The notes under the pieces are model-generated. The model did not search any database. It saw nothing but the letters and a program-made list of their open reading frames with translations, and was not told the DNA's origin. A stretch of DNA of 57,833 bases from Bacillota bacterium (GTDB taxonomy: Bacteria; Bacillota; Limnochordia; Darwinibacteriales; Darwinibacteriaceae): the NCBI GenBank assembly GCA_012520315.1, contig JAAYOM010000113.1:1-57833 (forward strand), given 5' to 3'. How positions within the stretch are numbered: position 1 is the first letter of the stretch; each line of letters begins with the position of its first letter. This document shows positions 1 through 57,833 of the stretch, piece after piece. The position numbers and the translations under genes were made by a program.

Positions 1-1140
1 ACCACAGAAGAGACTCATCGGATTATTCGGGAGAACATAAACCGCACTTCTCTGTACAGCGGAGCAATCACCGGAGCTGGCCCCCGCTATTGTCCCTCCA
101 TTGAGATGAAGATTGTGGAATTTCCGGATCGCTCAAGCCATCAAGTCTTTATCGAGCCTGAGGGCTGGGAGACAAATGAAGCTTATCTGAGCGGAGTGTC
201 AACCTCGCTCCCCCTTGATGTGCAGGAAGAGATGCTGAAAACCATACCAGGCCTGGAGAATGCGGAGATTCTCAGGCCGGCCTATGCCATTGAGTACGAC
301 TGCGTTGATCCCCTTGCGCTTCGGGCTTCCCTGGAAAGCAAGGATCTTTCTGGACTCTTTCTTGCAGGTCAAATCAATGGTACTTCCGGTTATGAAGAGG
401 CTGCCGCCCAGGGCATTATCGCGGGGATCAACGCAGTTCGATTTCTGCAAAATGAAGAGGCAGTGATTATTCCCCGCTCCCAAGGATACATTGGGGTATT
501 GATTGATGATTTGGTAACTAAAGGAGTTACTGAACCCTATCGGATGATGACATCCCGCTCTGAGTATCGCCTCTCTTTGCGCATGGATAATGCTGATGCA
601 CGCTTTACTCCCCTTGGTTATGAGCTGGGGTTAATCAGCCCTGAGCGCTACCGGACCTTCCAGGAAAAGCAAGAGGCGGTTAACCAGGAGGTAGAGCGCT
701 TGAATAAGACGATTCTAGGCGGCACACCTGAGGTGAATGAACGGCTGAAAACGCTTGGTACAGCCCCTCTAAAGCACGGGGTGAGTCTGGCCGACCTTTT
801 GCGCCGACCTGAAATGAAATATGAAGATTTGAGGCACTTTACCGAGTTGCCCACTCTTTCCCCTGCCGTAAGTGAACAGGTGGAGATTCAAGTCAAATAT
901 CAGGGATATTTAGCTCGTCAGGAGTCTGCCATAGAGCGTTTCGAACGCATGGAGAAAAAGCGGCTGCCCTTGGACTTTCCCTATCTGGAGATCAAAGGTT
1001 TGTCTCGGGAAGCTGCAGCTAGGCTGAACGAGATTAAGCCAAGTTCTGTTGGGCAAGCTTCTCGGGTGTCAGGTGTGAATCCGGCAGATATCAGTGTGCT
1101 CCTTGTCTACTTGGAGCAGGAACAGCGGAGGGGCAGCTAA
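1..1140 (+). CDS. mnmG: tRNA uridine-5-carboxymethylaminomethyl modification enzyme MnmG/GidA (5' part outside window)
   Basis: Frame 1 is open from base 1 ([37 protein letters not shown]). Motifs [43 protein letters not shown]; followed by rsmG. Confidence 0.98.
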
Positions 1141-1871
1141 TGAACTTCAACAATACACAGTTTCAAGATGTGCTGTTACAAGGACTAAAGGAATGGGATT
1201 TGGGAGAAATCGCAGCTTGTCTCCCTGCCTTTACCCAGTTCTCCCAATCAGTTGTGGAAACAAATCGAACCTTGAACCTAACTAGGCTGGTTGAACCGGA
1301 AGAGATGGCTGTTAAGAACTTCCTGGATAGTCTGGCCCTCCTCTGCCTGAACTGGCCTGATCAGTTGCGCTGCCTTGATTTAGGCACAGGGGCCGGCTTT
1401 CCCGGCGTGCCCCTTGCCATTTGTCGTCCAAACTGGTCCATTGTACTTTTGGATTCATTGCGCAAGCGCCTGCGTTTCTTAGAGGAAGCGCTGAAGAGTA
1501 TTGGTGTGCAGAACTGCACCACCTTGCATGCACGGGCTGAGGATGCAGGCCGGGATCAAGGCCAGAGGGAAACATACGATCTGGTTATGAGCCGGGCAGT
1601 GGCCCGTTTGCCCATCCTTTTGGAACTCGCCACTCCCCTGGTGAAGGTTGGCGGGAGCTTTGTTGCTTATAAATCCAACGAGGGACGGGAAGAATTGCAG
1701 GAAGCATCCCTGGCTGCGGAGAGGCTGAACGTCAAAGTGGAACAGGTGTTCGATTTCGAATTGCCCTTGGGTATGGGAGAACGCACTCTGCTCGTGTTTA
1801 GAAAGCAGGCCCCTACACCCCGAGCATATCCTAGGAGGGCACCTTTGCCCAACAAACAGCCCATAGTATAA
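1140..1871 (+). CDS. rsmG: 16S rRNA m7G527 methyltransferase RsmG/GidB
   Basis: LDLGTGAGFPGVPLAI SAM-binding motif, DSLRKR, RAE, SRAVA; start overlaps mnmG stop. Confidence 0.97.
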   Translation: MNFNNTQFQDVLLQGLKEWDLGEIAACLPAFTQFSQSVVETNRTLNLTRLVEPEEMAVKNFLDSLALLCLNWPDQLRCLDLGTGAGFPGVPLAICRPNWSIVLLDSLRKRLRFLEEALKSIGVQNCTTLHARAEDAGRDQGQRETYDLVMSRAVARLPILLELATPLVKVGGSFVAYKSNEGREELQEASLAAERLNVKVEQVFDFELPLGMGERTLLVFRKQAPTPRAYPRRAPLPNKQPIV

Positions 1872-1873
1872 CG

Positions 1874-1920
1874 AAACAAAATGGAGTCTCTGGTGAGGCT
1901 CCATTTTGTTTTCCTCTTTT
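1874..1920 (+). terminator. Intrinsic terminator after rsmG
   Basis: 17-bp stem AAACAAAATGGAGTCTC / GAGGCTCCATTTTGTTT (one G-U) with TGGT loop, then a T-rich tract. Confidence 0.8.
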
Positions 1921-1923
1921 TCA

Positions 1924-1950
1924 GAAGGAAACCGACTCCCTTATACAGAA
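1924..1950 (+). promoter_or_regulatory. sigmaH-like promoter upstream of noc
   Basis: GAAGGAACC-N11-ACAGAAT versus B. subtilis sigmaH consensus RNAGGAWWW-N11/12-RNNGAAT. Confidence 0.5.
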
Positions 1951-1981
1951 TTAGAATTTGATTTGGGAATGGGGTGAGCCT

Positions 1982-2878
1982 ATGAAGTTGACTGATGTTC
2001 TATTGAGCCGTAAACGGAGCGGTGGTCCAAAAGATGAAGGTGTTGAGAGTTGGAGCGAGCAAGTTCAAGCGGTCCCTATTCATCTGATTTCCGCAGGTAA
2101 GTATCAGCCAAGGCAGGGGTTTGACCAGGAAGCCCTGGATGAACTGGCCGAATCCATTAGGATACATGGTCTCTTGCAGCCAATTGTAGTTCGGCGTGGT
2201 GCCGTTGGCTATGAGTTGATAGTTGGTGAACGGCGCTTTAGAGCTTGTAAACAGCTGGGGTGGGAAGTTGTGCCCGCCTTGGTTCGGGAGGCCGAAGATC
2301 GGGAAGCCGCAGAGTTGAGTTTGATTGAGAACCTGCAGCGTGCGGATCTGAATGTGTTTGAGGTTGCCGAAGGTTATGAACGGCTGTTGACAGAGTTTGA
2401 GCTAACCCAGGAAGAGTTGGCAGTCAGATTAGGGATTAGCCAAGCTAATGTGGCGAACAAACTCCGCTTGCTGAGGCTGGCCCCTGAAGTGCGAGAGATT
2501 ATTTCCCGGGAAATGCTTAGTGAGCGGCACAGCCGGGCTTTATTGCGTCTAGACAGTGTGGACGACCAGTTAAGGGTGCTCGAGGCCGTTGTCCAAGGGG
2601 GGCTTAATGTTAAGCAGACAGAAGAGCTAGTTAAGACCTTCATTGATGGGAGCCGGGCGAAGGAAGTCCAAAAAAGCTCTAATGGAAGTCGCAAACTGGT
2701 GATCAAGGATTTGCGGCTGTTTACGAATAGTATACGCAAGCTTACAGAGACACTGCAGACAAGCGGGCTTGTTGTCAAGCTTGATGAGCGGGAAGACGAT
2801 GATAGCTATGAAATTGTGGTCAGGGTGCAAAAACCGCGTGGAGGTGAGTTGGATGGCAAGAGTGATAGCGATAATTAA
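1982..2878 (+). CDS. noc: Nucleoid occlusion protein Noc (ParB-family paralog)
   Basis: ParB box GERRFRA, LIENLQR; HTH with Noc-type residues (SQANVANKLRLLR...SERH); lies between rsmG and soj. ATG 1982 follows GGGGTGAG. Confidence 0.88.
   Translation: MKLTDVLLSRKRSGGPKDEGVESWSEQVQAVPIHLISAGKYQPRQGFDQEALDELAESIRIHGLLQPIVVRRGAVGYELIVGERRFRACKQLGWEVVPALVREAEDREAAELSLIENLQRADLNVFEVAEGYERLLTEFELTQEELAVRLGISQANVANKLRLLRLAPEVREIISREMLSERHSRALLRLDSVDDQLRVLEAVVQGGLNVKQTEELVKTFIDGSRAKEVQKSSNGSRKLVIKDLRLFTNSIRKLTETLQTSGLVVKLDEREDDDSYEIVVRVQKPRGGELDGKSDSDN
2501..2514. promoter_or_regulatory. Noc-binding site (NBS) inside noc
   Basis: Perfect palindrome ATTTCCCGGGAAAT, identical to the B. subtilis NBS consensus. 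Confidence 0.75.
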
Positions 2879-3617
2879 CCAAAAAGGCGGAGTTGGCAAG
2901 AGTACTACTGCAGTCAACTTAGGAGCCTACATGGCCTTGGCCGGCAAAAGGGTGCTGTTGGTTGACATCGACCCTCAGGGCAATGCCTCCAGTGGAGTTG
3001 GCATCGATAAGCGCAAGATTAGGCGCTGCATGTATTCGGTGCTGATTGACGGAGAAAAGATTGAAAGCATTATCGAGCCTACCGCAATCGAAAACTTCGA
3101 CGTAGCGCCGGCAACCATTGATTTGGCTGGAGCGGAGATTGAATTGGTCTCTACTATTTCCAGGGAATTTCGGCTGAAGAAGGCCTTTGAGCCGATCCGG
3201 GACCGTTATGATTACGTAGTGATCGATGCTCCTCCCTCCCTTGGCTTGTTGACAGTCAATGGACTAACGGCAGCCAACTCAGTCTTGGTTCCTATTCAAT
3301 GTGAGTACTACGCCTTGGAAGGCCTCAGCCAACTGGTCAGTACTATTGCCATGGTGCAGGAACACCTTAATCCGGCCCTGGAATGGGAGGGCGTTGTGAT
3401 GACGATGTATGATGTTCGCACTAACTTATCGCAGCAAGTTATTGAGGATGTCCAAACTTACTTTCAGAACACGGTGCGGGTGTATAAATCTATTATTCCC
3501 CGCAATGTTCGACTCGGTGAGGCACCCAGCTTTGGTCAACCTATTGCACTGTATGATCCAAAGTCAAAGGGAGCTGAGGCATACGCAAACTTAGCCCAGG
3601 AGGTCTTGAACTCATGA
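2853..3617 (+). CDS. soj: Chromosome partitioning ATPase Soj/ParA
   Basis: NQKGGVGKSTT deviant Walker A, DIDPQGNAS, IDAPPSLG, IPRNVRLGEAPSFG. ATG 2853 follows GGAGGTGA. Confidence 0.97.
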   Translation: MARVIAIINQKGGVGKSTTAVNLGAYMALAGKRVLLVDIDPQGNASSGVGIDKRKIRRCMYSVLIDGEKIESIIEPTAIENFDVAPATIDLAGAEIELVSTISREFRLKKAFEPIRDRYDYVVIDAPPSLGLLTVNGLTAANSVLVPIQCEYYALEGLSQLVSTIAMVQEHLNPALEWEGVVMTMYDVRTNLSQQVIEDVQTYFQNTVRVYKSIIPRNVRLGEAPSFGQPIALYDPKSKGAEAYANLAQEVLNS

Positions 3618-4453
3618 GCAGCCAAAGACTAGGTAGAGGACTGCGGGCATTAATCCCCGAGATGGAAGAAGTGGAAACGGCGGGAGGGGTGCAGGAAGTA
3701 CCCTTGGATCTAATTGAAGCTAATCCTTTCCAGCCCAGACAGCACTTTGATCCAGATAAACTGCAGGAATTGGCCGATTCCATTAGGGAGTTTGGCCTGC
3801 TTGAGCCGGTGATTGTTCGAAAGCGGGGCGAAGGCTATGAATTGGCAGCTGGCGAGCGGAGGGTTCGGGCAGCCAGGATTGCCGGGCTGGAGAAGATACC
3901 TGTCCTGCTCCGCGATTTCGATGATCTGGAAATGATGAAGGTGGCTTTGGTAGAAAACCTGCAGAGGGAGAATTTGAATCCCATTGAAGAGGCGGAAGGA
4001 TACCAAAGACTGATTGATGAATTTGGTTTTACCCAGATCCAGGTTGCTGAAGCAGTTGGCCGAAAGAGACCTTCTGTGGCAAACTCCCTGCGGCTTTTGA
4101 ATTTGGGCGAAGTAGAAAAGCAAATGGTGCAAGATGGCCGTTTGACCAGTGGACATGCTAAAGTCCTATTGGGGGTCAGCGATAAGAAGAAGCGGGCCCA
4201 GCTGGCGAATCTGGTGGTCAAAGAGGATCTGAGTGTGCGGCAGCTGGAGGAATTGCTGAAGAAGGGCAAGACTGTTCCACGTAGAACACTGAAGGTAAAG
4301 AGCCCGGAACTGGTGGAACTGGAAGAAGATTTACAGAGGATCTTTGGCACTAAAGTTTCCATGAGTTACAGGCAGGGTGCTGGCCGAATTTCAATAGAAT
4401 ACTATTCCGACGAAGAGTTAGAGCGGCTGTTAGATATGATTAAAGGCATTTAA
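3614..4453 (+). CDS. spo0J: Chromosome partitioning CTPase Spo0J/ParB
   Basis: LGRGLRALI N-terminus, GERRVRA, VENLQRE, ParB-type HTH (RKRPSVANSLRLL...SGH), internal parS. Confidence 0.97.
   Translation: MSSQRLGRGLRALIPEMEEVETAGGVQEVPLDLIEANPFQPRQHFDPDKLQELADSIREFGLLEPVIVRKRGEGYELAAGERRVRAARIAGLEKIPVLLRDFDDLEMMKVALVENLQRENLNPIEEAEGYQRLIDEFGFTQIQVAEAVGRKRPSVANSLRLLNLGEVEKQMVQDGRLTSGHAKVLLGVSDKKKRAQLANLVVKEDLSVRQLEELLKKGKTVPRRTLKVKSPELVELEEDLQRIFGTKVSMSYRQGAGRISIEYYSDEELERLLDMIKGI
4273..4288. promoter_or_regulatory. parS site inside spo0J
   Basis: TGTTCCACGTAGAACA, one mismatch to TGTTCCACGTGGAACA; encodes VPRRT. Confidence 0.8.
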
Positions 4454-4492
4454 GAAGGGAGTGTTCCACGTGGAACACTCCCTTCTTAAATG
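4447..4492. terminator. 46-bp perfect palindrome between convergent spo0J and yyaC; probable bidirectional terminator
   Basis: CATTTAAGAAGGGAGTGTTCCACGTGGAACACTCCCTTCTTAAATG is its own reverse complement and covers the spo0J stop codon. Confidence 0.6.
4462..4477. promoter_or_regulatory. parS site at the centre of a 46-bp palindrome
   Basis: Perfect TGTTCCACGTGGAACA. Confidence 0.95.
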
Positions 4493-4506
4493 TGCTTGCC
4501 TATAAA

Positions 4507-4522
4507 TGTTCCACGTGGAACA
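4507..4522. promoter_or_regulatory. parS site
   Basis: Perfect TGTTCCACGTGGAACA (18-bp palindrome with flanking A/T). Confidence 0.95.
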
Positions 4523-4525
4523 TGC

Positions 4526-5122
4526 CTATACCGTCTGCCAGGAACCTGGAGCCGCTTCAACCTCAGAAAGATGATTGCCCAGACACAGGGTCAAGGCTTC
4601 TGTTATCACATCAGCCATGCGTATAACAAGGCTAAGGCGGGTGTTTTGCAGAACCATGTGCTCCATGAAACCGGCCACGTTAACAACGCCTATGATATGG
4701 TAGTCGCCTATGTTGGGAAGTTCTTTGTTGACACCAGTGCCGGGCTGTAGCGGCCCCCGCTTGATGGAAATATAGCCCACGCTCTTCACCCTGCCAAGGC
4801 AGGCGTCAATAGCAATGATGGTGCTGTCTCGCCCGTCTTGACAAAGCATCTCCACTGTATCCGCCAAATTCAAGGCGTGAACCGGTTCATGAATTGTCCC
4901 GTAAACTGTGACGTTGGGAGGCAGGAGCCCTTGTTCCTGTCTTTTTAATAGGGCCGATCCAATAAAGGGGCCCAGAGAATCTCCAGTAGATCGATCTGTG
5001 CCGACACATACAATATCAATGAATGGCTTTAAGGGTAAAGCAGCAAGCGTTACCGCCAGGTTTGCAGCTGAAAGCGGATCGTCAAAGTGGGTTCGTCCCA
5101 TCACATCCGAATGAAATAGCAT
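4526..5122 (-). CDS. yyaC: Spore protease YyaC family
   Basis: CVGTDRSTGDSLGP, VYGTIHEPVHALNL, IDACLG, PGTGVNKELP; RBS GGAGGTGG; convergent on spo0J as in B. subtilis. Confidence 0.93.
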   Translation of the reverse strand: MLFHSDVMGRTHFDDPLSAANLAVTLAALPLKPFIDIVCVGTDRSTGDSLGPFIGSALLKRQEQGLLPPNVTVYGTIHEPVHALNLADTVEMLCQDGRDSTIIAIDACLGRVKSVGYISIKRGPLQPGTGVNKELPNIGDYHIIGVVNVAGFMEHMVLQNTRLSLVIRMADVITEALTLCLGNHLSEVEAAPGSWQTV

Positions 5123-5151
5123 GCTCCACCTCCAACGAGAATACTTGTCTT

Positions 5152-5180
5152 ATTCTATGCAGGTTTTCCAGAATTTATGC
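5152..5180 (-). promoter_or_regulatory. Sporulation-sigma (sigmaE/F/G-type) promoter for yyaC
   Basis: Minus strand GCATAAA-N14-CATAGAAT. Confidence 0.55.
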
Positions 5181-5248
5181 ACCGATTGAGACGGAGACCG
5201 AAATCATGATTATCTCAACTCTAGAATAGGTTGGAGAGGGGTGGTTTT

Positions 5249-6241
5249 GTGAGTCTATGGTCGCTGATGGGCCTTTATGTCGCAAGTGTAATTGGAGCTG
5301 GATTCGCTTCGGGCCAGGAACTGGCAGTGTTCTTCGTAAATTACGGCAGGTCAGGACTCTGGGGAATCATGGCCGCCGTTCTGGTCTTGACGTTAGGTTC
5401 TGGATTGGTTTTAGACTACTGCGCCAGTACAAATGCATCATCCTATGCTCAAATCTTTGCCAGATTCCACCCCAGATTGAGGCTGCTGTTGGATGGTCTT
5501 TATTCGCTGTTTCTTTTGGTAGGGTTAGGCGTAATGCTGGCAGGCATTGGAGCCATGGGAAGTACGGCCCTGTCTGGCCTCATGCTGCGCCTGCTGACGA
5601 GCATGATTATTCTGTTTGTGCTCAATAAAGGTGTAGAGGGTGTTGCTAAAGCCAGCAGCTGGCTGGCACCATTTCTTGTACTGACCATGTGTGGGTTTGC
5701 ATTTTTCCACTTCAAGAGTGGCAAATTGGCGGTGCCCAACCAAGGCTCTTGGCGAGCTCTGGAGGCGGGAATTCTCTATGGCTCGTACAACCTAGGCTTT
5801 TCTATGACAGTTCTGGCCAGCATTCAAAGCTATATAAGCACCCGCAAGGAGCGCTGGAAACTGGCACTCCTGGCAAATTCAGCCCTTGGAATCTGTATGG
5901 TTCTGCTCTTGCTTGCCCTCTCTGCCTTGGATGTAGAGCAGCTGAAAACTTCGTTTCCTTTGGAACACTTGGTTCCAGGTCTGGGCTGGGCAGAAGCAGC
6001 ATATGAACTTCTGTTGTGGGGTGCGATGTACTCTACGGCAATAGCCCATGCCCTTGCATTGACTAACCGAATTGCAGACACCTATGGGCTCTCTTGGAAC
6101 GGGGCTGGGAGTATAATTGTGCTCCTATCCTTTTCCCTTTCCTACTTTGGTTTTGGTCCGCTGATCCGGATCGGCTATCCCATTCTGGGCTTGGTCGGTC
6201 TGTGGATCCTTGCCAATCTCGCCTGGGACCATGTGGTATAA
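5249..6241 (+). CDS. YkvI-family membrane protein (probable positional equivalent of B. subtilis yyaD)
   Basis: SVIGAGFASGQELAVFF signature and about 10 hydrophobic segments. GTG 5249 preferred over TTG 5231 because of GGAGAGGGG upstream. Confidence 0.8.
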   Translation: MSLWSLMGLYVASVIGAGFASGQELAVFFVNYGRSGLWGIMAAVLVLTLGSGLVLDYCASTNASSYAQIFARFHPRLRLLLDGLYSLFLLVGLGVMLAGIGAMGSTALSGLMLRLLTSMIILFVLNKGVEGVAKASSWLAPFLVLTMCGFAFFHFKSGKLAVPNQGSWRALEAGILYGSYNLGFSMTVLASIQSYISTRKERWKLALLANSALGICMVLLLLALSALDVEQLKTSFPLEHLVPGLGWAEAAYELLLWGAMYSTAIAHALALTNRIADTYGLSWNGAGSIIVLLSFSLSYFGFGPLIRIGYPILGLVGLWILANLAWDHVV

Positions 6242-6243
6242 AG

Positions 6244-6272
6244 TTGGCAGGGCGAGCAAACTTAGGTATAAT
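6244..6272 (+). promoter_or_regulatory. sigmaA promoter of the TPR gene
   Basis: TTGGCA-N17-TATAAT. Confidence 0.7.
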
Positions 6273-6303
6273 AGAGGCACCTAAATGCGAAGGCGGACTC
6301 ATT

Positions 6304-6831
6304 ATGAAACCTGAAATAGACGAACTTTATGCACAGGCCTTGGCCCATTTGGATGGCTGGGAACTGGATCAGGCTGAAGAATGCCTGCGTGAACTAATTG
6401 AGCTCGACCCGGAACATGCCCGCGGTTATAACAAATTGGGGGTTGTCTTTGCACGCCGCAAAGATTTGCGCCAGGCCGAGGATTGCTTTAATCAGGCTGT
6501 AGCCTTGGATCCCGATCTGGCAGCAGCACACAGCAATCTTGGGAACATTTATTCAGAACATGGCTGGACGGACCGGGCTAAAGAGGCTTATGAGCGGGCT
6601 TTGGCCCTTGATCCCGGCAACCCGACTGCCATGCATAACCTGGGAGTGTTATTCCGGAAAAGCGGCGATATTGGCAAGGGTGTCAGTATGCTGAAACAAG
6701 CCAGTAAGGCAGAGAGGTACAGATTTCGCGACAAGGCCCGCCGTGATCCTAGCACTCGACGCATCATCAGCCTTGGCTGGATTATAGTGATTGGCATCGG
6801 GCTAGTCCTCTTCTTCTTGTTTAACAGGTAA
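6304..6831 (+). CDS. TPR-repeat protein with C-terminal membrane anchor (175 aa)
   Basis: TPR patterns (ARGYNKLGVVF, AAAHSNLGNIY, TAMHNLGVLF) and hydrophobic tail LGWIIVIGIGLVLFFLF. Start moved from 6094 to ATG 6304, downstream of the promoter. Confidence 0.85.
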   Translation: MKPEIDELYAQALAHLDGWELDQAEECLRELIELDPEHARGYNKLGVVFARRKDLRQAEDCFNQAVALDPDLAAAHSNLGNIYSEHGWTDRAKEAYERALALDPGNPTAMHNLGVLFRKSGDIGKGVSMLKQASKAERYRFRDKARRDPSTRRIISLGWIIVIGIGLVLFFLFNR

Positions 6832-6874
6832 TATCCACATAGTTATCCACAGGCTTTGTGGATACTGTGCATAA
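6831..6874. promoter_or_regulatory. Cluster of four DnaA boxes
   Basis: ATATCCACA 6831-6839, TTATCCACA 6843-6851 (perfect), TGTGGATAC 6857-6865, TGTGCATAA 6866-6874. Confidence 0.8.
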
Positions 6875-7152
6875 CCAAGGATAAAACCCCTGCTCAAGAC
6901 ATTTTCTGCCATGAGTATCAGCGGCTCTTGCGACGCCAGATCAAAATCATTGTCCTTTGCCGTGCTTTGAGAATGGGATCCATTATCTTTTTAAGTAAAA
7001 ACATACTCCTACCCCCTTTAGAAACACCGTAGTTGCCCTTTATCATATCCAGAGAAGAAGAAAAGGTGACAGAAGGAAACAGGTTTTTGGTGGAGAAGAT
7101 GTATTGTCAATGGCAGGAAGAAAAGACCATGGTAAGGAAAGGAGATGGACAA

Positions 7153-8229
7153 TTGAAACAAACTCCATTGACCGAGAAACACAGGGCCCTCGGGGCCAGG
7201 ATGGTTGATTATGCAGGTTTTGAGATGCCTGTGCAGTATGCTGGAGTTTTGGAGGAAACAAAGACTGTCCGAACTAAGGTGGGGATTTTCGACTTAACTC
7301 ATATGGGTGAGTTTGAGTTGACCGGCCCAGGAGCTTTAAGCACGGTAAACTATGTCACCACAAACGATGCCAGTGTTTTGAAAGTGGGCGAGATTCAGTA
7401 CACCTGCCTGACGAAGGAGGATGGCGGGATTATCGACGATATTCTCGTCTATCGTACTGCCGACGGTTTTTGGCTGGTAGTGAACGCCGCCAATGCCGCC
7501 AAGGATTATGCGTGGATTGAGAAGCATCTGCAGCCAGAGACAGAGCTTAAGGATCTCAGCGACGAGCTGACCCTCATCGCTGTGCAGGGTCCTAAGTCCG
7601 CCCCCTTGGTAGAAGAGATCCTCGGCATCTCGGTGGCGGATTTGAAAGGCTACACCTTCACTGAAGTTACATACGAAGGTGAGAAGGTGCTGTTGTCCCG
7701 TACCGGTTATACAGGTGAAGACGGCTTTGAACTCTACTTTGCCAATACGTTGGCCGAAAAATTGTGGGATGAATGTCTCCAAAAGGGTGAAAAGTACGGT
7801 GTGGCACCCATTGGACTTGGGGCCCGTGACAGTTTGCGCCTGGAGGCTAGAATGCCCCTTTACGGCAATGACATTGGTGAAGAGATCAGTCCCTTGGAGG
7901 CTGGTTTGAGTCGTTTTGTCAAACTCGACAAAGAATCCTTTATTGGTAAAGAATTCCTGCAAAAGCAAAAAGAAGAGGGAGTCCAGCGTAGACTGGTTGC
8001 CTTTGTCATGGTTGACAAGGGAATTCCCCGTCAGGGCTACCCCCTGCTCAACCTGGAAGGTGAAGAAATTGGGGCGGTGACCAGCGGTACCCATTCTCCG
8101 ACCCTGGATTATCCTATTGGAATGGGCTATGTAGATGTGGCTTATGCCAAAGCAGAAACTGAAATACAGGTACAGATCAGGAAAAAGCTCGCCAAGGCAA
8201 AAATCATTAAAGGCCGCTTTTTAGCCTAG
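7153..8229 (+). CDS. gcvT: Glycine cleavage system aminomethyltransferase T
   Basis: LKQTPL, MPVQY, FDLTHMGE, SRTGYTGEDGFE, GLGARDSLRLEA. TTG 7153 follows AAGGAG; the ORF-track start at 7033 is too early. Confidence 0.96.
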   Translation: MKQTPLTEKHRALGARMVDYAGFEMPVQYAGVLEETKTVRTKVGIFDLTHMGEFELTGPGALSTVNYVTTNDASVLKVGEIQYTCLTKEDGGIIDDILVYRTADGFWLVVNAANAAKDYAWIEKHLQPETELKDLSDELTLIAVQGPKSAPLVEEILGISVADLKGYTFTEVTYEGEKVLLSRTGYTGEDGFELYFANTLAEKLWDECLQKGEKYGVAPIGLGARDSLRLEARMPLYGNDIGEEISPLEAGLSRFVKLDKESFIGKEFLQKQKEEGVQRRLVAFVMVDKGIPRQGYPLLNLEGEEIGAVTSGTHSPTLDYPIGMGYVDVAYAKAETEIQVQIRKKLAKAKIIKGRFLA

Positions 8230-8285
8230 CCAAGAAGTCCGGCAGCTTTTTGCGATAACCCAAAAACTACTAAGGAGGTTTCATC

Positions 8286-8663
8286 ATGAGTGAACAATTA
8301 CGGTTTACCAAAGAACATGAGTGGATCTTAGTAAAAGGCGATGTAGTCCGCATAGGTATCAGCGATTATGCCCAGAGCGAGTTGGGGGATATCGTGTTTG
8401 TCGATCTGCCTGACGTGGGCGATCATGTGGAGGAAGGCGAAGGCTTCGCCGCTTTAGAATCTGTTAAAGCTGTATCGGACGTCTATTCCCCAGTGGGTGG
8501 CGAAATCACAGCAATCAATGAAGAACTGGAAGACAGTCCCGAATTGGTTAACGAATCTCCCATGGATAGAGGCTGGATTGTAGAAATTAAGGTTGACGGT
8601 GTAGTTCAGGTAGACGATCTAATGAATAAAGAGGAGTATGAAGCATTCCTGAAGGAGGTTTAA
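8286..8663 (+). CDS. gcvH: Glycine cleavage system H protein
   Basis: GISDYAQSELGDIVFV, lipoyl-Lys motif ESVKAVSD. Confidence 0.97.
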   Translation: MSEQLRFTKEHEWILVKGDVVRIGISDYAQSELGDIVFVDLPDVGDHVEEGEGFAALESVKAVSDVYSPVGGEITAINEELEDSPELVNESPMDRGWIVEIKVDGVVQVDDLMNKEEYEAFLKEV

Positions 8664-8664
8664 T

Positions 8665-10011
8665 ATGCGCTATCTTTCGATAACGCAGGAAGAACGGGAA
8701 GAGATGCTGAGAAGTCTCGGGATAGATAAGATTGAAGATCTTTTTACTGCTATCCCCGAGCGGATGCGTCTCGACGAAGACCTGGATCTCCCTCCGCCCT
8801 TGACCGAGGCCGAGTTGGTTCGCCATTTCTCGGAGCTGGCTGCAAAGAACAAGGATCTCAAATCCTCCGTCTCCTTTTTAGGGGGAGGGGCATACGATCA
8901 CTTGGTTCCCAGCATCATTAAGCACATTGTAGGCCGGGGAGAGTTTCTCACGGCTTATACACCTTACCAGCCGGAGATTACCCAGGGTGTCCTGCAGAGC
9001 ATTTTCGAATATCAGACAATGATTTGTGAACTGACTGGTATGGAAGCATCTAACGCTTCCATGTATGACGGTGCCAGCGCACTGGCTGAGGCCGCCCTGA
9101 TGGCTTGCGCAGCAACCCGCAGGGAGCTTGTGGTACTTCCCGAGTCGCTTCACCCTGAGTGGAGAGATGTTGTCCAGCTCTACCTAGAGAGCCAGGACGT
9201 TAACATCGCCTACCTGCCCTATGACGAGGCAACCGGTGTGGTTGATGCTAAGGCATTCGAGGCCATCTCGTGGTCTGAAGCAGCCTGCGTTGTTGTACAG
9301 CAGCCCAACTTCTTTGGACTTTTGGAGAATGTGGCTGCCTTTAGTCAGGTTGCCAAAGAAAGTGGTGCCCTGCTGGTTATGGCAGTGGATCCAGTCAGCC
9401 TCAGCCTGCTCAAATCCCCAGGCGAGCTCGGTGCTGACATTGTGGTCGGCGACGGACAAAGCCTTGGTAATGCTATGGGTTTTGGCGGACCTTCAGTAGG
9501 TTTCTTTGCCACCAGCAGTACCAAACTGATTCGGCGTATGCCTGGGCGGGTTGTAGGTGAAACAGTAGATACAGACGGCACCAGGGGATTTGTACTCACC
9601 CTGCAGACACGTGAGCAGCATATCCGCCGGGAGAAGGCTACGTCGAACATTTGTTCCAACCAAGCCTTAAACGCCCTGATTACCACCATCTACCTCAGCG
9701 TCTTGGGTAAAGAGGGCTTCAAGGATCTCGGCAGCCAATGCCTGCAGAAAGCTAACTACATGAAACAGCGCTTGCTGGAAATTGATGGACTAACCTCCCC
9801 CTTTAGCGCACCTTCCTTTAGGGAATTTGTGATTCATGGTGCTGTAAATTGGGAAGAAGTCAATGCACGCCTGCTCGAGCATGGTTTCGTCGGAGGATTG
9901 CCCTTAGCCCGCTTTGGCCTGCCTGAATATGTACTTTTCTCTGTAACAGAGGCCCGGACCAAAGAAGAAATCGACAGTTTTGTAAATACACTAAGGGGGT
10001 TGATCTCATGA
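8665..10011 (+). CDS. gcvPA: Glycine dehydrogenase subunit 1
   Basis: [46 protein letters not shown]. Confidence 0.97.
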
Positions 10012-11474
10012 CAGAACGCAAACTTGTCCCCTTAATTTTTGAACGTTCTACACCTGGGCGCCGGGGTTACAGACTTCCCGAACTGGATGTTCCTGAGGTA
10101 CCAGTCACAGAGTTGATTCCAGGAGAATTTTTGCGTGATGAGCCCCCTGCTCTGCCCGAAGTCAGCGAGCTTGAAGTGGTCCGTCACTATACCCAGCTTT
10201 CCAGATTAAATCATGGTGTGGATGTGGGCTTTTATCCCCTCGGTTCCTGCACTATGAAGTACAATCCCAGGGTGAATGAAGATGTAACCAGCATGCCCGG
10301 GTTTGCCGCAATTCACCCCTATCAGCCTGAAGAGACTGTACAGGGAGCTTTGGAGCTAATGTACAATCTAGGTGAGTATTTGGCCACCATTTCCGGTCTG
10401 CATGCAACTACACTGCAGCCGGCTGCCGGTGCCCACGGCGAACTGACTGGTCTGCTGGTCATTAAGGCCCACCACACCAAGCGGGGCGAAAGTCATCGCA
10501 CTGAGATGATCATTCCTGACTCTGCACATGGAACCAACCCAGCCAGCTGTGCCATGGTTGGCTACAAGGTAGTAGAGGTGCCATCGAATGAGCGGGGCGG
10601 TGTGGATGTAGAAGCGCTCAAAGGTCTTGTGGGGCCTAACACAGCCGGACTGATGCTCACCAATCCCAACACCTTGGGTCTTTTCGATGAAAATATCTGT
10701 GAAATAGCGGAGATTATCCATGATGCGGGCGGCCTGCTTTACTATGACGGGGCAAATGCCAACGCAATTATGGGAATTGCTCGTCCTGGCGATATGGGCT
10801 TTGATGTAGTGCACTTCAATCTGCACAAAACTTTCTCCACGCCCCATGGCGGCGGCGGACCAGGTGCCGGCCCCATCGTTGTCTGCAAGGATTTGGCGCA
10901 ATTTTTGCCAGGACCAATTGTGGTGAAAGACGGTGACAATTATCGCTTTGCAACACCGGAAAACTCGATTGGACGTGTGTGCTCGTTTTACGGCAACTTC
11001 CTGGTCTACGCCAAGGCCTATGCCTATATCCGCTCCCATGGACCTAAAGGCTTGAGAGAGGTTAGCGAAACTGCGGTACTGAACGCCAATTACATGATGA
11101 ACAAACTGAAGGACATCTATCATCTGCCCTATGATCGGACCTGTATGCATGAGTTTGTGCTCTCCGGCTCCTGGCAGAAGGACTACAACGGCGTAAGAAC
11201 CCTAGACATTGCCAAACGTCTCTTAGATCACGGTTACCATGCACCTACAGTGTATTTCCCCATGGTAGTGGATGAGGCAATAATGATTGAGCCAACTGAA
11301 ACTGAACCGAAATCTACTTTGGATGAGTTTATTGACGTCATGCGTGAGATCGCAGAGGAAGCAAAGAAAGATCCGGAACTGCTCAAGACAGCACCCCACA
11401 CTACACCGCTGAAGCGGCTCGATGAGGCGCAGGCGGCACGGAAACCGGTCTTGCGCTGGGAAAAACCTGAATAA
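10008..11474 (+). CDS. gcvPB: Glycine dehydrogenase subunit 2
   Basis: [24 protein letters not shown]-Lys motif [14 protein letters not shown]. Confidence 0.97.
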
Positions 11475-11511
11475 AAAACAATCCCCCTTCCCTAAGGAAG
11501 GGGGATGTTTT
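11475..11511. terminator. Bidirectional intrinsic terminator between gcvPB and prsA
   Basis: ATCCCCCTTCC-CTAA-GGAAGGGGGAT, A-run before and T-run after. Confidence 0.85.
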
Positions 11512-11527
11512 CTTAATGGCTGGTAAA

Positions 11528-12439
11528 CTAGTTTGCGTATTCCTTTGGCTCCCACTGTACTTGGATATCAGACTCCTGTTCCAGGAGATAGAGGTAGCTT
11601 TCTAAATCTAAAGCCTTGCTGCCCCGGTAATCCCGCTCAACCTCTTCAGCCAGATCTGCAAAGACAGCTTCTTTGGCCTCATTCTTGGCATGAACGATGA
11701 TGACATGCCAGCCGTATTGACTCTCGGTAATGCCGTATTCTCCAACGGGCAGAGCGAAGGCCATCTCTTCAAACTCTTCAACAGTCAAGCCCCTTTGGAT
11801 GTGTCCAAGGTAGCCGCCTTGCTGGGCTGTGCCTGGATCGAGGGAATATTCTTCGGCTAGAGTGATCAGATCGCCGCCGTCTTTCAGGAGCTCCAATACT
11901 TCATTAGCCTCTTCTTCTGTATCCACTAGAATGTGACTTACTTCCACGGTTTCAGGCTGATCATAAGAGGAGCGGTTCTCCTGGAAGAATGCTTCAACGG
12001 CACCTTCTTCCACTTCTACTTCAGCCCTGGCCAGCTGGCCAATGAGCATATTCCATTTCAGCTGGGCAATAAATGCCTCTTCTGAGACATTGTTCTGCAT
12101 AAGGAACATATAAAGCCCTTGCATTCCGCCGAGCTGGGCAATAACCATATCCAGCAGTTCTCCGAATTCTTCTTCATCAAGTGTGACGCCTAGCTGTTCT
12201 GCTCTCTGTCTAATAATCTCATCCTGGACAAGTTCCTGGAGGGCAAAAAACCCGTATTGATTCTCTAACAGTGTGTAAAACTGGTCTCTAGTAATGGCTA
12301 CTCCGTTTACGGTAGCCACCACTTCGCTGCCTTGCTCCGCCAATAGCGTCCCGGGGGCGAAGAGGGAGAGGGTAAGAATTACTAGCAAGAGTACAACATT
12401 AATCTTTTTCAAGAAGGTCATCCTTTCTGTATGGTTCAT
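11528..12439 (-). CDS. prsA: PrsA/SurA-like parvulin peptidyl-prolyl isomerase (foldase)
   Basis: VATVNG, SHILV, SLDPGT..GG.LG, EFEEMAF, GWHVI. Signal peptide has no lipobox Cys. Start uncertain (ATG 12439 or TTG 12412). Confidence 0.85.
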   Translation of the reverse strand: MNHTERMTFLKKINVVLLLVILTLSLFAPGTLLAEQGSEVVATVNGVAITRDQFYTLLENQYGFFALQELVQDEIIRQRAEQLGVTLDEEEFGELLDMVIAQLGGMQGLYMFLMQNNVSEEAFIAQLKWNMLIGQLARAEVEVEEGAVEAFFQENRSSYDQPETVEVSHILVDTEEEANEVLELLKDGGDLITLAEEYSLDPGTAQQGGYLGHIQRGLTVEEFEEMAFALPVGEYGITESQYGWHVIIVHAKNEAKEAVFADLAEEVERDYRGSKALDLESYLYLLEQESDIQVQWEPKEYAN

Positions 12440-12481
12440 CACTCCATAATTCTCGGTTCCCCGGCAATCCCCTTTTAATAT

Positions 12482-12504
12482 TGTGGATAAACCTATGCTA
12501 TAAT
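12482..12504 (+). promoter_or_regulatory. Extended -10 promoter with an adjacent perfect DnaA box
   Basis: TGTGGATAA 12482-12490; TG-C-TATAAT 12496-12504. Confidence 0.6.
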
Positions 12505-12535
12505 TATTGTAATAGAGGGAAAAGGTGGGAAGAAT

Positions 12536-12700
12536 ATGCATGAACTGGGGCAAATCTTACGTTTGAAGAAGAAGCATGCTTGCGGAGGTCAAACCTGGGA
12601 AGTGCTCAAACCAGGTGTGGATACCCGTCTGAAATGCACCACATGCGGGCGGGTAATTCTCATACCCCGGGACAAACTCGTTCGCCAGATCATCAAGTGA
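12536..12700 (+). CDS. DUF951 (YyzM-like) protein, 54 aa; absent from ORF track
   Basis: MHELGQILRLKKKHACGGQTWEVLKPGVDTRLKCTTCGRVILIPRDKLVRQIIK: KKxHxCG...W...GxD..LKC..CGR pattern; GAGGGAAAAGG upstream. Confidence 0.85.
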   Translation: MHELGQILRLKKKHACGGQTWEVLKPGVDTRLKCTTCGRVILIPRDKLVRQIIK

Positions 12701-12760
12701 GGGGAACATCCTCCCCCGAGAGAATATAATAACCCAACCATGCCTAGGAGGTTGGTAGCT

Positions 12761-13816
12761 GTGGGAAAAATCCGTCACCTTTTTGCCGGCAGTAATTCGG
12801 GGAAAGGCTTTTACTCCCTTTTTGACAACATCATTGGCCCTGAGGCCAGGCGAGTGTATTTACTGAAGGGCGGCCCCGGTACGGGCAAATCCCGTTTGAT
12901 GAGTCATATTGCAGGCGCATTAGCAGAGGAAGGCATCGATCAGGAGCGCTTTTTTTGCAGCTCGGATTCTAAAGCCCTGGACGCTGTCTCCTTTCCTACG
13001 CTAGGCATCGCAATGATCGATGCAACAGCTCCCCACGCCTTGGAGGCCACTTGGCCTGGTTGCCGGGATCACCTGGTTAACTTAGGGCACTTTTGGTCAA
13101 CGAAGATGCTTGAGGCAAAGCGGGATGAGATTATGAGGGGAGGCCGCATCAAACAGGGCCATTTTGCAGCTTCCTTCCGCTATTTTGCCGCCGCCCTGGC
13201 CGTAGAGGAAAACATCGCCTGCCGCCAGGAAACAGGGCAAAGGAGCTTTGACTGCAGCTGGGAGCTAGAGGAAATCTTCGCTTTGTTATCGTCATCAACC
13301 GCAAGCGCGGGGGATCGAACGGACACGATCCGCCGCCTCTTCGCTTCAGCCCTAACCCCTGAGGGTTATGTAAGCCATATCCAGAGCCTCTCAGCGGATA
13401 TGACCCATCTCTTTATACTGACCGGGGGTATGGGAACAGCCCAAAACGCATTGCTGGGTAGGATTGCCAGTTATGCCCAGGGCAGAGGGTATGATTTAGA
13501 AGCCTTTCATTATCCTTTGAATCCAAAGCGTCTCCTTCACCTCTTTATCCCTGAGGCCGGTGTTGGGGTGTTAAGTGAAATTCCCCTCGAGGATCTTGGC
13601 AAACTCAAGGGCCGGCGAATTGCATGCGGCCCTGTGGTAACCTCCGCGGACGGAGGAGATTTGAGACTTTATCAGGAACTCTTACAACGCGGCTTTGATT
13701 CCTTGGTAGAGGCCCAGTCCAGCCACCATTTTGTGGAAGAAATCTACACCCAGGCCATGGACTTCGACTCACTTAGTACCTGCCGCGATCAGATTTTAGC
13801 AGAGATCCTCTCATAG
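12761..13816 (+). CDS. PRK06851-like tandem P-loop NTPase
   Basis: FAGSNSGKGFYSLF, LKGGPGTGKS, IDATAPH; second P-loop degenerate. GTG 12761 follows AGGAGGT. Confidence 0.75.
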   Translation: MGKIRHLFAGSNSGKGFYSLFDNIIGPEARRVYLLKGGPGTGKSRLMSHIAGALAEEGIDQERFFCSSDSKALDAVSFPTLGIAMIDATAPHALEATWPGCRDHLVNLGHFWSTKMLEAKRDEIMRGGRIKQGHFAASFRYFAAALAVEENIACRQETGQRSFDCSWELEEIFALLSSSTASAGDRTDTIRRLFASALTPEGYVSHIQSLSADMTHLFILTGGMGTAQNALLGRIASYAQGRGYDLEAFHYPLNPKRLLHLFIPEAGVGVLSEIPLEDLGKLKGRRIACGPVVTSADGGDLRLYQELLQRGFDSLVEAQSSHHFVEEIYTQAMDFDSLSTCRDQILAEILS

Positions 13817-14266
13817 GGACGACTGCTGATACTTCTGGACAAAGCGCAAAAGGGGAATTCCCAAGACCAAGACAACCACACTTTGCCCGGCGCCTATGCT
13901 CAGTACCAGGGGCCAGTAGGCCGGCAAGTCCAGGATGTACCAGAGGTACAAGCTTACCAAGAAAGCATTGAGGACTATAGGTGAGGCATAGCCTATGATC
14001 TTTCCCTTATAGCGATAGGTGAGATAGGCAGCTAAAAGCGTAACAAGACTGCCGCCAAAAATGTCCCAGGGCCCTTGTCCACCAAGAATGTTTGCCAATA
14101 GTGCTCCTACATAGAGCCCTCCGATGGCCTCCGGATAGACCATGGGCAGCAAAGTTAACGCTTCAGCCACTCGCAGCTGAATCGGTCCGAAACTAATTGC
14201 TTGAAATACAAAAACCAAGATGATGTAGAGCGCAGCAACAATGCCTGCCCTCGCTAGACGTTTCAT
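13811..14266 (-). CDS. queT: QueT-family transporter
   Basis: ISFGPIQLRVAEALTLLP, ANILG..G..D...G; RBS AAGGAGG. Confidence 0.88.
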   Translation of the reverse strand: MKRLARAGIVAALYIILVFVFQAISFGPIQLRVAEALTLLPMVYPEAIGGLYVGALLANILGGQGPWDIFGGSLVTLLAAYLTYRYKGKIIGYASPIVLNAFLVSLYLWYILDLPAYWPLVLSIGAGQSVVVLVLGIPLLRFVQKYQQSSL

Positions 14267-14314
14267 AACGTTTCCTCCTTCATCTCAGTTTACCTTTTTG
14301 GAGGTGCAAAATCA

Positions 14315-15382
14315 ATGGCATTGCGTATTGGCATAATCGGCCTTCCCAACGTGGGAAAATCCACCGTTTTTAACGCGCTGACCAAACTTGATGTACCTGC
14401 CCTTAACTATCCCTTCTGCACCATAGACCCAAACCAGGGTATGGTCTTAATACCTGACGACCGCCTGCAGAAAATAGCGGAAGTCAGTCAGCCCAAGATA
14501 CTCACTGGTTCTACAATTGAGTTTGTAGATATTGCGGGGCTGGTGAAGGGAGCCAGCCGGGGGGAGGGTTTGGGCAACCAGTTCCTGGCCCATATCCGGG
14601 AGATGGATGCACTGGCCCATGTAGTGCGTTTGTTTACCGCAAACGATGTGGCCAGCCAAGAAGAAGGAGTTGACCCTTTACGGGATATTGAGATCGTTGA
14701 TTTAGAACTTATCCTGGCTGATCTCCAGACTTTACAGCGGCGCAGGGAGCGGACTGCCCGGATGCTCAAAACCGGTGAAGCCCAGTACCGCGAAGAACTG
14801 GCGCTGTTAGAACAATACCAGGAGGTTCTCGAAAAAGGTATCCCTCTGCGCCGCACCGACCTACCCTTGATTGCAGACTTACCTCTACTTTCCGCCAAGC
14901 CGGTGATGTACATAGCCAACACCAACGAAGGAGAATATGGACTGGATCCGGCCTTTAAGGAATGGGCAGCAGCGGAGAATGCGGAAGTAGTGATAATGGC
15001 TGCAGACTTCGAAATGGAGCTTAGTCGTTTAGACCCTGCTGATGCTGAGCTTTTCTTAGCTGAAGCGCAGATGGACAAGCCTGCCTTGCACCGTTTGGTT
15101 GCTGCAGGGGTTCGTCTTCTAGATTTGCTTACCTTTTACACCATTAAGGGTGATGAAACCAGATCGTGGATTATTTCCCGGGGAATGTTAGGGCCCCAAG
15201 CAGCAGGGAACATCCATTCTGATATGGAGCGGGGATTCATTCGGGCTGAGGTGATCGATTGGAAAATATTGGTAGACGAGGGATCCTTGGCAAGCTGCCG
15301 GGACAAAGGTCTAGTTCGCATTGAAGGTAAGGACTATGTTGTCCAGGATGGGGATGTAATTTTCTTCCGTTTCAATGTTTGA
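14315..15382 (+). CDS. ychF: Ribosome-binding ATPase YchF
   Basis: GLPNVGKST, NYPFCTIDPN, DIAGLVKGASRGEGLGNQFL, IHSDMERGFIRAE, EGKDYVVQDGD. Confidence 0.97.
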   Translation: MALRIGIIGLPNVGKSTVFNALTKLDVPALNYPFCTIDPNQGMVLIPDDRLQKIAEVSQPKILTGSTIEFVDIAGLVKGASRGEGLGNQFLAHIREMDALAHVVRLFTANDVASQEEGVDPLRDIEIVDLELILADLQTLQRRRERTARMLKTGEAQYREELALLEQYQEVLEKGIPLRRTDLPLIADLPLLSAKPVMYIANTNEGEYGLDPAFKEWAAAENAEVVIMAADFEMELSRLDPADAELFLAEAQMDKPALHRLVAAGVRLLDLLTFYTIKGDETRSWIISRGMLGPQAAGNIHSDMERGFIRAEVIDWKILVDEGSLASCRDKGLVRIEGKDYVVQDGDVIFFRFNV

Positions 15383-15407
15383 CTTCAAAATAGAGCGGTG
15401 ATATAAT
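15379..15407 (+). promoter_or_regulatory. sigmaA promoter of rpsF-ssb-rpsR
   Basis: TTGACT-N17-TATAAT with TG extension; overlaps ychF stop. Confidence 0.88.
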
Positions 15408-15410
15408 AAA

Positions 15411-15469
15411 CGGTGCCCTGCCCTAAGCTTGTCTTAGGGCCATATGTCCAGAGGGGAGGTGAAGCTACG
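15411..15469 (+). ncRNA. Candidate S6:S18 r-protein leader in the rpsF 5' UTR
   Basis: Hairpin GCCCTAAG-CTTGT-CTTAGGGC (15420-15440) with CCC elements able to pair with the GGGGAGG RBS; this is the known location of that leader class. No covariance model was run. Confidence 0.45.
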
Positions 15470-15760
15470 GTGCGTAGTTATGAGCTAATGGTGATCTTTG
15501 TCCCAAGTCTCGACGAAGAAGGGCTAGATGCCCAAATCGAACGAACCAAGGGCCTGATTGAAGGCATCGGCGGTGAGGTCGAGAAAGTTGATAAATGGGG
15601 CAAGCGCCGGTTTGCATACGAAATCAACGATAATACCGAGGGCTTCTATGTGGTGATCGATTTTAAAGCAGAAAGCGGAGCGACTTCTGAGGTCGAACGT
15701 ATTCTTAAGATCACTGATGAAGTCATTCGTTATCTGCTCGTTCGTACGGATCAAGAATGA
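15470..15760 (+). CDS. rpsF: 30S ribosomal protein S6
   Basis: MRSYELMVIF, WGKRRFAYEI, VIRYLLVR. GTG 15470 follows GGAGGTGA. Confidence 0.97.
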   Translation: MRSYELMVIFVPSLDEEGLDAQIERTKGLIEGIGGEVEKVDKWGKRRFAYEINDNTEGFYVVIDFKAESGATSEVERILKITDEVIRYLLVRTDQE

Positions 15761-15778
15761 GCTAAGGAGTGACGAAAG

Positions 15779-16165
15779 GTGTTAAACAAGGTTATTCTTA
15801 TTGGGCGACTCGTAGCTGATCCACAATTACGCTATACCCAATCAGGTATAGCGGTTACCAACTTTACACTTGCAGTGGATCGTCCCTTTGTAACCCAGAG
15901 TGGTGAAAGGGAAGCTGATTTCATTGATATCGTAACGTGGCGCAAGTTGGCTGAAGTGTGTGCCAACCACTTGAACAAGGGCCGCCTCGTTGCCGTGGAA
16001 GGACGATTGCAGATCCGCTCCTACGATGACCAAAACGGTATCAGACGCAAGGCTGCCGAAATAGTGGCTGATAATGTGCGCTTTTTGGATCGCGCTCAGG
16101 ACAGTGGATCCGTTGAATCAGCAGATGGACCGCCCGAACCGGAGTTTGATGACATTCCATTTTAA
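15779..16165 (+). CDS. ssb: Single-stranded DNA-binding protein (short linker, 128 aa)
   Basis: NKVILIGRL, EADFIDIVTWRKLAE, VEGRLQIRSY, C-terminal DDIPF. Confidence 0.98.
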   Translation: MLNKVILIGRLVADPQLRYTQSGIAVTNFTLAVDRPFVTQSGEREADFIDIVTWRKLAEVCANHLNKGRLVAVEGRLQIRSYDDQNGIRRKAAEIVADNVRFLDRAQDSGSVESADGPPEPEFDDIPF

Positions 16166-16189
16166 TCTCATGGGTTTGGAGGCGAGATA

Positions 16190-16420
16190 ATGGCAAGAGA
16201 CAGAGGCCGTAGAGGCAGGAGAAAAGTCTGCTCTTTCTGCGTTGACAAGATTGAGCAAGTTGACTACAAAGAAGTAGGCCGTCTACGTCGCTATATTACA
16301 GAACGAGGCAAAATTTTGCCACGGCGGATTTCTGGTAACTGTGCGAAGCACCAAAGACAAGTTACCAACGCAATCAAGCGGGCCCGCTATATGGCATTGA
16401 TGCCTTATACAGTTGATTAA
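16190..16420 (+). CDS. rpsR: 30S ribosomal protein S18 (Zn-binding form)
   Basis: CSFC...[21 protein letters not shown]. Confidence 0.98.
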
Positions 16421-16426
16421 GAACTT

Positions 16427-16452
16427 AAGGAGCAGCCAAGCTGCTCCTTTTT
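16427..16452 (+). terminator. Intrinsic terminator after rpsR
   Basis: AAGGAGCAGC-CAA-GCTGCTCCTT then TTT. Confidence 0.85.
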
Positions 16453-16476
16453 CGAATTGAAATCAGAGGTGAATGT

Positions 16477-17424
16477 ATGAAGACCCGGTCCTTAACTGAG
16501 GGAGCTATGCTTGGGGCTATCACTGTCCTAGTGGCTATACTTGGTGAATACATCGGAGTTCCGTCGATCATAGTGCCCATACCGCTCATGCTTTTAGTCT
16601 ATCGCCAGGGATTTCAATACGGAATTCTTGCGGCGATAGCTGCTGCTTTGATTTCCAGCTTTGTGGCAGGTCATGTTTTCTCAGGTCTGTCCATTATTAT
16701 CTGGGGTTTTGTCGGGGTAGCCCTCGGCTTGGCCCTGCGGGAAAAATTCTCTTTTGCCAAGCTGATGGCAGTTGGCGTACTGTCCAATCTGGTCGTTTTT
16801 GGCCTGAACTTGCTCCTGTACTCCTTGATCATCGGCGGTAATATGCTCACTGACCTTTTGGCCATGATGAATGAAGCCCTTCAGCAAGCGGCGGAAATGT
16901 CGCAAAGCTTAGGTGTGACAGGTGAGGCCCTGCAGCAGTACGAAGCGCTGCAGACTTTCTTGCCGATTGTGCTGCGCACGGGTTTACCTTCATTGCTGCT
17001 AGTGTATTCGGTCAGTATGAGCTATATCAACCTGGTAATTGGCCGGGCGATCTTAAAGCGTCTTGGTGACAGTGCCATGCCCGTGATTATGCCCTTTTCG
17101 AGGTGGAGAATCCCCGGATATTTCAGTTTGCTCTTTGCGTTTGGATTAATCGTAACCACCATGGCCCAGGCGAGACCACTCCCTGACTGGCTGCAGTTTT
17201 TAGGTTTAAATGCTTTTCTGATTTCCTTTTACTCCTACTTAGTTGCAGGTGTATCCCTGGCATGGTATTATTTCCAGAAGAAGAACGTGCCTGTGTTCTT
17301 GCGCGTGTTGTTTGTTTTTATGCTCTTTTCGATGCCACTGGTGCTGATGGTCTTAATTGTGCTGACAGTGGCAGATGGGGTCTTTGATTTTCGCAAATTA
17401 AATTCCCCAGAAGACAAAAATTAG
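16477..17424 (+). CDS. yybS: YybS/DUF2232 membrane protein
   Basis: TRSLTEGAML N-terminus, multiple TM segments, PFSRWRIP, DGVFDFRKL C-terminus; upstream of rplI. Confidence 0.88.
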   Translation: MKTRSLTEGAMLGAITVLVAILGEYIGVPSIIVPIPLMLLVYRQGFQYGILAAIAAALISSFVAGHVFSGLSIIIWGFVGVALGLALREKFSFAKLMAVGVLSNLVVFGLNLLLYSLIIGGNMLTDLLAMMNEALQQAAEMSQSLGVTGEALQQYEALQTFLPIVLRTGLPSLLLVYSVSMSYINLVIGRAILKRLGDSAMPVIMPFSRWRIPGYFSLLFAFGLIVTTMAQARPLPDWLQFLGLNAFLISFYSYLVAGVSLAWYYFQKKNVPVFLRVLFVFMLFSMPLVLMVLIVLTVADGVFDFRKLNSPEDKN

Positions 17425-17439
17425 AGGGGTGGGTGTCTT

Positions 17440-17886
17440 ATGAAAGTTATTCTTCAGGCAGATGTAAAGAAGATTGGCAAAAAGGGTGATGTGGTTGATG
17501 TGGCAGAGGGATACGGCCGCAACTACCTTATACCTAGGGGTCTGGCTGTGGAAGCCAGTGCAGGAAACCTGCGGCAGGTGGCTGAGGTGAAAAGGGCCGA
17601 GTCCACCAGGGCAGACCGGGAGCTGAAAGAGGCGGAAAGAATAGGAACCACCCTGCAGGATCAGACAGTGAAGGTTACTGCTAAAGTCGGAGACGGAGGC
17701 AGGCTCTTCGGTTCTATTACAACCCAGGAAATTGCAGAACAGCTCCGCAAGCAGTTCTCGGTAGAAATTGACAAGAGGAAAATTGATGTCCAAGAGCCAA
17801 TTAAGACGCTGGGTTCACATCCTGTGACTGTGAAAGTCCATCCCAAAGTCCATGTGACGGTCACGGTGGAGGTCACACCTCAGTAG
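17440..17886 (+). CDS. rplI: 50S ribosomal protein L9
   Basis: MKVILQADVKKIGKKGDVVDVAEGYGRNYLIP, GRLFGSIT. Confidence 0.98.
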   Translation: MKVILQADVKKIGKKGDVVDVAEGYGRNYLIPRGLAVEASAGNLRQVAEVKRAESTRADRELKEAERIGTTLQDQTVKVTAKVGDGGRLFGSITTQEIAEQLRKQFSVEIDKRKIDVQEPIKTLGSHPVTVKVHPKVHVTVTVEVTPQ

Positions 17887-17924
17887 CCTTGGCGGGAAAT
17901 ACTTACTTGGAGGGTTAATCTCCA

Positions 17925-19853
17925 TTGGATACAAAACAACTGACAACAAACCAAACACTCTCTGACTTCAAACCTTCATTAGAAAAACATGTTTCAGCGC
18001 TCTTAACGCTGCTAGCGGAGGTACACGGACACGATCAGCTGGTCTTGAAAGCGGGCAAGCTTGATTCACTGGAACTTATGCAGTCAGAAAAAATCGAAGA
18101 TCGGGTTCTGGCCCTGGAACGTTTGGTCCTCGAGGATCCAACCATCGTCGAGCACAGGCAGCCGGAGGAAGTAGATGAAGTCCTCAGTGAACTGGAGGAT
18201 CATCTTGCTGATCTCTTGGCCAAACGCGCGGTGGAAGATCAAATTGAGGCAAAGGTCAGCGCGAAAATGCAGGAGCGCCATCTGGAGTATGTTCGGGATA
18301 TTCGCACCCAGGTGCTGAAGGAAGAAGGCGGGCCTGATAATGCCCAGACACTGAAAAAGTACGCTGAACTGGAGATTTTGGAACAGCGCGGCCTTTCCCG
18401 TTCTAGCGTGGATTTAATGCGACCCCAAAGACTCGATGAAGTTATCGGTCAAGACGATGCGATTAAATCGCTCCTTACCAAATTGAGTTCGCCCTATCCT
18501 CAGCACATTTTGCTCTATGGTCCTCCTGGAGTTGGCAAGACTACTGTGGCCCGCCTGGCGCTGCAGGTTGCTAAGTCTAAGGCCTACACTCCCTTCGCCG
18601 AGGATGCGCCCTTTATTGAGGTGGATGGAACAACGCTTCGCTGGGATCCCAGGGAGGTAACCAATCCCCTGATTGGCTCAGTCCATGATCCGATTTATCA
18701 AGGGGCCAGGCGTGATTTGGCAGATGGGGCAGTGCCCGAACCTAAACTGGGTCTGGTGACGGAAGCACATGGGGGCGTACTTTTTATTGACGAAATTGGA
18801 GAGCTGGACCCTGTCTTGCAGAACAAGCTCCTCAAGGTTCTTGAAGATAAGAGAGTTGACTTCGAGTCCTCCTATTACGATCCCCATGATCCGAACATTC
18901 CTAAATATATTCATCAGCTCTTTACCCAGGGTGCACCTGCAGACTTTGTTCTCATCGGTGCTACAACCCGGGATCCCTCCGAGATCAGTCCAGCCTTCCG
19001 TTCTCGCTGCGCCGAGGTGTTTTTTGATCCGCTTACGCCTGAAGATATTGTACAAATCGTGCAGGCGGCGGGGGAGCGTTTAGATGTGGCGCTCGAACCT
19101 GGTGTAGCAGAATTGGTGGCTGAGTATACAATTGAGGGCAGGAAGGCAACGCGCCTTTTGGCTGATGCCTTTAGCGCCGCGCTCTACAGAGACGACGGCG
19201 GTCCAGGAGAGGTGATCGTTACCACTGCTGATATGCGGGAAGTGATCCAGTCTGCCCGTTTGAGCTCCTTCAGCGGTGCGAAAGCTTCTGACAGCAGTGA
19301 AGTAGGCCGTATTCTCGGCCTGGGCGTCAGCGGCTATCTAGGTTCGGTCCTAGAGATTGAAGCTGTAGCATTTCCCAGCAAAGAGCCTGGCAAAGGCCGG
19401 GTTCGCTTTAACGATACGGCAGGAAGCATGGCAAAAGACAGCGTATTTAATGCTGCTTCCGTCTTCCGTGCTTTAACAGGTCAGAACTTGGATGATTTTG
19501 ATGTCCATGTCAATGTTGTTGGCGGGGGAAACATCGATGGGCCTTCAGCAGGCGTAGCAGTCTTGGCGGCCATTATCAGTGCCGTTCGGGATCTGCCCAT
19601 TCCCCAAGACATTGCCGTTACCGGCGAGCTCTCGCTAAGGGGCAAGGTGAAGGCGATAGGCGGTTTACACGCCAAGATTTATGGTGCCAAACACGCTGGA
19701 GTTAAGAAGGTGTTTGTGCCTAAAGAAAACATGGACAACCTTCCCCAGTTTACTGGTGAAGTTGAAGTGATTCCCATTGATGACGTCTCCGAGTTTCTAA
19801 CCTTCATTTTCCCCCAGGACTCTGCCAAGACCTCTCGATTGATCGCTAATTAG
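17925..19853 (+). CDS. lonC: Lon-family ATP-dependent protease LonC
   Basis: GPPGVGKTT, FIDEIGE, Ser motif DGPSAG and Lys in GLHAKIYGA; follows rplI as in many clostridia. Confidence 0.9.
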   Translation: MDTKQLTTNQTLSDFKPSLEKHVSALLTLLAEVHGHDQLVLKAGKLDSLELMQSEKIEDRVLALERLVLEDPTIVEHRQPEEVDEVLSELEDHLADLLAKRAVEDQIEAKVSAKMQERHLEYVRDIRTQVLKEEGGPDNAQTLKKYAELEILEQRGLSRSSVDLMRPQRLDEVIGQDDAIKSLLTKLSSPYPQHILLYGPPGVGKTTVARLALQVAKSKAYTPFAEDAPFIEVDGTTLRWDPREVTNPLIGSVHDPIYQGARRDLADGAVPEPKLGLVTEAHGGVLFIDEIGELDPVLQNKLLKVLEDKRVDFESSYYDPHDPNIPKYIHQLFTQGAPADFVLIGATTRDPSEISPAFRSRCAEVFFDPLTPEDIVQIVQAAGERLDVALEPGVAELVAEYTIEGRKATRLLADAFSAALYRDDGGPGEVIVTTADMREVIQSARLSSFSGAKASDSSEVGRILGLGVSGYLGSVLEIEAVAFPSKEPGKGRVRFNDTAGSMAKDSVFNAASVFRALTGQNLDDFDVHVNVVGGGNIDGPSAGVAVLAAIISAVRDLPIPQDIAVTGELSLRGKVKAIGGLHAKIYGAKHAGVKKVFVPKENMDNLPQFTGEVEVIPIDDVSEFLTFIFPQDSAKTSRLIAN

Positions 19854-19874
19854 GAGCAATAAGAAGACAAACAG

Positions 19875-19906
19875 ACCGACTGCCCGCCCTGGGCACTCGG
19901 TTTTTT
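19875..19906 (+). terminator. Intrinsic terminator after lonC
   Basis: ACCGA-c-TGCCC-GCCCT-GGGCA-c-TCGGT then a T-run. Confidence 0.75.
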
Positions 19907-19917
19907 CTTGCCGTGAA

Positions 19918-19947
19918 TTGCAGGTAAGGGGTGGGACGTGATAGACT
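19918..19947 (+). promoter_or_regulatory. Candidate sigmaA promoter of mgtE
   Basis: TTGCAG-N18-TAGACT with TG extension. Confidence 0.5.
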
Positions 19948-19980
19948 AGGGGTAGACTACAAAAAAGGGAGGAGAGCTGA

Positions 19981-20099
19981 GTGGACAGCGATTGGCCTAG
20001 TTGTCTGGAAACGAACAAGGAAACAGAGCGGCCGTTTAGACTTGAGCGTCTGCCCATCTCTTCCGGTCCCTCTTGTTCTCGAATTGTTCGTTTTTAGAC
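19981..20099 (+). other. Structured mgtE leader containing a 38-codon uORF (19981-20097)
   Basis: 16-bp stem 20003-20018/20084-20099 with two G-U pairs encloses inner helices. GTG 19981 follows GGAGGAG; TAG at 20095-20097. Confidence 0.45.
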
Positions 20100-20128
20100 T
20101 CCAATATTAACGCAAGGAGGATAAAAAC

Positions 20129-21475
20129 ATGGCAATTCAAGACTGGCGCGATTTAGAGCGCCTAGTATTGGCACGGGACTTTAAGACGATCAAAACTGCA
20201 TTGCCCAGTTTTCAGGATGCAGATATCGCTGCTTTTTTGGATGAGTTAAGCCGCGAGCATACGGTCATTGTCTTTCGCCTATTATCCAAAGACCGGGCGG
20301 CAGAGGTTTTTTCCTATCTTTCCATTGAGATGCAAGAGTATATTGTTGGGGCGATTACAGATCAAGAAGTGGGCACCATCATCGATCAGCTTTTTGTGGA
20401 TGATGCCGCCGATTTCTTGGAGGAAATGCCCGCCAGTGTCGTTAAAAGGGTGCTCCGGAACGCTTCCCCGGAGACGAGATCCCTAATCAATCAGTTTCTC
20501 CAGTACCCGCCCTATTCCGCGGGGAGCATCATGACAGCAGAGTTTGCCGACTTGAAAAAGACGATGACTGTGGCCGACGCCTTTATGCGCATTCGGCGCA
20601 CTGCACTTGATAAAGAAACAGTTTATACCTGTTATGTGATTGACGGCAATCGGCGTCTGGAGGGTGTTGTTACAGTCAAGGAACTTTTTTTGGCCGATGA
20701 GGCTGCAATTATTGGCGATATAATGGAGACCAAAGTCATTTCCGCCCGGACCAGCGATGATCAGGAAGATGTGGCAGGACTCTTTTCCCGCTATGACTTC
20801 TTGTCGCTGCCTGTGGTGGATGAAGAAAACAGATTGGTTGGCATTGTCACCTTCGACGACATCATGGAAGTTATTCATCAGGAAGCTACGGAAGACTTCC
20901 AGAAAATGGCGGCAATGGCCCCGTCAGAGAAGCCCTATCTAAAGACGGGTGTCTTTACCCTGGCCAAGCATAGAATCGGTTGGCTGATGGTGCTCATGGT
21001 CACCGGCATGGTGGTGGGCGCGATTTTGGCCCGCTATGAAGAGGCGTTTTTGGCAGTCCCTCTCCTGGTCACCTTCATTCCTATGCTTACCGATACGGGC
21101 GGCAATTCGGGCTCCCAAAGTTCAACTTTGGTGATCCGCGGTCTGGCCCTGAAAGAAATCACGGTCAGCGACTTCGGACGGGTTCTCCTGAAAGAGCTGG
21201 GCGTTGGGGCCCTGGTGGGCCTTGCTTTAGCTGCAGCTAATTTCTTACGCCTTGTCATAACCTATCCAGGCGATTATATGCTCGCCTTAGCTGTTTCCCT
21301 GGCGCTGTTTGCCACTGTGATTATAGGCAAGACCGCGGGAAGTATGCTGCCTCTGCTGGCGAAAATAGTTAAAGTGGATCCGGCCATCATGGCTGCTCCA
21401 CTTATTACCACAATCGTAGATGCCAGTGCTTTAGTAATTTATTTTAAAGTCGTAGAAGTTTTGCTCCTTAACTAA
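20129..21475 (+). CDS. mgtE: Magnesium transporter MgtE
   Basis: AGSIMT, tandem CBS, GIVTFDD, DTGGNSGSQ, PAIMAAPLITTIVD; RBS AAGGAGG. Confidence 0.96.
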   Translation: MAIQDWRDLERLVLARDFKTIKTALPSFQDADIAAFLDELSREHTVIVFRLLSKDRAAEVFSYLSIEMQEYIVGAITDQEVGTIIDQLFVDDAADFLEEMPASVVKRVLRNASPETRSLINQFLQYPPYSAGSIMTAEFADLKKTMTVADAFMRIRRTALDKETVYTCYVIDGNRRLEGVVTVKELFLADEAAIIGDIMETKVISARTSDDQEDVAGLFSRYDFLSLPVVDEENRLVGIVTFDDIMEVIHQEATEDFQKMAAMAPSEKPYLKTGVFTLAKHRIGWLMVLMVTGMVVGAILARYEEAFLAVPLLVTFIPMLTDTGGNSGSQSSTLVIRGLALKEITVSDFGRVLLKELGVGALVGLALAAANFLRLVITYPGDYMLALAVSLALFATVIIGKTAGSMLPLLAKIVKVDPAIMAAPLITTIVDASALVIYFKVVEVLLLN

Positions 21476-22628
21476 GGAGCATGGCCCCGTGCGAGGCGCC
21501 GAAGACGTAGACTTCTGCCGTGAGGTTCGTTTTGGCTGCATAGTCTGCGGTCACCCTTTGCTCAAATTCGGCCAACCGCTCACGGGGAACCAGTGCAATG
21601 GTACAGCCGCCAAACCCTGCCCCCGTCATCCGTGCTCCTAATACCCCGGGCTGCCCTAGGCTTAAATCAACCAGCAAGTCAAGTTCGGGGCAGCTGACCT
21701 CAAAATCGTTTTGCAGACTGCGATGGGATTTGGTCAGCTCTTGACCGAAGGTGACCAAATCACCTGCCCTGAGAGCCTCAATGCCTGAAAGCACCCGATT
21801 GTTCTCAGTAACTACGTGCCTGGCCCTTTTGGCAAGGAGCTGGGGAAGGGCATTAACGAGGGGAAGATCCTCAACCGTCACATCCCTTAAGGCTGTGATT
21901 TTAGGCAGATCCTTTGTCAAAAGCCGCACTGCATCCATACATTCCTGGCGGCGGTCATTATAGGCTGAATCCACAAGCCCCCTGCGCACGCCGCTGTTGA
22001 TGACAGCTACAGCATAGCCGTGCTGCTCAAAGGGGGTTGGGACTAAATCATAATCCAGGCTGCGGCAGTCCAGAAACAGGGCATGGTCTTTATGGCCCAT
22101 CATGGAAGCAAATTGGTCCATAATGCCTGAAGCCACACCAACAAAGTCATTTTCCGCCCTCTGGGCCATTTTAATCAAACTCACACTATCCACTGCAAAG
22201 TCGTGCAGTGTGGTAAGCAAAACTGCCGCCGCCACCTCTAAGGCTGCTGAGGAAGAAAGGCCTGCTCCCTGCGGCACATTTCCGTAAATGACAATGTCCA
22301 TGCCTTGGGGCTCGAAACCGGCTGACTGAAATTCCCTGCACACGCCGCGGATATAATTGGACCAATTCTTCTTGTCAGAAGGTACGATGTCTTGCAGGGC
22401 AAAGCTGTCCTGAACATCATAATTAAGGGAATAAAGGTTGACCCGATCGCTTTTGTTTAATGCCCCGGCCATAGCGATGCCGGCATCAATGGCCATGGGA
22501 AAGACGAAACCGTCGTTGTAATCGGTGTGTTCGCCCAAAAGGTTAACCCGTCCGGGGGCCCAGACTACAAGGGGTTCCCCGGAGCTCGCAAATTTAGCTC
22601 GAAACTCTCTTTGCAGCTTATTTTTCAT
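21468..22628 (-). CDS. galK: Galactokinase
   Basis: APGRVNLLGEHTDYNDG, PQGAGLSSSAA, GIMDQ, GARMTGAGFGG. ATG 22628 follows GAGGTGA. Confidence 0.96.
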   Translation of the reverse strand: MKNKLQREFRAKFASSGEPLVVWAPGRVNLLGEHTDYNDGFVFPMAIDAGIAMAGALNKSDRVNLYSLNYDVQDSFALQDIVPSDKKNWSNYIRGVCREFQSAGFEPQGMDIVIYGNVPQGAGLSSSAALEVAAAVLLTTLHDFAVDSVSLIKMAQRAENDFVGVASGIMDQFASMMGHKDHALFLDCRSLDYDLVPTPFEQHGYAVAVINSGVRRGLVDSAYNDRRQECMDAVRLLTKDLPKITALRDVTVEDLPLVNALPQLLAKRARHVVTENNRVLSGIEALRAGDLVTFGQELTKSHRSLQNDFEVSCPELDLLVDLSLGQPGVLGARMTGAGFGGCTIALVPRERLAEFEQRVTADYAAKTNLTAEVYVFGASHGAMLLS

Positions 22629-23592
22629 GCTGATCACCTCGCAGTTTTGCAGCCTGATCTTCCGGGCTCATATCAGTGATAAAAGTGCCGCTGCCTGATT
22701 CTACCCCCGCTAGGTACTTGAGTTTATCCGCGGTGCGATTGAGCGGGTAGAACTCTATATGGAAATGATAATGGGGATAGTCGCCCTTAGGCGGCGCCTG
22801 ATGGAACGCCATCATATAAGGCAGGGAGAAATCAAAGAGCCCGTCGTACTTGACTAAAACGTCCTTCAGCACCACAGCCAGCCCCTGTTGTTCCTCTGGG
22901 GTTAGGTCTGCTAGACTTTGCAGGTGGCGCCGGGGGTAAATATGGACCTCAAAAGGATAGCGGGCAAAGAAGGGCACAAAGGCTGTGAACTGGTCATTTT
23001 CAGCAACAATGCGCACCTTGTCTTCCCTTTCTTCGGCCAGAATATCGCAATAGAGGCACTGTTCTGTGGCTGCATGGTGCTCCAAGGCCGCCTGAAGCTC
23101 CTTTTCCACCGTTGGCGGTATAAAGGGGAAAGCATAGATCTGCCCATGGGGATGACTAAGCGTAACCCCCACCGCATCACCCTTGTTTTCGAAGATAAAT
23201 ACATACTGGATACCTGGTTTCATGCCTAAGTCGAGGTAGCGGTCTGTCCATACTTCGATTAAATTTCTAATATGTTCTGCTGACTCTTCTGCCAGGCTGC
23301 TGTTGTGCTTGGCTGAGTAAAGTACAACTTCACACACCCCCTCCGCCGGTGCAGTCTGATAAAGGGCACTGCCTTCAACCTCGAGGGGCGGGGGCGGCTG
23401 GCTGAGGGATGGGAACCTGTTTTCAAACACCACAATTTCATAGTCCTCTGCCGGAACTTCCGTGGGAAATGCCCCAGGCAGTGTAGGACAGAGGGGACAA
23501 TACTCCGCAGGGGGCTTGTAGGTACGTTCCTGGCGGTGAGCGGCCACAATCACCCACTCCCTTAACTGTGGATTCCAGCGCAGCTCAGACAT
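22618..23592 (-). CDS. galT: Galactose-1-phosphate uridylyltransferase
   Basis: CPLCP, FENRFPSL, FENKG, catalytic HPHGQ, HFHIEF. Confidence 0.95.
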   Translation of the reverse strand: MSELRWNPQLREWVIVAAHRQERTYKPPAEYCPLCPTLPGAFPTEVPAEDYEIVVFENRFPSLSQPPPPLEVEGSALYQTAPAEGVCEVVLYSAKHNSSLAEESAEHIRNLIEVWTDRYLDLGMKPGIQYVFIFENKGDAVGVTLSHPHGQIYAFPFIPPTVEKELQAALEHHAATEQCLYCDILAEEREDKVRIVAENDQFTAFVPFFARYPFEVHIYPRRHLQSLADLTPEEQQGLAVVLKDVLVKYDGLFDFSLPYMMAFHQAPPKGDYPHYHFHIEFYPLNRTADKLKYLAGVESGSGTFITDMSPEDQAAKLRGDQHEK

Positions 23593-23680
23593 CCTCTTCC
23601 TCCTTCCTTTTTACTTGCTTGGGAAAGGTATAGAAGATGATGTAACGTCCGTCTTCTTTGGTTTTTACCTCTTTTTTCAC
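23585..23680 (-). CDS. 31-aa small protein translationally coupled to galT; absent from ORF track
   Basis: GTG 23680, 6 nt after GGAGGTG. MKKEVKTKEDGRYIIFYTFPKQVKRKEEEDV; its TGA overlaps the galT start (ATGTCTGA). Confidence 0.7.
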   Translation of the reverse strand: MKKEVKTKEDGRYIIFYTFPKQVKRKEEEDV

Positions 23681-23793
23681 GGGGTACACCTCCAAGAGTC
23701 CTATTCTACAAAAAACTTGCCTCACCTTTCAAGGGAATCAGCCTTGGATCTTGAAAATACTATATATACCAATAGACACGGAGGGATTGGAAT

Positions 23794-24177
23794 ATGCGTA
23801 AGATAGTTCACACCGAAAAGGCTCCGGCAGCGGTAGGTCCCTACAGCCAGGGAGTTCGGGCAGGCAATCTGCTTTTTATTTCCGGCCAGTTGGGCGTAAA
23901 TATGGCTACCGGTGAAATTGCCTACGGCGATGTAGAAGAACAGAGCAGGCAAGTGCTGAACAATCTCCAAACCATTGCCCAGGCTGGAGGGAGCAGTTTG
24001 GCCAACGCTGTGAAGGTGTCAGTCTACCTGACCGATATGGGGGATTTTGACAAGATGAATGCTGTTTACGCCACATTCTTCCCGGAAAATCCGCCTGCCA
24101 GGGTCTGCGTAGAAGTGAACGCCCTGCCAAAAGGCGTAGAGGTCGAGATGGATGTAGTTTGCCTATGTGAAGAATAA
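23794..24177 (+). CDS. ridA: RidA/YjgF enamine deaminase
   Basis: APAAVGPYSQ, ISGQLG, MNAVYATFF, PARVCVEV. Confidence 0.93.
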   Translation: MRKIVHTEKAPAAVGPYSQGVRAGNLLFISGQLGVNMATGEIAYGDVEEQSRQVLNNLQTIAQAGGSSLANAVKVSVYLTDMGDFDKMNAVYATFFPENPPARVCVEVNALPKGVEVEMDVVCLCEE

Positions 24178-24201
24178 GCACTTTTCAAGGGAGGACGAGA
24201 A

Positions 24202-25203
24202 ATGTCCAAATTGCGTGTAGGGGTAGTTTACGGCGGTCGATCAGGGGAACACGAAGTTTCTCTAATTTCCGCCCAGTCAGTTATGGATGCTCTGGATCAG
24301 AATAAATACACTATCATCCCCATGAAAATCCGCAGGGACGGGAGATGGGAAGGGCCTTCCATTCAGGCAGATCCTGCAGGAAATCCCAATTTAGATGTGG
24401 TGTTTCCGGTGCTGCATGGTCCCTACGGTGAAGATGGCACTATCCAGGGCCTCCTTGAAATGGCAAATCTCCCCTATGTGGGGGCGGGGGTAGCAGCTTC
24501 TGCAGCAGCCATGGACAAAGTCCTGATGCGCAGACTCTTTGCCCAGACGGGCCTGCCTCTCCTTCCTTGGGACACGTTTTTGCACTATGAATGGCAGGAA
24601 GGGGCAGCTGAGATTAAGGCACGTTTGGCAAGGGACCTAGGTTTCCCCATGTTTGTTAAACCTGCTAACTTAGGCTCCAGTGTGGGCATTAGCAAAGTGA
24701 AGTCCGTCGCGGAGTTAGACGCAGCTGTTGAACTGGCCTTGGCCTATGATCGTAAAGTAGTGGTGGAGCAGGGCCTAATTGGGGCCCGGGAGGTGGAGTG
24801 CAGCGTCTTAGGGCATAACAAGCCCCAGGCGTCTGTGCCGGGTGAAATTGTACCTGCCCATGAGTTTTACGATTATCAGGCGAAATACCACAATGAAGAC
24901 TCCCGCCTGATTATCCCTGCACCCCTTGATGAGAAGCAGGTTGAGCAGATCCAAGACTTGGCCGTCCGGGCTTTTCAGGCCGTGGACTGTTCGGGGATGG
25001 GGCGCGTAGATTTCTTCCTTGATCAGCAGGGCAAAGTCTTCGTTAACGAAATTAACACCATTCCAGGCTTTACCCAAATTTCCATGTACCCCAAGCTATG
25101 GGAACATTCAGGTCTGCCCTATTCCAGGCTGCTGGACCGCTTAATCGAAATTGCCCTGGAAAAGCATAGGGAGCGGCAGATGCTGCGCACTAATATTTCT
25201 TAA
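24202..25203 (+). CDS. ddl: D-alanine--D-alanine ligase
   Basis: [46 protein letters not shown]. Confidence 0.96.
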
Positions 25204-25224
25204 GGCAGGTGATGGGCTAGCGCG

Positions 25225-27099
25225 ATGATCATTCAGGATTTATGGAAGTTTTATGGAGATGAACTAGTTTTTCAAAATGTCAGCGCCAATATTGGCCCTG
25301 CCGATCACATAGGTTTTGTAGGGGCTAATGGCGTGGGAAAAACCACACTCCTCAAAACCCTGGTGGGCGAACTTAGCGCCGAACGGGGCCAGGTCATTTG
25401 CCCCGGCGGGTATACATATGGCTCCCTCTGGCAGACGCCGCCTGCAAATATGCAGTCTTTGCAGGAGTATTTGCTAGAACCCTTTGCACACCAAGTTGAA
25501 TTGGAGCAGAACATGCGGGCGCTAGAGCAAAAAATGGCTGAGCTAGGTCAGGGCCCAGAGCTTGATCGGGCCATAGAGGACTATGCCCGCCTGCAGGATC
25601 GCTTTGAACATCAGGGCGGCTATGATTACTTGGTGCAGATCAGCAGCATCACCACAGGACTTGGTTTTTCTGAAGCAGACTTGGCCCGCAGGCTCCACAC
25701 CTTCAGCGGAGGGGAGCAGATGCGGGTAAGTTTAGCTCGCCTACTTTTAACAAGGCCTTCCCTTTTGGTGCTGGACGAGCCCACCAATCACCTGGACGTA
25801 GAAGCCATCCAATGGCTTGAAGACTTTCTCGGGGCCTATCAGGGGGCCTTTATAGTGGTGTCCCATGATCGCTACTTTTTGGACAAGGTGGCCACAACCA
25901 TTTGGGAGCTGCAGCAGCACAAACTTTATCAGTACAAGGGCAATTATTCTGCCTACCTTCCCCAGCGTGAACTGCGGCAGGCCCAAATCGAGGAGAACCT
26001 GGAGAGGCAAGAGCAGGAACGGGCCCGCATGGAGTTTTTTATTCAAAAATTCAAAGCAGGAACCCGCTCCCGGCAGGCCAAGAGTATGGAAAAGAAACTG
26101 GCCCGCCTGCCCGATATTGAGCGGATTTTAGAGGATCCGGCCATGGCCTTCCGTTTTGAACCGAAGCGGCAGTCAGGCAATAACATCGTCTTCTTAGAGA
26201 GAATATGCAAAGCCTATGGCGAAAACCTGGTGCTGAAGGACATTAACGCCGAAATCAAGCGGGGGCAGCGGATTGCTCTCCTAGGCCCAAACGGGAGCGG
26301 CAAGAGCACCCTTCTGAAGATCCTAGGAGGGGAGCTTGACTATGAAGGCGAACTGCGGTGGGGAACAGGCGTCGATGTGGGCTATTTCTCTCAGCATATT
26401 ACCTTCGACCCTGCAAATACTGTTTTAGAGGAACTCTACGCTGAGCACCGCCTGGATTTGGGCGTGCTCCGTTCGGTTCTGGCCCGCTTTTTGTTCAGGG
26501 GCGAAGATGTGTTCAAGCCCACATCTGTGCTCAGCGGCGGCGAACGAAATCGCCTGGCCATGGCCAAATTACTGCTGCACCGGCCAAACCTCCTTCTGCT
26601 GGATGAACCCACCAACCATCTTGATGTTTTTGCCAGGGAAGCTCTAGAAGATGCCCTGGCAGAGTTTGGCGGCACCATAATCTTTGTTTCCCATGACCGT
26701 TACTTCATTGATAAACTGGCGACGAAGATCTGGACATTAGACGGCGGCACTCTCCAAACATTTGCGGGAGGCTTTTCTGACTACGAAGAAAAGCGCAAAC
26801 AAGCAGCTTACTCCCGGGCCCAGGCCGCTGAAAGGAGCCATAAAGAAGAGCAAAAACAGCGTTTTTCCGGACCTTCCCCTAACGAGCTGCGAAGAATCGC
26901 CAAAGCCCGGGCAGAACTGGAGGATGAAATAGTCTGCCTGGAAGAGCGCAAAGGAAAGCTTGAAGCCTTGTTGGCTTCACCCGATCTCTATCAGGATGGA
27001 GAAGAAGCGGCTGTAGGAATCATCCAGGAGTACCAGGAGGTTAAGGATGCTTTGCAGGATAAATACATTGCCTGGGAACGTTTGGTGGACGAGCATTGA
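25225..27099 (+). CDS. ABC-F family ATPase
   Basis: Two ABC domains (GANGVGKTT/FSGGEQ/LDEPTNH and GPNGSGKST/LSGGER/LDEPTNH), no TM segments, C-terminal coiled coil. Confidence 0.92.
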   Translation: MIIQDLWKFYGDELVFQNVSANIGPADHIGFVGANGVGKTTLLKTLVGELSAERGQVICPGGYTYGSLWQTPPANMQSLQEYLLEPFAHQVELEQNMRALEQKMAELGQGPELDRAIEDYARLQDRFEHQGGYDYLVQISSITTGLGFSEADLARRLHTFSGGEQMRVSLARLLLTRPSLLVLDEPTNHLDVEAIQWLEDFLGAYQGAFIVVSHDRYFLDKVATTIWELQQHKLYQYKGNYSAYLPQRELRQAQIEENLERQEQERARMEFFIQKFKAGTRSRQAKSMEKKLARLPDIERILEDPAMAFRFEPKRQSGNNIVFLERICKAYGENLVLKDINAEIKRGQRIALLGPNGSGKSTLLKILGGELDYEGELRWGTGVDVGYFSQHITFDPANTVLEELYAEHRLDLGVLRSVLARFLFRGEDVFKPTSVLSGGERNRLAMAKLLLHRPNLLLLDEPTNHLDVFAREALEDALAEFGGTIIFVSHDRYFIDKLATKIWTLDGGTLQTFAGGFSDYEEKRKQAAYSRAQAAERSHKEEQKQRFSGPSPNELRRIAKARAELEDEIVCLEERKGKLEALLASPDLYQDGEEAAVGIIQEYQEVKDALQDKYIAWERLVDEH

Positions 27100-27114
27100 G
27101 GAAAGGTGAGGAAT

Positions 27115-27807
27115 ATGGCTGGCGCAAAAAATAAAGGTGTTCTGCTGCGAGGGGTGAAGGGTCTGCCGATTCAGGTACCCGGGGAAATCCTCAAATGTCA
27201 GGCGGACTTAGGCCCCACAGCGACCTTGGTCTGGATCAATCTTGTGGCCTTTTCCCAGTTGGGGCAGGCTTTTCGCATTAACTCGCTGGCCCGGCAAATG
27301 GGTTTGCCAAAGCGGGAAGTAAGTCAGGCCCTGGCCCTTCTGGCCGACAGGGGCTGGATTAATGATGAGGGCCTGGAAATTCGGCTGACGGTGCAGGCTG
27401 AGGCAGAGAGCTTAGATCCGGTGCAGGAAGAAGTTGCAGCGGCAGCTGAGCCTCTTGTCAATGGCGAATCTGATGCCTATGAATGGCTGGTCAGCTATAT
27501 ATCTGCCAGGATCACCGTTCCCACCCCTGAGGAACAGCGGAAACTTCTGTATTGGATGCAAAGCAAGAGCCTGTCCCATGAGGTAATTGCAGTTGCCATT
27601 GAGGAGATGTGCGCTTCCGCCGCGCATCCTAGCTTCCCTTATTTAGAAGGTATTCTCCGCAATTGGCATGGTGTAGGCATCCGCACTTATAATGACCTTT
27701 TAGAAAATCCCTACCTGGCTAAAGTGCTGGCCCCGATTGCCGGCGGCAAAGATGTAAACTCTGCGGAAAAACGTTGGAGGGAGGTTTTCCCCGATGAATT
27801 TGACTGA
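27115..27807 (+). CDS. DnaD-like protein (N-terminal winged helix plus C-terminal DnaD/DnaB_2-like domain)
   Basis: wHTH-like SLARQMGLPKREVSQALALLADRGWI; DnaD-type YLEGILRNWHGVGIRTYNDL. Start is GTG 27106 or ATG 27115. Confidence 0.75.
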   Translation: MAGAKNKGVLLRGVKGLPIQVPGEILKCQADLGPTATLVWINLVAFSQLGQAFRINSLARQMGLPKREVSQALALLADRGWINDEGLEIRLTVQAEAESLDPVQEEVAAAAEPLVNGESDAYEWLVSYISARITVPTPEEQRKLLYWMQSKSLSHEVIAVAIEEMCASAAHPSFPYLEGILRNWHGVGIRTYNDLLENPYLAKVLAPIAGGKDVNSAEKRWREVFPDEFD

Positions 27808-29170
27808 ACAATTAACCTATGAACTGCCGATGGACTTAAGTGCAGAGCGCCAAATCTTAGGCATCTTGATCAAACACCCTGCCCAAGTCGATCGGGTGGT
27901 TGATCGCCTCCGGCCCGCACACTTTATGGATCCGGCCCATCGACGGATTTATGAAATCATTCTGGATATTTATAATAAACAGGGGCGGATTTCTTACACC
28001 CAAATCTATAACCGGCTTCATGCCGACTCCATTACAGATTCCCCGGCAGAACTGCTGATCCCCTTGACCGAATCCTTTGTAGCCCTTAGTGAGCTCGAAC
28101 CTAGCCTGGAGATTCTCCTGCACAAGGAGGGTATCCGCAGGCTTGTCCAGGCCTGCGACGCGGTGAAGGCCTTGGCATTGGATCCGAAGAATGAAGATTT
28201 GGAATTAATTCAGGCCAAGGCCCAGGAGCGGATCTTTGCGGCAACGCAGAGCATCGATGCTACAGGCGATGATGTGAAGAACCTTCTAGAGGTTTTGAAT
28301 AAGTGCTACATCAATCTGCTCAGGCGCCGGGAAGGCGATCTTGATGCCTATGGACTTTCGGTGCGCTTTCCGTCCATTGACGGTATGACCACCGGCTTTA
28401 AGAAGAAAGACCTGATTATTCTGGCCGCCCGGCCGTCTATGGGCAAAACCGCTTTGGTCTTGAACATGGCAGCCAATGTGGCCAAGCGCGACATTCCGGT
28501 ACTTTTCTTCAGCCTCGAGATGGATGATGAACAAATCGGCGACCGGATTGTCCTTAGTGAGCTCTTTGCCCATAAAGAAGGCGAACAGCACTTAGTCACC
28601 TCCCATGAGTATCAGGGGAGACTCAGTGACGAACAGTTTATGGTCACCCAAAAAGTATTTAACGAACTCTACCACTTACCAATTTCCATCGTAGACAAAC
28701 GGGGCATGACCGTACCTGAAATTAGGGCCAAGGCCAGAAAATTTAAGGCAGAAAATGGCAATTTGGGCCTGATTGTCATAGACTACCTGCAATTAATCAA
28801 GCCTCCGGATAACTCCTCCCGGAGCTGGACCTTAATTGTAGGGGAGATGGTGCGGGAACTTCGGGATCTGGCCGGTGAGCTTGATGTGCCCATCATCCTT
28901 TTGTCCCAGCTGAACCGGGGCGTAGAGAGCAGAGAAAACAAGCGGCCCATGATGTCTGACCTGAGGGATTCAGGGAATATTGAGGAATTTGCTGACGTGA
29001 TCATGTTTCTCTATAGAGATGACTATTATAATCCTGAAAAGGCAAGGGCGGAGGGAACGGAAGGATTAGTCGAAGTGATCTTCGCCAAGCAGCGCAAAGG
29101 CAGCACCGGCACAGTGCAGCTGCGCTTTATCAAAGAATACACCCGTTTTATCGATGAGTATACAAAGTAG
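27794..29170 (+). CDS. dnaB: DnaB-family replicative helicase, divergent
   Basis: AARPSMGKT, FFSLEM, VIDYLQL, LSQLNR, SDLRDSGNIE, AKQRKG; N-terminal P...AER.ILG. Confidence 0.88.
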   Translation: MNLTEQLTYELPMDLSAERQILGILIKHPAQVDRVVDRLRPAHFMDPAHRRIYEIILDIYNKQGRISYTQIYNRLHADSITDSPAELLIPLTESFVALSELEPSLEILLHKEGIRRLVQACDAVKALALDPKNEDLELIQAKAQERIFAATQSIDATGDDVKNLLEVLNKCYINLLRRREGDLDAYGLSVRFPSIDGMTTGFKKKDLIILAARPSMGKTALVLNMAANVAKRDIPVLFFSLEMDDEQIGDRIVLSELFAHKEGEQHLVTSHEYQGRLSDEQFMVTQKVFNELYHLPISIVDKRGMTVPEIRAKARKFKAENGNLGLIVIDYLQLIKPPDNSSRSWTLIVGEMVRELRDLAGELDVPIILLSQLNRGVESRENKRPMMSDLRDSGNIEEFADVIMFLYRDDYYNPEKARAEGTEGLVEVIFAKQRKGSTGTVQLRFIKEYTRFIDEYTK

Positions 29171-29371
29171 GTGAAGCTCGTGGGTGATTTGAACCGGACG
29201 AAGTTGATTTTCTTAGATACCTGCCGCAACCTGGTTGAGCTTGGCGAGTTATCGAAAGAAGAGTATTTTGAGATCTGCGATCTTTTGGATCGTTTGGAGG
29301 AACTTGACAACGAAGAGTTTAAAGCAGAGTTACGCAGGATCAGTAAAGGTCTTAGTGATCTGATCGGCTAG
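29171..29371 (+). CDS. 66-aa acidic helical protein of unknown function
   Basis: GTG directly abuts the helicase TAG; fills the gap to rsmA; amphipathic-helix pattern. Confidence 0.75.
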   Translation: MKLVGDLNRTKLIFLDTCRNLVELGELSKEEYFEICDLLDRLEELDNEEFKAELRRISKGLSDLIG

Positions 29372-29381
29372 GGGGGCACCA

Positions 29382-30245
29382 ATGTCGCACATCACCAATC
29401 CATCGTATATCACAGGCATTATGAAAGAGCGGGGTTTTAGCACCAAGAAGCGTTTTGGGCAAAATTTTCTGATCGATCAAAATATTGTAGAACGCATTAT
29501 CCAAAGTGCCGGTTTGCAGCGGGGGGAATGGGCCCTGGAAATCGGTCCCGGCCTAGGGGCCCTCACTGTGCACCTGGGAGAGCAGGCTGACCATGTGGTG
29601 GCCATTGAAATTGATTCGAATTTAGTGGACATCTTAGAGGAGACTTTGGCCAGTGAGAAGATCACTATTTGGGCTGGAGATGCTCTAGAGGAAAATTGGG
29701 AGGAGCTCTTGGGCAGCTGCGGCTGGCAGGGGCAGCCCCTCAAATTTGTAGCAAATCTCCCCTACTACCTCACCACGCCCCTGATTATGAAAGCTCTTGA
29801 GAGTGAATTGCCCTTTACCTCCCTGGTTGTCATGGTGCAAAAGGAAGTTGCCACGCGCATGCTGGCTTCGGCAGGGAGCAAAGACTTTGGTATTCTCTCC
29901 CTGGTTGTGCAATACTACTCCACAAGCAGCCTGGTGATGAATGTGCCTAGAACGGTGTTTATTCCTGCACCTGCCGTTGATTCAGCAGTGGTGGAGCTTG
30001 TACCCCGTGCCCCGGAGGTGGATGCGCCTCGCACTGAGCTTTTTGCGGTTATTCGGGCAGGTTTTGGTCAGAGACGCAAAACAGTGCGCAATGCCCTCAA
30101 GCCCTTGGCTAAAGAGTGGGGGATTTCCCTGGAGGGGCTCGACCAGGCCTTCCTGCAGGCAGAAATCAACCCTGCACACAGAGCGGAACGGCTGTCACTG
30201 GAAGATTTCAGCCGCCTAACTAAAGAACTCTTGAAGGGAGTGTGA
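29382..30245 (+). CDS. rsmA: 16S rRNA dimethyladenosine transferase RsmA/KsgA
   Basis: KRFGQNFL, EIGPGLGALT, ANLPYY, MVQKEVA, GQRRKT. Confidence 0.97.
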   Translation: MSHITNPSYITGIMKERGFSTKKRFGQNFLIDQNIVERIIQSAGLQRGEWALEIGPGLGALTVHLGEQADHVVAIEIDSNLVDILEETLASEKITIWAGDALEENWEELLGSCGWQGQPLKFVANLPYYLTTPLIMKALESELPFTSLVVMVQKEVATRMLASAGSKDFGILSLVVQYYSTSSLVMNVPRTVFIPAPAVDSAVVELVPRAPEVDAPRTELFAVIRAGFGQRRKTVRNALKPLAKEWGISLEGLDQAFLQAEINPAHRAERLSLEDFSRLTKELLKGV

Positions 30246-30718
30246 ACAAAGTGGAGTTTATCAGTCCGACGAAAGGGCCCATGACCTTTGACCAGGTGTT
30301 CGAAGAGATTATTTCCTATGCGTCGGCCCATCCCGAAGACAATTACCGTCTGATTGTGGGCACAGACTCACAGTTTCGGGAAGAAACCTGCTTTGTCACC
30401 GCCCTGATTGTCCACCGCCAAGGGAAGGGCGGCAGGTTTTTTTACACGCGCAGCTATGACCGGCACGCCCGTTCTTTGCGGCAGAGAATCTTTTATGAAG
30501 CTTCCCTGAGCCTGAGTGTGGCATCACTGCTAACTGACAAGCTGGCCAGCCATGGTCAGGAACTCAATTTAGAAATTCATTTAGATGTGGGAAACAACGG
30601 AGCTACTAAGACATTGGTTAAGGAAGTGGTGGGCATGGTCAACGGATCCGGCTACACCTGCAGGATTAAGCCCGATTCCTACGGTGCTTCTTCGGTAGCA
30701 GATCGGTATACCAAATAG
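30242..30718 (+). CDS. RNase H-like YkuK-family protein
   Basis: IVGTDSQ, HRQGKGG, EIHLDVG, ASSVADRYTK. Confidence 0.85.
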   Translation: MNKVEFISPTKGPMTFDQVFEEIISYASAHPEDNYRLIVGTDSQFREETCFVTALIVHRQGKGGRFFYTRSYDRHARSLRQRIFYEASLSLSVASLLTDKLASHGQELNLEIHLDVGNNGATKTLVKEVVGMVNGSGYTCRIKPDSYGASSVADRYTK

Positions 30719-30784
30719 AGCTGTCCCCATTTGGACTAGTTGCGAAAAAGCCCAAGAAAAAATGCGAAAATCGCATTTTCCTGC

Positions 30785-30852
30785 TTGACATTGGGCTGGA
30801 GCATTGATAAAATGTTATTTTAATTGACAAACAGCCTCTTTCATGGTAGAAT
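30785..30852 (+). promoter_or_regulatory. Tandem sigmaA promoters of veg
   Basis: TTGACA(30785)-N17-TAAAAT and TTGACA(30824)-N17-TAGAAT, both with TG extension. Confidence 0.88.
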
Positions 30853-30886
30853 AAATTCGACAAAATGGTATAGAGGCGGTGGCAAA

Positions 30887-31159
30887 ATGGCTGTGGGAAT
30901 TAATACCCTCCAGCAGATCAAGCTGGACCTAGAGGCAAGTGTTGGCAAGCGGGTCAAACTGCGGGCAAACCGCGGGCGCAAGAAGATTGTTGAAGCCGAA
31001 GGTGTCATCGAGAGCACATACCCCAAACTCTTTGTGGTGAAGTTAGATGAGTCCCATTCTCTCGAACGCCTGTCTTATACCTATGCTGATGTGCTCACCA
31101 AGACAGTGGAAGTTATGGTTGACGATTGTCTGATTGGGGACTTGCCGGCTATTAATTAA
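30887..31159 (+). CDS. veg: Veg family protein
   Basis: GKRVKLRANRGRKK, TYPKLFVV, SYTYADVLT. ATG 30887 follows GAGGCGG. Confidence 0.94.
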   Translation: MAVGINTLQQIKLDLEASVGKRVKLRANRGRKKIVEAEGVIESTYPKLFVVKLDESHSLERLSYTYADVLTKTVEVMVDDCLIGDLPAIN

Positions 31160-31239
31160 TACCGAAATACGTAAGTATTACCATGTCGCCTAGAATAGAA
31201 ATGGACAAGCTTTTCACTAAGCTGACCAAAGACTTAACT

Positions 31240-31263
31240 AAGCACCGAAAGGTGCTTTTTTTT
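31240..31263 (+). terminator. Intrinsic terminator after veg
   Basis: AAGCACC-GAAA-GGTGCTT then a T-run. Confidence 0.85.
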
Positions 31264-31314
31264 GTCCTTAAACCCAGGGACACGGCATATGAATGTGTGG
31301 AGGAGGCGATGGTC

Positions 31315-32583
31315 ATGGCTCTTTTGCCAGGCAGAAAACTGGGCTCCCGCACCCTGCGGCTGGGGGATAAAGGATCGGATGTAGATCAGCTGCACGCATT
31401 TTTACGCCGCCAGGGTTATGATCTGGGCTCCGAGGCAGGCTTCGGCTATCTGACTAAAGATGCAGTAAAAAGATGGCAGCGGGACCACGGGCTGGTGGCC
31501 GACGGTATTGCCGGCAAGCGGTTTTATGCCTTGGCTCTCAAGGCCGATCCGCCTGTTCGCCGCAGAGTGCATGTGGTGGGGTCGAATGAAACACTTCAGC
31601 AGATTGCAGGGCTTTATGAAGTCGGACAAGAGGCCTTCGGCAATCTTTCTGCTCAGCAGAAAGTCTACCCCGGCCAGAGACTGGTTTTCTTTGAGCGGGA
31701 GATTTGGGGCATGTGTACAAACACTCCCCAGGGCAAGCTGCCCCTAACGGGATTTGTCTGTCCGGGCCGCCCTGCCGCCTCCTTGCCGGGTCCCTATGTA
31801 CTTAGGCCTGCATCGGGAGGCGACGCTGATATCGTGCAAGTCCACCATCAGCTGCGCACGCCGGGCAGGCGGAAACAAACAGCCCAACAGTTTCTGGAAG
31901 CTATGGGCGGTGCAGGCTGTCTCGGTTTGTATCTGCCTTACAAGGCGGTGGCACCTCTGGACGGCAGGCGCTATCTAAAGCTCTTGAAGCGTTTAAGGCG
32001 TCAGCTCAAGCCCCCGGCCATGTTGTGGGCAGAGCTTGGTCCGGACATACCGGGTTGGAAAATCTGGGGAGGAGTGGACTATTTTGCCGTTAACCAGCTG
32101 GTGGACCGGGTGGTCTTAGATTTGCCTCCCCCAGCTCAGCCAGGCCCCCTCTTTGAACGGCAGCGGGGCGAAAAGCTTGTAGAATCTCTTTTGCCCTGCA
32201 TCCACTCGTGGAAAATTCTCCTTAAGGTTCCGGTCTATGCCTTAGAGTGGAAGCTGGATGCTGAGGAGGGTAGGCAGGAGCGGGGCAAACTTCCTTACCA
32301 GACTGCACTCTCCAGAGCTTTCCGCCACGGGGCCCGCCTTTTGCAGGATGAAGGGGGTTTTCCCTATTACCGGTACAAGAAGCGGGGCATCGACTACCAA
32401 GTACGCCTGCTTCCCCACAGTTTTCTGGCGGAAGTCTCTGCCATAGCCAATCGGCATAACCTGGCGGGCCTGATCCTAGATGAGCTGGGTATGGAAGATT
32501 CCCGCATCTGGCAGAGCACAAATAGGTATTTCCGCACTGCATCCTGGAGTCCAGGAGGTGAAACATCCGCTGAATATTTCTGA
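31315..32583 (+). CDS. Peptidoglycan-binding domain + LysM + degenerate GH18-like domain (YaaH/YdhD-like spore protein)
   Basis: PG_binding_1 (LRLGDKGSDV...WQRDHGLVADGIAG), LysM-like (HVVGSNETLQQIA), GH18-like blocks (GVDY...DRVV, PGP, KILLKVPVY..EW). Start follows GGAGGAGG. Confidence 0.7.
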   Translation: MALLPGRKLGSRTLRLGDKGSDVDQLHAFLRRQGYDLGSEAGFGYLTKDAVKRWQRDHGLVADGIAGKRFYALALKADPPVRRRVHVVGSNETLQQIAGLYEVGQEAFGNLSAQQKVYPGQRLVFFEREIWGMCTNTPQGKLPLTGFVCPGRPAASLPGPYVLRPASGGDADIVQVHHQLRTPGRRKQTAQQFLEAMGGAGCLGLYLPYKAVAPLDGRRYLKLLKRLRRQLKPPAMLWAELGPDIPGWKIWGGVDYFAVNQLVDRVVLDLPPPAQPGPLFERQRGEKLVESLLPCIHSWKILLKVPVYALEWKLDAEEGRQERGKLPYQTALSRAFRHGARLLQDEGGFPYYRYKKRGIDYQVRLLPHSFLAEVSAIANRHNLAGLILDELGMEDSRIWQSTNRYFRTASWSPGGETSAEYF

Positions 32584-32662
32584 TCAATAGACATGTTTTG
32601 CCGCCCTAGTTCATAGATATTAGGGAATACCAAAGGAGTTTATGGCAAAAAGGGGGAGAGAG

Positions 32663-34246
32663 ATGAGCCTAAGTGTGAAAGAAAACCGCCTTGTTGCGGT
32701 GAATCGTGTGGGGGAAAATTCGCTTCAAACCGTCCTCCAGGGTAGGGTTGAACTGCCCGGCACCGCAGCTCCTGCAGAGAGAATCGTTTGGGTGCAGGGC
32801 AGGCCTCAGCTGCAGTCCTTGACTACAGACCAGGATCGTGTCTATGTGCAGGGAGCAATTGATCTGATCATGGTCTATGTACCTGAGACTTTAGAAGACG
32901 AGCCGGCGGGATTGAAGCGGGTGGAATGGCCTGGTGCCCTCCCCTTTGACACTCATGTAGAGGTAATTGGGGCGGAGCCGGACATGGAAGCTGAAGCTGA
33001 ATTGAAGACACTCGCGTGCGAATGGAGTCTTGACGGGGGACAGTACTCCCTGGATGTGGATCTGATTGTGGCTGTAACCGCCCGGGTAGAACAGATCCGG
33101 GAGTATGCGGTGATCAGCGACGCCAATTTGGCCCAGCCGGCCAAACTAACCAGCGATGGTGCAGTATTACATCCCTTACCGCCCGCGCTCAAACTCGATG
33201 TTGACAAGGAAATCACTGGCATGCTGGAGTTTGCTGAAGAAGGATCAGCACCTGTAGGTACAGTTCTAGACATGTTTGCAGAGGTTAATCTTGTTGAAAC
33301 AGAAATCGGCGAAGGCAGGCTGGAAGCTAAAGGTGCAGCCAACCTCAGGGTGCTTTATCAGGGGGAAGACTTGGGAGTCTCTGTACGGGAGTTCTGGCAG
33401 GTGCTGCCCTTTGAACTTGTCTTTGAACGAACAGAGATTGAACCGGGCATGGCTCTGGAGCCGGCACTTACCTGCAGCCCGGAGGCCTTTGTCGTCAATG
33501 ACGGAAAAAATGTCCGGGTGGAGCTGCATCTGCAAGGTGCCCTTCTCTTGCGCGATCATCAGCCCGTACAGGTGCTGACTGATATGGGAGCATCAGGCAG
33601 CCAGGTGGAGGTGCGCAAAGAGCTGATGGCGGTAGACAGCTTCGTCGGCCGTAAAGAGCAGCAAGGCGTAGTACGGGGCTTAATCGAACTTACACAAGAG
33701 CTGCCGCCTATCCGGGAGGTTCTAATTGGTACCGCTGCCGCGCATCTGATCGATTATGAGGTAGAAAACGATAAGCTGGTTGTAGAAGGTGTGCTGGATG
33801 TGGAACTTTACTATCTAGCCCACTCCGAGGAAGATACCAAACCCTTGTTCAGGGGAGTTTTTCCGGAAATAATCTCCTTCCAGCAGACCCTTGCTGTGCC
33901 TGGCCTGGAACTTGGCATGCAGCCTAGGATTGAAATTGAAGTTCTGGCTGTAAAACCGGATCTTATTAACCGGGAAACTCTAGAGGTCGCCCTTACACTT
34001 CGCTTTGCAGTGGATGTTGTAGAGTATCTAGAGGTGGAAGCGGTGGTTGAGGCGGTCGCAGTTGAGCCCTTGGAGGAGGATCCGCCCACCATGACCTATG
34101 TGTTTGTGCAAGGGGGCGATACGATCTGGAAATTGTCCCGCCTCTATCACACGACTGAAGAGGCAATTATCGGAGCGAATCCCAGTCTGCAAGAGGATCC
34201 CTTAACACTAAGGGCTGGCGAGCGACTCTATATTCCCCGCAGTTAG
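32663..34246 (+). CDS. SPOCS (DUF3794) repeat + LysM spore coat morphogenetic protein, SipL-like
   Basis: Three repeated beta-rich units (e.g. RVYVQGAIDL..VY, KLVVEGVLDVELYY) and C-terminal LysM YVFVQGGDTIWKLSRLY. Confidence 0.85.
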   Translation: MSLSVKENRLVAVNRVGENSLQTVLQGRVELPGTAAPAERIVWVQGRPQLQSLTTDQDRVYVQGAIDLIMVYVPETLEDEPAGLKRVEWPGALPFDTHVEVIGAEPDMEAEAELKTLACEWSLDGGQYSLDVDLIVAVTARVEQIREYAVISDANLAQPAKLTSDGAVLHPLPPALKLDVDKEITGMLEFAEEGSAPVGTVLDMFAEVNLVETEIGEGRLEAKGAANLRVLYQGEDLGVSVREFWQVLPFELVFERTEIEPGMALEPALTCSPEAFVVNDGKNVRVELHLQGALLLRDHQPVQVLTDMGASGSQVEVRKELMAVDSFVGRKEQQGVVRGLIELTQELPPIREVLIGTAAAHLIDYEVENDKLVVEGVLDVELYYLAHSEEDTKPLFRGVFPEIISFQQTLAVPGLELGMQPRIEIEVLAVKPDLINRETLEVALTLRFAVDVVEYLEVEAVVEAVAVEPLEEDPPTMTYVFVQGGDTIWKLSRLYHTTEEAIIGANPSLQEDPLTLRAGERLYIPRS

Positions 34247-34268
34247 ACCAGGTGAAAACAAAGAAAGC

Positions 34269-34311
34269 AGAGACCTTTGCCGAAGTGTGCCTTCGAAAAA
34301 GGTCTCTTCTT
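34269..34311 (+). terminator. Hairpin or probable terminator after the SipL-like gene
   Basis: AGAGACCTTT/AAAGGTCTCT outer stem with inner CGAAG/CTTCG; weak T-tract. Confidence 0.55.
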
Positions 34312-34358
34312 GATCATTGGGCATAATACCCTGGACTGAACGGGAAAGGGGAGGTAAG

Positions 34359-34790
34359 ATGCTTGCACTCCTGTTGGCAGCTTTGTCCGGCGTATTAATG
34401 GCCCTGCAAGGTACGCTGAACACCGCATTAGCAAAAATTGCAGGCCTTTTAGAGGGCACGTTGGTTGTGCATGTGGTAGGTTCGATTTTGGCCCTCGGCC
34501 TCATTTTGGCAGGGCTGGGCCGGGGCAGCCTGGGCAATTTGCCCAAGGCCCCCTGGTATACTTATTTAGGCGGGGTGCTCAGTGTAGGGATCATCTATCT
34601 GGTCGCCGCGTCCATTGCCAAAGCAGGTGTTGCCCCGGCCACAACCGCCATTATTCTAGGTCAGGTTTTTACGGCAGCCCTGGTAGATCACTTTGGCTGG
34701 TTGGGCTTAGAACCCCTCCCTTTCACGCTGTGGAAGGGTGTCGGGATTCTGCTTATGGCTGGGGGCGCCTGGTTGCTTTTGTCTCGCTGA
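34359..34790 (+). CDS. DMT-superfamily small transporter (YdcZ/DUF606-like)
   Basis: ALQGTLNTAL, WYTYLGGVL, LGQ...A.LVDHFGWLG; RBS GGAGG. Confidence 0.85.
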   Translation: MLALLLAALSGVLMALQGTLNTALAKIAGLLEGTLVVHVVGSILALGLILAGLGRGSLGNLPKAPWYTYLGGVLSVGIIYLVAASIAKAGVAPATTAIILGQVFTAALVDHFGWLGLEPLPFTLWKGVGILLMAGGAWLLLSR

Positions 34791-34850
34791 ATACAGAAGG
34801 AATTTTCTCTTTAGTGCGGAAATAGTGGTAAGACAGGAGTGTTGAGCGCT

Positions 34851-35729
34851 ATGGAGCAGATCACCCTACAAGCCTACGCTAAAGTGAATCTGACTTTAGA
34901 CATTCAAGGACGCAGAAAAGACGGCTATCATCTGCTGCGTTCTGTGATGCAGTCCATCTCTTTGGCTGATACTATTACCCTTCAGAAAAAAGGCAGAGGT
35001 CAAGGCATTTCCCTCCACAGCGATCACCCTTCAGTTCCTGATGATGAACACAACATCTGTTGGCGGGCTGCCCAGGCCTTTGAGCAGCACACGCAGCTTT
35101 CGGGGGGTGTTGCCGTTTCCATTTCCTTGGCTAAGAAAATCCCGGTCGCGGCAGGCTTAGGCGGCGGCAGCGCGGACGCCGCGGCTGTACTTTACGGTTT
35201 GAATAAACTGTATGGAACAGGCTTAGAACTTGCCAAGCTGCAGCAGATTGGCCTGACAATTGGGGCGGATGTTCCCTTCTGTCTGCAGGGAGGCACCTGC
35301 CTGGTTGAGGGTATCGGCGAAGCAATAAGGCCGGTAGGGCCATTTCCTTCTGTAACAATGGTTCTGGTTAAGCCCAAGGCTGGAGTTTCCACTGCTCAAA
35401 TTTACCGCGGATTGGATCCTGCGACCTATGGCGGAGACTCTACCGACAGGCTGCTTGAGTTTATGACAAACCGAACCGATACTCCCTTGGCCAGCATCCT
35501 GGAGAATGCTCTGGAATCTGTAACTTCCGTCTTGGTGCCGGAAGTGGGTATCTGGAAGGGGAGACTCTTGGAACATGGTGCCTTAGTTAGCCTAATGAGC
35601 GGCAGCGGGCCCACAGTCTTTGGCCTTTTTAGCGAGGAACTTCCAGCCCAGAGGTTTTTAGAGCGTTTCCAGCATGAAGTTCAGGTCTTTGGGGTTACCT
35701 TAATGGACAGGGGCGTGTGTTCAAGATGA
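34851..35729 (+). CDS. ispE: 4-diphosphocytidyl-2-C-methyl-D-erythritol kinase
   Basis: AKVNLTL, KKIPVAAGLGGGSADAA, GADVPF, MSGSGPT. Start lies between 34839 and 34851. Confidence 0.96.
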   Translation: MEQITLQAYAKVNLTLDIQGRRKDGYHLLRSVMQSISLADTITLQKKGRGQGISLHSDHPSVPDDEHNICWRAAQAFEQHTQLSGGVAVSISLAKKIPVAAGLGGGSADAAAVLYGLNKLYGTGLELAKLQQIGLTIGADVPFCLQGGTCLVEGIGEAIRPVGPFPSVTMVLVKPKAGVSTAQIYRGLDPATYGGDSTDRLLEFMTNRTDTPLASILENALESVTSVLVPEVGIWKGRLLEHGALVSLMSGSGPTVFGLFSEELPAQRFLERFQHEVQVFGVTLMDRGVCSR

Positions 35730-35746
35730 GCAGAGGAGACCAAGAG

Positions 35747-36514
35747 ATGAAAGTAGATGCCGTAGTATTGGCGGGGGCCCCAAATACTGGTCAGTTGCAG
35801 GAAGTGCGTGGGGAGAAATGGGAGGCGGAAATCCCCATTTCAGGCAAACCTATGGTAAATTACGTAATTGAAGCGCTGCAAAGTTCCTCCCGTGTCGGAG
35901 AAATTGTGGTGGTGGCTCCGGCGGAGATCAAAGATGTGCTGGCACCCCATATTAGATGGGTTGAGGCAGGCAGCAGCCTCACCGAGAATATTTTCCGAGC
36001 AATGGACGTTCTAGACAAGAAGAACAATGTACTCTTCGTCACATCTGACGTTCCCTTTATCCACGCCGAGGTAATCGATGACTTTGTGAGCCGCTGCGGC
36101 GAACTGCAGGGTGAAATTTTCTATCCCATTACTTCCAAAGAAGCCACGGAAAAGATGTATCCTGAGACTACGCGCACGTATTTTACCCTTAAAGAAGGAT
36201 CCTTTACCGGGGGCAACATTCTCTTGGCTGCTCCCCAGGCAGTCGTCAATTCGCGCTGGGTAATGGATGAAGTGATCTCCCGGCGCAAGAAACCATGGAA
36301 AATCATAAGGATGCTGGGCTTTTTCTTTATACTCAAGTTTCTCACTAAACAGCTTTCCCTCCGGGAGTTGGAACAGCGGGCGAGTGAACTTCTCGGTCAC
36401 AGCGGCGTCCTGATTATTTCTCCCTATCCGGAACTGAGCAATGATGTCGATAAACCAAGCGATTTACAGCTAGCAGAGAAAACCATTGCTGCCGTGCAAG
36501 ACAAGGAGGCTTAG
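35747..36514 (+). CDS. Nucleotidyltransferase-fold protein (MobA/GT-A-like) of unknown specificity
   Basis: AVVLAG, GKPMVNYVIEAL, TSDVP, NDVDKPSDL. Confidence 0.75.
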   Translation: MKVDAVVLAGAPNTGQLQEVRGEKWEAEIPISGKPMVNYVIEALQSSSRVGEIVVVAPAEIKDVLAPHIRWVEAGSSLTENIFRAMDVLDKKNNVLFVTSDVPFIHAEVIDDFVSRCGELQGEIFYPITSKEATEKMYPETTRTYFTLKEGSFTGGNILLAAPQAVVNSRWVMDEVISRRKKPWKIIRMLGFFFILKFLTKQLSLRELEQRASELLGHSGVLIISPYPELSNDVDKPSDLQLAEKTIAAVQDKEA

Positions 36515-36515
36515 C

Positions 36516-37328
36516 ATGAGGCGAGCACACCGCATTGCGGCTATTACAAAAACTCTGGTGGAAAGGGCAAACCATGTTTTTGCGGTCAGTGAGTTTGTCG
36601 AACTCTTTGATGTGGCCCGCTCCACATTATCGGAAGATCTGGCGATCATCCGGTCTACTTTCAACGCCTTAAACATGGGTAAGGTGGAAACCATCGCGGG
36701 TGCGGTTGGGGGAGTGCGCTATGTACCCCACCTCACAAAGGACCAGATTCGTACCTCAATTGAAGAGATTTGCACCCGTTTGAGGGAACCCGATCGCATT
36801 TTACCAGGGGGCCTGCTTTATATCGATGATTTAATGTCCTCGCCAGCGTTGCTGAGCACGGTAGGCTCCGTTTTCGCCACTGCCTTTGGTGACCGGGATC
36901 CTGAGTATGTGGTTACGGTTGAAACAGCTGGAATTCCAGTGGCTCTACAGACGGCCCATGCCCTGGATGTGCCTCTTGTGGTGGTCCGCAGGCAGAGCCG
37001 GCCCACGGAAGGGCCTGTCCTGACCATGAACTTCTTATCCGGTTCGGCCCGGCAAGTGGAAACAATGTCCCTCTCCAGGCGGGCGCTGCCCGAGGGAGGC
37101 CGGGTGCTCTTGATTGACGACTTTATGAAAGCAGGGGGAACACTGAGGGGCCTTACGGATTTGATGGGTGAATTTGCCTGTACCGTGGTGGGCAAGGGCG
37201 TATTGATTGAAGCGGGCTTGCCCGAAGAAAAGCTGATCGATGATCACCTCCCCTTAGTTTACTTGCGTGAGGTTGACGTCAAGGCGCAGAAAGTCACAGT
37301 TGAGCCCGCCGGCTGGATTTTAGCCTAG
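36516..37328 (+). CDS. purR: Pur operon repressor
   Basis: ARSTLSEDL, GAVGGVRY, RILPGG, PRT motif VLLIDDFMKAGGT. Confidence 0.94.
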   Translation: MRRAHRIAAITKTLVERANHVFAVSEFVELFDVARSTLSEDLAIIRSTFNALNMGKVETIAGAVGGVRYVPHLTKDQIRTSIEEICTRLREPDRILPGGLLYIDDLMSSPALLSTVGSVFATAFGDRDPEYVVTVETAGIPVALQTAHALDVPLVVVRRQSRPTEGPVLTMNFLSGSARQVETMSLSRRALPEGGRVLLIDDFMKAGGTLRGLTDLMGEFACTVVGKGVLIEAGLPEEKLIDDHLPLVYLREVDVKAQKVTVEPAGWILA

Positions 37329-37348
37329 GCATAAATTGCATGATACAA

Positions 37349-37374
37349 GCTCCGCCGGAGTGGGCGGGGTTTTT
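37349..37374 (+). terminator. Intrinsic terminator after purR
   Basis: GCTCCGCC-GGAGTG-GGCGGGGT then TTTT. Confidence 0.7.
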
Positions 37375-37462
37375 CTACGCCAATGACAGACGATCTTAAA
37401 AAACTAGGGAGGAAGTAAACACGTCTTCTCGAAGTGCTTAATGTGGTGAAGGAGGAGAAATA

Positions 37463-38464
37463 ATGGTACAAGCAGCAGCAATTATTTTAGCTGCAGGTCA
37501 GGGCTCAAGAATGAAATCCAAAAAGGCAAAGGTCCTCCATCGGGTTGCAGGCCTCGAGATGGTGAATCACGCGGTGCGCAGCGTAAGACTGGCCGGGATC
37601 GATCAGATTATTGTCGTCATCGGCTATCAGGGCGACAGGGTCCAGGCAGTGCTGGAAGGAGTAACATTGGCTGAGCAGAAGGAGCAGCTCGGCACAGGCC
37701 ATGCTGTTGATCAGTGCCGCCAGCTCCTGGAGGATTTTACCGGGCCGGTTCTGGTTACCTATGGCGATACACCCCTCTTTCGCGGCGAGACTTTTCAGGC
37801 GCTGCTGGAATTTCACAGCCAAAGTCAGGCTGCTGCCACCATTGTAACAGCAATCTTTGACGATCCTGCCGGTTATGGGCGGGTTGTCCGCAACGAAGCA
37901 GGCCATGTGCTGGGTGTTGTGGAGCACAAGGACGCGGATGAGCAGCAGCGGCAGATCAAAGAGATTAATACCGGCACCTATTGTTTCGACAGCAAACTGC
38001 TGTTTCACTATTTAACCCGGATAACACCGGAAAATGCACAGGCTGAGTACTATTTGCCCGACGTATTACCCTTGCTGCTTGAGGGCGGTCACAGGATTGA
38101 GGGTTTTGTATTAGAGGATGCCGCTGAAAGCATGGGTATTAATGATCGTATTCAGCTTGCGGAAGCTGAGGCAATTTTGCGCGACCGTATTTGCGCCTAT
38201 TGGCAAAGACAGGGCGTGACCATTATGGATCCGAAGTCCACCTGGATTGAATGGGATTGTGAAATTGGTCAGGATACGATTATTTACCCCGGGAACTTTA
38301 TTCAGAAAGGGACTAAGATTGGTCAGGACTGCGTAATAGGTCCCAATTGCCATTTAAGCGAAGCCCAGATTGCTGATGGGGTTTTATTGGAAAACACAAT
38401 TGTTTCTGGTAGGGTGGTGGGTAGGGAAGCGAAAATCGCACCTTTTTCGTTGATGACCAAGTAA
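37463..38464 (+). CDS. glmU: GlmU, C-terminally truncated (333 aa): uridyltransferase domain plus the start of the left-handed beta-helix
   Basis: ILAAGQGSRMKS, QLGTGHA, YGDTP, GYGRVVR, EINTG, NAQAEYYL, GINDR; ends at APFSLMTK. Confidence 0.92.
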   Translation: MVQAAAIILAAGQGSRMKSKKAKVLHRVAGLEMVNHAVRSVRLAGIDQIIVVIGYQGDRVQAVLEGVTLAEQKEQLGTGHAVDQCRQLLEDFTGPVLVTYGDTPLFRGETFQALLEFHSQSQAAATIVTAIFDDPAGYGRVVRNEAGHVLGVVEHKDADEQQRQIKEINTGTYCFDSKLLFHYLTRITPENAQAEYYLPDVLPLLLEGGHRIEGFVLEDAAESMGINDRIQLAEAEAILRDRICAYWQRQGVTIMDPKSTWIEWDCEIGQDTIIYPGNFIQKGTKIGQDCVIGPNCHLSEAQIADGVLLENTIVSGRVVGREAKIAPFSLMTK

Positions 38465-38486
38465 AATGGAGGGGTACAGAGCCAAC

Positions 38487-39434
38487 ATGAGACAGGCTAG
38501 TAAGAAATTAAAGGTGTTTGCTGGGAATGCTAACAGGGAGTTGGCCGTCGATATCTGTAGATACCTAGGCTTAGAACTGGGATTATCTGAAATAACACGG
38601 TTTAAGGACGGCGAAATAAGGTGTAAGATCGGGGAGACGGTGCGCGGTTCAGAAGTCTTTATTGTACAGCCATTAAATAGTCCTTCGGCAGAACATATTA
38701 TGGAACTTTTGATCATGATTGATGCCATGAAAAGGGCTTCCGCCAAAGTTGTCTGTCCTGTGATACCCTACTTCGCTTATGCACGGCAGGACCGCAAATC
38801 GCAGCCCAGAGATCCAATTTCAGCCAAACTGCTCGCCAATATCCTAACTGCAGCAGGGGCTGATCGGGTAGTTACACTTGATTTACATGCTGGACAGATT
38901 CAGGGATTCTTTGATATTCCAGTGGATAATTTAAGGGGTATGCCCATTATTGCCGAGTATTTGCAGCAAAAAAGGCTGGAGGACATTATCGTAGTTTCCC
39001 CAGACGTGGGTGGTGTAGTCCGCTCCAGGGAACTTGCCGATCGGCTCCACTGCGGATTGGCCATTGTCGACAAACGGCGTCCGGCGCCGAATGTGGCCCA
39101 GGTTATGCATATCATTGGTGACGTTGAGGGCAAGACGGCGGTTCTGATTGACGATATGATCGACACTGGCGGAACCATCGTCAACGCCGCCAAGGCTCTG
39201 ATCGAGCACGGCGCTAAGGCCGTTTATGCCTGTGCTACCCATGCTGTGTTTTCTGATCCTGCATCTGAGATTCTGCAGGACAGTCCTCTGGGAGAGGTAG
39301 TTGTAACAGACAGCATTCATCTGCCGCCGGCAAAACAGATTCCCAAACTAACAACGCTTTCAGTGGCTCCGCTTTTGGCCGAAGCAATTCGGAGAATCTT
39401 TGAAGAAATACCCGTGAGCATGCTGTTTGACTAA
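38487..39434 (+). CDS. prs: Ribose-phosphate pyrophosphokinase
   Basis: RFKDGE, YARQDRK, DLHAGQIQGFF, VSPDVGG, DDMIDTGGT. Start is 38466 or 38487. Confidence 0.97.
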   Translation: MRQASKKLKVFAGNANRELAVDICRYLGLELGLSEITRFKDGEIRCKIGETVRGSEVFIVQPLNSPSAEHIMELLIMIDAMKRASAKVVCPVIPYFAYARQDRKSQPRDPISAKLLANILTAAGADRVVTLDLHAGQIQGFFDIPVDNLRGMPIIAEYLQQKRLEDIIVVSPDVGGVVRSRELADRLHCGLAIVDKRRPAPNVAQVMHIIGDVEGKTAVLIDDMIDTGGTIVNAAKALIEHGAKAVYACATHAVFSDPASEILQDSPLGEVVVTDSIHLPPAKQIPKLTTLSVAPLLAEAIRRIFEEIPVSMLFD

Positions 39435-39455
39435 AGCTAACAAGAATGGTATTAT
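39427..39455 (+). promoter_or_regulatory. sigmaA promoter of rplY
   Basis: TTGACT-N17-TATTAT with TG extension. Confidence 0.75.
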
Positions 39456-39483
39456 AAGTCGGATGGAAAGGAGGCAACGAACA

Positions 39484-40128
39484 GTGGCAAATTACCAGCT
39501 AAGCGTGGAAGAGAGAACCCAAACCGGTAAATCCTATGCCCGTAAACTTAGAACTGAGGGAAAAATCCCTGCAGTTATCTATGGTTCCGGCAAAGAACCC
39601 ACCATCGTTGAAGTGGTAGTTCGAGATGTAGAGAGGGCGTTGTCTGCCCAGGGCAGTCTAATTGACCTCGACCTTGCAGGGGGAAGAAGGACAGTTCTCG
39701 TCAAGGATATGCATCGTGATCCGGTGCGGGGTACATTGCAGCATGTGGACTTCCATGAAGTCGACCTAACCAAGAAGCTAGAAGCTACGGTACCCATTCG
39801 GGTGGTAGGTGAAGATCAGCGTCCAAGCGACGGTGGTGTAGTCCAAACTCTGCTTTGGGAAGTAACGGTCCTTTGCTTACCTACAGACATTCCAGAATAT
39901 ATTGCAGTTGACGTAAGCGAAGTTGAATTAGACCAAACTGTCACCGTTGCAGATCTCGATTTGCCTGAAGGTATCGAGGTTCTAGCAGATGAGGACGAAT
40001 CAGTTGTTAAGATCGGTGTTCCAGCTGAGGTTGATCTCGGCGACGAAGACGGCGACGCAACTCCAGAAGGTGAAGATGTCGCAGAAGGCGCAGATTCTGA
40101 AGGGGCTTCTGAGTCTGAAGAAGAATAG
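39484..40128 (+). CDS. rplY: 50S ribosomal protein L25/Ctc, long form with acidic tail
   Basis: GKIPAVIYG, HVDFHEV, CLPTDIPE. GTG 39484 follows AAGGAGG. Confidence 0.95.
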   Translation: MANYQLSVEERTQTGKSYARKLRTEGKIPAVIYGSGKEPTIVEVVVRDVERALSAQGSLIDLDLAGGRRTVLVKDMHRDPVRGTLQHVDFHEVDLTKKLEATVPIRVVGEDQRPSDGGVVQTLLWEVTVLCLPTDIPEYIAVDVSEVELDQTVTVADLDLPEGIEVLADEDESVVKIGVPAEVDLGDEDGDATPEGEDVAEGADSEGASESEEE

Positions 40129-40159
40129 TGCCTAACAATAGCTTGGGAAGAACATGAAC

Positions 40160-40193
40160 CGCACAGTGCGCCATAGGTCACTGTGCGTTTCTT
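40160..40193 (+). terminator. Probable terminator after rplY
   Basis: CGCACAGTG-N10-CACTGTGCG then TTTCTT. Confidence 0.7.
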
Positions 40194-40248
40194 CTGATCG
40201 GAGGTTTCACTGCGTGAAACTCCCTTTGCAGGAAGGAGTTCGGTTGTT

Positions 40249-40845
40249 GTGTCAGCTGAATTGAAAGTGATCGCAGGACTTGGCAATCCAGGCCTGCGTT
40301 ACGCCCATACCAGGCATAACCTGGGTTTTTGGGTTATAGACGGCCTTAGCCAGAGGCTGGGGATTCCCTTGACGAAGCATAAGTTCGGGGCCAAACTAGG
40401 CGAAGGCCGTGTGCGCGATCAGCGCGTCATCTTAATTAAGCCCCAGACCTTCATGAACCGCTCCGGGCAGGCTGTAGGCGATCTGATGGATTTCTACCAG
40501 CTGGATCTAAAAAGCCTTCTGGTTGTCTATGATGATCTGGACTTAGCCCCAGGTTACCTGAGAATTAAGGGTTCTGGCAGCGCAGGAGGACACAGGGGGA
40601 TGGCAGACATTATTGCCCGTTTGGGCAGTGACAGCTTTCCCCGTTTACGCGTGGGCATTGGTCAGCCCCCGCCATTTTTGCGCGCTGCCGATTATGTATT
40701 GCAGGGAATAGACGGGGCCGAAAGAAAAATACTAGAAGAAGCAGCCCAAAAAGCAGAAGAGGCAGCCGAGATGTGGCTGCATGAAGACCTGCTGACAGTA
40801 ATGAACCATTATAACCGCAGACAATTACAGACAGACGGGATCTGA
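40249..40845 (+). CDS. pth: Peptidyl-tRNA hydrolase
   Basis: GLGNPG, TRHNLGF, KPQTFMNRSG, VVYDDLDL, GGHRG. Confidence 0.96.
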   Translation: MSAELKVIAGLGNPGLRYAHTRHNLGFWVIDGLSQRLGIPLTKHKFGAKLGEGRVRDQRVILIKPQTFMNRSGQAVGDLMDFYQLDLKSLLVVYDDLDLAPGYLRIKGSGSAGGHRGMADIIARLGSDSFPRLRVGIGQPPPFLRAADYVLQGIDGAERKILEEAAQKAEEAAEMWLHEDLLTVMNHYNRRQLQTDGI

Positions 40846-40864
40846 CCGAAAGGGGGAATGCATA

Positions 40865-43800
40865 TTGTCTCTACAAAGTCTAACAGATTTGATGCGTCAG
40901 AGTAAAGAAGTTAGGCATGCAAGCACTCCTGGCCAGGTTGTCACAGGTCTTTCCGGCGGACAGCGCTCTGTCTTTTTAAGCTCAATTTATAGTCCTGACC
41001 AAGTGATGCTGGTGGTGACGGCCAGTACAGTGCAGGCGGAAAAACTTGCTTCGGACTTTTCTGGTCTGCTGCCGGAGGCTAGGATTCTAGTCTGGGAAGG
41101 CAATGAGCTGATGCCCCACGAGGAAGCCCCAACTGCCTGGGATCTCCGTGCCAGCAGGCTGGAAGTGCTGCAGGAAGGGGACAGACCGGGGACGATAATT
41201 CTGGCCCCAGTGACAGGTCTCTTGGAGGGCCTGGCCGCTCCCGAACGACTGCGGAATTCAGAAATTTCCATTAATATGGATTCGCGTTTCAATCTAGATG
41301 ACATGGCGGCTACATTGGTACATTTGGGCTTTGAGCGGGTTGCCCAGGTTGAGCAATATGGCCAGTTCAGCATACGGGGGGGAATTTTGGACATTGCCCC
41401 CTTTCACAACAGCCGCCCTGTGCGGATCGAGCTTTTCGGCGATGAGGTGGATTCCATCCGCATCTTTGATTTTGTCACCCAGAAGTCTCTGGAGAACATT
41501 CCAGAGGTTACTGTTAGGGCGGCCAGAGAAACACTTTATGATCCTGACAAGCTCGAGCAGATTAAGGAATCTATCTGGGCAGAGGTTCAGATCCAAAGTG
41601 AGCGGCTGTACAAACTGAACCTGGCTCAGGAGGCAGATGACCTTTTGGCTCAGGGAGCGCGCCATCTAGAAGCCTTTGATCAGCAGGGATATTTCCCCGG
41701 CATTGAACAGTATAAGGGGTTCTTTGGCGAGATCGCCACCCTTTTAGACTACCTTCCCACAGATACCCTCCTCGTTCTCGATGAACCTGTGCGCCTCAAG
41801 GAGGCTGCGGTAAATGCCTCTATGGAGATTGGTGAGAACTTTGGACAGCTGCTGAAAAGGGGACGGATTCTCAGCAGCCTAGGTGACCTTTTCCTGGATT
41901 GGAACACCCTGTTTGCTAAGTTCCAGGAGCATAATCCCATCTATTTATCGGTACTGGGCAAAAGGGTGGCCGGTATGGAGGCTTTGCCGAGCGCTGCGGT
42001 TAACCTGCGCATGCCAGAACACTTTGCCGGCAGTATTGAACGCATGCTGCGCAGGGTGAAGCATCTCCGGAAAGAGCATTACCGTATTCTGATCCTTGTG
42101 TCTGCTAAAGAACGGGGCATGCGCCTTTTGGAATTGCTGCACGATGACGACATTCCAGCTGTCTATGTCGATGAACTAAAAAACGAGCTCCAGATCGGCA
42201 GCTGTGTAATCACCACCGGCAGTCTGGAGACCGGATTTGAGTTTCCCAGCTTTAAACTGGCTGTGCTTACAGAACTTGAGCTCTACGGGCGCCAAAAAAG
42301 ACGAGCTAGACCTGCTAAGGTGGAGGAGGGTTTGCGCCTCACTCCTCAGGAGTTAAGGGTTGGCGATTATGTGGTCCACATCAATCACGGCATTGGCCAG
42401 TACATGGGCATTGAGGCCCTGCAGGTGGACAATCGCTCCAAGGACTATTTATATATTCGTTATGCAGGAGAAGATCGGCTCTATGTACCTACCGATCAGA
42501 TTCACCTCCTCCAGCGCTATATCGGCCTGGAAGAGGGCGCTCCGCGCCTGTCTAAACTGGGGGGCAACGAGTGGGCTCGGGTTAAAAAGCGGGCCAAAGA
42601 ATCAGTCCAGGAAATGGCAGAAGGGCTCCTTAAACTCTATGCGGAGAGGGAAGCTGTCGAAGGCTTTGCCTTCCCTGAGGATACTCCCTGGCAGCGGGAT
42701 CTGGAAAACTCCTTTCCCTATCAGGAGACGCCGGATCAAATTCAGGCCATTCATGCCGTGAAGCGGGATATGGAAAAACCCAGGCCAATGGATCGGCTCC
42801 TTTGCGGAGATGTGGGCTATGGCAAGACTGAAGTTGCCATTAGGGCTGCCTTTAAGGCAGTATCCAGCAGCAAGCAGGTGGCTGTCTTAGTACCCACCAC
42901 CATCTTGGCCCAGCAGCATCACCGCACCTTTGTAGAACGCTTTGAGAACTTCCCGATTAATATCGCGGTTGTCAGCCGCTTTCAGTCTCAGGCGGAGATT
43001 GCCAAGACTTTGCGAGGTTTAAAGCAGGGTTCCGTCGATGTAATCATCGGCACCCACCGCCTCCTCTCCAAGGATGTGACCTTTAAGGACTTAGGTCTGG
43101 TCATTGTCGATGAAGAGCAGCGCTTTGGGGTAGCCCAGAAGGAAAGGTTAAAGGAGCTGAGTACCAATGTCGATGTATTGACCTTGTCAGCTACGCCTAT
43201 CCCCCGCACCTTGCACATGGCCATGGTTGGGGTGAGGGATATGAGTGTGATCGAAACCCCTCCCGAAGACCGCTATCCGATCCGCACCTATGTGGTGGAA
43301 TATGATGAGCAGTTGATTCGCCAGGCGATTTTACGTGAGCTGGCCCGGCAGGGACAGGTTTACTTTGTCCACAACCGGGTCCAGTCCATTGACTATGTCT
43401 ACAGCGAACTCAGCGAACTGGTGCCCGAGGCAAGAATCGCGGTCGCCCACGGCCAAATGGACGAGTCTGTCTTGGAGCGGGTGATGCTCGATTTCTATAA
43501 TGGCGAGTTTGATGTTCTGCTTTGCACCACCATTATCGAAACCGGGATGGACATTGGCAATGTCAATACCTTAATTGTGGATAATGCCGACTACTTGGGC
43601 TTGGCACAGCTCTATCAACTGCGGGGGCGGGTGGGCCGCACCAACCGGGTCGCCTATGCCTATTTCACCCATCGCAAAGACAAAATCCTCACCGAAGAGG
43701 CAGAAAAGCGCCTGGCTGCCATCAGAGAGTTCACCGAACTGGGCTCAGGCATCCGCATTGCCATGCGTGATCTGGAAATCCGCGGTGCTGGAAACCTGTT

Positions 43801-44356
43801 AGGGCCGGAGCAGCATGGCTTTATCGCCTCGGTCGGTTTTGAACTTTACTGCAAGCTGCTGGAGGATGCCATCAAGGAGCTGAAAAGCGACGGCAAGCCG
43901 CAGGCAGCGCCTCCTGAACCGGTTTTGGATCTGCAGGTCGATGCCTATATTGCTGACAGTTATGTGGCAGAGCCGGCCCGCAAGGTGGAACTGTATCAGA
44001 AGATCATTGCCTTGGGCTCCCTGGAGGAGTGCGATGACTTGGAGGAGGAAATTCAGGATCGCTTTGGCGATTTGCCGGATGCAGTGCGCAATCTCCTGCA
44101 AATTGCCAGGATTAAGATTCTAGCCCGCTTGCTGGGTCTGGCCTCCATAGCTGTGCGCGGCACCAAGTTTCAGCTCAAGTTCTTGGCAGGCCTTGGCATT
44201 GATGCAAACAAATACGCCGCCCTGCACGGCAAGTACCGCGGTAAGATTACTTATCGCCATGGACGGGTCGGTCAGTTATTGGTAGAAAAGGATAAGGAAG
44301 ACGATAAAGCGTTAGCTTTTCTAGCTGAGGTATTGTCTGCTTGCCTAGGTGAATAA
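40865..44356 (+). CDS. mfd: Transcription-repair coupling factor
   Basis: GDYVVHINHGIG, CGDVGYGKTEVA, DEEQRFGV, SATPIPRTL, QLRGRVGR, DLEIRGAGN. Confidence 0.98.
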   Translation: MSLQSLTDLMRQSKEVRHASTPGQVVTGLSGGQRSVFLSSIYSPDQVMLVVTASTVQAEKLASDFSGLLPEARILVWEGNELMPHEEAPTAWDLRASRLEVLQEGDRPGTIILAPVTGLLEGLAAPERLRNSEISINMDSRFNLDDMAATLVHLGFERVAQVEQYGQFSIRGGILDIAPFHNSRPVRIELFGDEVDSIRIFDFVTQKSLENIPEVTVRAARETLYDPDKLEQIKESIWAEVQIQSERLYKLNLAQEADDLLAQGARHLEAFDQQGYFPGIEQYKGFFGEIATLLDYLPTDTLLVLDEPVRLKEAAVNASMEIGENFGQLLKRGRILSSLGDLFLDWNTLFAKFQEHNPIYLSVLGKRVAGMEALPSAAVNLRMPEHFAGSIERMLRRVKHLRKEHYRILILVSAKERGMRLLELLHDDDIPAVYVDELKNELQIGSCVITTGSLETGFEFPSFKLAVLTELELYGRQKRRARPAKVEEGLRLTPQELRVGDYVVHINHGIGQYMGIEALQVDNRSKDYLYIRYAGEDRLYVPTDQIHLLQRYIGLEEGAPRLSKLGGNEWARVKKRAKESVQEMAEGLLKLYAEREAVEGFAFPEDTPWQRDLENSFPYQETPDQIQAIHAVKRDMEKPRPMDRLLCGDVGYGKTEVAIRAAFKAVSSSKQVAVLVPTTILAQQHHRTFVERFENFPINIAVVSRFQSQAEIAKTLRGLKQGSVDVIIGTHRLLSKDVTFKDLGLVIVDEEQRFGVAQKERLKELSTNVDVLTLSATPIPRTLHMAMVGVRDMSVIETPPEDRYPIRTYVVEYDEQLIRQAILRELARQGQVYFVHNRVQSIDYVYSELSELVPEARIAVAHGQMDESVLERVMLDFYNGEFDVLLCTTIIETGMDIGNVNTLIVDNADYLGLAQLYQLRGRVGRTNRVAYAYFTHRKDKILTEEAEKRLAAIREFTELGSGIRIAMRDLEIRGAGNLLGPEQHGFIASVGFELYCKLLEDAIKELKSDGKPQAAPPEPVLDLQVDAYIADSYVAEPARKVELYQKIIALGSLEECDDLEEEIQDRFGDLPDAVRNLLQIARIKILARLLGLASIAVRGTKFQLKFLAGLGIDANKYAALHGKYRGKITYRHGRVGQLLVEKDKEDDKALAFLAEVLSACLGE

Positions 44357-44380
44357 AAGAGTTGGCGCGGGCTAATACTA
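44351..44380 (+). promoter_or_regulatory. sigmaG-type promoter of spoVT
   Basis: GAATA-N18-AATACTA; spoVT is sigmaG-dependent in B. subtilis. Confidence 0.7.
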
Positions 44381-44407
44381 AGTCCAAGCTAACTCTAGAA
44401 AAGGGGT

Positions 44408-44947
44408 GTGACATTGAAAGCAACTGGAATAGTTCGACGTATTGACGATCTGGGACGTGTAGTCATCCCCAAAGAAATTCGCCGCACGTTACGCATTCGC
44501 GAAGGTGATCCCCTTGAGATATTTGTTGACAGAGATGGGGAGGTCATTTTAAAAAAGTATTCGCCCATCGGAGAGTTGGGGGATTTTGCGCAGGAGTATT
44601 CGGATTCTCTCTATGAGACCACAGGTCATGTTGCGATAATAACAGATCGGGACGCAGTGGTAGCAATTTCGGGTGCACCAAAGAAACAATGGATAGATAA
44701 GGCAGTTGTAGCAGTTGTCGAAGAGTCTATGGAATCACGCCGCAGCATCACTCTTCGCAAAGGAGAACGGCCCGATGACGAAATGTGGGACTATGCGATG
44801 CAGGTAATAGCCCCGATTATTTCCGAAGGAGACCCAATTGGAACCGTCATCCTCGGAACACAGGAAAGCGGCCGCCAACTAGGTGATTTAGAACTGAAGC
44901 TTTGTGAAACCGCGGCAGGTTTTTTAGCCAAACAAATGGAACAGTAG
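44408..44947 (+). CDS. spoVT: Stage V sporulation protein T
   Basis: KATGIVRRIDDLGRVVIPKEIRRTLRIREGDPLEIF plus GAF-like C-terminus. Confidence 0.97.
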   Translation: MTLKATGIVRRIDDLGRVVIPKEIRRTLRIREGDPLEIFVDRDGEVILKKYSPIGELGDFAQEYSDSLYETTGHVAIITDRDAVVAISGAPKKQWIDKAVVAVVEESMESRRSITLRKGERPDDEMWDYAMQVIAPIISEGDPIGTVILGTQESGRQLGDLELKLCETAAGFLAKQMEQ

Positions 44948-45038
44948 CATCGATAAGAAAAAATAAAGCTGAAGGACTCCTCATAACCCACAGCTTCCCT
45001 GCGTAAGCATACTTAGGGAAGGGGAGAAGACGTGGAAT

Positions 45039-46637
45039 ATGACTAAGGAGTCTTTTTTGCGCGGTGCGGTAGTTTTGACCTTGGCCAGTTTGGTCAGTAG
45101 ATTAATTGGTCTTTCCCATACAATTGTGCTGCCCCGTTTGATCTGTGACGATGGTATGGGCTTGTTCCAGCTGGTTAAGCCCATCCACTACTTCGCAGCG
45201 GTGGTGGCCATCTTCGGCCTGCCTGTAGCCATCTCCAAGCTTACCGCAGAAAAGGCGGCCTTAGGCACCAGGCAGGATGTGCACAGGGTGTTTGCGGTTG
45301 GGGCAGGATTGATGCTCTTTACAGGTGGGCTGGTTGCCTTGGCTCTCTTTTTTGGGGCGGATTGGTTTGCCCTCCGCTTTGCCAAGGACAGCGGGGTGAC
45401 CAAGACTTTGGCCCTGCTTGGTCCGGCCTGCTTTTTCTTGGCGTTAAGTGCGGCTTTGCGGGGTTTTTTCCAAGGACTGCAGCTCATGACCCCGGCGGCC
45501 ATTGCCCAGGTCGTGGATCAGGCAGTTCGGGTAGTTGTCACAGTACTGGCTTCCCTGTGGCTTAGGCCCCAGGGAGTGGAGATGGCCGTAACCGGCATTG
45601 CCTGGGGCTTTATTGCAGGTGAGTTCGCAGGCTGGCTGGTTCTGGCAGTTTACTATGCCTTTAGACACAAAGCTCTGCTGGCGGACATTCCCGTGCAGCG
45701 CCCCGAAAGGCACGGCGAATCGGTCCCTGACCTGGTCAAAAGACTGTTAATGCTGGCCTTTCCCGCTGTGGTAGCCACCATTTTATGGCCCATTATGCAG
45801 TTAGCCGACAGTCTGTTAATACCAACGCGCATGCAGCTGGCAGGGTTTACGCCGGATGTGATCCGAGAAAGCCTGGGTCATCTCGGCATGGCCTTAACTT
45901 TGTCCCAGTTTCCCAACGTGGTTACGGTAGCATTGGCCACAAGCCTGGTGCCAGCTATCTCTGAGGCTTGGGCCCTGCAAAGCAGAAAACTGGTTAGGCA
46001 TCGCTCCCAAGAAGCTTTACGCATCGCCCTGATCTTTGGCATCCCGTCCTGCGCAGCCCTCTTTGTGCTTGGCGAACCCTTAAGTCAGATGCTCTTTGGC
46101 TATAGCCAGGTGGGGGTACCTTTGCAGATTCTCTCCTTCGGCACCATCACCCTAGGGCTGATTCAGGCCGCCACAGGCATTTTACAAGGTTTAGGCCATA
46201 TGCTGATTCCAGTTCGCAATCTAGCCCTGGGCGTTCTGGTCAAGTTTGCCCTGAACTACTTTCTGCTGGCCGATCCCCGCTTTGGTATCTTAGGTGCTGC
46301 CTGGGGAACCACAATCGGCTGGGCAGTCATCGCATTGCTTAATTCACTTTCGGTCTGGCGCCAAATCGGCAAAGCGATCAGTTTCCGCCACAGTTTTGTC
46401 TATCCTGCCCTGGCGGCTGCAGGTGCCGCCCTCTGGATGTACTTCAGCTATGACAGCCTGGTTTACTTCCAACTGAATGGCACATCCAGCCTGGTTGCCC
46501 TGGTGACCGGTTTTGTACTATACTTTCTCACCCTCATGACCTGGGGAAGTTTAACAGAGCGGGATGTACATCTGCTGCCCATGATCGGAAAACCTCTAGC
46601 CCGCACCCTTTACACCTGGGGATTTTTGCGCCGCTGA
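45039..46637 (+). CDS. MOP-superfamily flippase (YabM/SpoVB-like)
   Basis: KESFLRGAVVLT, GLPVAISK, RGFFQG, LATSLVPAIS; follows spoVT. Confidence 0.88.
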   Translation: MTKESFLRGAVVLTLASLVSRLIGLSHTIVLPRLICDDGMGLFQLVKPIHYFAAVVAIFGLPVAISKLTAEKAALGTRQDVHRVFAVGAGLMLFTGGLVALALFFGADWFALRFAKDSGVTKTLALLGPACFFLALSAALRGFFQGLQLMTPAAIAQVVDQAVRVVVTVLASLWLRPQGVEMAVTGIAWGFIAGEFAGWLVLAVYYAFRHKALLADIPVQRPERHGESVPDLVKRLLMLAFPAVVATILWPIMQLADSLLIPTRMQLAGFTPDVIRESLGHLGMALTLSQFPNVVTVALATSLVPAISEAWALQSRKLVRHRSQEALRIALIFGIPSCAALFVLGEPLSQMLFGYSQVGVPLQILSFGTITLGLIQAATGILQGLGHMLIPVRNLALGVLVKFALNYFLLADPRFGILGAAWGTTIGWAVIALLNSLSVWRQIGKAISFRHSFVYPALAAAGAALWMYFSYDSLVYFQLNGTSSLVALVTGFVLYFLTLMTWGSLTERDVHLLPMIGKPLARTLYTWGFLRR

Positions 46638-47401
46638 GCCTTGGCCCGATCCCAGAGCACATTCAGGTCATCAAGGCTTAGATCATGCAGGTCCAAGCCC
46701 TCCTCCCGGGCATAGGCCTCAACCAGGTGAAAGCGTTCGACAAACTTTGCTGTCGCCCTTTGCAGCGCAAATTCCGGATCCACATCTACAAAGCGGGCCA
46801 AGTTCACCGCCGCAAAGAGCAGATCGCCGAGTTCATCTTCGATTTCTTCAGGGAGCTCCCGCTTTATTGCTGTCTCCAGTTCTGCCAGTTCTTCGTGGAT
46901 TTTCTCCACCACATCAGGCGTCTCGTCCCAATCAAAGCCAACCTTAGCCGCCTTTTTCTGGATCTTCTCAGCCCGCATTAGGGCCGGAAAAACGCTGGGA
47001 ACACCATCGAGGACCGAAACCCTTTGGGACAGGTTCTCTTCTGTCTTTTTAATGGCATCCCAGGTCTTGACAACCTGTTCAGGCGTATCTGCCTGCACTG
47101 AACCGCCAAAGACATGGGGATGGCGGCGGACAAGTTTTTCGCTCAAGTTTTCGATCACATCGTCCATTGAAAACGCCCCTTGCTCCTTTGCGATCTGGGC
47201 ATGGAGCAGGACCTGCAAGAGCACATCGCCCAGTTCATCTTTGATCGAATCTGTGTTTTCGCAGTCGATAGCTTCAAAGAGCTCGTATGTTTCCTCAAGT
47301 AAGAAGCGTTTCAAGCTTTGATGGGTCTGTTTCCGGTCCCAGGGGCAGCCTTCCGGGGATCGCAGTCTGCTGATGATTTGCAGTAAATTAGACCAGCTCA
47401 T
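46610..47401 (-). CDS. mazG: Nucleoside triphosphate pyrophosphohydrolase MazG (no methylase domain)
   Basis: GCPWDRKQTH, EETYE, ELGDVLLQ, RRHPHVF, ELGDLLFA. ATG 47401 follows AGGAG. Confidence 0.95.
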   Translation of the reverse strand: MSWSNLLQIISRLRSPEGCPWDRKQTHQSLKRFLLEETYELFEAIDCENTDSIKDELGDVLLQVLLHAQIAKEQGAFSMDDVIENLSEKLVRRHPHVFGGSVQADTPEQVVKTWDAIKKTEENLSQRVSVLDGVPSVFPALMRAEKIQKKAAKVGFDWDETPDVVEKIHEELAELETAIKRELPEEIEDELGDLLFAAVNLARFVDVDPEFALQRATAKFVERFHLVEAYAREEGLDLHDLSLDDLNVLWDRAKAQRRKNPQV

Positions 47402-47423
47402 GGAAGACTCCTTTCTGCTGTAA

Positions 47424-47453
47424 AAGTAGAAAAGCCCCCTAAGCCTAGGGGGC
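47424..47453 (-). terminator. Terminator after hup (minus strand)
   Basis: GCCCCCTA-AGCC-TAGGGGGC; followed on the minus strand by TTTTCTACTTTT. Confidence 0.7.
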
Positions 47454-47467
47454 ACGCATGATGACTA

Positions 47468-47746
47468 TTACTTAGGAGCTACAACTTCACGGAGGGACTT
47501 GCCTGGTTTAAAGGCAGGAACCTTCGTGGCAGGAATTGTGATTGGCTTTCCGGTAGAGGGATTGATGCCTTGACGCTCTTTGCGAGGTCTTACTTCAAAA
47601 GTGCCAAATCCTACAATAGTCACTTTTTCCTCTTTAGCCAGAGCTTCGGAAATAGATGCAAATACTGCCTCTACGGCTTCTCCAGCCGCCTTTTTCGTCA
47701 TGCCTGCTTTGTCAGCAACACTTGCAATCAATTCTGCTTTGTTCAC
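47468..47746 (-). CDS. hup: DNA-binding protein HU
   Basis: NKAELIA, VGFGTFEV, GINPSTG, PAFKPGK. GTG 47746 follows AAGGAGG. Confidence 0.97.
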   Translation of the reverse strand: MNKAELIASVADKAGMTKKAAGEAVEAVFASISEALAKEEKVTIVGFGTFEVRPRKERQGINPSTGKPITIPATKVPAFKPGKSLREVVAPK

Positions 47747-47782
47747 AAATAAACCTCCTTTAAGGTGCAAATATACCCAGTA

Positions 47783-47809
47783 ATTCTAGCATTATTCGGG
47801 TTCTCCTGC
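47783..47809 (-). promoter_or_regulatory. sigmaH-type (overlapping extended -10) promoter of hup
   Basis: Minus strand GCAGGAGAA-N11-CTAGAAT; also TG-C-TAGAAT. Confidence 0.6.
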
Positions 47810-47913
47810 TAATGGTGGTAATATTTTCCCCGAAAACTTTGATAATACCCGCCTTTGAGACGTTTTTTGCCCCCTTTTTTGGTGAAACTATAAAAAAGTG
47901 AGGGAGGCGTGCC

Positions 47914-48873
47914 ATGACCTTCAAGAAAAACCACGCAATTGTCCTAGGTTTAGTGCTGGTGGTCATTGCCAGCGTGACAGTCTTGATCAGCTGGTCCGGC
48001 GATGATCGCAATATTGTCCGGGAGCTGCAGGAGGAACCGACCATTTCTGTCTACATGAATGACACAGGCCAAATTCGAGAAATGAAGCTTGAAGAATACA
48101 TCGCCGGGGTGGTGGCAGGGGAAATGTTCCCCGACTGGCCTGTAGAGGCCTATGCAGCCCAGGCCATCTTTGCCCGCAGCTTCACCATGGACTTCATTTC
48201 CACAGGCGGAGTCAAAGACAAGTATGGGGCCGATGTTTCTACCTCCATCGAAGAAACGCAGGCCTTTAACCCAGATGCGGTCACAGAGGAGATCAAAAAA
48301 GGGGTGGAAATGACCCGGGGCGAGGTGATGACCTATGATAACCGCTTTGTCCGGGGCTGGTTCCACGCCTATTCCGGGGGTGTTACTGCCAGGGCCAAGG
48401 AAGGATTGGATTACCAGGAGGAGGAACCGCCCTTTACTGTCACGAGAGAGCTGCCTGAAAATACCCATGTGCCAGATGAGGTTAAGAAATGGACTGTTCA
48501 GTACAGTGCCGCGGAGTTGAGAAATCTCCTGTCCAGGACAGGCCTGAATGTTGGGGATATCCAGAGTCTGGAGATTACAGAAAGGGGCCCGACCAAACGG
48601 ATCACCGAAATATCAGTCACCGGCACCCAGGGCGAGGGAAAGGTTTCGGGGCCCGAGTTTCGGCTTGCAGTTGATTCCACAAAAATGAAATCAACTTTAG
48701 TGCACGACTTTACATTTGAAAACGGGGTTTTGACCATCACCGGCACCGGCTATGGGCACGGCGTAGGCCTGAGCCAGTGGGATGCCTTTATGCTGGCTAA
48801 GGACGGAAAGAGCCCAGAGGAGATAGTAGAGACCTTCTTTGAAGGAATCAAGATCAGGAAAATCTACGACTAA
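47914..48873 (+). CDS. SpoIID/LytB-family lytic transglycosylase with N-terminal TM segment
   Basis: LEEYIAGVVAGEM (catalytic Glu), AQAIFARS, GYGHGVGLSQ. Confidence 0.88.
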   Translation: MTFKKNHAIVLGLVLVVIASVTVLISWSGDDRNIVRELQEEPTISVYMNDTGQIREMKLEEYIAGVVAGEMFPDWPVEAYAAQAIFARSFTMDFISTGGVKDKYGADVSTSIEETQAFNPDAVTEEIKKGVEMTRGEVMTYDNRFVRGWFHAYSGGVTARAKEGLDYQEEEPPFTVTRELPENTHVPDEVKKWTVQYSAAELRNLLSRTGLNVGDIQSLEITERGPTKRITEISVTGTQGEGKVSGPEFRLAVDSTKMKSTLVHDFTFENGVLTITGTGYGHGVGLSQWDAFMLAKDGKSPEEIVETFFEGIKIRKIYD

Positions 48874-48902
48874 GTCTAACTTGGCTACCTCCTGCATAGA
48901 AT
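48874..48902 (+). promoter_or_regulatory. sigmaE-type promoter of yabP-yabQ
   Basis: GTCTAAC-N14-CATAGAAT; yabPQ is sigmaE-dependent in B. subtilis. Confidence 0.6.
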
Positions 48903-48948
48903 GGCATAGGCAGCAATTCAGATTGACCTTGACAGGGAGGTAGTTCAA

Positions 48949-49233
48949 GTGGACGATAGGAGAATAAACAATGTCCGCCATCAGCTGGTTTTGGCAGAAC
49001 GGGAGCGCCTGACAATTGATGGAGTGATTCATGTAGAGAGCTTTGACGATCGGGAAATTGTACTGGAGACCGAGCTTGGCGGCCTGGTGGTGCAGGGAGA
49101 CGAGCTGCATATCAAAGAGTTGAACTTAGAGAAAGGAAACCTGCTTGTTAGCGGCTACATCTCATCCGTAGAGTATCTGGGCGATTCTCTGGCCAAGCGC
49201 AGCAAGGGACTGTTGGCAAGACTTTTTAAATAG
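48949..49233 (+). CDS. yabP: Sporulation protein YabP
   Basis: RERLTIDGVIHVESFD, LLARLFK. Confidence 0.94.
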   Translation: MDDRRINNVRHQLVLAERERLTIDGVIHVESFDDREIVLETELGGLVVQGDELHIKELNLEKGNLLVSGYISSVEYLGDSLAKRSKGLLARLFK

Positions 49234-49253
49234 GCTTAAGGGGAGGTGTCTGT

Positions 49254-49724
49254 GTGGAATCTCTGGGCACTCAGCTTTATGCCTTTGGAATTGTCCTTTT
49301 GGCGGGAATCACCTTAGGACTCTTCTTTGATCTCTTTCGCGTGATCCGCGGACTTCTGCGTCCGGGCATACTAAGCACGCCCCTTTTAGATCTGCTCTTT
49401 TGGGCCTTGGTCACCCCAGTCCTGTTGCTCTATCTTATCTTGGCCAACTGGGGTGAGCTGAGAGGCTATGTGATTATAGGCCTGGCTTTGGGCCTATTTT
49501 TCTATCGTTTGCTCCTCTCCGGCATGATTATTAGCTTTTTGCTCTGGGTGGTGCAGGCAGTTAGGGGGCTGCTCAATCTTTTAGTTTCCTTCTTGCTTTG
49601 GCTGATCTCTTTTCCGGTCCTTCTCATTCAGGAAATTCGCTTTAGCTGGTCCCATCGTGCCAGAATTCCAGGTGCAGTCAAGAGAGGCTGGCGCTTGAGG
49701 CCGCCGCTTCGCTGGAAAAAATAA
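49254..49724 (+). CDS. yabQ: Spore cortex protein YabQ
   Basis: GLFFDLFR, DLLFW, NWGELRGY; follows yabP. Confidence 0.92.
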   Translation: MESLGTQLYAFGIVLLAGITLGLFFDLFRVIRGLLRPGILSTPLLDLLFWALVTPVLLLYLILANWGELRGYVIIGLALGLFFYRLLLSGMIISFLLWVVQAVRGLLNLLVSFLLWLISFPVLLIQEIRFSWSHRARIPGAVKRGWRLRPPLRWKK

Positions 49725-49793
49725 GAAAAAAATGAACCAGGCAGGAAAACTGCAAAGGAGGGGGAAAAGGAAGAGCTAGGAGGGAATGTTCGG

Positions 49794-50111
49794 ATGGCCA
49801 AAAAACGTGTACGAATACAACCCTGGCGAATCCTGCTTCTCCTGGTAATCTTGTGGGTTGGATTCAGCTTTGCCAGGGGCGGGTTGGAAAACCTCAAGTT
49901 AAGACGGGAGATTGAGGCTTTAGAGAAGCAGCTCATTGTTTTAGAGTTGCGTAAAGAAGACTTGGAGAGGGAAATAGAAGAGTGGAGATCCCCTGAAAAT
50001 GTGGAACGGGTGGCCCGGGAGCAGCTGGGCCTGGTGATGCCGGGTGAAGTAGTGTACAGAGTGTCAGAATCCTTCTCTGGTAATATTGAGCATGATGTGG
50101 GGAAAAGGTAG
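49794..50111 (+). CDS. divIC: Septum formation initiator DivIC/FtsB
   Basis: Single TM, coiled coil, ERVAREQLGLVMPGE. Confidence 0.9.
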   Translation: MAKKRVRIQPWRILLLLVILWVGFSFARGGLENLKLRREIEALEKQLIVLELRKEDLEREIEEWRSPENVERVAREQLGLVMPGEVVYRVSESFSGNIEHDVGKR

Positions 50112-50116
50112 CTTGA

Positions 50117-50145
50117 TTGACACAAAAGTCGTGATAATATATAAT
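50117..50145 (+). promoter_or_regulatory. Consensus sigmaA promoter of yabR
   Basis: TTGACA-N17-TATAAT, perfect. Confidence 0.92.
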
Positions 50146-50201
50146 GTTAAGTAGTCGCGTGCCCTGCACGGCAAAATCCAAGAGGAGGAATTTTTTAACG
50201 T

Positions 50202-50588
50202 ATGTCAATTGATGTCGGCAACATTGTCGAAGGAAAGGTTACGGGAATTACCAACTTTGGTGCTTTCGTCGAACTCTCCAATGGAAAAACCGGTTTAGTC
50301 CACATTTCTGAAGTAGCAGATGCTTATGTCAAGGATATTAAGGACTTTTTGAATGAGAATGACGTTGTTAAAGTGAAAGTCATTAATATGAGCGAAGGCA
50401 AGATTGGTCTTTCGATCAAACAGGCGAATCCCACTGCACCTTCGCGTGATCGTCGCGGACCGCGCAGAAGGCCGCATTCTATGGATTTTGAGGAGCGCCT
50501 GTCGCGTTTCTTAAAAGACAGTGATGAAAGGCAGACTGCTCTGAAGAAAAGCCAGGACTCAAAACGGGGAGGCAGGGGCGCAAGGTAG
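50202..50588 (+). CDS. yabR: S1-domain RNA-binding protein YabR
   Basis: GKVTGITNFGAFV, GLVHISEVA, FEERLSRFLKDSDER. Confidence 0.93.
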   Translation: MSIDVGNIVEGKVTGITNFGAFVELSNGKTGLVHISEVADAYVKDIKDFLNENDVVKVKVINMSEGKIGLSIKQANPTAPSRDRRGPRRRPHSMDFEERLSRFLKDSDERQTALKKSQDSKRGGRGAR

Positions 50589-50622
50589 ATGTAAACGAAA
50601 CACAAGCCTTTCTCCGAAATTC

Positions 50623-50648
50623 AAACACCTCCGCTGGGGGTGTTTTTT
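50623..50648 (+). terminator. Terminator after yabR
   Basis: AAACACCTCC-GCT-GGGGGTGTTT then TTT. Confidence 0.8.
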
Positions 50649-50698
50649 ACATGTAAGGAAGTGATCTTCTGAGGTACGAAAAGCCTGATAAGGAAAGG

Positions 50699-51229
50699 TT
50701 GGCTATTATCAAGGGACAGCTCGGCAGGGAACCCCGGGGCGTTCTTGGTGTGCATACGGTGTGCGAGTATGGTTTTCCCCAGGTCATTGTGAATCGGCCG
50801 GTCTGGGCTACAGATTTGAATATCGAAATCTTTCCTACGCTGTACTGGCTGACCTGCCCTTATTTACGCAAAGAGCTGGCTACATTGGAGGCAGAGGGTC
50901 TAGTTGCCCATTACGAGCAGCGAATTCAGGAGGACGCAGATTTTGCCGCCCTGGTGGAAAAGAACCATGAAAACTATGCCAAGCGCCGCTTAGCCTTGAT
51001 TCCAGCCGTTGTTCAAGAGAGCCTCAAAGAGGAGTATCCTGATCGCTTTCAGGTGCTGGCCGAGGCTGGGGTGGGAGGAATTCGCAGCGCCGAGGGTGTG
51101 AAATGTCTCCACACCCATGTGGCCGATTTCCTGGTTCACGGGGAAAACCCCATTGGCCAAGAAGTGCTGGCTGTCTTTGACAAACCCCTCTTCTGCCCCA
51201 ATAAACAGTGTGAGGACTACCTGCCGTGA
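50699..51229 (+). CDS. DUF501-family protein
   Basis: QLGREPRG, FPTLYWLTCP, GVGG, VKCLHTH, NPIG. May start at CTG 50669. Confidence 0.87.
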   Translation: MAIIKGQLGREPRGVLGVHTVCEYGFPQVIVNRPVWATDLNIEIFPTLYWLTCPYLRKELATLEAEGLVAHYEQRIQEDADFAALVEKNHENYAKRRLALIPAVVQESLKEEYPDRFQVLAEAGVGGIRSAEGVKCLHTHVADFLVHGENPIGQEVLAVFDKPLFCPNKQCEDYLP

Positions 51230-52113
51230 GGGCAGTTCTGGATGTGGGCACAAATTCGGTCCGCCTCCTTGTTGCCAAAGTGTCACGGGGCAGGGTGGAA
51301 CCGGTAACCAAAGAGGTCAGGGTCACCCGCCTAGGTGAAGGTGTTGATATCAAAAAGAGCCTTGATTCCAAGGCCATGGATCGCACTTTAGCCGCCTTGC
51401 AGGAACTCAGCTCCTTGATTCCCCCAGGTGTGCCCACAAAGATTTTCGCTACAAGCGCAGTGCGCGACGCCTCCAACCGGGAGGAGTTTGCCCGTCTGAT
51501 CAAGGAACAGCTAGGCATTTCGCTCCAAATCATCTCCGGTTCTAGAGAAGCAGAGTTGTCCTTTCTAGGGGCGGTTTCGGCACTGCATGGCTTAGGCCTG
51601 CCAGAACCGATTGCGGTAGTTGATATTGGCGGCGGGAGCACTGAAATCTATACAGGCACCAGCCAAGGTGAACTCCTTGGAGGGTGCAGTATGCAAGTTG
51701 GTGCAGTGCGCTTGCTGGAGCGCCATCCACACCTAGATGCGGATCTCGACAGCCAGATTCAGGCACTTCTGGCCCCTGGGGTGAGGGGGAATCTGAGATT
51801 TTCGCCGCAAACGCTTGTGGCAGTGGGCGGCACAGCCAGCAGTCTGGCAGCCATTATCCAAGACTTAGACGAATACAGTGACAGCAAGGTCGCCGGTTTC
51901 GTCTATTCCTTGTCCGAACTGGCAGATTGCTATGGAAAATTGGGCAGACTATCTTTGGAGGAACGTCGCCAGATACCCTCACTGCAGGCAGGGCGGGAGG
52001 ATATAATTATCTATGGGGCCGCTATTTTGCTGCAGCTAGTTACTATGATGGGATTTCCCCAAATTTACACCTGCACAAGCAGCGTGCTCCATGGCGCGCT
52101 AATTGTAGGCTAG
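51226..52113 (+). CDS. ppx: Ppx/GppA family exopolyphosphatase, short form
   Basis: DVGTNSVRL, TRLGEG, ATSAVRDA, EAELSF, DIGGGSTE. Confidence 0.9.
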   Translation: MRAVLDVGTNSVRLLVAKVSRGRVEPVTKEVRVTRLGEGVDIKKSLDSKAMDRTLAALQELSSLIPPGVPTKIFATSAVRDASNREEFARLIKEQLGISLQIISGSREAELSFLGAVSALHGLGLPEPIAVVDIGGGSTEIYTGTSQGELLGGCSMQVGAVRLLERHPHLDADLDSQIQALLAPGVRGNLRFSPQTLVAVGGTASSLAAIIQDLDEYSDSKVAGFVYSLSELADCYGKLGRLSLEERRQIPSLQAGREDIIIYGAAILLQLVTMMGFPQIYTCTSSVLHGALIVG

Positions 52114-52158
52114 ACACATTTGCTCGGAAAAACTGGCAGATTGCTGCCAAAAGGGCAG

Positions 52159-52187
52159 TTGACGAAGGTGTGCAAATAGATTATAAT
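52159..52187 (+). promoter_or_regulatory. sigmaA promoter of tRNA-Leu
   Basis: TTGACG-N17-TATAAT. Confidence 0.85.
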
Positions 52188-52200
52188 TACTTAGGGTTAT

Positions 52201-52287
52201 GCCGGGGTGGCGGAATGGCAGACGCTACGGACTTAAAATCCGTTGGGCTAAGCGCCCGTGAGGGTTCGAGTCCCTCCCCCGGCACCA
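52201..52287 (+). tRNA. tRNA-Leu (anticodon TAA)
   Basis: GCCGGGG acceptor, ACGGA-CT-TAA-AA-TCCGT anticodon arm, long variable arm, GGTTCGAGTCC, encoded CCA. Confidence 0.97.
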
Positions 52288-52297
52288 CTTTGAAACC

Positions 52298-52320
52298 ACA
52301 CCTGTTCGGGGTGTTTTTTT
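52298..52320 (+). terminator. Terminator after tRNA-Leu
   Basis: ACACCT-GTTCG-GGGTGT then a T-run. Confidence 0.65.
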
Positions 52321-52337
52321 GTCTAAGGGGTGAAGAA

Positions 52338-52721
52338 ATGCGAGGTGCAAAGAAGCCAAGTGAACTGGAGAGGGCTGTACAGGCAGGAATTCATGGTACA
52401 CCGCAGCTGAGGCCTGATGAAAAGCGCCGATATCTAGGTTTTTTCAGGGAGCGGGTGATCCAGGCTGTCACCTTTAGGCAACTGCAAACCGCCGAGGGGT
52501 TTCAGGTGATTAAGGAGGCCCTCAGTGATTCCCGCGGGGTGGAGCTGGTCATTCACAAAAAGGCCAGAACTCGGGCGATGCCCCTGATTGCCCAGGCCCG
52601 TAAACAAGGTCTGGATTTTACCATTGTCTCAAACCCCAACCTCAGAGGTGAGGTGGCAGTAATCTTAGTTGCCAGGGATGCGGTGGATGTACCGGTCCTT
52701 TATTCCGAACAAGAATCTTAA
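52338..52721 (+). CDS. YueI/DUF1694-family protein (127 aa)
   Basis: GIHGTPQLRPDEKRRYLGFFRERV. Real start is ATG 52338; the ORF-track start at 51927 runs through the tRNA. Confidence 0.85.
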   Translation: MRGAKKPSELERAVQAGIHGTPQLRPDEKRRYLGFFRERVIQAVTFRQLQTAEGFQVIKEALSDSRGVELVIHKKARTRAMPLIAQARKQGLDFTIVSNPNLRGEVAVILVARDAVDVPVLYSEQES

Positions 52722-52761
52722 GGAAAAGAAACAGGTGCGCCGCTTGGGGCGCACCTTTGAT

Positions 52762-53208
52762 TTACACGACTTCTTGCTCCTCATCTTCTTGAAACTCGGC
52801 ATCCTCTGCCGCTACTTCTTCCTCTTCCTCCTCGAAAGCGGTCGGCTCCGGCCCGCGAACCTCTTCCCTTGTCTCCCTTGGTTTGGCTGGGGCTAACACC
52901 AAACTGACTAAAATAAAGGCAAGGCCGACGAAGAGCGGCAGCAATCCGGCCAACAGCCAGGGGCCGACACCTAATGTGATCAGACCGATGGTGAGTGCTA
53001 GGCCGATGAGGCCGACTGTCAGGCCGATGGCCAGGAAGACCTTGTGATTCTTCCTTGTCTGGTTTTCACTTTCCACAGGAACGCCCTGGGCAATCAGGCC
53101 CATTCGCTCTTTGTGGGTGAACCAGCGTAAGGTGATCACTAAGATTACTACCAGTGCCGTGAGAATAATAGGGGTGAAATACGCTAAGTAGGTCACAGTA
53201 TAGCTCAC
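52762..53208 (-). CDS. Membrane protein, DUF6249-like, with acidic C-terminal tail
   Basis: TM then RWFTHKERMGLIAQG, two further TMs. GTG 53208 follows GGAGAG. Confidence 0.65.
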   Translation of the reverse strand: MSYTVTYLAYFTPIILTALVVILVITLRWFTHKERMGLIAQGVPVESENQTRKNHKVFLAIGLTVGLIGLALTIGLITLGVGPWLLAGLLPLFVGLAFILVSLVLAPAKPRETREEVRGPEPTAFEEEEEEVAAEDAEFQEDEEQEVV

Positions 53209-53209
53209 A

Positions 53210-54112
53210 TTAATCTCTCCCATTCGTTTGATTTTTTACTTCTAGAGATCCAAGGCTGAGGTCTACAAAAATGGATCCGCGCTGCTCCCCTGCACCGATG
53301 ATTCCTTTAATGTCGCCTTCATTCTGCTGTCCTTTAAAGGGCACCTTGTTCCTGAAGGATCCTAAATCAATGCTTCCCTCTAATACATATGACTCCTGAG
53401 GCGAAAGAAGTAATGAAATATCTCCCAAGCTGCTTTCCAGCACAGTACGTTTAGCCAAGCTCGCTTCGATGCTCAAATCGCCAAGGTGCGAAAGGGCGAC
53501 AAGTTCTTTGTCGAACTGAGAAGCAGAAATTTCGATGTTCCCCAGTGCTGTTTCTAGGTAGGCATCGCCCTTGAAGCCTTGCAGCCTGATTGTTCCGAGC
53601 TGATCGAGGGCCCTCACATAACCCTGGATATCCTTGACTTCGACTTCTCCGAGGCCTGTTTTAAGATCTAGACTCATCTGGGCTGGTACGACAACGGTCA
53701 GATCCGCCCTGGCCATTTCATTATTGCGCAGTCTCGGGGTGTGAACCTGGAGTATAGTTTTGTCTTTCGTAGTCTGGATCTCAAGGGACACTTCCCTTAG
53801 AAGCTCCTGGGTTCTCAGTGGGGTGGAGGCTCTGGTTTGGACCTGCATTCGGATTTGAATCTGCTCTACATCGGCCCCATCCACCACAATATCGCCATGG
53901 GGTGTTTCCACTTGCAGCTCCGGTCTAATTTCCGCCGCATATTCGCTTTCCTCTGTTAAAGAGGTGCTAAAGGGCATGTTTACTGCGGATAAAGCCGTGC
54001 CGGATTCTCCTGTGCCGAGAAAGGGGACGGGCAACAAGCCTGCACTGGCCGCCATGAGGGCAAGTGCGGCAATCAAAAGCAAAACGGTAATGACGATACC
54101 GACTTTTCGCAT
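53210..54112 (-). CDS. DUF4097/adhesin-like beta-strand repeat protein with N-terminal TM or signal
   Basis: Repeated S.LGD(I/L)/T.LG.(I/V) units, ETPHGDIVV. Start is 54112 or 54124. Confidence 0.75.
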   Translation of the reverse strand: MRKVGIVITVLLLIAALALMAASAGLLPVPFLGTGESGTALSAVNMPFSTSLTEESEYAAEIRPELQVETPHGDIVVDGADVEQIQIRMQVQTRASTPLRTQELLREVSLEIQTTKDKTILQVHTPRLRNNEMARADLTVVVPAQMSLDLKTGLGEVEVKDIQGYVRALDQLGTIRLQGFKGDAYLETALGNIEISASQFDKELVALSHLGDLSIEASLAKRTVLESSLGDISLLLSPQESYVLEGSIDLGSFRNKVPFKGQQNEGDIKGIIGAGEQRGSIFVDLSLGSLEVKNQTNGRD

Positions 54113-54132
54113 ACGATGATCCATCCTTTCTG

Positions 54133-54159
54133 GTTGATAAGCCCCATTGTTTGAGTTCC
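54133..54159 (-). promoter_or_regulatory. Candidate ECF-sigma promoter for DUF4097-DUF6249
   Basis: Minus strand GGAACT-N16-TCAAC, resembling RpoE-type GGAACTT...TCAAA. Confidence 0.4.
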
Positions 54160-54281
54160 AGAAAAAGTCACATTATCCTGTTATTAGAAATAATTTTAGG
54201 CCAATTTTTCCAAATAGAGAGGGAAAGAAATGCAGGTGTAGAATCACAAAAGGGCAGAGATTTCTAAAGGGAGGCGATTTT

Positions 54282-55796
54282 TTGAGAGCAAGATTGAGAA
54301 GTTCTTGGTTGGTATTGGTACTGGCGTTTGTGACATTGTTGGCTGCCAGCATACCAAGCTTGGCTGCAGAGATCATCATTTTACACACAAATGATGTTCA
54401 CTCCCGTGTTGAATCTCATGTCCCCGAAGGGGCTGAGGAAGAACAGGGCGGCCGGGTCAGGCTGGCAACTATGGTGGAAGAAATCAGAGCTGAGTATGGC
54501 AAGGACAAAGTGCTTTTGCTGGATGCCGGCGACTCTATCCATGGCATGAACATTGATAATCTGTTTGGCGGTCTTCCGTCCATCGAGATTATGAATGCCA
54601 TGGGCTACGATGCCTTCACCCCTGGCAACCATGAGTTCAACTATGGCCAGGAAGTTCTAAAAGAGCGTATTGCCGACGCAAAGTTCCCGACACTAGCCGC
54701 AAATGTAAGCGAGAATGGCTCGCTGTTTGCCGGTTACAGCGCCCTAATTAAAGAAGTTAATGGCCTCAAGGTTGGCATCATCGGTCTCGTTGCTGAAGAG
54801 ACGCCGATTGTAACCCACCCGAAAAATGTAGAAGGCCTCACCTTCCATGACCCCATTGCCATCGCCAAACAGACTGTGGGAGTGCTTAGACCCGAAGTGG
54901 ATATTCTGATCGCCCTAAGTCATCTCGGCCACAGCAAGGATCTAGAACTGGCCCAGGCAGTTCCTGAGCTGGATGTCATTGTGGGCGGACACAGCCATAC
55001 CCGAGTTGAGATTGCTAAAGAGGTCAACGGCGTGATCATTGTGCAGGCCCATGAATATGCCAATGAGCTTGGCTTTTTGCATCTTGAGGTTGAAGGTCAA
55101 GAAATCGTGTCCTATAACGGATTCTTGATTCCTGTGACAAATGATGTTCCGAAACATCGTGGGGTGCAAGCCATCATCGATTACTGGAATGCGCAGCTGC
55201 AGGCACGCCTGGATCAAGTTGTGGGAACCAGTGATGTAAGCTGGAATGGTGAGCGGGCATTTGTTCGCACTCAGGAGACCAATCTCGGCAATCTGGTCGC
55301 AGATGTGATCAGAAAGACCGTCGACGCCGATGTTGCTGTAACCAACGGCGGAGGAATCCGGGCCAGCATTCATCCAGGCGACATTCGTGTTGCCGACGTC
55401 TACAATGTTTTGCCCTTTGACAACACCCTGGTGGTTGTAGAAATGATGGGCATGGATCTTTTGGAAGCTTTAGAGCACAGTGTGGCTCTATTGCCTGAGC
55501 AAAACGGCGCATTCCTCCAAGTTTCAGGCATTAGCTATGAGGTAGACCCCAATGCACCTCCTGGAGGACGCATCATTAATGCTAAAATTGGTGACAGCAG
55601 ACTATCTATGAGCAAGTATTATACTGTAGCCACCAATGACTTTATCGCTGCCGGCGGAGACGGCTATGATACGTTCCTCAACGCCAAGCTGGTGGCAGAA
55701 ACCGGAATTATGCTCCGGGATGTTGTAGTTGACCACATTCTCGAGCTTGGAAACGTAGAAGCTCCTGAAGATGGCAGGATTATCATCTTAGACTAA
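54282..55796 (+). CDS. Secreted 5'-nucleotidase / UDP-sugar hydrolase family metallophosphoesterase
   Basis: HTNDVH, LDAGD, GNHEF, GGHSH, NGGGIR, GGDGY; Sec signal peptide. TTG 54282 follows GGGAGG. Confidence 0.93.
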   Translation: MRARLRSSWLVLVLAFVTLLAASIPSLAAEIIILHTNDVHSRVESHVPEGAEEEQGGRVRLATMVEEIRAEYGKDKVLLLDAGDSIHGMNIDNLFGGLPSIEIMNAMGYDAFTPGNHEFNYGQEVLKERIADAKFPTLAANVSENGSLFAGYSALIKEVNGLKVGIIGLVAEETPIVTHPKNVEGLTFHDPIAIAKQTVGVLRPEVDILIALSHLGHSKDLELAQAVPELDVIVGGHSHTRVEIAKEVNGVIIVQAHEYANELGFLHLEVEGQEIVSYNGFLIPVTNDVPKHRGVQAIIDYWNAQLQARLDQVVGTSDVSWNGERAFVRTQETNLGNLVADVIRKTVDADVAVTNGGGIRASIHPGDIRVADVYNVLPFDNTLVVVEMMGMDLLEALEHSVALLPEQNGAFLQVSGISYEVDPNAPPGGRIINAKIGDSRLSMSKYYTVATNDFIAAGGDGYDTFLNAKLVAETGIMLRDVVVDHILELGNVEAPEDGRIIILD

Positions 55797-55818
55797 ACGA
55801 TCAACATTCACGAAGCTT

Positions 55819-55850
55819 AAAAAGAGCTGCCCTAGGGCAGCTCTTTTTTT
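55819..55850. terminator. Bidirectional-type intrinsic terminator
   Basis: Perfect 30-bp palindrome AAAAAGAGCTGCCCTAGGGCAGCTCTTTTT. Confidence 0.88.
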
Positions 55851-55921
55851 GGCAACTGCCAAGGGCTGCCGCATGTTCTAGGCTGATTGTGTTAAAATCA
55901 GGGTATGAAAGGTGGAGACTG

Positions 55922-56551
55922 ATGAGGAAAATAACGGTAGAGTTTTTTCACGATGTAATTTGCAGCTTCTGTTTTCCCATGTCCTACAGAATGCGGGAGC
56001 TGGTTAAGGTGATGCCTGAGGTTGAGGTTATCCACCGTTCCTTTGCGTTAGTTCGTGAAGGGGGAGAGTTTGACAAGATGTTTGGTTCTAGAGAAGCCGC
56101 CAAAGAGGAGGTTTTGGGCCATTGGGCGCAGGCGAATGAAAACGATGACCTGCACCGCTTTAACATTCAGGGGATGCGTGAAGCGGATTTTCCCTTCCCC
56201 ACCTCCATGAAGGGGCTTCTGGCCTGTAAGGCAGCCTTTTTCACAGGCGGAGAGGGCGCCTATTGGGATATCTTCGACGCCCTGCAAACTGCGTTTTTTG
56301 TTCACAGCCGCAATATTGGCGATCAGGCCGTAATCGGCGAGATCATCAGGGAAACGGGCCTGGATTTTGAAAACTGGCAGAGTCACTACCAAGATCCTAA
56401 GACCATGGAAGCGGTGGGAAGTGATTTTCTCTTGGTCAAGCAATACGGGATCACAGTTGTCCCTACCCTGATCATTAACGGCAAGCATCGTGTGGTTGGA
56501 ACACTGCCCCTTGCCCGCGTCATTAGTTCAATCGAAAAGGCGATGGAGTAA
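55922..56551 (+). CDS. DsbA/FrnE-like thioredoxin-fold protein
   Basis: DVICSFC CxxC, GITVVPTLIING cis-Pro loop. Confidence 0.85.
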   Translation: MRKITVEFFHDVICSFCFPMSYRMRELVKVMPEVEVIHRSFALVREGGEFDKMFGSREAAKEEVLGHWAQANENDDLHRFNIQGMREADFPFPTSMKGLLACKAAFFTGGEGAYWDIFDALQTAFFVHSRNIGDQAVIGEIIRETGLDFENWQSHYQDPKTMEAVGSDFLLVKQYGITVVPTLIINGKHRVVGTLPLARVISSIEKAME

Positions 56552-56556
56552 GCTTG

Positions 56557-56925
56557 TTACTCTTTCACAGTTGATAGACAGAAGGGGTGTCCGGCAGGAT
56601 CAAAAAGTACAGTGGAGGTGTCATAGTACTGCACATCTGCAACCCGTGCCCCGCAACTCACTGCGTGTTCTACAGCGTCTTTGAGATTGTCGACATAGAA
56701 GTCAATATGGGCCATCTGCTGCTGTTTCCCATTTTCCCAGGGCCAGATAGGGGGCTCATAGTTCCCCACGGTCTGAAAAACTAGGAGGATCCCTTCTGGG
56801 GTGCGCAGGGCCGCCCAAGCATCACTTGAGATCACCTTTTCCCAGCCTGAGAGCTTAACGTAAAAGTCTGCCAGTTCGTTGGCGTTGGGGCAGTCGAAGG
56901 CAATCCCGATGATTGATTTGATCAT
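56557..56925 (-). CDS. VOC/glyoxalase-family protein
   Basis: IAFDCPNANELADFY, QMAHIDF, LFDPAGHPFCL. Confidence 0.88.
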   Translation of the reverse strand: MIKSIIGIAFDCPNANELADFYVKLSGWEKVISSDAWAALRTPEGILLVFQTVGNYEPPIWPWENGKQQQMAHIDFYVDNLKDAVEHAVSCGARVADVQYYDTSTVLFDPAGHPFCLSTVKE

Positions 56926-57058
56926 TTGATCCTCTCCTTAGACGGATTCTGCAGTTCATTAACTTCAGAGTACAATAAATCACTGTAGGTCTCAATCTCT
57001 AAGGGGTTCCTTTTTCTTTGGGGCAGATTACTAGGCAGCGTAGATAGGAGAATGTGGT

Positions 57059-57556
57059 TTGAAAAGACTCATTATGATTAACGGCACAATGGGGGTTGGG
57101 AAAACCGCAGCAAGCAAAGAACTGTTAGCCCTGCTTCCCAACTGTGCATTCCTGGATGGTGATTGGTGCTGGGACATGAATCCTTTTGTAGTAAATAGTG
57201 AGACCAAGAATATGGTCGTGGATAATATCGTCTATGTCCTAAACAACTTTCTCAAGTGTTCGGTATATGAGAACATAGTTTTTTGCTGGGTGATGCATGA
57301 GGAGTATATTATGGATCAGATTCTATCTAGGCTGAACCTCATGGATGCTGTGGTGCACAAGATCTCGTTAGTCTGCTCCGAACAGGCACTGACAAAGAGG
57401 CTGTCAGGAGACGTTGAGCGGGGAATCAGAACAGCAGACATAATTGCCCGGAGTGTGTCCAGACTCAGAAACTATGCATCGATGGATACAATCAAGATCG
57501 ATGTATCAAAAATAACTGCAAATGAAGCCGCACAGCAGATCCTAATGCAGATCTGA
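57059..57556 (+). CDS. P-loop nucleotide-kinase-like protein (AAA_33-type)
   Basis: NGTMGVGKT, LDGDWCW, LTKRL lid; RBS AGGAG. Confidence 0.8.
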   Translation: MKRLIMINGTMGVGKTAASKELLALLPNCAFLDGDWCWDMNPFVVNSETKNMVVDNIVYVLNNFLKCSVYENIVFCWVMHEEYIMDQILSRLNLMDAVVHKISLVCSEQALTKRLSGDVERGIRTADIIARSVSRLRNYASMDTIKIDVSKITANEAAQQILMQI

Positions 57557-57675
57557 AGTTGCAAGCAGCGGGCGGGCTCTCCGGCATAGGCTGAATTTAC
57601 ACAGGATCGGAAACAACCTTCATTGTTTAAGAGGGGAAATGAGAAAAATCCGTTTCATTTAGAGTTGCATTTCTC

Positions 57676-57701
57676 AGACACAGTCCTTAGACACAGTCCT
57701 T
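57676..57701. repeat. 13-bp tandem direct repeat, two copies
   Basis: AGACACAGTCCTT-AGACACAGTCCTT. Confidence 0.85.
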
Positions 57702-57714
57702 GGTGCTTTTTTTC

Positions 57715-57743
57715 TTGACACACCGGCCGTGGGGGAATATAAT
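57715..57743 (+). promoter_or_regulatory. Consensus sigmaA promoter of tRNA-Lys
   Basis: TTGACA-N17-TATAAT, perfect. Confidence 0.92.
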
Positions 57744-57756
57744 TATTCTGTGGTGT

Positions 57757-57832
57757 GGGCCATTAGCTCAGTTGGTAGAGCACCTGACTCTTAATCAGGG
57801 CGTCCTGGGTTCGAATCCCCGATGGCCCACCA
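57757..57832 (+). tRNA. tRNA-Lys (anticodon CTT)
   Basis: GGGCCAT/ATGGCCC acceptor, CCTGA-CT-CTT-AA-TCAGG anticodon arm, GGTTCGAATCC, encoded CCA. Confidence 0.96.
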
Positions 57833-57833
57833 T

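Follow-up and report, generated by a model that had tools for sequence, protein, structure and literature searches.

A DnaD-linked replicative helicase and a conserved small acidic protein in a Limnochordia gene string: a probable rearrangement of the Firmicute helicase-loading pathway

Nearly all that is known of Firmicute helicase loading comes from B. subtilis and a small number of pathogens, and the replicative helicase gene is usually preceded by rplI-lonC. In the stretch of DNA analysed here, 57,833 nt from a Darwinibacteriales bacterium (the window), rplI (17440..17886, +) and lonC (17925..19853, +), both recognized by Pfam matches, are followed by mgtE (20129..21475) rather than by a helicase gene. 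A DnaB-family helicase gene is found instead further downstream, lodged between a dnaD-type gene and a small ORF. The first-pass annotation had correctly noted the vacant site and had suggested that the three genes form a non-canonical, possibly phage-derived helicase-loading cassette, fixed in the core genome. The locus raises the question of whether a separate loading system is encoded here, or a familiar one in an unfamiliar gene order.

Layout and conservation of the gene string

The helicase lies in a tightly packed string with the order ddl-abcF-dnaD-helicase-small ORF-rsmA-RNaseH-like. The gene for an ABC-F ATPase (abcF; 25225..27099, +) is directly upstream of dnaD, its stop codon 6-15 nt ahead of the dnaD start (27106 or 27115). 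The dnaD orthologue (27106..27807, +) encodes 233 aa from a GTG; the likely real start is the ATG at 27115, which is better supported by its Shine-Dalgarno sequence (SD), GGTGAGGA, and at which several relatives begin. The helicase gene (27794..29170, +; 458 aa, ATG) overlaps dnaD by 14 nt (ATGAATTTGACTGA), an overlap of 8-29 nt being present in 20 of 20 relatives examined. As read from the sequence, the translation-initiation region of the helicase (27775..27796, +) is embedded in the codons of the DnaD tail, the W-R-E codons making up the SD GGAGGGAGG and the D-E codons containing the ATG.

The small ORF (29171..29371, +; 66 aa from GTG) follows, its annotated GTG at 29171 adjoining the helicase TAG. 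The GTG at 29180 is the better-supported start, preceded by the SD AGGTGA at 5-nt spacing and yielding 63 aa; relatives begin with MGD, and a database copy (P0034) is likewise 63 aa long. The GTG abutting the TAG therefore probably belongs to the SD, which leaves a true gap of 9 nt. Downstream, rsmA/ksgA (29382..30245, +), after a 10-nt gap, and a PF04308 RNase-H-like gene (30242..30718, +), overlapping rsmA by 4 nt, complete the string. The ORFs, their overlap and their spacing are as first described. No promoter or terminator signal above chance was found within the block, and the strong veg promoters (30785, 30824) occur only 3' of rsmA and the RNase-H-like gene. The helicase is probably co-transcribed with dnaD and the small ORF.

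Among 41 relatives searched, up to class level, dnaD is next to the helicase in all 39 that have a DnaD match, and in public sequences the helicase is directly downstream at 80/80 loci with this type of DnaD. The block from ddl to rsmA is syntenic across genus, family, order and class, with abcF accompanying the three-gene cassette across the whole order. It is vertically inherited in MBA03/Darwinibacteriales, the class Limnochordia and allied Bacillota MAG lineages, which bears out the proposed fixation in the core genome. The dnaD-helicase-small ORF arrangement is far beyond chance and recurs in every relative examined. A neighbourhood survey shows the trio to be ordinary in Limnochordia and allied lineages, but not across Clostridia: at 30/30 other chromosomal helicase loci checked in the phylum sample the helicase is preceded by rplI or rplI-lonC and the trio is absent. 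The DnaD-linked layout replaces the rplI-helicase linkage of the rest of that sample.

The gene order, which is like that of a phage replication module, would be accounted for by the relic of a prophage or other integrated element with a secondary helicase, the canonical one residing elsewhere; this likeness is all that favours such a relic. The helicase is the sole DnaB-family helicase in the genome (assembly 88% complete), equivalent to B. subtilis DnaC, and the window's rplI site is vacant. The G+C content of the region is flat (0.48-0.54), with no compositional anomaly, and the neighbours of the cassette are all housekeeping genes; as noted at first reading, no integrase or phage structural gene is near. 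Given also the synteny extending from genus to class, a relic of this kind is vanishingly improbable and is rejected.

The helicase clade and the question of mobile origin

The helicase contains the DnaB N-terminal (PF00772, E 1e-15) and C-terminal (PF03796, E 3e-85) domains, with the GKT and DYLQL motifs present. It barely reaches the TIGR00665 cut-off (385.3 vs 385.25) and falls far under every cut-off of the lineage-specific PRK models. In nearly all relatives it is single-copy, and its tree is congruent with kinship. The DnaD-linked helicases form a separate clade (support 100/97), characterized by two inserts, of 9 residues at about 258-266 and of 4 residues at about 418-421, and by 26 fixed differences from the rplI-linked helicases. 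This unusual divergence means that the biochemistry of the helicase and its partners may differ from the B. subtilis model. Its identity to other helicases of the phylum is 33-45%, about the same as to phage helicases (at most 37.5%).

In the helicase tree, which is unrooted and leaves out cellular helicases of other phyla, a branch of 0.73 (support 100/99) separates the DnaD-linked helicases, those of Halanaerobium and Proteinivorax and two prophage helicases (L183 and L186) from all rplI-linked ones. This split bears on whether core replication genes are replaced or relocated. Under replacement, a forebear of Limnochordia, Halanaerobium and Proteinivorax would have taken up a phage or plasmid module, consisting of a wHTH-DnaD-like initiator, a helicase and perhaps a small protein; its ancestral rplI-linked dnaB would have given way to this module, which later became domesticated. 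The position of the two prophage helicases agrees with such an event, as does an identity to rplI-linked helicases no higher than that to phage ones. A DnaD-like gene followed by a helicase is the order typically seen in phage modules and in the phylum's secondary copies; in Paenibacillus phage Willow, Cellulophaga phage phi39:1 and prophage L183, a gene for a wHTH or DnaD-domain protein overlaps or abuts the helicase gene. In L183 the protein combines HTH_36 with DnaB_2, and the overlapped helicase gene is followed by SSB.

The phage modules nevertheless differ from the cassette in several respects. The helicase of the window is the only one on the chromosome, is inherited vertically and stands among housekeeping genes, and neither it nor DnaD has a close phage relative: no phage helicase exceeds 37.5% identity, and where phage proteins match DnaD they do so in the C-terminal DDBH2 domain alone, over at most 37% of the protein. 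The window's DnaD has the full B. subtilis DnaD architecture including the tail, whereas the phage copies, that of the prophage included, lack this conserved tail and are not accompanied by the small ORF. The closest solved relative of the helicase is the cellular Geobacillus DnaB (E 3e-75, residues 12-454), not the SPP1 phage helicase G40P. Very long branches make the placement of the prophage helicases uncertain, capture of a host-type helicase by phages is just as conceivable, and fast evolution after relocation explains the long branch of the clade equally well. An ancient mobile-element origin of the cassette, through displacement by a phage or plasmid module, is considered possible but unlikely. 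The initial suggestion of a phage-derived cassette is favoured by the long, well-supported branch and by the two prophage helicases on the clade's side of it; the low identities, the C-terminal-only DnaD matches and the strictly vertical inheritance count against it.

The helicases of Halanaerobium and Proteinivorax, nearest cellular relatives in the sample by their position on the window's side of the split, although with weak support for a sister pairing (57/70), are likewise not linked to rplI. Their operons encode a DnaB_2-domain protein, a DnaI-like ATPase and the helicase. The first of these proteins aligns with the window DnaD over both domains (hhalign E 1.6e-12) but carries an extra DDBH2 domain, as in DnaB(Bsu), and the DnaI gene is inserted between it and the helicase. 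Halanaerobium has the small ORF 3' of its helicase gene; Proteinivorax and one MAG lack it and encode a fusion of the helicase with a DnaG-type primase.

DnaD and the loader genes outside the window

The DnaD protein consists of a winged-helix domain (residues ~25-95), a disordered linker, a DDBH2 domain (~119-200) and the C-terminal tail RWREVFPDEFD. The second domain matches PF07261 DnaB_2/DnaD (E 2e-13) and TIGR01446 (E 4e-9), and the HTH_36 match (E 1.2e-4) stays under the Pfam cut-off (22.3 vs 25 bits). The YxxxIxxxW motif of DDBH2, here YLEGILRNW, is invariant in 19 orthologues, whose profile (alignment A1) aligns with full-length B. subtilis DnaD (8ojj, residues 16-216, E 2e-8). In the AF2 model, a linker joins a wHTH domain to a helical one; Foldseek ranks B. 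subtilis DnaD (9a5c_B) and G. stearothermophilus DnaB (5wtn) highest, and the model fits the C-domain of S. mutans DnaD (2zc2) with a TMt of 0.86 and an rmsd of 1.3 Å. Both DDBH1 and DDBH2 are recognized, identifying the protein, by sequence and model, as a predicted two-domain DnaD orthologue.

The acidic-aromatic tail, which had been likened to docking tails, is retained in all lineages with the consensus R-W-K/R-E-x-F/Y-P-D-E-F/Y-D and an invariant W224. The B. subtilis DnaD tail binds the C-terminal domain of DnaB through its final 8 residues (225-232), W229 among them (PMC13326638). By analogy with W229, the tail appears to be a conserved docking-type motif that would engage a partner in the same manner. 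Retention solely to encode the helicase SD and ATG is rejected, as conservation of the tail is no weaker at other kinds of junction: at overlaps of 8-29 nt and, in distant loci, where the helicase match starts after the DnaD match ends. One genome, G112, has a clade-type helicase without a DnaD profile match. Its upstream ORF of 327 aa, in which no Pfam domain was found, carries two tail-like motifs, RWVAAHPELYDD and RWAEAFPAEYEAY, and is for this reason probably a very divergent DnaD; the reading of G112 as a DnaD-less exception was dropped.

The remaining loader components are encoded outside the window. On contig C113, a gene for a DnaI/DnaC-type AAA+ loader is paired with a gene for a 160-aa DnaD-domain protein. 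The loader matches PF01695 (E 1e-11), its AAA+ domain belonging to the DnaC/DnaI/IstB clade, and its best PDB matches are the DnaC proteins of Aquifex and E. coli and DnaI of Bacillus, Geobacillus and S. aureus; all NCBIfam equivalogs remain under their cut-offs. A CxxC...CxC cluster, which may correspond to the Zn-binding N-terminal domain by which DnaI-type loaders contact the helicase but to which no domain model matched, is readable in the protein and in its Halanaerobium and Proteinivorax homologues. The genome-wide count gives one helicase, one DnaI/DnaC-type AAA+ protein, two DnaD-domain proteins and no DciA in the 88% complete assembly; for DciA (PF05258/DUF721), no match was obtained at E 0.1, while 7 control genomes do match. 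A second ORF above the IstB_IS21 cut-off, of 524 aa, is located on C99. The DnaI-like gene is single-copy in 39/41 relatives, and no match at E 1e-10 was found in two same-class genomes from other orders. The 160-aa gene adjoins it in 5/5 same-genus relatives checked, and a weak DnaD-profile match lies beside it in two same-order genomes; the AAA+/DnaD-domain pair is conserved across the order.

With a conserved DnaI/DnaC-type AAA+ protein and a second DnaD-domain protein encoded elsewhere, the standard Firmicute parts list is complete, which speaks against a non-canonical loading system. The genome also conforms to the rule that DnaC/DnaI-type loaders are found where DciA is absent (Brezellec et al. 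2016, PMC5109545). Most probably, and with reasonable though not high confidence, loading follows the canonical Firmicute DnaA-DnaD-DnaB-DnaI pathway, its genes set in a new operon layout and a candidate helicase partner added. In common with B. subtilis are a DnaD of the same length with two domains, YxxxIxxxW and a Trp-bearing C-terminal tail, a DnaD-domain gene placed with a DnaI-type AAA+ gene, following the logic of the dnaB-dnaI operon, and a DnaB-family helicase with DciA absent. In B. subtilis, however, dnaD and the helicase gene are far apart, the latter after rplI, whereas here they would be translationally coupled; DnaB(Bsu) has 472 aa, and its counterpart here only 160, comprising one DDBH2 and a tail; and the helicase belongs to a divergent clade, with an extra conserved 63-aa protein after it.

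In this reading of the pathway, DnaD would be recruited by DnaA, and its Trp-containing tail would dock on the DDBH2 of the 160-aa DnaB(Bsu)-like protein. The latter may then pass to the co-encoded DnaI/DnaC-type AAA+ loader, which would place the helicase on DNA. Translation of the helicase would be coupled to the upstream dnaD and the downstream small ORF, inside a string of housekeeping genes. The 160-aa protein resembles the C-terminal domain and tail of B. subtilis DnaB, whose C-terminal tail binds DnaI (PMC10201434). The part to which it corresponds is the one that binds both DnaI and the DnaD tail, and the protein is therefore suited to testing the interaction-hub model. A deep-branching class would thereby keep the same parts list, rearranged and trimmed, as a natural minimal system, in which DnaD and helicase may be coupled stoichiometrically and the counterpart of DnaB(Bsu) is cut to one DDBH2 and a tail.

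The small acidic protein downstream of the helicase

The 63-aa protein is acidic (pI 4.4, net charge about -7), and its AF2 model contains four short helices with a pLDDT of 86. It is encoded by a single-copy gene. Searches of Pfam, NCBIfam and PHROGs returned nothing significant, and no PDB structure was matched by Foldseek at E below 1; a weak SHOCT/XkdX-like stretch (G-x-L-S-x-E-E-Y) and a match to the unannotated phrog_21914 were observed. It is neither a DciA nor a DnaC/DnaI-type operator, as it has no DUF721/DciA match and no AAA+ domain and comprises just 63 aa. The protein is conserved (alignment A2), and its homologues number 126, nearly all called hypothetical and three bearing stray, probably mis-assigned names. 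Among 1.84 billion representatives, 63 clusters were matched. The protein constitutes a new family without annotation.

The gene tracks the helicase closely. It lies directly 3' of it at every DnaD-linked locus long enough (74/74 public loci), in 10/10 loci of the phylum sample and in Halanaerobium, and it is missing after all other helicases sampled (0/30 rplI-linked, 0/9 secondary, 0/8 phage). In class-level relatives and in G112, rsmA is 1-2.4 kb away, and the small ORF stays 0-90 nt after the helicase (242 nt in L091). Because the protein has no detectable homology or fold match, its role is read from gene position. We propose that it may be a direct partner of the helicase, modulating its loading or activity; the strict pairing with a helicase clade makes this unannotated protein a candidate new replisome or loading factor.

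The small ORF may alternatively be a conserved operon passenger, serving rsmA and ribosome maturation, sporulation or regulation, its position being historical. No homology, fold or fusion connects it to replication, it is just 10 nt from rsmA in the window's order, and tightly packed gene strings close to the origin bring together unrelated housekeeping functions. This reading is doubtful: the ORF follows the helicase rather than a displaced rsmA, recurs after the Halanaerobium helicase in another operon context, and is lacking after every other helicase type sampled. Were the ORF irrelevant, an unusual but unsurprising gene-order variant would remain. A bolder combination is entertained only tentatively, with about as little confidence as the passenger: the 63-aa protein as a subunit or regulator of a distinct DnaD-linked helicase class (Limnochordia, allied Bacillota, Halanaerobium), and the cassette as the descendant of a self-contained, possibly mobile replication module that displaced the rplI-linked dnaB.

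Two further candidates were discarded. The small ORF is not a split-off helicase-binding domain of DnaG, which keeps a C-terminal DnaB-binding-like region; DnaG is encoded on contig C44, at least 569 aa long, by an ORF that runs off the contig end. P0167 (545 aa), which might be taken for a fusion of the small ORF, is a frameshift-ridden read-through of a helicase into the small ORF. It is the only long match with one clean terminal match, the other long ones being multi-stretch or of low complexity.

Layout of the dnaD-helicase string

In the ORF list, the dnaD ORF (27106-27807, 233 aa) overlaps the helicase ORF (27794-29170, 458 aa) by 14 nt, the base after the helicase TAG opens a small ORF (29171-29371, 66 aa), and rsmA starts at 29382, 10 nt further on, just as the first-pass annotation had described. 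Junction reading and comparison with relatives make ATG 27115 the likelier dnaD start. For the small ORF, GTG 29180 is likelier, with the SD sequence AGGTGA; its database copy (P0034) has 63 aa. The helicase SD, GGAGGGAGG, is formed by the W-R-E codons of the DnaD tail and the helicase ATG lies within the D-E codons, a single stretch (27775-27807) serving both as conserved DnaD tail and as helicase translation start.

The spacing from abcF to the RNase-H-like gene runs 15 (or 6), -14, 9 (or 0), 10 and -4 nt. Between ddl and the RNase-H-like gene, promoter and terminator matches do not rise above chance, strong promoters in this string appear only before veg, and the cassette string is, on its sequence, likely co-transcribed. 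The promoters before veg (30785-30852) are tandem, near-consensus and sigma-70-type, with 11/12 matches and an extended TG each; a terminator-like hairpin lies at 31240-31257. The rplI and lonC genes, at 17.4-19.9 kb, are followed by mgtE, leaving the usual helicase site empty, as had been noted. Base composition is flat across the window.

Occurrence of the trio in relatives and across the phylum

The helicase ORF carries both DnaB-family domains (Pfam, NCBIfam), scores 385.3 bits against the TIGR00665 cut-off of 385.25, and represents the single DnaB-type helicase in its genome (2.33 Mb assembly, 88% complete). The lineage falls among Limnochordia and the MBA03 group, to which 'Ca. Darwinibacter acetoxidans' as well as 'Ca. 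Wallacebacter cryptica' belong; these are anaerobic-digester MAGs (PMC12663870). Among 41 relatives, 39 possess the dnaD gene and 40 the helicase, and in every relative that shows both, out to class level, the two are neighbors. The order ddl-abcF-dnaD-helicase-small ORF-rsmA-RNaseH-like-veg is kept throughout the window's order, and in each of the 20 loci examined dnaD and the helicase gene share 8-29 nt. When one genome per species was scanned with two conserved DnaD peptides as patterns, 80 loci came back, every one with the helicase immediately 3' of dnaD. The suggested fixation of the cassette in the core genome is borne out.

In a phylum sample of 151 evenly chosen genomes, 13 have a helicase that shares at least 55% identity with that of the window, the remaining genomes falling at 29-45%. 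A recognizable dnaD of the window's type lies directly 5' of the helicase in 12 of these 13; in the thirteenth (G112) the position is taken by a very divergent ORF with two tail-like motifs. All 30 other chromosomal helicases fetched from the sample follow rplI or rplI-lonC and are found without the trio. Given this break and the rplI linkage, the neighborhood survey that had been proposed establishes the trio as general, and the ordinary layout, in Limnochordia and allied lineages and not elsewhere. The class-wide coupling of dnaD and helicase is new, and no description of the dnaD-helicase-small ORF arrangement was found in the literature searched.

The Limnochordia-type module is also carried by three loci, L122 (titled Kiritimatiellia), L141 of G112 (protein titled Betaproteobacteria) and L086 (titled Syntrophothermus). 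The taxonomic labels clash with the module, and the MAGs behind them are probably mis-binned or mislabelled.

The DnaD tail and the loader genes elsewhere in the genome

The dnaD product matches PF07261 (E 2e-13) together with a sub-threshold HTH_36 match (Pfam, NCBIfam), and a 19-orthologue profile matches full-length B. subtilis DnaD (8ojj) over residues 16-216. In the AF2 model a disordered linker joins the winged-helix domain to the helical DDBH2 domain, after which comes a short helix in the tail; the top structural matches are B. subtilis DnaD, G. stearothermophilus DnaB and the S. mutans DnaD C-domain. Across the 19 sequences, which span order and class level, no variation is seen in YLEGILRNW, the YxxxIxxxW motif, or in tail residues W224, E226, P229 and D230, in keeping with the docking-type tail first suggested. 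The tail [RK]-W-K-E-[LM]-[YF]-x-D-E-[YC] is kept in nearly all more distant lineages, including helicase-only finds, and a prophage DnaD-like protein lacks it. In class-level DnaD proteins (L083-L126), (Y)EGxPNAxAY, some 20 residues ahead of the RWKELYPDEY tail, is conserved as a second motif that DnaD of the window's order lacks. The orthologue at L041:4574-5296 (-) (G036) contains one in-frame TAG and that of G038 one in-frame TGA, the gene being otherwise conserved; these stops could reflect assembly error, pseudogenization or recoding.

The eight C-terminal residues of B. subtilis DnaD, among them the essential W229, dock on the C-terminal DDBH2 domain of DnaB, the initiation protein, between two of its helices (PMC13326638), and the C-terminal tail of that DnaB binds DnaI (PMC13326638; PMC10201434). 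In the genome of the window, contig C113 encodes a second DnaD-domain protein (160 aa), whose gene overlaps that of a 309-aa DnaI/DnaC-type AAA+ protein. The pair is flanked by alr, acpS, glmM and nagAB, which is no phage context. Among solved structures, the DnaC and DnaI loaders are the closest relatives of the AAA+ protein, whose gene is single-copy in 39/41 relatives, adjoining the 160-aa gene in all five same-genus relatives checked. The 160-aa protein has one DDBH2 domain and an aromatic-acidic tail ending in FTWLDE, and is the sole, weak DnaD relative in a six-frame HMM search of the genome. By analogy, the window's DnaD tail would probably dock on this protein, which is encoded with DnaI.

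DciA gives no match in this 88% complete genome, while seven of 14 control genomes, the DciA carriers, score. The count called for at the outset stands at one helicase, one recognized DnaI-type and two DnaD-domain proteins, with DciA not found. Since helicase, DnaD and the C113 pair are all present, the genome has every component of the standard Firmicute set (DnaD, DnaB(Bsu)-like protein, DnaI, helicase). A loader-free system is ruled out by the C113 AAA+ gene and its 160-aa partner. From the first-pass idea of a non-canonical three-gene loading system, the fixed cassette and the docking-type tail stand, but the conserved DnaI-type loader coexists; judged from gene content, the cassette would work alongside this loader, not in its place.

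At L014:5065-6277 (-), corresponding to C113 at ~31.06-32.28 kb, the longest DnaI-like ORF shares ~200 nt with the DDBH2-only ORF, so the true DnaI-like start probably lies further downstream; relatives show stop codons within the N-terminal stretch of the DnaI-like ORF. Another ORF of the genome (contig C99, 524 aa) exceeds the IstB_IS21 cut-off.

Helicase phylogeny and the small protein

In an unrooted ML tree of 70 helicases (LG+C20+F+G4; cellular members from this phylum only), the DnaD-linked helicases form one clade (support 100/97) whose internal branching tracks kinship. Halanaerobium, Proteinivorax tanatarense and a MAG, each with a single helicase, make up a second clade (100/100), likewise without rplI linkage. 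In their operons the helicase gene comes after those for a DnaB_2-domain protein and a DnaI-like ATPase; the first of these products aligns with the window's DnaD across both domains (hhalign E 1.6e-12). Both clades, along with two prophage helicases on long branches (the genomes being of DnaD-linked lineages), are split from all rplI-linked and other phage helicases by a branch of 0.73 (100/99). A separate class of helicases, linked to DnaD-type genes, emerges from the tree, and the DnaD-linked clade is new.

The unrooted tree fits xenologous replacement and relocation with fast evolution alike. The cassette may be of phage origin, as first suggested, but a recent one is opposed by the best phage helicase being only 37.5% identical, by phage matches to DnaD being restricted to the DDBH2 domain, and by cellular Geobacillus DnaB outranking the SPP1 phage helicase G40P as the closest solved structure.

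Two prophage-like loci on the DnaD-linked side, both with very long helicase branches, differ in content: at L183:2084-5296 (-) (G177) an HTH_36 + DnaB_2 protein overlaps a second helicase, followed by SSB, and L186 (G006, genus of the window) has DNA-methylase-like ORFs near the helicase. At L143:2965-5478 (-) (Proteinivorax tanatarense), L144 and L147:2953-5493, the genome's one DnaB-type helicase is a protein of 837-846 aa in which a DnaG-type primase (Zn ribbon, DNAG_N, Toprim) is fused to a complete DnaB N+C helicase, encoded after the DnaB_2-domain protein and DnaI-like ATPase genes.

The small ORF is a real gene, given its orthologue conservation and confident AF2 model: 18 orthologues align at a mean column identity of 50%, with K11, F14, L39 and L54 conserved, and the model contains four helices (pLDDT 86). 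The protein is acidic (pI 4.4), with no fold match and no Pfam, NCBIfam or PHROG match. Residues ~19-36 (29225-29260, LVELGELSKEEYFEICDLL) give weak repeated SHOCT/XkdX/phrog_21914 matches (E 0.003-0.2), none significant. The family comprises 126 relatives of 55-85 aa, without Pfam domains and nearly all named hypothetical (three stray names are probably mis-assigned), and makes up only 63 clusters in a set of 1.84 billion representative proteins. An HMM search of all six frames finds no paralogue in the genome. One apparent fusion protein is a frameshift artefact, and the idea that the small protein is a detached DnaG helicase-binding domain failed on examination.

Among DnaD-linked loci whose sequence extends past the helicase, the family HMM finds the small ORF directly 3' of it in 74/74 public and 10/10 phylum-sample cases. 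It also detects it 3' of the Halanaerobium helicase, and not 3' of 30 rplI-linked, nine secondary and eight phage helicases, nor behind the helicases that Proteinivorax and a related MAG carry fused to a primase. This strict position ties the small ORF, a new family, to this helicase type, and a helicase-binding accessory or regulator is proposed. Where rsmA is 1-2.4 kb off, the small ORF stays by the helicase.

Follow-up and report, generated by a model that had tools for sequence, protein, structure and literature searches.

Short GlmU and a candidate stand-alone GlcN-1-P N-acetyltransferase in an uncultured family of Bacillota

We describe a naturally short GlmU that appears to act as a uridyltransferase only, in a Bacillota genome in which the acetylation of GlcN-1-P is likely carried out by a stand-alone protein of archaeal type, P0001. 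This reading draws on directly observed gene anatomy, sequence conservation, homology, phyletic complementarity, gene neighbourhood and domain fusion. GlmU counts as a universally essential antibiotic target with two functions, and genome-based reconstructions of cell-wall metabolism use it as a marker. Naturally short and split GlmU proteins are already reported in the literature; what is added here is the consistent pairing with a P0001-type partner. The gene lies in a stretch of 57,833 nucleotides (the window) that belongs to a MAG of 142 contigs and 88% completeness (G000, referred to below as the host genome). The features are collected in Table 1.

Table 1. Features of the short glmU locus and of the candidate acetyltransferase gene
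Feature	Position	Strand	Remarks
Terminator-like hairpin and T-run	37351..37374	+	3' of purR; sets purR apart from the glmU-prs unit
Ribosome-binding site AGGAGGAG	37450..37457	+	5 nt 5' of the short glmU ATG; direct sequence reading
Short glmU	37463..38464	+	333 aa; predicted GlcNAc-1-P uridyltransferase only; kept in 24/24 other sampled family genomes
Uridyltransferase (pyrophosphorylase) domain	37463..38146	+	About residues 1-228; Pfam and alignments to 9DQF, 1HM0 and 1G95; boundary approximate, placed by homology
Linker helix joining both domains	38147..38215	+	About residues 229-251; alignment-based, boundary approximate
Left-handed beta-helix stub	38216..38461	+	About residues 252-333; Pfam Hexapep 265-298, LbH 258-326
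prs (ribose-phosphate pyrophosphokinase)	38487..39434	+	Co-oriented, tightly linked to short glmU
P0001	G000:C125:4886-5557		223-aa stand-alone left-handed beta-helix protein, on a separate contig from short glmU

The short glmU gene and its distribution

The original prediction, made from the window alone, held that GlmU lacks most of its acetyltransferase domain, and profile searches bore this out: the match of the 333-aa protein ends at position 329 of about 450. The NCBIfam GlmU equivalogs cover it at profile positions 2-329 of 447-452 only, with scores below the cut-offs of both TIGR01173 (341.5 bits, or 340.4 in a second search; cut-off 366.85) and PRK14354 (411.9; cut-off 450), and it aligns with residues 7-330 of E. 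coli GlmU. Pfam places NTP_transferase at residues 6-246 (E 5e-18) and hexapeptide/LbH matches at 258-326. The uridyltransferase motifs (LAAGQGSRM..K.KVLH, EQLGTGHAV, YGDTP, VEHKDA, INTGTY, EYYLPDV and GINDR) are identical or conservatively changed in the alignment with solved GlmU proteins, with which LAAGQGSRMKSKKAKVLH, in the L-x2-G-x-G-[TS]-R-M...K signature region, also aligns. Mean identity inside the family is 71% for the linker helix; for the beta-helix stub, which stops at the GPFAYLRPG-equivalent motif, it is 61% over 19 family and close-relative loci. The open reading frame ends in KIAPFSLMTK, followed by TAA. By profile and relative alignment, the protein lacks the regions of the catalytic His (E. 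coli His363), the acetyl-CoA site and the C-terminal arm. Since the region with the catalytic His and the acetyl-CoA site is absent and the uridyltransferase motifs are intact, the sequence supports the predicted monofunctional uridyltransferase. The remaining beta-helix turns presumably keep the protein trimeric.

The close linkage to prs was likewise confirmed, together with the claim that no frameshifted remainder follows glmU. The prs frame is open from an ATG at 38466, 1 nt past the glmU stop, and the Met that is conserved among relatives lies at 38487, 22 nt past the stop and preceded by GGAGGGG. No remnant of the C-terminal GlmU domain was found in any frame. The terminator-like site downstream of purR is the only one in positions 37250-39600, and the same scan found none in the glmU-prs gap. 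Same-strand adjacency of glmU and prs was found in all examined loci, of the short form and of the full-length form.

As the original prediction had proposed, GlmU length was compared among relatives. Each of the 24 other family genomes in the sample has the short gene; in one of them (G007) an interruption splits it into two matches that lie in different frames. Where a sampled sister family has a complete gene (f2-f5 and f7), it is full-length glmU-prs, and the GlmU proteins of these families share 47-60% identity with the short one. The host family belongs to the abundant, uncultured Bacillota of anaerobic digesters.

The fragmentation and incompleteness of the MAG could be taken to favour an assembly artefact or a decaying pseudogene. 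Against this stands the recurrence of one end point in 19 of 19 separately assembled loci (13 family genomes and the six nearest public relatives), all with the same terminal motif, with prs 8-24 nt downstream and free of frameshifts. Database records place the identical 333-aa protein on 12 contigs and the short GlmU of one relative on 126, one of which measures 2.9 Mb. Together with the family-wide occurrence and the intact active-site motifs, this effectively refutes an artefact or pseudogene already, and we give it next to no weight. The original prediction had named an assembly deletion at 38464 and a second full-length glmU as findings that would overturn it. There is no such deletion, and no second glmU was found in the host genome or among the 24 other family genomes; a detached C-terminal domain of the bacterial type was not found in the host genome either. 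With a MAG that is 88% complete, the failure to find glmS or a second glmU is provisional as regards the host genome itself, and the family pattern supports both absences.

The stand-alone protein P0001

The only match to GlmU positions 297-431 in the host genome is P0001, which gives the first route named in the original prediction, GlcNAc-1-P from a separate acetyltransferase, a candidate on another contig. P0001 matches the acetyltransferase half of the archaeal profile Arch_glmU (TIGR03992, positions 213-390 of 393, E 8e-46); its match to the bacterial GlmU profile is far weaker (E 8e-14). At 156.7 bits, P0001 stays under the TIGR03992 cut-off for the whole protein (292.1), which is to be expected of a match to one half. 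P0001 does not have the bifunctional architecture: no NTP_transferase domain was found in the 223-aa ORF. Its orthologues are 207-245 aa long, and stand-alone proteins of this type gave more than 7,600 matches at E <= 1e-10.

ST0452 of Sulfolobus tokodaii is a bifunctional sugar-1-phosphate nucleotidylyltransferase/acetyltransferase. In the comparison with it (E 4e-23), H120, Y123 and N143 of P0001 fall opposite its catalytic residues H308, Y311 and N331. In a set of 21 sequences, stand-alone, fused and archaeal, His120, Asn143, Glu106 and Lys108 do not vary, and Tyr123 and Arg90 are at least 90% conserved; the E-x-K and Arg positions are shared with bacterial GlmU. The AlphaFold model of P0001 (pLDDT 93.5) has the left-handed beta-helix fold, and its top fold matches in the PDB are chains of ST0452 (TM 0.68-0.72, E down to 4.6e-12). 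The homology to the C-terminal domain of ST0452 includes the preceding PW helix. In contrast to ST0452, P0001 is bacterial, has no nucleotidyltransferase domain, and belongs with its approximately 220 aa to a very large stand-alone family. ST0452 is active on GlcN-1-P and acetylates GalN-1-P as well. P0001 is most likely a GlcN-1-P N-acetyltransferase that supplies the missing step, for which phyletic complementarity, neighbourhood and fusion give indirect support, although its substrate could be another amino-sugar phosphate instead.

The distribution of P0001 follows the truncation of GlmU. Orthologues with 56-82% identity occur in 23 of the 24 family genomes and in G039, the GlmU of which is short as well. 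They are absent from all 14 relatives with a full-length or contig-cut GlmU, and from G038, where no GlmU was found either. One family member (G019, 94% complete) has no detectable orthologue. In a sample of 250 genomes from the phylum, the stand-alone LbH protein is present in all seven genomes with a genuine short GlmU and in 8 of 10 without GlmU. Only four genomes with full-length GlmU carry it; therefore, the protein is not solely a replacement. With families as units, the association gives a Fisher p of about 7e-11, a rough value since related genomes are not independent. The apparent counter-examples in this sample all turned out to be full-length or disrupted by assembly: a run of N in G106, glmU cut at contig ends in G145 and G095, a frameshift in G194, and in the f32 proteins an internal deletion with the C-domain kept.

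Gene neighbourhoods and fusions place the LbH protein near hexosamine metabolism in other lineages. The gene order is glmM-LbH-nagB-glmS in G108 and LbH-glmM-nagB in G284, with glmM above the TIGR01455 cut-off in both. In P0124, found on at least three contigs, a UAP/NagU-type uridyltransferase (PF01704) is fused to a P0001-like domain (44% identity), and five of five GlmU-less genomes of family f53 combine a PF01704 gene with a stand-alone LbH gene. The host genome gave no PF01704 match; the search detects the family in the f53 genomes and had no match in the initial control genomes. Within the family under study, the P0001-type gene follows, in each of 11 loci and at a distance of 3-13 nt, a DUF368 (PF04018) undecaprenyl-phosphate translocase-like gene, in the conserved order Crp/Fnr-DUF368-LbH, a cell-envelope context in which neither short glmU nor any hexosamine gene adjoins. 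An Fnr-like N-terminal Cys cluster was not visible in the 199-aa Crp/Fnr frame.

Two other loci of the host genome were considered as the partner of short GlmU and rejected. Contig C26 encodes, 3' of flagellin, an Arch_GlmM-like mutase (502 aa, 303 bits, below the cut-off) and a 243-aa nucleotidyltransferase that resembles the N-terminal half of Arch_glmU; this pair was dismissed because just three of the six further family genomes that were tested have it, and none of the other lineages with a short GlmU or without GlmU. The 838-aa NTP-transferase-LbH-PMM protein on C93 covers with its LbH part only the non-catalytic GlmU positions 242-339, and its best model is mannose-1-P guanylyltransferase. 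ORFs of about 810-857 aa that resemble it, also in their N-terminal nucleotidyltransferase match, occur in other Bacillota, some of which have full-length GlmU.

Proposed pathway and competing explanations

Searches of the host genome for the other pathway genes returned glmM (544 bits; cut-off 447.55), nagA, nagB, two copies of murA and six ROK-family kinases; glmS was not found, and among the 24 other family genomes it turned up in just 5. In the proposed pathway, GlmM would convert GlcN-6-P to GlcN-1-P, P0001 would acetylate this to GlcNAc-1-P, and short GlmU would join GlcNAc-1-P and UTP to UDP-GlcNAc, which would feed the two MurA copies. GlcN-6-P would be provided by NagB run towards amination, or by GlcNAc salvage via NagA. 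In evolution, the stand-alone enzyme would have been gained first and the redundant C-domain of GlmU lost later, which would make GlmU an example of repeated domain loss following the gain of a redundant stand-alone enzyme. Both states occur in family f15.

The original prediction had also raised a possible GlcNAc auxotrophy. In that case no GlcN-1-P acetyltransferase would exist and GlcNAc-1-P would come from imported or recycled GlcNAc only. There is a precedent in Capnocytophaga canimorsus, which has a monofunctional GlmU and requires GlcNAc from its host (PMC4358021), and the missing glmS as well as the presence of nagA, nagB and the six kinases would fit. C. canimorsus, however, has no GlmM, whereas the host genome has one that would make the substrate of the acetyltransferase, and a conserved candidate for this enzyme tracks the truncation of GlmU. 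Salvage through NagA yields GlcN-6-P, so that re-acetylation at the 1-phosphate stage would still be needed, and no mutase for the conversion of GlcNAc-6-P to GlcNAc-1-P was identified. We therefore regard auxotrophy as highly improbable. Given GlmM and a candidate for the GlcN-1-P acetyltransferase in the genome, the truncation lends it no support, and since acetylation is most likely performed by a separate enzyme, a requirement for cell-wall sugars need not be expected from the short gene by itself. An acetylation in the eukaryote-like order, with a GNA1-type GNAT acting on GlcN-6-P, a PGM/PMM mutase and then short GlmU, and with an unrelated role for the LbH protein, is also very unlikely. 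Additional PGM/PMM paralogues do exist (on C26 and C63), and GNAT genes are common, one of them adjoining the LbH gene in family f15. But nothing qualified as a specific GNA1 candidate, the mutase and its neighbour on C26 are accessory, and this order leaves unexplained why the occurrence of the LbH protein is so tightly complementary to the loss of the C-domain, why it neighbours glmM and glmS, and why it is fused to a uridyltransferase.

That the LbH protein acts on another substrate, for instance GalN-1-P or some nucleotide amino sugar destined for a surface glycan, or serves the envelope together with DUF368 while GlcNAc-1-P comes from another source, we consider unlikely. Its position away from hexosamine genes in the family, the four genomes that retain full-length GlmU alongside it, fusions of P0001-type LbH to HAD and DeoC-like domains, and the diverse substrates of LbH acyltransferases would all agree with such a role. 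On the other hand, of the characterised homologues the nearest is the domain of ST0452 that acetylates GlcN-1-P and GalN-1-P, and its catalytic constellation is conserved. The phyletic pattern of the LbH protein, its glmM-nagB-glmS neighbourhoods, seen in two lineages, and its UDPGP fusion are all specific to UDP-GlcNAc synthesis. Acetylation of GlcN-1-P by P0001 thus remains our preferred explanation.

The two parts of this arrangement have counterparts in known systems. In canonical bifunctional GlmU (TIGR01173; E. coli, S. pneumoniae, M. tuberculosis), the N-terminal domain, the linker and the first helix turns are orthologous to short GlmU, and the glmU-prs synteny is the same; short GlmU differs in the lack of about 120 C-terminal residues, the part in which full-length relatives have the C-terminal arm and the motifs VEIKN, H..Y.GD and GAGT....NYDG. 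It resembles the engineered E. coli protein Tr331 (residues 1-331; PDB 1FWY/1FXJ), to residues 7-329 of which it aligns. Tr331 has uridyltransferase activity only and replaced an essential GlcNAc-1-P uridyltransferase in vivo (PMC4358021). While Tr331 is a laboratory construct, short GlmU is a natural truncation, fixed family-wide and still linked to prs. A natural uridyltransferase-only enzyme for UDP-GlcNAc is known from C. canimorsus and other Bacteroidetes; C. canimorsus lacks both GlmM and a GlcN-1-P acetyltransferase and is a GlcNAc auxotroph, and its enzyme is distant from GlmU, with 27% similarity to the closest bifunctional relative (PMC4358021). The host genome differs from it by the presence of glmM and of the candidate acetyltransferase.

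A preprint on NagU of S. aureus, the survey of which comprises NagU-bearing species only, describes some species with just an N-terminal GlmU fragment, for which an 'unidentified acetyltransferase' was inferred, and others with a C-terminal fragment beside NagU or with separately encoded halves (bioRxiv 10.64898/2026.06.23.733835). Unlike these cases, the host genome has no NagU-type gene; family f53 fits the combination of NagU with a stand-alone acetyltransferase. The preprint neither ties the acetyltransferase to the archaeal-type LbH family nor shows a family-wide complementarity, and P0001 is a testable candidate for the enzyme that it postulates.

A tentative and rather doubtful idea is that the approximately 220-aa archaeal-type LbH protein is a general bacterial GlcN-1-P N-acetyltransferase that repeatedly displaced the acetyltransferase domain of GlmU in Bacillota, in at least ten of the sampled families, with truncation points from residue 241 to residue 349 or with GlmU lost altogether, and that the splitting lets acetylation be regulated along with lipid-carrier recycling. 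The LbH protein would then pair with short GlmU here and with NagU-type enzymes in f53. In the family under study its gene would be co-transcribed with those for the Crp/Fnr-type regulator and the DUF368 translocase-like protein, and the split may uncouple the regulation of the committed acetylation from that of uridylation (glmU-prs). If this holds, and if NagB replaces GlmS, non-canonical enzymes would stand in for two of the canonical bacterial activities that make UDP-GlcNAc.

Metabolic models of such genomes would go wrong by predicting a gap, or an auxotrophy for GlcNAc, and this could misguide cultivation. In the databases, the short gene is named 'bifunctional GlmU' or 'NTP transferase' and its partner 'UDP-GlcNAc pyrophosphorylase'; all three names mislead, and the partner has no pyrophosphorylase domain.

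Structure and conservation of the short GlmU

The short GlmU contains a nucleotidyltransferase domain (Pfam; residues 6-246) followed by hexapeptide/left-handed beta-helix (LbH) repeats (258-326). The NCBIfam GlmU equivalogs all scored below cut-off, each covering only profile positions ~2-329 of 447-488, and the alignment with solved structures spans residues 7-330 in E. coli GlmU and 7-329 in its engineered 331-aa fragment 1FWY/1FXJ. Its uridyltransferase motifs (LAAGxGSRM...K.KVLH, EQLGTGHAV, GDTP, VEHKDA, INTGTY, EYYLPDV, NDR) are the same as in solved GlmU or conservatively changed. In a multiple alignment it stops at the motif corresponding to GPFAYLRPG of full-length relatives and lacks their VEIKN, H..Y.GD and GAGT....NYDG motifs as well as the C-terminal arm. 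These alignments therefore confirm the truncation described originally, and, judged from its sequence, the protein cannot be an acetyltransferase. The inference of a monofunctional uridyltransferase is likewise supported as far as activities can be predicted from intact uridyltransferase motifs and a missing acetyltransferase region. Such proteins are named 'NTP transferase domain-containing protein' by NCBI and 'bifunctional' by JGI.

The gene order in the window (ispE, MobA-like nucleotidyltransferase gene, purR, short glmU, prs, ctc, pth, mfd) is that of the classical Bacillota glmU locus. No terminator-like hairpin is present between short glmU and prs, and the prs frame is open from 1 nt past the glmU stop. 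The MobA-like protein (PF12804, E 2e-11; no NCBIfam match at E <= 1e-8), whose ORF shares a few codons with each neighbour, was rejected as a GlmU substitute, because it comprises an N-terminal nucleotide-binding part only.

Positions of the features described (G000, the genome containing the window, except for the last two rows)
Feature	Position	Strand	Remarks
short glmU	window 37463-38464	+	333 aa, C-terminus ...KIAPFSLMTK
terminator-like hairpin	window 37351-37374		3' of purR
AGGAGGAG site	5 nt 5' of short glmU ATG		read in sequence
prs Met aligning with relatives	window 38487		22 nt past short glmU stop
MobA-like nucleotidyltransferase	window 35717-36514	+	265 aa, between ispE and purR
nagB, nagA	G000:C113:27454-29362		outside window
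glmM	G000:C113:36095-37399		outside window
P0001	G000:C125:4886-5557		223 aa, stand-alone LbH
C26 pair	G000:C26:9843-12083 (L036:1423-3663)		immediately 3' of flagellin gene
C93 protein	G000:C93:12788-15300 (L003:1381-3537 and beyond)		838 aa
G108 glmM, longest frame	L056:1519-3138		539 aa
P0124	L170:6001-7857		618 aa, fusion

An assembly deletion at the end of glmU, which would have refuted the original prediction, is itself refuted: of 40 relatives searched, the 24 from this family all gave a correspondingly short match (profile 2-328 to 2-331), glmU stops at one and the same point and prs lies 8-24 nt further on in 19 of 19 loci of family members and nearest public relatives, and the exact 333-aa protein is recorded on 12 contigs. 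A second, full-length glmU was sought in G000, a metagenome-assembled genome (MAG; 142 contigs, 88% complete), and not found. Mean identity to the window protein within the family is 71.5% for the catalytic domain and 61% for the beta-helix stub; in one member (G007) the match is split over two frames. The short glmU is a real gene, not an artefact or pseudogene. GlmU is short throughout the sampled family genomes and full length in relatives from families f2, f3, f4, f5 and f7, except for G028 (glmU cut by a contig end) and G038 (no GlmU match found). It is also short in G039, from f6 in the same class. Full-length relatives share the glmU-prs linkage; within the order, the spacing between the two genes ranges from -17 to +9 nt. 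A different shortening was observed in f32 (locus L050, G063:C46; relatives G146 and G213), where GlmU (426-463 aa) has an internal deletion of ~25 profile positions at the beta-helix start, its matches to 2-287 and 312-451 lying in a single frame.

A stand-alone LbH protein as candidate acetyltransferase

P0001, encoded on a different contig from glmU, is the only G000 sequence matching the GlmU C-terminal profile (positions 297-431). Among family profiles it fits best to the C-terminal half of archaeal bifunctional GlmU (TIGR03992, positions 213-390 of 393, E 8e-46) and far less well to bacterial GlmU (E 8e-14). Among proteins of solved structure, Sulfolobus tokodaii ST0452, which reportedly acetylates GlcN-1-P and GalN-1-P, matches best (E 4e-23). 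H120, Y123 and N143 of P0001 align with H308, Y311 and N331 of ST0452; comparison of 21 sequences (stand-alone, fused and archaeal) showed no variation at H120, N143, E106 and K108 and little at Y123 and R90. For the AlphaFold model (pLDDT 93.5), ST0452 again ranked first among PDB folds (TM 0.72), above GlmU and other LbH acyltransferases. An origin of P0001 as a detached fragment of the resident GlmU was rejected; its identity to GlmU C-domains from sister families is 23-31% and covers short stretches. Some homologues are labelled Limnochordia bacterium.

Of the 24 family genomes, 23 have an orthologue (56-82% identity, ORF of ~220 aa), the exception being G019 (94% complete), and G039 has one at 45% identity. 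None was found in the 14 relatives whose GlmU is full length or cut by a contig end, nor in G038. In an evenly drawn phylum sample (250 genomes, each >= 90% complete), 19 carried a P0001-like gene: seven with a genuinely short GlmU ending at profile position 241 to 349 (G011, G279, G046, G169, G284, G162, G050), eight without GlmU (five of f53, plus G108, G183 and G214) and four with full-length GlmU. Other weak GlmU matches in this sample were rejected as full length or assembly-broken. Only two sample genomes had neither gene, and none had a short GlmU without a stand-alone LbH. With families as units the association gave a Fisher p of ~7e-11, which is only rough because relatives are not independent. 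All four f15 genomes carry the LbH gene and GlmU is truncated in one genus only, which fits gain of the stand-alone LbH before loss of the GlmU C-domain.

Gene neighbourhoods and fusions

In the family of G000, the LbH gene lies 3-13 nt past a PF04018/DUF368 undecaprenyl-phosphate translocase-like gene, and a Crp/Fnr-type regulator gene precedes this pair (both 11/11 loci). Elsewhere it lies within glmM - LbH - nagB-like - glmS (G108) or LbH - glmM - nagB-like (G284), both glmM exceeding the TIGR01455 cut-off. From its first possible start the G108 glmM frame overlaps the LbH gene and encodes an N-terminal HTH_3/XRE-type DNA-binding domain; this putative HTH-GlmM fusion, read from the longest start, would be unusual.

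All five GlmU-less f53 genomes combine a PF01704 gene with a stand-alone LbH. In P0124, a PF01704 UAP/NagU-type uridyltransferase is fused to a full P0001-like domain (44% identity), and this fusion occurs on several gut-metagenome contigs. By its domain content P0124 is a putative natural 'neo-GlmU', joining a eukaryote-like UDPGP/UAP uridyltransferase to an archaeal-type acetyltransferase domain. The same LbH domain also occurs joined to a DeoC/LacD-type aldolase domain in P0121 and to a HAD hydrolase domain in P0126. For P0166, rescanning confirmed a fragment of a GlmS-like class-II glutamine amidotransferase, while its LbH part comes from a precomputed domain list only.

UDP-GlcNAc supply and known short GlmU proteins

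A search for the upstream genes in G000 identified glmM (544 bits, above cut-off), located after a YbbR-domain (cdaR-like) gene, two murA, nagA and nagB, but no glmS. With glmM and the candidate acetyltransferase P0001 present, the GlcNAc auxotrophy initially considered possible is not implied by the short glmU. None of the 41 genomes searched lacks both glmS and nagB; among the other family genomes glmS occurs in only 5/24 and nagB in 24/24. The probable source of GlcN-6-P is therefore NagB, which would use fructose-6-P and ammonium, or salvage via a ROK kinase and NagA. The glmS/nagB distribution, together with the position of nagA-nagB beside housekeeping genes (immediately 5' of a yvcK/CofD-family gene, a VanW-like gene and whiA), points to an anabolic role of NagB, which would be plausible for an ammonium-rich habitat. 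Among public genomes, the nearest relatives are Bacillota MAGs whose isolate names follow the AS..BPME/BPTH pattern, which we take to be that of an anaerobic-digester MAG collection.

Short or split GlmU is already known as a kind. Tr331, an engineered E. coli GlmU fragment, has uridyltransferase activity only and works in vivo, and C. canimorsus has a natural monofunctional GlmU, is a GlcNAc auxotroph and, unlike G000, has no GlmM (PMC4358021). Among NagU-bearing species, a 2026 preprint on NagU of S. aureus (bioRxiv 10.64898/2026.06.23.733835) describes GlmU reduced to its N-terminal half, GlmU reduced to its C-terminal half and both halves encoded separately; where the N-terminal half occurs alone, it infers an 'unidentified acetyltransferase'. 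New here are a short GlmU fixed family-wide in a lineage without NagU, the proposal of an archaeal-type stand-alone LbH, with predicted acetyltransferase activity, as its partner, and the systematic complementarity of this LbH with GlmU C-domain loss.

G000 encodes further sugar-nucleotide proteins. The C26 pair consists of a 502-aa Arch_GlmM-like mutase (303 bits, below cut-off) followed, with a 0-nt gap, by a 243-aa nucleotidyltransferase for which archaeal GlmU, in its N-terminal half, is the best match. The pair occurs in only 3/6 other family genomes tested and may supply a sugar nucleotide for a glycan on flagellin or the cell surface. The C93 protein combines nucleotidyltransferase, non-catalytic LbH and PGM/PMM mutase domains (best model, mannose-1-P guanylyltransferase), and ORFs of ~810-857 aa with the same N-terminal nucleotidyltransferase match occur in other Bacillota genomes.
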